The notes beneath the pieces were generated by a model that saw only the letters and a list, made by a program, of their open reading frames with translations, ran no database searches and had not been told where the DNA came from. Of a stretch of 17,497 bases of DNA, positions 1 through 17,497 are shown piece after piece. Position numbers and translations under genes: made by a program. Numbering within the stretch: the first letter of the stretch is position 1; each line of letters opens with the position of its first letter. Source of the DNA: Gloeobacterales cyanobacterium (GTDB lineage Bacteria; Cyanobacteriota; Cyanobacteriia; Gloeobacterales; PMM-0068); NCBI GenBank assembly GCA_038245785.1, contig JBBRSB010000047.1, positions 1-17,497 on the forward strand, read 5' to 3'.

Positions 1-69
1 AGCTTCACGATAACGGGTGTAGAGTTGCTCAAGGCTCAAGTGGGGTTGGATAGTGATGCGTTTGGCCAT
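1..69 (-). CDS. 5' end of a probable IS630-family transposase (HTH ORF), running off the window
   Basis: Manual translation from the ATG at 69 gives MAKRITIQPHLSLEQLYTRYREA, with GAGG upstream. It resembles the N-termini of cyanobacterial IS630-type HTH transposases (recalled pattern 'I.PHLSLEEL..RYR.A'). Confidence 0.65.
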   Translation of the reverse strand, partial: MAKRITIQPHLSLEQLYTRYREA

Positions 70-138
70 AGCTCACTTACCTCTAGCTGTTCTTATCCCT
101 CTATTCTAAGTTATGGTTATATAACCGGATTCGATATA
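1..138 (-). mobile_element. Probable left end of an IS630-family element
   Basis: Transposase start at 69. The minus strand reads TA-TATCGAATCCGGTTATATAACC from 138, consistent with a TA-target terminus. The partner end lies outside the window, so the boundary is unverified. Confidence 0.4.
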
Positions 139-202
139 ACTATCGGGTTACTTTTTATTGGATGTACTCGTGTTTAGTCTAAACAGAAGTAATAACCTAA
201 GT

Positions 203-248
203 TTCTAGCCTCCCAGATGCCCTCAAAATGGCATCTGGGAGGCTAGAA
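203..248. repeat. Perfect 19-bp inverted repeat (stem-loop), possible terminator
   Basis: ttctagcctcccagatgcc (203-221), 8-nt loop, ggcatctgggaggctagaa (230-248). Confidence 0.85.
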
Positions 249-380
249 GTTGTAAATCAAATACAGTAATCTAGTGATTTTGTGTTCCTTAATACGATTC
301 ACCCATGACTAATAACTTGAGTTACTTAACAATCGTCCGTTTACACAGAAATCCGAACTCTTCCCCGAAAGATCGTTCAA

Positions 381-408
381 TTGACATTCTATATTTGCTA
401 AGTATAAT
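381..408 (+). promoter_or_regulatory. Consensus sigma70 promoter
   Basis: TTGACA (381-386), 16-nt spacer, TATAAT (403-408), pointing towards the ORF at 594. Confidence 0.7.
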
Positions 409-593
409 TTTATGTATATGCCTGTACGTTAAGCCAGATATCTAACGATTCTGGCATGTAACAACTTAGCTTCTCAATTCAATGGGGTTACTTTATTACA
501 TTTTCGGAAAGATAAATGTACTCTTTTCCGTCCCGTTTCAGATGGCTGAGAGTATGTTTTCCATGTCAACTTTTCCCTTATCTGTAAAATTCC

Positions 594-824
594 ATGAAAA
601 ATACACCTGACGTTCAGATCACTATTGACTTTAGAAATCCTGATTTAGATGACGAAGAGCTGGAAAAATTAACACAAAGCCTTCAGGATGAAATGCTCGA
701 CTTAGACGAAGTAACAGACGTTAAGCGCGTACTTGATCCCAATCCACCAGAAGGAAATAAGTCGCTGGGTGCAGTTTTGATCGGATGGTTGATGACTGAG
801 GTGAGTACAAACAATATCAAGGCT
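594..824 (+). pseudogene. EACC1-like (effector-associated constant component) small protein, truncated by IS3
   Basis: Acidic 'DLDDEELEKLTQSLQDEMLDLDEV...PNPPEGNKSLGAVLIGWL' pattern recalled from cyanobacterial EACC1-type proteins. The IS3 IR begins right after codon 77, so the last 15 aa of the 594-872 ORF are IS-derived. The expected C-terminal half is not present after the IS. Confidence 0.6.
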
Positions 825-864
825 TGTAATGCGCCCATAAAATTGGACACGGGCTTAGTGGTTG

Positions 865-1713
865 TTAGTTAATCATCTCCTGGATAGTTTGGGTAGCCTG
901 CCATTGCGCTTCAAATTCCACGGGCGTCAGATACCCCAACGCAGAATGAATGCGTTTGTGCATGTACACCTCATCCAGAAATTCTCCAATACGCTCATAC
1001 ACTTCCCGATAATTGCGATATTCCGATAAATTTACCTCCTCTTCTTTAATCGTCCGCATTAGCCGCTCTGCATAGCCACTTTGCGTCGGTTCTCCAACTT
1101 CAGCCATGCTGATAGCTACATTCTGAGTCTGGAGCATCCCCACATAGTCTCCTGCGGCATATTGCACCCCCTGGTCGGAGTGATGGATCTCAGGTGTACG
1201 CTCAGCCAGAGCCTTTTGCAAAGCTCCTAAGGTTAGGCTTCCCTCTAGACTGCGGCCTAACTGCCATCCCCGAATGGCGCGGGTAAACACATCCATAATC
1301 ACGGCCAAGTAGACAAAATCACTCCCCAGCCGGATATACGTGATATCGCTTACCCAGACCTGCTCTGGATACGTCACCCGCAGTCCTGCCACTAAGTTGG
1401 GATAACGGGGATAGGAATGTTCACTGTTGGTGGTGCGCTTCTTTCGTACTTTCGGTTTGGCCGTCGGTCCTAGGCTTTTCATAATGCGCCGCAAGCGTTT
1501 AGCGTTGACGACCCATCCTGTTCGGCGCAGTTGTTCCCCAATACGGCGATAGCCATAGGTGGGCCATTGCCCTGCTACCTTCAGCACCGCCTCTTCGAGA
1601 GCTTGTTCCTCGTCAGGTTTTAGAAGCTGCTGGCTCTGATGATAGTAACTGGAGCGGGAGTAGCCCAGCACCTCACAAACGGTTTTGGCGCAATAGGTCC
1701 TCGCTAAAGTCAT
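865..1713 (-). CDS. IS3 OrfB, DDE integrase-core transposase
   Basis: Motifs YGYRRI, WVSDITYI, HHSDQGVQY, AERLMRTIKEE, HSALGYLTP. The ATG at 1713 overlaps the orfA stop (ATGA). Confidence 0.93.
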   Translation of the reverse strand: MTLARTYCAKTVCEVLGYSRSSYYHQSQQLLKPDEEQALEEAVLKVAGQWPTYGYRRIGEQLRRTGWVVNAKRLRRIMKSLGPTAKPKVRKKRTTNSEHSYPRYPNLVAGLRVTYPEQVWVSDITYIRLGSDFVYLAVIMDVFTRAIRGWQLGRSLEGSLTLGALQKALAERTPEIHHSDQGVQYAAGDYVGMLQTQNVAISMAEVGEPTQSGYAERLMRTIKEEEVNLSEYRNYREVYERIGEFLDEVYMHKRIHSALGYLTPVEFEAQWQATQTIQEMIN

Positions 1714-2018
1714 AACCAATCCCCGCTTTTGTTCCCGGCTGAGAGGCTGGAGGCTTTTTTTGCAATTTCTAGTTTGAGGCTCAATTTCCCAACCAGACGT
1801 TCGAGGTCTGCGATGCGCGCTGACTCTGCTGAATGCTGCTCGTCGGTTTGGAAAACTCGATGGGCTTGCTGGAGAAATTCCGTTTTCCACCGAGCAAAGA
1901 CAGCAGGCGCGATTTGATGCTCTCGACAGATTTCGGCTTGGGTCTTGTGGCCCTCAAGAGCTTGCAAGACCAGTTGGGATTTTAATTGTGGACTAAAGTT
2001 TCGACGTTTACCTGCCAT
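1710..2018 (-). CDS. IS3 OrfA (HTH plus leucine zipper)
   Basis: MAGKRRNFSPQLKSQLVLQAL...ICREHQI...RWK and the zipper RIADLERLVGKLSLKLEIAKKA. RBS GGAGG upstream. Confidence 0.93.
   Translation of the reverse strand: MAGKRRNFSPQLKSQLVLQALEGHKTQAEICREHQIAPAVFARWKTEFLQQAHRVFQTDEQHSAESARIADLERLVGKLSLKLEIAKKASSLSAGNKSGDWL
1754..1761 (-). other. Programmed -1 frameshift site (A7G) fusing OrfA to OrfB
   Basis: The minus strand reads GCA AAA AAA GCC in the orfA frame. The -1 frame (KKSLQPLSREQKRGLVMT...) is open into OrfB, which is the standard IS3 mechanism. Confidence 0.8.
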
Positions 2019-2190
2019 GAGGTTCCCTCCTGGAAACAGAGTACTTGACTTTCCTCTGTGTCTAATTCCAGGGGCGCACTACAGTGGTACCTTTTCGGGG
2101 GATATGCAAAAAACCCCAAGATCTAAGCGCTTCTTTTCTTGTAGTACAATACTTCAACATAATCTATTACGCTTCCATAGCGTTATGGCC

Positions 2191-3135
2191 CTATTCTTGT
2201 GGCTTGGAGCCTACTGATTTAGATTTCTCTGTTTCCTGGTGCTTTTTATCATGAAACTCTAATCCACCTCCAGAGAAGAGTCTGGGTCCGAGTTCCACTG
2301 GTTCTTGAATTGCTTCCTTTCCCCACGACAAGCGGTTAATAAAACTCAAAATATTACCCTTTATTCCAGGGTTATTAGCCCTAAGAGGGTCATAACCCTG
2401 GAAAAGTTCATTTATCAACCAAAGCACAGGAACTGCACCACTGTCTGTTTTGAGCGTTGTGGGATGTGTCGTATCGATCAAGACAGATGAGTAGAACACT
2501 TTGTAGTTCGCCATTGCCTCTTTGAGAACTGCTATCAAAGGTTGCAAACTCTGTTCGACTTTCAGTTTCCAATCTTTTCCATCAGTATCCGATTTAATTA
2601 AATCTGTTTTGGTGATTACTAAGGAGAAAGGATACTTTAAGTCATTAAGGTAGGCTAAGGACGCAATACTCTGAATCTGGTTAATCAAATTATTAAGCCG
2701 TTTCATATAGCTTTCCTCATTTACAAGGCTGTAGCCATCGAAAAAGAAACAACAGCCATGGGAAGAGAGGACAATCTCTCTAAAAGATTCATTTTCAGAA
2801 GTGCAGATTTCACCGGGAATATCGTGCCAGCCAAAATGACATAGGGTTTCAGTCCCCATGAGCCAACGGCGCTTTAAGCTAAAACCGAAGTCTCGTATCT
2901 TCATCGTTGCGGGGGGATATGCTCCTCGGCTAGCAACATAATTCAAAATAGCCTCAATATCCGCTTTGGCTTGGTCCGTCTGACAATCGAACCAAAGAGG
3001 ACCCCGATCACGCTGACTGAGGTCCTGTAATGCAGCATAGCTTCCAGCAAGAAATACAGTTTTACCTGCACTCCTCTGCCCCATAACCAACACATTAAAC
3101 CGTTTGGCAGAACTTCCATCAAACAGACTGATCAT
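2191..3135 (-). CDS. TRAFAC-class P-loop GTPase, resembling conflict-system 'double-GTPase'-type domains
   Basis: G1 GQRSAGKT, G2 YPPAT, G3 DIPG(E) and G4 TKTD occur in the correct order, each after a hydrophobic strand. The subfamily assignment is inference. Confidence 0.75.
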   Translation of the reverse strand: MISLFDGSSAKRFNVLVMGQRSAGKTVFLAGSYAALQDLSQRDRGPLWFDCQTDQAKADIEAILNYVASRGAYPPATMKIRDFGFSLKRRWLMGTETLCHFGWHDIPGEICTSENESFREIVLSSHGCCFFFDGYSLVNEESYMKRLNNLINQIQSIASLAYLNDLKYPFSLVITKTDLIKSDTDGKDWKLKVEQSLQPLIAVLKEAMANYKVFYSSVLIDTTHPTTLKTDSGAVPVLWLINELFQGYDPLRANNPGIKGNILSFINRLSWGKEAIQEPVELGPRLFSGGGLEFHDKKHQETEKSKSVGSKPQE

Positions 3136-3279
3136 ATTTATAAGGTGAATTCCCTTTTTAACATTGCCCTAACTAGCTCAAAAAGTAGTACGTGAATCTA
3201 CTGGCTCTCGCCTAAAAATAGAAGAATGAACCAGAAACTGCCAATGGGTAGAGCAAGATTGTGAATGGATACCGGACGG

Positions 3280-3327
3280 CGGCCCCTGAGTTCAGCCTGA
3301 GCTGCGCCGAAGGGCTCTGCCGAAGGG
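3280..3327 (+). repeat. Two nested 24-nt small dispersed repeats
   Basis: The outer cggcccctgag|ctctgccgaaggg is split by the inner ttcagcctgagctgcgccgaaggg (3291-3314). Both fit CCTGAGC-N3-GCCGAAGGG, as does 16373-16396. Confidence 0.8.
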
Positions 3328-3548
3328 TAGCGCTTGAGGTCGCTGCGCTCCGGCTTTTAGAGAGGGATGGTGGTTTGTTGGCAGGACCGGAAGATCCTAG
3401 AAGAGCAGTGGCTATGCTCCTTTGCCCCTGGCTAAACAAAAAGCACTAGAGTAAACACTTAGATAGTTTTCGTAAGACCCCTTAAAGACCATCCTATCGG
3501 GCTATCTAGTGAGGGACCTGGTCACTTTTGGAAAACCAACTTTTTATA

Positions 3549-3596
3549 GATGGCATCGCGCACTTGGTCAAGGAGCTTTTTGGATGGAGTTTGTAT
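3549..3596 (-). pseudogene. N-terminal remnant of an integron-integrase-like tyrosine recombinase
   Basis: IQTPSKKLLDQVRDAI matches the recalled IntI/SAM-like N-terminus (P.KLLDQVRDAIRLKHYS). The start codon appears to be ATA and similarity stops after 16 codons. Confidence 0.55.
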
Positions 3597-3754
3597 AGTT
3601 TTGAATAGATGGTCTCGTGGTTTGTGAATCATAACCCTGACCCAGGTGATTAAGATTTTGTACTTAAGAATGACTGCATCCTTGAAAAAAGCGATTATTA
3701 GGCTGACGATATCCACACTAATCAGCCAAATAGGGGGATAGGCAGAAAAATTCA

Positions 3755-3773
3755 GTCTAAATAGTAGTTAGAC
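3755..3773 (+). other. attI-like tyrosine-recombinase site
   Basis: GTCTAAA-TAGTA-GTTAGAC has a 7-5-7 layout with a GTTRRRY core, inside the perfect IR cagtctaa/ttagactg (3753-3775). It lies about 160 bp upstream of, and divergent from, the integrase remnant. Confidence 0.5.
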
Positions 3774-4046
3774 TGCCTTAAGTTTTCAGTACTTTTTAGT
3801 AAAGAACTGTAAAAACAAAATAAATAGCCTATTGAACCGAAAGATTTTTCAATCATGGAGATCCCAATTGCGCTTCATCTCTGACCCTAACTTAAGAAAC
3901 TGGGTTAGTGTATCAGCGTCAGGGATGGGAACGGGATATTAGCAAATTGACGAGATATGAATCTGTGAAATAAATATTGGCTGAAAGCCTTGATATAAAA
4001 GGCTTTTTTGCTCTACTTTGCGGTCTATGACAGCTTCGCTTCCCTT

Positions 4047-4253
4047 GGGTCTGTAACGGAGGGCACCGTGAAGGGAGGTGAAATTGGTCAGGGTCAGGTA
4101 ATCCGTATTCCTCTGAGCGAAGAGCAAGTGCATGTTGACAAGCAAGTGATGGTTGCTGAGGAGATTAACATCGGCGAGCGCGATGTTCAAGAGACGAGAG
4201 AAGTTAAGGAATCCGTGCGCCGCGAAGAACTCCGTACCGATACTGATAAATAA
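4047..4253 (+). pseudogene. C-terminal fragment of a YsnF/AvaK (DUF2382) stress protein
   Basis: IRIPLSEEQVHVDKQVMVAEEINIGERDVQETREVKESVRREEL is the DUF2382 signature. There is no credible start or N-terminal part upstream, and the left boundary is approximate. Confidence 0.75.
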
Positions 4254-4316
4254 GGGAGCAGTCAAGGATAAAAATGCATCTCAACTTCCAGTTTGATGTT
4301 GAGTGAGTGAACGATT

Positions 4317-4342
4317 GGAGGGTAATCTGTACCCTCCTTTTT
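4317..4342 (+). terminator. Rho-independent terminator between convergent genes
   Basis: ggagggta-atctg-taccctcc stem-loop followed by TTTTT. Confidence 0.75.
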
Positions 4343-4347
4343 AATCG

Positions 4348-5685
4348 CTAAACTTCAGATTTCAGACTGACTGGGCGAGTCGTTACCTCAAAGAGATCGC
4401 CATGGGGAAAAACCGTGATCTGACCAAATTCTTCAAGTAGTTGGCGATAGGCATGGGCGACCGGACGGGGGCGGCGTTCTAGGTCAAAAAGACCACAGGT
4501 ATTAACAGTTCCTCGCTGTTCAGCTAGTTGTATATCCCAATCAATCTGGTCAATCAAGCTATACCATGTGAAACCAAGCACAGGTACACCATCCTTGCGC
4601 ATCCTCAGGATGTTTATCCATTGCTTCCAGAGCCAACAGGAGGCTTTATCTGGGTCAAAAACGTTAGTTTCGGTGTGCATAACCGGCTTACGGTAACGGT
4701 CATAATAAGCTCGTGTAATCTGATACCAGCCCATGACATCTTCGGCCTGACAGGTCTTGCCATCGGGTAGTAAAATATGCTCGTTGCGCCCGTAATAATC
4801 ATTACCCATCACTTGATAACCGGGAGGTTCACCAAGCATAAACCAGTTATATTCAGCGCGGGTCAAGCCACTATCGCACAGATACATACATACATCTGAG
4901 TCCATCGGATGAGCATAGAGTAGATCAAGGGCCAAAAAACGCAACTTATTGGCAAGTATTACTTCCCGAGTGGGTTGGGCACGGGCCTCGTGGATGTATT
5001 CAGCACTCTCGCTCTGGATCACAATCAAATCGGGCCGCCGTTGGGCAATGCGCTGGGTGCCGAGGATACTGGCGGCCACAAGGTGCTTGAGGGCAGTCAC
5101 AAAGGCTTGGTCGCTTTTGAGTTGTTCGTTCCAAAGACCATCTTTAGCACTGATGCGGGCCGTAACATAAATTTCATTGACGGGAGTGTAATAACGAACC
5201 CAAGGATAGCGTTGGGCCACCGCTTCGCAATAATCCGCAAAGTGCAGGGGTAATTCAGGGTTTTGAAAGTTCCCTAGCCAGTCTGGTACTCCAAAGTGCA
5301 ACAAATCGAGAATGGGTGTAATTCCTAACTTCTGCATTTCATGCATCACCGTATCGGCAAAGCTCCAGTCATAGCTACCTGCGCCAAGGTGGATCAGATG
5401 ATAAGGCAGACCATAGCGCAATACGTTGAGTCCTAATTCTTTGACCAGATGCAAATCTTTTTGCCAATGGCGGTAATGACCACACTCAGCCAGTAAATCG
5501 CGTCGCACTCGCCCCTGTTCGATGGTTGGATAGGAGCATTCAATGCCGGTGGCAAACATAAAATTGCGGGGGCTATTGGTTGGCAGTCCATGACCATCCG
5601 CGCCCGCCGCCCCACCATACTGATCCCCTGGGTACCCTACGCCACTGTAGTGTGCCTGAATCAGATCAAGAAACCCCTTTGCCAT
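4348..5685 (-). CDS. Family 1 glycoside hydrolase-like protein (GH-A clan)
   Basis: FATGIECS, HYRHWQKDL, LRYGLPY, acid/base TPVNE, nucleophile MHTETN, GFTWYSLIDQIDW. Its start directly abuts the GMC stop. Confidence 0.88.
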   Translation of the reverse strand: MAKGFLDLIQAHYSGVGYPGDQYGGAAGADGHGLPTNSPRNFMFATGIECSYPTIEQGRVRRDLLAECGHYRHWQKDLHLVKELGLNVLRYGLPYHLIHLGAGSYDWSFADTVMHEMQKLGITPILDLLHFGVPDWLGNFQNPELPLHFADYCEAVAQRYPWVRYYTPVNEIYVTARISAKDGLWNEQLKSDQAFVTALKHLVAASILGTQRIAQRRPDLIVIQSESAEYIHEARAQPTREVILANKLRFLALDLLYAHPMDSDVCMYLCDSGLTRAEYNWFMLGEPPGYQVMGNDYYGRNEHILLPDGKTCQAEDVMGWYQITRAYYDRYRKPVMHTETNVFDPDKASCWLWKQWINILRMRKDGVPVLGFTWYSLIDQIDWDIQLAEQRGTVNTCGLFDLERRPRPVAHAYRQLLEEFGQITVFPHGDLFEVTTRPVSLKSEV

Positions 5686-7905
5686 TTAATTCTCCCCGCG
5701 CCGGGTGCGCTCAATAAAGTGATCTGCCGTCCGTAGGGAGAGTGCCATCAAGGTTAATGCCGGATTGACACTCAGCGCGCTCGGAAATATCGAGTTGTCC
5801 ATGATATATAGGTTGGGTACCTCAAAGACACGACCCTCGGTATTAACTACGGCCCGATTGGGGTCTGGGCCCATCCGACAGGTTCCTATGATGTGGGCAT
5901 TGCGCTCAGAAGCCCAAATTTCCTCGGCCCCAGCCGCTTCCCAGATCCGACGCATAAGCGCTTCGGCGTGGTCACGTAAACGCCGCTCGTTCTCGCCATT
6001 ACTAAAGTGAATGCGCGGTTTAGGTAGACCGCGTTGGTCTACCTCATCGGAGAGTTCGAGGTAGTTGTGGGCGTAGGGAAGACATTCCCCCAGGATATTG
6101 ATGCCTGCGGTGTGGTTATAGCCGTTCATGTGGGACTGAAGCGATTCACCCCAGAGTCCACGACCACGGGCTATCTGACTGGCATAGGTGACAGGCATGA
6201 CTCCGATACTTTGGAGCAAGTACCCGCCTGCAAAGTTTGCGTGCTGAGGGCGGTGGGTGTCTTCAGAAATCAGGCCACCGGGAATGCCCTTAAAAGGTCG
6301 GGTTGCCTCTTCAAACTGGCCCCAAATTTGCAGACCAGGATGAGCCATGAAATTACGCCCCACTTCCCCGCTCTGGTTAGCCAGTCCATTAAGTAGAAGT
6401 AATCGGGGAGTCTCAATCGCTCCTGCTGCTAAAAATAGGGTGTGGCAACGCTGATGTTCCTCTTGGCCTTCGTGGACGTAGACTACGCCGGTGACGCGGC
6501 CTTCACGATCCGTCTCGATGCGGGTTACAAAAGCACCGCTTCTCACCTCCGCCCCATGTTGCAAGGCCAGGGCAATAAAGGTGACATCCATACTCGCCTT
6601 GCCACCTGTGGTGCAACCCGCTTGGCAAAATCCGCGATTGGTACAAGCATTACGCCAGCCCACTCCTGGCTGAAAGTAGGGCGCAGAGAGCGCGGCATTG
6701 GCCGCCGGAGCCGTACGCAAGCCCAAGGTCGCACAACCCCGCGCCATCAATTGGGCAGCAGCATTAAGGGGTAAGGGGGCAAGGGGATAGGGAGTACGGT
6801 TTGGTCCCCAGGGATAGGGCGAGGGGCCAGAAACGCCCAGGAATAGCTCTAGTTCATCAAAGTAGGGTTCTAGGTCTCCATAGCCAATGGGCCAGTCTTC
6901 GCCCAAGCCAAAATCTGTAAATAGCTGAAAATCGTCGGGCTGTGGTCTGGGGACATAGGCGGTGTAGTGCAAGGTCGAACCGCCCACTCCGATGCCTGAA
7001 TTATTGCGACCAAAGGCTAGAGGGTCAACGCCTGCACTCAACCGTTCATCAGCCCAGAAAAGCTTATTTTGCTCTCGTTCATCCGTGGCGAAGTCAGTTG
7101 CGGGATGCCAAAAGTATCCAGCCTCAAGAGCCACTACTTTATATCCAGCTTGAGCGAGACGAGCTAATAGCGGAGCTCCGCCCGCCCCAGTACCAACTAC
7201 GACCACATCAACTATTTCATCCTGACTGACCTGCTGTTTAGCTCGGGGAAGGGGAGGAGTAGCCTGTTTTACCTGTCTGGCATTTGTCATGTCGGGAAGT
7301 TTTGATGGAGAGCCGGGAGCACTCTCCCAAACTTCGTGCTCATTAAGTCCAATCCGCTGCCATCCTAGGGCATCCGCCATCCCCGTATAGCCAATCTCAG
7401 CTTGGGCGTCAGGATAGCTGTAGTAATACTCAGTGAGTTCGGTGAGCAATTCTTCAAAATAGCGTCGCGCCGATAACTTTTCCCAGGTAGAACCCGGAGC
7501 TTCGCCAAGCTGCACCGTACGAAGCACAGTATCTTGAGCCTCCCCGCTGATGGCGCAAAACCCGTTCCCATAGAGTAAATTTGCACTCTGCTCTACGCCT
7601 GCTAGTCCAATACGGTGGGCATCCCGATCAGGGGGCATCCCGTCATAACGCCAACCATCTCCTACCCCACTGGCAAGCCGCGCTTCTAAATCCTTAACTA
7701 GATCAAGTTCCTGTTGTCCTTGCAGGTTGGGGAACAATCGTAGAATCATCGCTCGCAGAACTGCTAGGGCGGACTCCTCGAAAAAGTGGACTTCAGGTTT
7801 AGTTTCAAGTCTCTGCTTGAGCACGGCATTAGTTTTAGCGGTGAGCATACCCGTGTCGAGCAGATTACGTACACTTTCGGGCGGGTAAAAGTCATGGGAC
7901 ATCAT
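5686..7905 (-). CDS. GMC-family FAD oxidoreductase with an N-terminal gluconate-2-dehydrogenase subunit-3-like domain
   Basis: VVVGTGAGG FAD motif, GVGGSTLHY, C-x2-RGFC-x2-GC, AAGAIETPRLLL, HIIGTCRMG, NPALT. The N-terminal GDGWRYDGMPPD...YYSYPDAQAEIGY region resembles subunit 3. I placed the start at ATG 7905 (RBS AAGGAG), which avoids the overlap with the SDR gene. Confidence 0.88.
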   Translation of the reverse strand: MMSHDFYPPESVRNLLDTGMLTAKTNAVLKQRLETKPEVHFFEESALAVLRAMILRLFPNLQGQQELDLVKDLEARLASGVGDGWRYDGMPPDRDAHRIGLAGVEQSANLLYGNGFCAISGEAQDTVLRTVQLGEAPGSTWEKLSARRYFEELLTELTEYYYSYPDAQAEIGYTGMADALGWQRIGLNEHEVWESAPGSPSKLPDMTNARQVKQATPPLPRAKQQVSQDEIVDVVVVGTGAGGAPLLARLAQAGYKVVALEAGYFWHPATDFATDEREQNKLFWADERLSAGVDPLAFGRNNSGIGVGGSTLHYTAYVPRPQPDDFQLFTDFGLGEDWPIGYGDLEPYFDELELFLGVSGPSPYPWGPNRTPYPLAPLPLNAAAQLMARGCATLGLRTAPAANAALSAPYFQPGVGWRNACTNRGFCQAGCTTGGKASMDVTFIALALQHGAEVRSGAFVTRIETDREGRVTGVVYVHEGQEEHQRCHTLFLAAGAIETPRLLLLNGLANQSGEVGRNFMAHPGLQIWGQFEEATRPFKGIPGGLISEDTHRPQHANFAGGYLLQSIGVMPVTYASQIARGRGLWGESLQSHMNGYNHTAGINILGECLPYAHNYLELSDEVDQRGLPKPRIHFSNGENERRLRDHAEALMRRIWEAAGAEEIWASERNAHIIGTCRMGPDPNRAVVNTEGRVFEVPNLYIMDNSIFPSALSVNPALTLMALSLRTADHFIERTRRGEN

Positions 7906-7954
7906 TTTCTCCTTTGTGCATAGGCGTGGGCAGCATACGAACGCAGGATGCCAC

Positions 7955-8827
7955 TTAACCGCTGGATAGTTTGCCACCTGTGACTTCAAAGACGCTTCCG
8001 GTAATAAAGCTCGCGTCCTGGGAGGCCAGAAATACATACATCGGAGCTAATTCTTCCGGCTGTCCGGGACGTTCCATCGCTACCTCATGACCGAAGTTAG
8101 CTACTTCTTCAATGGGCATTGTCCCTGGAATGTTAGGAGTCCAGACTGGACCTGGAGCGACCGCATTGACGCGAATTTTGCGGGGGGCAAGATTGAGAGC
8201 TAGCGCTTTGGTAAAGGCGTGAATCGCGCCTTTGCTGGCACAATAGTCCACCAACATCTCATTGCCTACTAAGCCAACGATACTACCGGTATTGATGATG
8301 GTGTCCTCCGCGCCCAAATAGGGTAAAGCGGCTTGGGCCATATAAAAATAACCAAAAATGTTTGTCTCTAAAGTACGGCGAAACTGTTCTTCATCAACGT
8401 CTTCAAAATTCTTTTGGGCCTTCTGGTACGCCGCGTTATTAACTAGGATATTGAGGCTACCGAGTTTGAGCACAGTTTGCTCAATGGCATGACGGCAATC
8501 CTGGGCAACCCGTACATCCCCTTTGAGCACAAGACATTGCTGACCTTGGGCCTCTACTAAACCCGCTGTAACCTGCGCGTCAGCATCGTTTTCGTTATAA
8601 AAAATTGCCACCTGCGCCCCTTCCATCGCAAAGGCTAAGGCGACTGCACGACCAATCCCCGAATCACCGCCTGTAATCAAGGCCGTTTTACCTTCGAGTT
8701 TGCCAGCTGCTTTGTAGTTAGCTAAGTCCGTGTCAGGAGTAGGATTCATGTCCTCTTGGCTAGCCGGGTAAGGTAGTTTTTGGGCTGGGATTTCAGCTGC
8801 CGTTGGACGAAATTCCTCCGTTTCCAT
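7955..8827 (-). CDS. Classical SDR oxidoreductase (YhdF/YdaD/YghA-like general-stress type)
   Basis: TGGDSGIG, NNAA, YCASK, RVNAVAPGPVWT, RPGQPEE. RBS GGAGG. Confidence 0.93.
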   Translation of the reverse strand: METEEFRPTAAEIPAQKLPYPASQEDMNPTPDTDLANYKAAGKLEGKTALITGGDSGIGRAVALAFAMEGAQVAIFYNENDADAQVTAGLVEAQGQQCLVLKGDVRVAQDCRHAIEQTVLKLGSLNILVNNAAYQKAQKNFEDVDEEQFRRTLETNIFGYFYMAQAALPYLGAEDTIINTGSIVGLVGNEMLVDYCASKGAIHAFTKALALNLAPRKIRVNAVAPGPVWTPNIPGTMPIEEVANFGHEVAMERPGQPEELAPMYVFLASQDASFITGSVFEVTGGKLSSG

Positions 8828-8900
8828 CTCAAACCTCCCTAAGGTAGTACAAATTTAGCGTCAACTTCACAGATTATGCGCCTCTCCCCAAATTTATGGC

Positions 8901-8916
8901 TCTATCCCGATGTAGA
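8901..8916. promoter_or_regulatory. Degenerate TCTATC-N4-GATAGA operator upstream of the SDR gene
   Basis: TCTATC ccga TGTAGA. A minus-strand -10-like TAATCT at 8876-8871 lies 24 nt away. Confidence 0.45.
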
Positions 8917-8925
8917 GAAAGCGAA

Positions 8926-11079
8926 TTAGCCCCCACGCGCCCGCACATAATGATCAAGGGCTTGTTCTAAAGGAGGTAACAGGAGACCCCGTTCAGAACC
9001 CAATACGCTGTAAGCGGGACGTGAAGCACGCTTTGCTGCGCTTGATGAAGTGCTGCCAACGATGATCCGGTCTGTGGCAATACGGGCTAACCGAGCAGCT
9101 TGGTGCGCGAGGGCAGCCCACGTCAATGCTCCCTGATTCGCCAGATGCCAGATACCCTTTTCGCCATCAATCAGGAGATCAAGACTGGCGTGGATCAGAT
9201 GCGGCACGTAGGTTGGTGAGATCAATGCATCCTCTGAAACAATTACCGCTTGGTTTTTAGCTAAGGTATCAAGCGTAAGCGTGACAAAGTTATAGGCATC
9301 CCAGGGGCTAAAGAAGGCACTAGTTCGCACCACTAGGGCATCAGGACAAGCCTTCAGGACAAGTCTTTCGGCAGTAGCTTTACTCTTACCGTAGATATTT
9401 AGGGGGCAAACTGCATCACTTTCTAGGTAAGGAGCGCGTTTGCTTCCATCAAAGACGAGATCTGAGGAAAAGGTGACAAGCGCAATCCCATACTCAGCAC
9501 AGGCTGCTGCTAGCACTGATGGGCCTGTGGTATTCTCCCTAAAACATTGATCCTCATCCTGTTCCGCATTATCAACCTGTACATAGCCCGCCGCATTGAT
9601 CACCGCCCACGGTGTGAGTTGATCTAGGAACAGATGGACAGCCATAGGATCGGCAATATCTAACTGGGAACGGTTCACTAAGCAATATTCCAAGCCGCGT
9701 TGCTCGCAAATGCGGGCGAAGGCCTGACCCAACGTACCCGTCGTCCCAACGATCAGTAACTTAGGGTAATCACTCCTAGGGGTTTTTCGTGCCTCCTGTG
9801 CTGAAGCCAAGTAAAGACGTTTAGGCGACCGCCACCATCCGGGCGTAGCCAGCACTGGGTGGTCGAAATGCTCATTGGCACTCAATGCGCAGATCAAGCG
9901 GGCGAGAATCGTCGGGCGTGGTTCCGGCCCTCGCAAGTCAAATACCCCGGATTCATACTGATTATCTTCACTACGTAATAAATTATCCCACCCAAAGTTT
10001 CCGAAGACTGACCAAGCAGTAACGGCCCTTAGATCAATGCCTTCTCTACGTAGCGTCAGCGCCGCTTCATAGACTTCGACAAACCAGCGCAACTGTTCCT
10101 CACGAGTACAGCCTAGATGCACCTCCGTAAAAGCAAGCGGCAGTCCATAGCGTTCCCAGGCCTCGCGCATCAGAGTCGTTGGACCAGCAATTCCTTGGGC
10201 GCGTACCCGCACTGCTTCGATGTCCACGTAGCGATGCCGACCATTACCGCCCTGAGGCAATGTGGGATAGCAATCCAAGCGGTCATCGAGGAAGCGTTCA
10301 CTCGTCAGGTAATAATTAAATCCGAGCATATCAGGTGGACAAGGCTCAAGACAAAAGGCTTCTAGTTCCGCTGCGCTTGCTCCTTCTTCCAGTAGATAGA
10401 GCCAAAGGGGGTGTTTTGGGTTCACTCGCCCACAGAGCAGATCCAGACTTAGCCACCGACGCAGATTCTCAAAATCCGCTTGGTAACGTAGGGCTGGGGT
10501 AGCGTAAACCCGGCAAAGGTCTTCAGTCTGCACTAATTGGGCCAATGGGTTATGCAGACGAATAGCGGCCATCGCCAACACCGTCGCTCGACACTGATTG
10601 AGCAAGGTACGTACAAAAGTCTTGCCATCCCGTCCATGAGGATACCAGTGACCATAGAGTCCGCTAAAACGTGCCGTAGTCAGGGGTTCATTAATCGGGG
10701 TATAGGCATCAACCCAGGGATAGCGTTGGGCCACTGACCCAGCAAAGCTAGCGAATTTATAGGCAAAGTCGGGATCAATGAGGCTAGTGTTGGGCGGACC
10801 ACTGCCATGGTGCAATAGTCCGACAATGGGCCTGATCCCAAGGCAGCGTAACTGCTCCAATCGTTGATCCGCCCAAGCCCAGTCTGTGGTGCGCTCCCAC
10901 AATATGGGATAGCGCACGGTACGTACTCCCAGTCCCGCAAGTCGCCCTAAGTCACTGCTCCGCTTATCATGACCACTACGTGCTAGTTGATCAAAGTACT
11001 GTTCACCGACGCGATTGACTGTACATTCCAGTCCGGCCCATAGTTCAACCGAGGCTAGCGTGTAAGCGTCCATTGACAT
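8926..11079 (-). CDS. GH1-like domain fused to an RmlD-like (dTDP-4-dehydrorhamnose reductase) domain
   Basis: N-terminal WAGLECTVNR, TPINEP, AFTEVH. C-terminal VGTTGTLG, INAAGYVQVD, SSDLVFDG, PLNIYGKSK, SPTY, RPAYSVL. It is one continuous ORF. Confidence 0.9.
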   Translation of the reverse strand: MSMDAYTLASVELWAGLECTVNRVGEQYFDQLARSGHDKRSSDLGRLAGLGVRTVRYPILWERTTDWAWADQRLEQLRCLGIRPIVGLLHHGSGPPNTSLIDPDFAYKFASFAGSVAQRYPWVDAYTPINEPLTTARFSGLYGHWYPHGRDGKTFVRTLLNQCRATVLAMAAIRLHNPLAQLVQTEDLCRVYATPALRYQADFENLRRWLSLDLLCGRVNPKHPLWLYLLEEGASAAELEAFCLEPCPPDMLGFNYYLTSERFLDDRLDCYPTLPQGGNGRHRYVDIEAVRVRAQGIAGPTTLMREAWERYGLPLAFTEVHLGCTREEQLRWFVEVYEAALTLRREGIDLRAVTAWSVFGNFGWDNLLRSEDNQYESGVFDLRGPEPRPTILARLICALSANEHFDHPVLATPGWWRSPKRLYLASAQEARKTPRSDYPKLLIVGTTGTLGQAFARICEQRGLEYCLVNRSQLDIADPMAVHLFLDQLTPWAVINAAGYVQVDNAEQDEDQCFRENTTGPSVLAAACAEYGIALVTFSSDLVFDGSKRAPYLESDAVCPLNIYGKSKATAERLVLKACPDALVVRTSAFFSPWDAYNFVTLTLDTLAKNQAVIVSEDALISPTYVPHLIHASLDLLIDGEKGIWHLANQGALTWAALAHQAARLARIATDRIIVGSTSSSAAKRASRPAYSVLGSERGLLLPPLEQALDHYVRARGG

Positions 11080-13477
11080 GGGTTACTTCCTGTTGTTTAG
11101 AGCTAATGCGGTCATAAAGGGTCAGGGATTGGGCGATGACCTGATCCATGTTGTAGTACTTATAGGTGGCTAGCCTGCCAACGAAATGAACACCCGCCGT
11201 GGATTGGGCTAGCAGTTGATATTTTTTGTATAGCTCATTATTCTCAGGTCGAGGCACAGGATAGTAGGGATCGCCCTCACTTTGCGGAAATTCATAGACG
11301 ACACTGGTCTGGGGATGCTGCTGCCCTGTCAGGTACTTAAATTCCGTTATTCGCGTATACGGATGCTGATTGGGATAGTTGACGACAGCCACGGGTTGGT
11401 AACTGCTGGTGGCATAGGTCTTATGCTTGAAGTTTAGGGAACGATAGGGAAGTTTGCCATAACGTAGGTCAAAGAACTCGTCCACGGAGCCGGTATAGAT
11501 CATTTGGTCATAGGGAATCTCGCCTTTAATTTCACGGTAATCGGTATTGAGCATTACTTTTATATTGGGGTGCGCCAGTAGGTTCTCAAAAAGGCGGGTG
11601 TAACCATGTAAGGGCATCGCCTGATAGGTGTCGCTAAAGTATCGACAGTCGCGGTTGGTGCGGACGGGTACACGAGCAATTACGGAGGCATCCAGTTGGG
11701 AAGGATCGAGGCCCCACTGCTTGCGGGTATAGTTGCGGAAGAATTTTTCGTATAATTCGCGTCCGATCTTGCTGACTACGACATCCTCGGAAGTGAGCAG
11801 TTGTTCGCGGGGTTCAGCAATGGACAAAAAGAACTGTTCCAATTGCTGTGCGGTGAGGCTGAGACCATAGAGTCTGTTGATGGTATCGAGGTTAATGGGC
11901 AATGGCAGGAGTTGACCATCTACGCTGGCGAGTACACGATGTTCATAGGCCCGCCACTCCGTGAAGCGCGATAGGTATTCAAAAACTTTGCTCGAATTGG
12001 TATGGAAAATGTGTGGGCCGTAACGATGAACCAGCAGTCCAGCATCGTCGTAGTGGTCATAGGCATTGCCACCAATGTGTGAGCGTCGGTCGACAACCAA
12101 GACCTTTTTATTCGCATCCCTAGCTAGCCGTTCTGCCAATACGCTACCTGCAAAACCTGCTCCAACAATTAAATAATCAAAGAGGGGCGAACGAATAGTT
12201 CGAGATAGTAGAGTGGGTTTTGGTAAAACCACCGCCTCAAGGTGTTGCATCATACCCCTCCACACTTGCTCCCAGGAGGCACTTTCTAAGAAAGCATCCA
12301 CTCGTTTTAATGAATCGGCATCCCTAGGAGCCAAGGCTGCCTCAATGGCTGCTATAAAGGCATCAATGCCATCGCCAATCTGTACTAGTCCCTGGGCACC
12401 ATAGGTATGTACGACATCATGAATCGGGGTCGAAACCACTGGCAAACCCGCTGCCAGATATTCTGGGGTTTTGGTAGGGCTGATAAAGCGTGTCGATTCA
12501 TTGAGCGCAAAAGGCATCAAGCCTACTTGCCAGGAAGCGAAATAGGCAGGGAGGTCGCTATAAGACTTAATGCCCAACCAATGGATATTCACTCGCTGGG
12601 GTAGATGGTCTGGATGAATCTTGGCAATTGGGCCTAGCATCACTAACTGCCAGTCGGGTCGTGCATCAGCTACCCGCGCCAATAGTTCAAGATCCATACG
12701 TTCGTCAATCACACCAGCAAAGCCAAGGCGCGGGCTTGCAATACCAACTTGGTCTAGGGGTTCATCCTGAGCTTGTCGGGCGCGGGCAAAATGATTGACA
12801 TCCACACCACTAGGAAAAGCATAGATGTTTTTGTGTAGATGGCGTTTTGCTTCATAGAGACGATGACCCCCTGTAAAGACTAGATTTGCTCGTTGCAATA
12901 ATTCTGACTCACGTTCAATCAGCTTGGTGGGGGCATAGCGGAAAGCAGAAAGTTCATCCATACAGTCATAAATAATGGCAAGGGGCTTTAGATCACGACT
13001 AAAGTCGAGGGCCATTGGCGTATAGTGCCACAGGATATACTCTTTTATTCGATAGTCATTCAGTAGTTGTACCAAAAGTGTCTGTAAGGTAGTTTCGCTC
13101 TGTTCCTGTGATAAATCCGCGACAAGATGAGGAACAGCAATCCAGACCCCACATCTATCACGATATACATCCACAAAACTGTCTGAAATAGCATCAACTA
13201 TAGGTTCCTCGACAAAAAATACACGCTGTTGGCGAGCAAAGCGGCTCATCAAATGTTGAGGTCTTTGGTAAACAAAATTCCAGCGGAGATGCGATATACA
13301 AACAAGGTCTATTTCACCCTTATCCCAGAGTTCTGCATTTTTGTTCCGTCGAGTAATGGATAGTTTAGAGCTATTACCATACGGCGATTCAGGTATATAG
13401 TTAGTGCTATCTGTCCTTTTGGAGTTCACTTTTTCAGAACCGTTTCCTGTTGTGCTGTAGGCTTCAGCATGATGCAT
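11045..13477 (-). CDS. glf: GT-B (GT4-like) glycosyltransferase fused to UDP-galactopyranose mutase
   Basis: N-terminal SHLRWNFVYQRPQHLMSR, YDCMDELS, SPTKTPEYLAAGLPVVST. C-terminal UGM motifs IVGAGFAG, HIGGNAYD, YGPHIFHT, YTRITEFK, GDPYYP, GRLATYKYYNMDQ. The start is uncertain (ATG 13477 or GTG 13507). Confidence 0.9.
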   Translation of the reverse strand: MHHAEAYSTTGNGSEKVNSKRTDSTNYIPESPYGNSSKLSITRRNKNAELWDKGEIDLVCISHLRWNFVYQRPQHLMSRFARQQRVFFVEEPIVDAISDSFVDVYRDRCGVWIAVPHLVADLSQEQSETTLQTLLVQLLNDYRIKEYILWHYTPMALDFSRDLKPLAIIYDCMDELSAFRYAPTKLIERESELLQRANLVFTGGHRLYEAKRHLHKNIYAFPSGVDVNHFARARQAQDEPLDQVGIASPRLGFAGVIDERMDLELLARVADARPDWQLVMLGPIAKIHPDHLPQRVNIHWLGIKSYSDLPAYFASWQVGLMPFALNESTRFISPTKTPEYLAAGLPVVSTPIHDVVHTYGAQGLVQIGDGIDAFIAAIEAALAPRDADSLKRVDAFLESASWEQVWRGMMQHLEAVVLPKPTLLSRTIRSPLFDYLIVGAGFAGSVLAERLARDANKKVLVVDRRSHIGGNAYDHYDDAGLLVHRYGPHIFHTNSSKVFEYLSRFTEWRAYEHRVLASVDGQLLPLPINLDTINRLYGLSLTAQQLEQFFLSIAEPREQLLTSEDVVVSKIGRELYEKFFRNYTRKQWGLDPSQLDASVIARVPVRTNRDCRYFSDTYQAMPLHGYTRLFENLLAHPNIKVMLNTDYREIKGEIPYDQMIYTGSVDEFFDLRYGKLPYRSLNFKHKTYATSSYQPVAVVNYPNQHPYTRITEFKYLTGQQHPQTSVVYEFPQSEGDPYYPVPRPENNELYKKYQLLAQSTAGVHFVGRLATYKYYNMDQVIAQSLTLYDRISSKQQEVTHVNGRLHASLG

Positions 13478-13527
13478 AATAACCCCACAAGGTACACCTA
13501 ATATCACTAGAGTTTAGTTTATTGTCC

Positions 13528-13543
13528 TCTATCGAAAGATAGA
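13528..13543. promoter_or_regulatory. Perfect palindromic operator TCTATC-N4-GATAGA upstream of the GT-glf gene
   Basis: TCTATC gaaa GATAGA, about 50 bp upstream of ATG 13477. Related copies are at 8901 and 16021. Confidence 0.55.
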
Positions 13544-13549
13544 TATAAC

Positions 13550-14880
13550 CAGGGTAAGCGCAAGAAAAAGATTCTCAAAATGTGCTAAGCCTTCGTGGCT
13601 GCTGCCAATATTTCGAGCATATAATTCGTACTCATTGCTGCCCGTTTAGTCTTTTGTCTAAGGCTACGTTTGGTCGAAGTTTCTTGATTGAGCACACCCA
13701 CCGCTAAATGTCTCAGCAAAGAGAAATTCTCAGGCCCGTGTCCGGTGCGAATTCGAGAAGCATCTTCCCGAAAGGTCACATCTAAAACCCAGTGCAGTTG
13801 ATTCTCAATCCCCCAGTGAGCGCGAATGGCTCGACCGATAGAAGCTGCATTGCACGCCATAGAACTCAGGTAAAACATCACCTTACGAGTAGTCTTGTTC
13901 CACAACCGCCTTACCCTCGATACCATTACGAGGGTTTTAAGTCCTGCCCATTGGGATATTTGATGCAACGTACCCATCTGGCTCAGGGGAACATTCCAGA
14001 CCTTACGAGTTTCTCGACGATGATGGCCTGTCTCAACTCGCGTATCATACTGGTGCTCAATCCCCTCAAAGTTTTGACGTTGGGCATCTTCAAACCAAAT
14101 TCTGACTTCATTCCATAGGGTGGGATGGTTCGCTTTCAGGCACAGGACATAATCTGCGCCCTTATCCACAATTTGCTGCGCGATCTCGGTTTGAGTGCCC
14201 ATTGCATCAATGCTGATAATACATCCACTGATATCCAGTAATTTAAGTAAGGCGGGAATCGCTTTGATTTCGTTAGTTTTATTCTCAACTTTCACTTGGC
14301 CTAGCATGAGACGATTTTGACTGGCTCAAGCGCTGACCATATGTAAAACGGACTGATTAGTTTTATGGTCATAGGAGCCTTTAAGGGTCTTCCCGTCGAT
14401 GGATATTACTTGGGCACCCGTCGCTTCGACAACCTGCTTAACCCAACCCAGAAAGCACTGCTGTAATTGCTCTGGATGGATGCGCTCAAAGACTCTTCTA
14501 TAGGTCTCTGCGTGGGGGATGCCATGTTTTAAGTTGAGAAACGTTCCGAGCCATGAATGGTGACTTTCTCCATACAGTTCGATGTCTTCCCAGCTACTTG
14601 CTCCAGCAATTGTCGCGAGGATGGCGATGAGCATGATGCTCAGAAACTCGTGCTCCACACCCTTCTTCTTTCGCGGGTCTTGAAGGGTCTTAAATTGCGA
14701 TATCCACCGTGATTGAATCGTCTTAGCGTCTATAGCAGGACGTATCTTTCGCGCTATTGCTGCTTGGCGGATTGATTGGGAGCGCTTTTCAAAACCTTTA
14801 AATATCTGGACCATACCCACGGAAATGACTGCATTTCCTGCCTAGCACATAATGACCCCGATTTTCTTGCGCTTACCCTG
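13550..14880 (-). mobile_element. ISAs1-family insertion sequence, 1331 bp
   Basis: Perfect 19-bp IRs cagggtaagcgcaagaaaa (13550-13568 / 14862-14880). 10-bp target duplication tagatataac (13540-13549) / tagatatagc (14881-14890) with one mismatch. Confidence 0.95.
13585..14820 (-). pseudogene. ISAs1 transposase with an in-frame nonsense codon
   Basis: Motifs DPR, IDGKTLKGS, IDAMGTQ, HWGIENQLHWVLDVTFRED. The two track ORFs are in the same frame, separated by TGA at 14328-14326 where VSAW (TGG) is expected. Confidence 0.92.
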
Positions 14881-14967
14881 TAGATATAGCTCATTGGAGC
14901 TTATTAGTTTTAATGCAAAATATAAGAGTGGAGATTAATTGGAATTAATCTGTGTGGTAGGCAATGG

Positions 14968-15903
14968 TTATCCCAAAAAAGCTGGATTTGTAGCTGTACT
15001 GTCGTTTTGTGTGGTTGTTTTGTACCGTTCATACTTCCCTTCCATAGCAGCAGTATGGGTACGGGCTAGTAAAGAGGATACTTGCTCTTGATTCATCGGT
15101 TCAAAAGTACGCACTGCTTCAAAAGCTTGTTCCAATAAGTCCATGCTGTCAATTCCCGTAATAACTACAGAGGTTGGCAAATTCATCGAATAATGTAAAC
15201 ATTCGATTGCATTTACTATATTACTTCTGAGAATGTAAGATTCCCCAAGCGACTTCATCCCTAATACGCCAATTTGTTTTTCGACCAGCTTCGGTAAAAC
15301 CAGTTTTTCAAAACTCCTGAAATGTGCGTCCATTACATTGAGGGGCATCTGCACTGCATCAAAGTGAACATTATTTTCTTCAGCAGCCTCCAACATCCTT
15401 AAATGAATGTGAGGATGTTTGTGACCAGTAAAGCCCATGTAACGAATTTTGCCCGCTTGTAGTGCCTCAAGCATCGCTTCCATAGCTCCTCCTGGCGAAA
15501 AAATACGATCAGGGTCTTCATAGCGCAGAATTTCATGGTGTTGCAGCAGATCAATGTGATCTACCTGTAAGTCTTTTAAGGATTCATCAATTTGCTGTTT
15601 GGCCGCCGCTTTAGTACGACCATCAATTTTTGTCATTAAGAAAACTTTTTGCCGGTAATTATTTTTGAGTGCTGCACCCATCCAACGGTGGCTACGTCCA
15701 TTATGGTAATCCCAAGAGTTATCCATAAAAGTAATACCTCGATCAACAGCAGAGCGAATTAACTGTATACTCTCTTGTTCTGTTTTTATAGCTCCAATAT
15801 GATAGCCACCTAACCCAATAACCGAAACCTGCTCTCCCGTTTGCCCTAAGGTACGATAGATCATTTCGCCGATTAACAAATCCTTTTTTGTTGCTGCCAT
15901 CAT
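14968..15903 (-). CDS. Aldo/keto reductase
   Basis: YRTLGQTGEQVSVIGLGG, FMDNSWDY, VFLMTK, SLKDLQVDHIDLLQHH, GKIRYMGFTGH. Confidence 0.92.
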   Translation of the reverse strand: MMAATKKDLLIGEMIYRTLGQTGEQVSVIGLGGYHIGAIKTEQESIQLIRSAVDRGITFMDNSWDYHNGRSHRWMGAALKNNYRQKVFLMTKIDGRTKAAAKQQIDESLKDLQVDHIDLLQHHEILRYEDPDRIFSPGGAMEAMLEALQAGKIRYMGFTGHKHPHIHLRMLEAAEENNVHFDAVQMPLNVMDAHFRSFEKLVLPKLVEKQIGVLGMKSLGESYILRSNIVNAIECLHYSMNLPTSVVITGIDSMDLLEQAFEAVRTFEPMNQEQVSSLLARTHTAAMEGKYERYKTTTQNDSTATNPAFLG

Positions 15904-16020
15904 GCTTACTCCCGTAGGATGGTGTTACTCGACGATTAGTTTTCTTCCTTTGACTACTGCCAAAGACTCACTAGAGCCTTTAGGCACTAATTATGATAAT
16001 GCTAACTTTTGTTAAAAAAA

Positions 16021-16036
16021 CCTATCTCAGGATATA
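16021..16036. promoter_or_regulatory. Degenerate TCTATC-N4-GATAGA operator upstream of the AKR gene
   Basis: CCTATC tcag GATATA (10/12). Minus-strand -10-like TATCAT (15998-15993) or CATAAT (15995-15990) lies 22-25 nt away. Confidence 0.45.
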
Positions 16037-16062
16037 GTTCTCTTTAGTAGTAATTATGCAAC

Positions 16063-16167
16063 TGACCTTGCCTCGAAAAAGTGGACATTCCCGAAGAGTC
16101 GATAACCGAGGAGAATGTTCAGATGACGAAAAAACCACGCAGGATATTTACTCCTGAGCAAAAAGCT
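16063..16167 (+). mobile_element. Stub of a second IS3-family element (left IR plus 15 codons of orfA)
   Basis: IS3-like IR tgaccttgcctcgaaaaagtggaca, then GAGGAG, then ATG 16123 MTKKPRRIFTPEQKA, cut exactly at the IS1 IR. Confidence 0.7.
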
Positions 16168-16250
16168 GGAGGTTGCACAATAGGGGTATGAAATGCCCAA
16201 AATGTCAGTCCCAGAACCTGTCAAAAAACGGCCACCGACGTGGTAAGCAA

Positions 16251-16316
16251 CCCTTCGGCTAGGCTCTCGGCTTCTCGGCTGCGCCTGCGGGACACGCCTG
16301 CCGCACACAGGGACCA
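16251..16316 (-). repeat. 66-nt nested mini-insertion (24-mer containing a 21-mer containing a 21-mer)
   Basis: Removing it restores GKQ|RYLC in frame. The parse is given in the findings. Confidence 0.8.
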
Positions 16317-16372
16317 CGCTATCTTTGTAAATACTGCAGCCATCAGTTTCCTGAGTCTTATCAAACTCAAGG

Positions 16373-16396
16373 TGGCCCCTGAGCCTAGCCGAAGGG
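16373..16396 (+). repeat. 24-nt small dispersed repeat
   Basis: tggcccctgagcctagccgaaggg. Removing it restores CAA GGT TAT CCA (QGYP). Confidence 0.85.
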
Positions 16397-16576
16397 TTAT
16401 CCAGATGCAGTCAAGAAGAACGCCTTACTTTCTACCTCAATGGCATGGGGTTTCGTGGTATTGAACGATCGACTGGTGTCTACCACAACACCGTCATCAA
16501 TTGGGTTAAGCAAGCTGCTTTTACCTTGCCAGACCCACCAGAAATCAAGGAAATTCCGACAGTCGCTCAGCTTGAT

Positions 16577-16599
16577 GTAGGCGTCAGCCGTGCGTAGCG
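16577..16599. repeat. About 20-nt GC-rich mini-insertion in the IS1 D-E-L-Q-T-F motif
   Basis: 23 nt (gtaggcgtcagccgtgcgtagcg) lie between GAT(D) and CTT CAG ACT TTT (LQTF), where a single Glu codon is expected. Confidence 0.65.
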
Positions 16600-17032
16600 C
16601 TTCAGACTTTTATCCAGAGAAAAAAACAAGATCTGGATCTGACGGCAGTTAACCAGGCTGTTTCAGGAATTCTTGCCTGGGTGACTGGTGACCGGAGTTC
16701 CCAGACATTCGAGCCTTTATGGCGCATCGTTGAAAACTGGAAGTGTGGCTGGCATGTCACCGATGGGTAGGTGGTCTACAAATCGTTCATCGAGGCAAAA
16801 GAGAACCTAATCAGCAAGACAACCATGACGAGAGTAGAAGGAGAAAATGGTCGACTGCGTCACTATCTTGCCCGTCTGCATCGTCAGGGTTTGTGTTATT
16901 CAAAGACAAAAGAGATGTTGAATTTATCGATACGGCTGTTACAGCACTACCTAAAGTCGGGAATTGTAGCAATTCCACCATAATCATCCTCCTTTTGTGC
17001 AACCTCCAAGATTTAGTTCCACAACACTTCAT

Positions 17033-17497
17033 TCAAAAAGGCAGCACTTTGAAGTCAAAGAGGCGCTCCATCATCCATACGGAAGCGACCAGGGCAATAG
17101 AAACCAGAAAGAGCAATAAGCGACTCTACCCAGCGGGAAGGCAACTGGATTACTCCTAAGGTAGCCAAGCTCAGGGTAATGGAGTGTGCAATGGTGAACG
17201 CGGTAACGACCTTGAGCACATTCCCAAAGACAGAACGGATCTCCAGAACAGGTTTCCATCTTCCATCTCTGCGCTCTAGTACAGCGGGTAGCAAAAGAGT
17301 GAGCAGAAAGAGAATATGGTCAAAGCCAATCCAAATATGCCAAACGCCTTCCCTCACAAATTCTAGGAACTGTTGCACTGGGTTGACAGCTACTAATTCC
17401 AAAGACTGATTCGCTTGGGCCGGACTAAATATTGCGGTACGGGTTAGTCCCTGGGATTCCAGGCGCAAGAGTCCCCGATGCTGAGGGTCAAGATCAA
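17033..17497 (-). pseudogene. 3' part of a HupE/UreJ-family membrane protein with an internal out-of-frame deletion
   Basis: EGVWHIWIGFDHILFLLTLLLP, TAFTIAHSITLSLA, PSRWVESLIALS. The frame is open to the window edge. A family-like C-terminus, LVSIALVASVWMMERLFDFKVLPF*, follows directly in another frame (stop 17035-17033). Confidence 0.75.

Follow-up and report, generated by a model that had tools for sequence, protein, structure and literature searches.

Nested hairpin units of 21 to 25 nucleotides in a dead IS1 element extend small-dispersed-repeat-like elements beyond Nostocaceae

Introduction

Small dispersed repeats (SDRs) are units of about 21-27 nt that occur as several families per genome and whose small folds are conserved despite sequence change. 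They are said to have been described in Nostocaceae by Elhai et al. in 2008 (Genome Res 18:1484). Passages in the SDR literature (PMC4390886, PMC5861425, PMC13756078, PMC2884548, PMC3116915) present SDR5 as a unit of 21 nt that inserts precisely in HIP1, between its bases 3 and 4, and the passage on it in a 2026 paper calls its function unknown.

Several other systems of short hairpins bear comparison. Ssn is a GIY-YIG nuclease that, according to sections of its description (PMC11893778), cuts single-stranded DNA beside its own flanking SRM/NTS hairpins; what these sections show is cutting, not repeat mobility. Among the papers from 2024 onwards that were listed for a link between GIY-YIG genes and hairpin mobile elements, this one alone was relevant. 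REP, BIME and REPIN-RAYT repeats appear in excerpts of three papers (PMC3116915, PMC8266576, PMC3733652) as short imperfect, noncoding hairpins that form clusters and inverted doublets and for which mobilisation in trans has been proposed. MITEs, in an excerpt of the last of these, are 70-300 bp long and carry terminal inverted repeats (PMC3733652).

Here we describe units from a Gloeobacterales cyanobacterium. The window, that is the whole stretch of 17,497 nt that was analysed, is contig C47 of a 5.0-Mb genome (G000) assembled in 255 contigs. In their behaviour the units resemble the SDRs of Nostocaceae, with which they share size, dispersal, multiple copies, precise insertion between two bases of a short family-specific target, empty alleles and a small conserved secondary structure (the stem of the 21-mer and the outer stem of the 24-mer core); the general features agree, the named SDR families having been compared by description only. 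They are SDR-like units outside Nostocaceae, and as such a well-documented extension of this kind of element.

The nest and its IS1 host

The features of the window that bear on the argument are listed below; a vertical bar within a motif marks the insertion junction, F21 and F24 denote the 21-nt and 24-nt units, and X2 is a sequencing run from another study.

16063..16167, plus strand: left-end remnant of a multicopy element, the target of the IS1, with matches in C1, C4, C5 and genome G001
16168..17007, plus strand: dead IS1-family element with terminal inverted repeats, insA from 16188 and a broken insB
16251..16316, plus strand: whole 66-nt nest, from recursive excision and from the 66-nt skip in the empty allele of run X2
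16251-16265 plus 16308-16316, plus strand: the two pieces of the F24 that hosts the nest, inserted in insA of the IS1 at an A|C step
16266..16307 (pieces 16266-16273 and 16295-16307), plus strand: outer F21, inserted in F24 at GCT|CAG
16274..16294, plus strand: inner F21, which entered the outer F21 in its loop, at TT|C
16373..16396, minus strand: second, inverted F24, from recursive excision and missing from the X2 allele
16833..16834, minus strand: site that is empty here and holds a separate F24 in the X2 allele, with the target CTA|C on the unit's strand, which fits the target rule
3280..3327, minus strand: second nest, an F24 holding the 24-nt sibling F24b (3291-3314), which has a different tail, at AG|CTC

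A sequence-only reading of this DNA had parsed the 66-nt insert as a 24-mer that holds a 21-mer that in turn holds another, and had found an inverted 24-mer nearby. The coordinates of its pieces and its identities of 22/24 and 18/21 could be reproduced, and excision of 16251-16316 and 16373-16396 does open the insA frame. The nested parse stands; the register of the 21-mers had to be moved, the true units lying one base further right. In the corrected parse the host F24 of the nest has 0 mismatches to the 24-mer consensus and is, by inspection, 23/24 identical to the inverted copy at 16373-16396. Both F24s of the IS1 have the loop TAG, which occurs in no other of 28 distinct copies. The outer F21 shows 1 mismatch to its consensus once the inner unit is excised, and the host position that it uses, GCT|CAG, recurs at C43:391 and C64:3786, while the end of the inner F21, GCGGGACA, is common to copies at C21:25162 and C64:5340.

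The element was assigned to IS1 from a Pfam match to DDE_Tnp_IS1, a weak match to the InsA zinc ribbon and matches to plasmid IS1 elements. Each of its F24s brings an in-frame stop into insA, and thus either alone would kill InsA, though the length of the unit is a multiple of three. A second or intact copy of this IS1 was not found in this genome; the searches of G001 and G002 returned fragments only, and the best match among plasmids was 63%. The remnant at 16063..16167, which is also present in the X2 contig, appears by our reading of its short frame to be an IS3-like element. The window further holds an IS3-type element at 865-2018 and, roughly 1.3 kb left of the IS1, an ISAs1-like element at 13532-14898 that has 59-nt inverted repeats and a DDE transposase in two frames.

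Filled and empty alleles

That assembly error or chance explains the nest is hardly credible. The genome is a fragmented metagenome assembly, in which repeats may be misjoined, but a single 990-nt contig of the probable source run covers 16072-17061 with 0 differences, and the independent run X2 shows an empty allele as well as a separate insertion; these two observations refute the artefact reading, and the reversed-genome controls, with 1 match at the thresholds used, speak against chance. The X2 contig (depth 24) carries the same IS1 at about 94% identity. Its allele skips exactly 66 nt, with the joint from 16249 to 16316, and is also without 24 nt at 16371-16395 (split 22+2 by the aligner), which correspond to the inverted F24. 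The alignment with an IS1 uninterrupted at these sites that the sequence-only reading had called for is thereby supplied, and the X2 allele is free of both the nest and the inverted 24-mer. Taken together with the F24 that X2 alone holds at 16833..16834, the comparison of filled and empty sites implies that this IS1 took three independent insertions after the alleles split.

Self-alignment of the genome yielded further filled and empty pairs among paralogs, namely C27 and C45 against C23, C21 against C31, C31 against C21, C28 against C6, C43 and C88 against C31, and C31 and C43 against C88. They cover the 24-mer, a variant of the 21-mer and a 25-nt sibling, and show a target duplication in no case; one pair differs by 23 instead of 24 bases. 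The earlier suggestion that these are very small mobile dispersed repeats is borne out by the empty alleles and by the copies found across the genome.

Unit families and their targets

The units were catalogued by recursive excision across G000, with the reversed genome as control. From genome-wide contexts the 21-mer has the consensus STCG-SS-TNC-SS-CTGCCRGACA and is inserted at T|C; its register is fixed by variants that start with G and keep the host's C on the right, and in this corrected register the hosts return to their own consensus. The 24-mer, whose register is ambiguous by one C, has the consensus CCCY-TCG-RC-NNN-GC-TC-RGGG-RCCR. There were 38 matches to the 21-mer in G000, 35 of which were kept (at most 2 mismatches, or after excision); the three single matches with 3 mismatches, a level at which the control had 6, were dropped before counting, and the reversed genome gave 1 match at 2 mismatches. 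The pattern of the 24-mer found 49 matches, against 1 in the reversed genome (3 mismatches), and three sibling families had 5, 3 and 3 matches. The units thus recur genome-wide, as 35 21-mers and 42 units of the 24-mer type, and this mobile set amounts to 77 units of 21-25 nt in 63 loci; 24-mer matches without the RCC tail were left out of it, which makes it a set selected on the tail.

Two siblings insert in another manner. A 16-nt sibling replaces exactly one T of the host in four host types, with a net gain of 15 bases, at sites that include C35:42698, C5:33039 and C2:213743 of G000 and the loci L215, L228 and L214, and a 25/26-nt sibling replaces one base in two host types. This loss of one target base is easier to explain by copying into a gap than by ligation at a single nick.

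Length and ends are fixed within each family, which makes no target duplication and follows a target rule of 2-4 bases that ends at C. For the 21-mer the target is HT|CR: base -1 is T in 33/33 distinct flanks, although the search pattern did not demand it, -2 is never G, +1 is C in 29/33 and +2 is a purine in 31/33. The target of the 24-mer is mostly CWN|C, with C at +1 in 31/33 and at -3 in 19/33, and in the metagenome copies -3 is C in 34/52.

Nesting, which the sequence-only reading had proposed to be preferential, is indeed far in excess. A recognisable host hairpin holds 13 of the 35 21-mers, against 562 of 240,946 eligible sites (0.23%), and 11 of the 42 units of the 24-mer type, against 514 of 354,464 sites (0.15%); the excess is about 160-fold over expectation, and the counts, which miss some hosts interrupted twice, are underestimates. 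Eight of the nested 24-mer-type units lie in mini-units and three in an IS200 end hairpin. The single GGCT/AGCC centre that had been suggested as the point of entry gave way to several fixed junctions, most of them N|C steps: TT|CG and GCT|CAG are where the 21-mer goes into the 24-mer core, units of the 24-mer type go into it mostly at G|CTC, and both types enter the 21-mer after its variable loop base, at TN|C. Nesting can be deep, as in a five-level nest of 21- and 24-nt units within a repeat arm at C49:15312-15401 of G000. Since the units nest at fixed positions, sequence or structure must direct their insertion, which has to act in trans, as the earlier reading had inferred.

Copies that lie close together also seem to be more alike. 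Among pairs of F24 within 1.5 kb of each other, 2/7 differ by at most one base, against 8/371 distant pairs (p=0.012); the numbers are thin but point to local copying. Within an IS110 gene lies an inverted pair whose loop is almost private, recurring in one degenerate copy on the same contig.

Insertion sites include genes of IS1, IS200, IS481, IS256, IS5-type and IS110 elements and of TnpB, sites near toxin-antitoxin genes and, in frame, a few host genes. In G001 a tRNA-Lys(CTT) gene (L027:794-888) holds a 21-mer between the variable loop and the T arm. Multicopy DNA, which makes up 7.7% of the genome, accommodates 23 of the 63 loci, an excess that may in large part reflect tolerance of neutral DNA; a targeted defence against IS elements is for this reason not claimed. 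The corresponding figure for transposase genes alone, 20 of the 63 loci in 0.7% of the genome, is circular, as its queries were derived from the sites. We also considered, and rejected, that the units keep one orientation with respect to host transcripts: both orientations occur in IS1, IS110, IS256 and IS200 genes.

Hairpin structure

Both units keep a small hairpin by compensatory change, and fixed positions in related hairpins are preferred for insertion. The three-pair stem of the 21-mer is 95% paired, with 8 double changes among 21 distinct copies, a level reached by 0 of 500 shuffles, a control that is inflated by related sequences among the 21-mers. Its loop is TNC in 33 of 34 copies, which is GNA on the other strand, and in single-stranded DNA such GNA loops have an unusual stability. 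Across families, the outer stem of the 24-mer core, with its four pairs, covaries. Energy folding favoured neither DNA nor RNA, nor either strand.

Distribution

Of 61 genomes, three, which belong to a single genus, have the exact pattern of the 21-mer, with 18 copies in G000, 7 in G001 and 12 in G002. Among GTDB representatives 40 loci were found: two cyanobacterial assemblies, one of them titled Gloeobacterales, account for 27, another cyanobacterial bin for 2 contig ends with identical flanks, and the other 11 are singletons. The singletons, which lie outside cyanobacteria, were taken as chance matches because in most of them the stem is unpaired or the flanks look like coding sequence.

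Among 301 genomes of the phylum, 2 have the full 24-mer and 106 its 16-base core. The full 24-mer is also present at 53 metagenome loci, on contigs of 35-72% GC, where 12 contexts are tandem, 7 are nested in a related repeat and 34 are of other kinds. At some of these loci it lies in frame within genes that we take, from their translations, to be guaA-like, rplO-like and transposase-like; L175, L178 and L169 are the loci of the guaA-like and rplO-like genes, which belong to other bacteria. Viral contigs had no locus of the 21-mer and one of the 24-mer, and among plasmids nothing matched the 24-mer with its flanks.

A GIY-YIG nuclease gene beside the core

One gene of the genome stands out by the repeats around it.

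G000 C16:63270-63880 (L018): frameshifted UPF0213-like GIY-YIG gene between hairpin repeats, with the 24-mer core on both sides

A four-level nest lies just downstream of this gene and a multi-part nest upstream, and the closest solved relatives of its protein (PDB chains) are UPF0213 proteins. Homologs were found in 10 of the 301 genomes, G000 included, and at all 11 of their loci the 24-mer core stands beside the gene. At least 50 copies of the core are present in 5 of the 10 genomes with the gene, against 3 of the 291 without it; the p value of this link (7e-7) is overstated, as related genomes are not independent. One metagenome F24 lies within the repeat upstream of a GIY-YIG gene that is 60% identical.

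What is associated with the gene is the extragenic repeat core rather than the full mobile 24-mer, found in two of the 301 genomes, and the association is uneven. Three genomes with 65-157 copies of the core are without a repeat-flanked copy of the gene; in the gene-bearing genomes G113, G213 and G222 the pattern with the three-base loop has 0-2 matches, and two of these genomes carry a two-base-loop form; and within the short flanking stretches screened, the gene is near the core at only 1 of 56 loci. No close homolog was found in the other 13 genomes of the order, including G001 and G002 with their exact 21-mers. For the 21-mer no candidate mobiliser was found. GIY-YIG enzymes cut DNA and are not known to join it.

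Comparison with described systems

Identity with SDR5, with the published SRM, with RAYT-linked REPs and with MITEs was considered in turn and rejected on the features of each. SDR5 enters HIP1, whereas the targets here are HT|CR and CWN|C, and no split HIP1 was seen among the flanks listed; in contrast to the SDRs of Nostocaceae, the 24-mer also ranges over metagenome contigs of widely differing GC. Like Ssn, the system includes a small single-domain GIY-YIG gene flanked by a hairpin, and the abundance of the repeat tracks the gene. The published SRM pattern, in contrast, matches 0 of the 11 loci, no F21 or F24 is among the 18 genome-wide matches to it that were listed, and the protein here is nearest to UPF0213; neither UPF0213 nor cd10456 occurs in the main text of the Ssn paper (PMC11893778).

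With the REP, BIME and REPIN-RAYT systems the units have in common their short imperfect, noncoding hairpins, their clusters and inverted doublets and a proposed mobilisation in trans; in contrast to those systems, single arms rather than doublets are inserted here, coding sequence, a tRNA gene and the units themselves are entered, and no RAYT gene is flanked by the core among the six Y1 matches of G000, all of which were examined. As regards the 5' GTAG/GTGG tag and the CT or CA cleavage of REP/REPIN-RAYT, F24 reads GTGG on the minus strand only with the target G, F21 is without it, and the junctions are N|C. IS200-type elements leave no target duplication, a trait that the units share with them, as they share with MITEs and IS200/IS605 derivatives in general a non-autonomous nature and movement in trans. 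They differ from MITEs by their 21-25 nt and by having neither terminal inverted repeats nor target duplications. The filled and empty pairs, which show no target-site duplication, separate them from Cas1-type integration as well. A linked reverse transcriptase, as in retro-elements of the group II intron type, was not found: none of the 11 reverse transcriptase genes of G000 has a unit core within 1.5 kb.

How the units may move

The mechanism that fits best is hairpin-directed insertion of single-stranded DNA. Our tentative reading, quite possible though short of assured, is that these SDR-type units of 21-25 nt are mobile but non-autonomous hairpins, moved in this way. The units would act as single-stranded DNA. 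A trans-acting protein would bind the apical hairpin common to the units, which reads TCGRC-NNN-GC on one strand and GC-GNA-GY on the other; on the strand of the GNA loop it would nick neighbouring DNA 3' of a G, and a copy of the unit would then be joined or copied into this nick, probably with the help of host polymerase and ligase. A protein that loads on existing hairpins would place new copies inside or near old ones and so could give rise to nests, clusters and local inverted pairs. For the 24-mer the best, albeit unproven, candidate for the mobiliser is the UPF0213-like GIY-YIG nuclease, to judge from gene neighbourhood and repeat counts; its gene would be a transient visitor, which in G000 is dead.

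Movement may also need no dedicated enzyme. Replication or repair could switch template between single-stranded hairpins with 1-2 bases of microhomology and copy the unit into a stalled or nicked site, a contender that we consider unlikely while taking it seriously. It would account for the failure to find a candidate gene present in all three genomes with the 21-mer: in G001 reverse transcriptase, Cas1, DUF559 and a repeat-flanked GIY-YIG gene were not found, and only a Y1 fragment was. Near-identical inverted neighbours and tandem arrays, such as the 12 of 53 metagenome contexts, are typical of the process, and the 16- and 26-nt siblings appear to replace one target base. Yet these gene absences rest on G001, which is fragmented and 94% complete, and the units keep the same length and ends at many unrelated coding targets, which have no more than C or TC in common with them. 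Each family, moreover, has its own target rule, and the families are patchy (3/61 and 2/301) across genomes that share the host machinery.

The RNA-templated insertion raised by the sequence-only reading did not hold up well, and we regard it as distinctly unlikely. In this scheme a minihelix would be cut from a transcript, and a group II-type reverse transcriptase, primed by one base pair, would copy it into a nick in the DNA; F24 is like the acceptor end of a tRNA, with a 4-bp stem and a 3' RCCA/RCCG tail, and RNase P could trim the exact left boundary. The genome has 11 reverse transcriptase genes, core arms with the RCCA tail are followed by C in 15/16, the outer stem covaries, and RNase P is described, in the part of a paper that deals with it, as cleaving small substrates in an RCCA-dependent manner (PMC12710915). 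The 21-mer and the F24b and F25 siblings have no RCCA tail. Reverse transcriptase matches numbered three in G002 and none in G001, those of G000 stand apart from the core, as noted above, both orientations occur within single genes, and Rfam gave no match in 15900-17100. Nine of the 11 matches of G000 lie on contigs of 1.8-3.5 kb (C89, C112, C116, C131, C134, C137, C140, C145), which is what several multicopy group II introns would be expected to give.

That an HUH (Y1) transposase, like those of IS200 or RAYT, peels the hairpin off as a tiny single-stranded circle and pastes it without duplication seems to us improbable. The lack of target duplication and the short target motifs are hallmarks of HUH enzymes, Y1 matches exist in all three genomes with the 21-mer, and the minus strand of F24 begins with GTGG if the target G is counted; TnpA-REP is reported, in the relevant part of one study, to cut and transfer strands in the vicinity of its hairpins and to have redirectable cleavage sites (PMC8266576). 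The Y1 genes of G000, on the other hand, look like IS200 elements with different end hairpins of their own and are targets of the units, not bounded by them, and 0 of the 6 Y1 matches is flanked by the unit core. DUF559 was tried as a mobiliser and dropped, its genes being flanked by a different repeat family and none being found in G001. The abundant palindromic repeats that flank DUF559 in G000 and G002 (L120-L128) in some cases carry inserts of 20-22 nt with a GNA-type loop.

Implications

A broader view, which we think rather unlikely, is that SDR-type units are single arms of nuclease-flanking hairpin repeats turned independent and form a cross-phylum class of 16-26 nt, moved by a hairpin-guided, UPF0213-like single-strand nuclease with target-primed copying or, as an RCCA minihelix trimmed by RNase P, by reverse transcription. 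On this view theirs would be a transposition chemistry without a transposase and without duplication, and sometimes with the loss of one target base; inverted REP-like doublets would be explained by local copying, and resident IS elements would be killed incidentally.

How DNA elements of 20 nt move is a question that has stood since 2008, and this locus provides a clean test case for it: one IS with empty and filled alleles, three independent insertion sites and junctions that are exact to the base, together with family-specific target rules, fixed positions in host hairpins and a candidate enzyme that has intact homologs (for example the 118-codon gene in L103 of genome G143). If the link to the nuclease holds, SDRs, REP-like repeats and small GIY-YIG nucleases would be joined in one mechanism; if it fails, the units still extend SDR-like elements beyond Nostocaceae.
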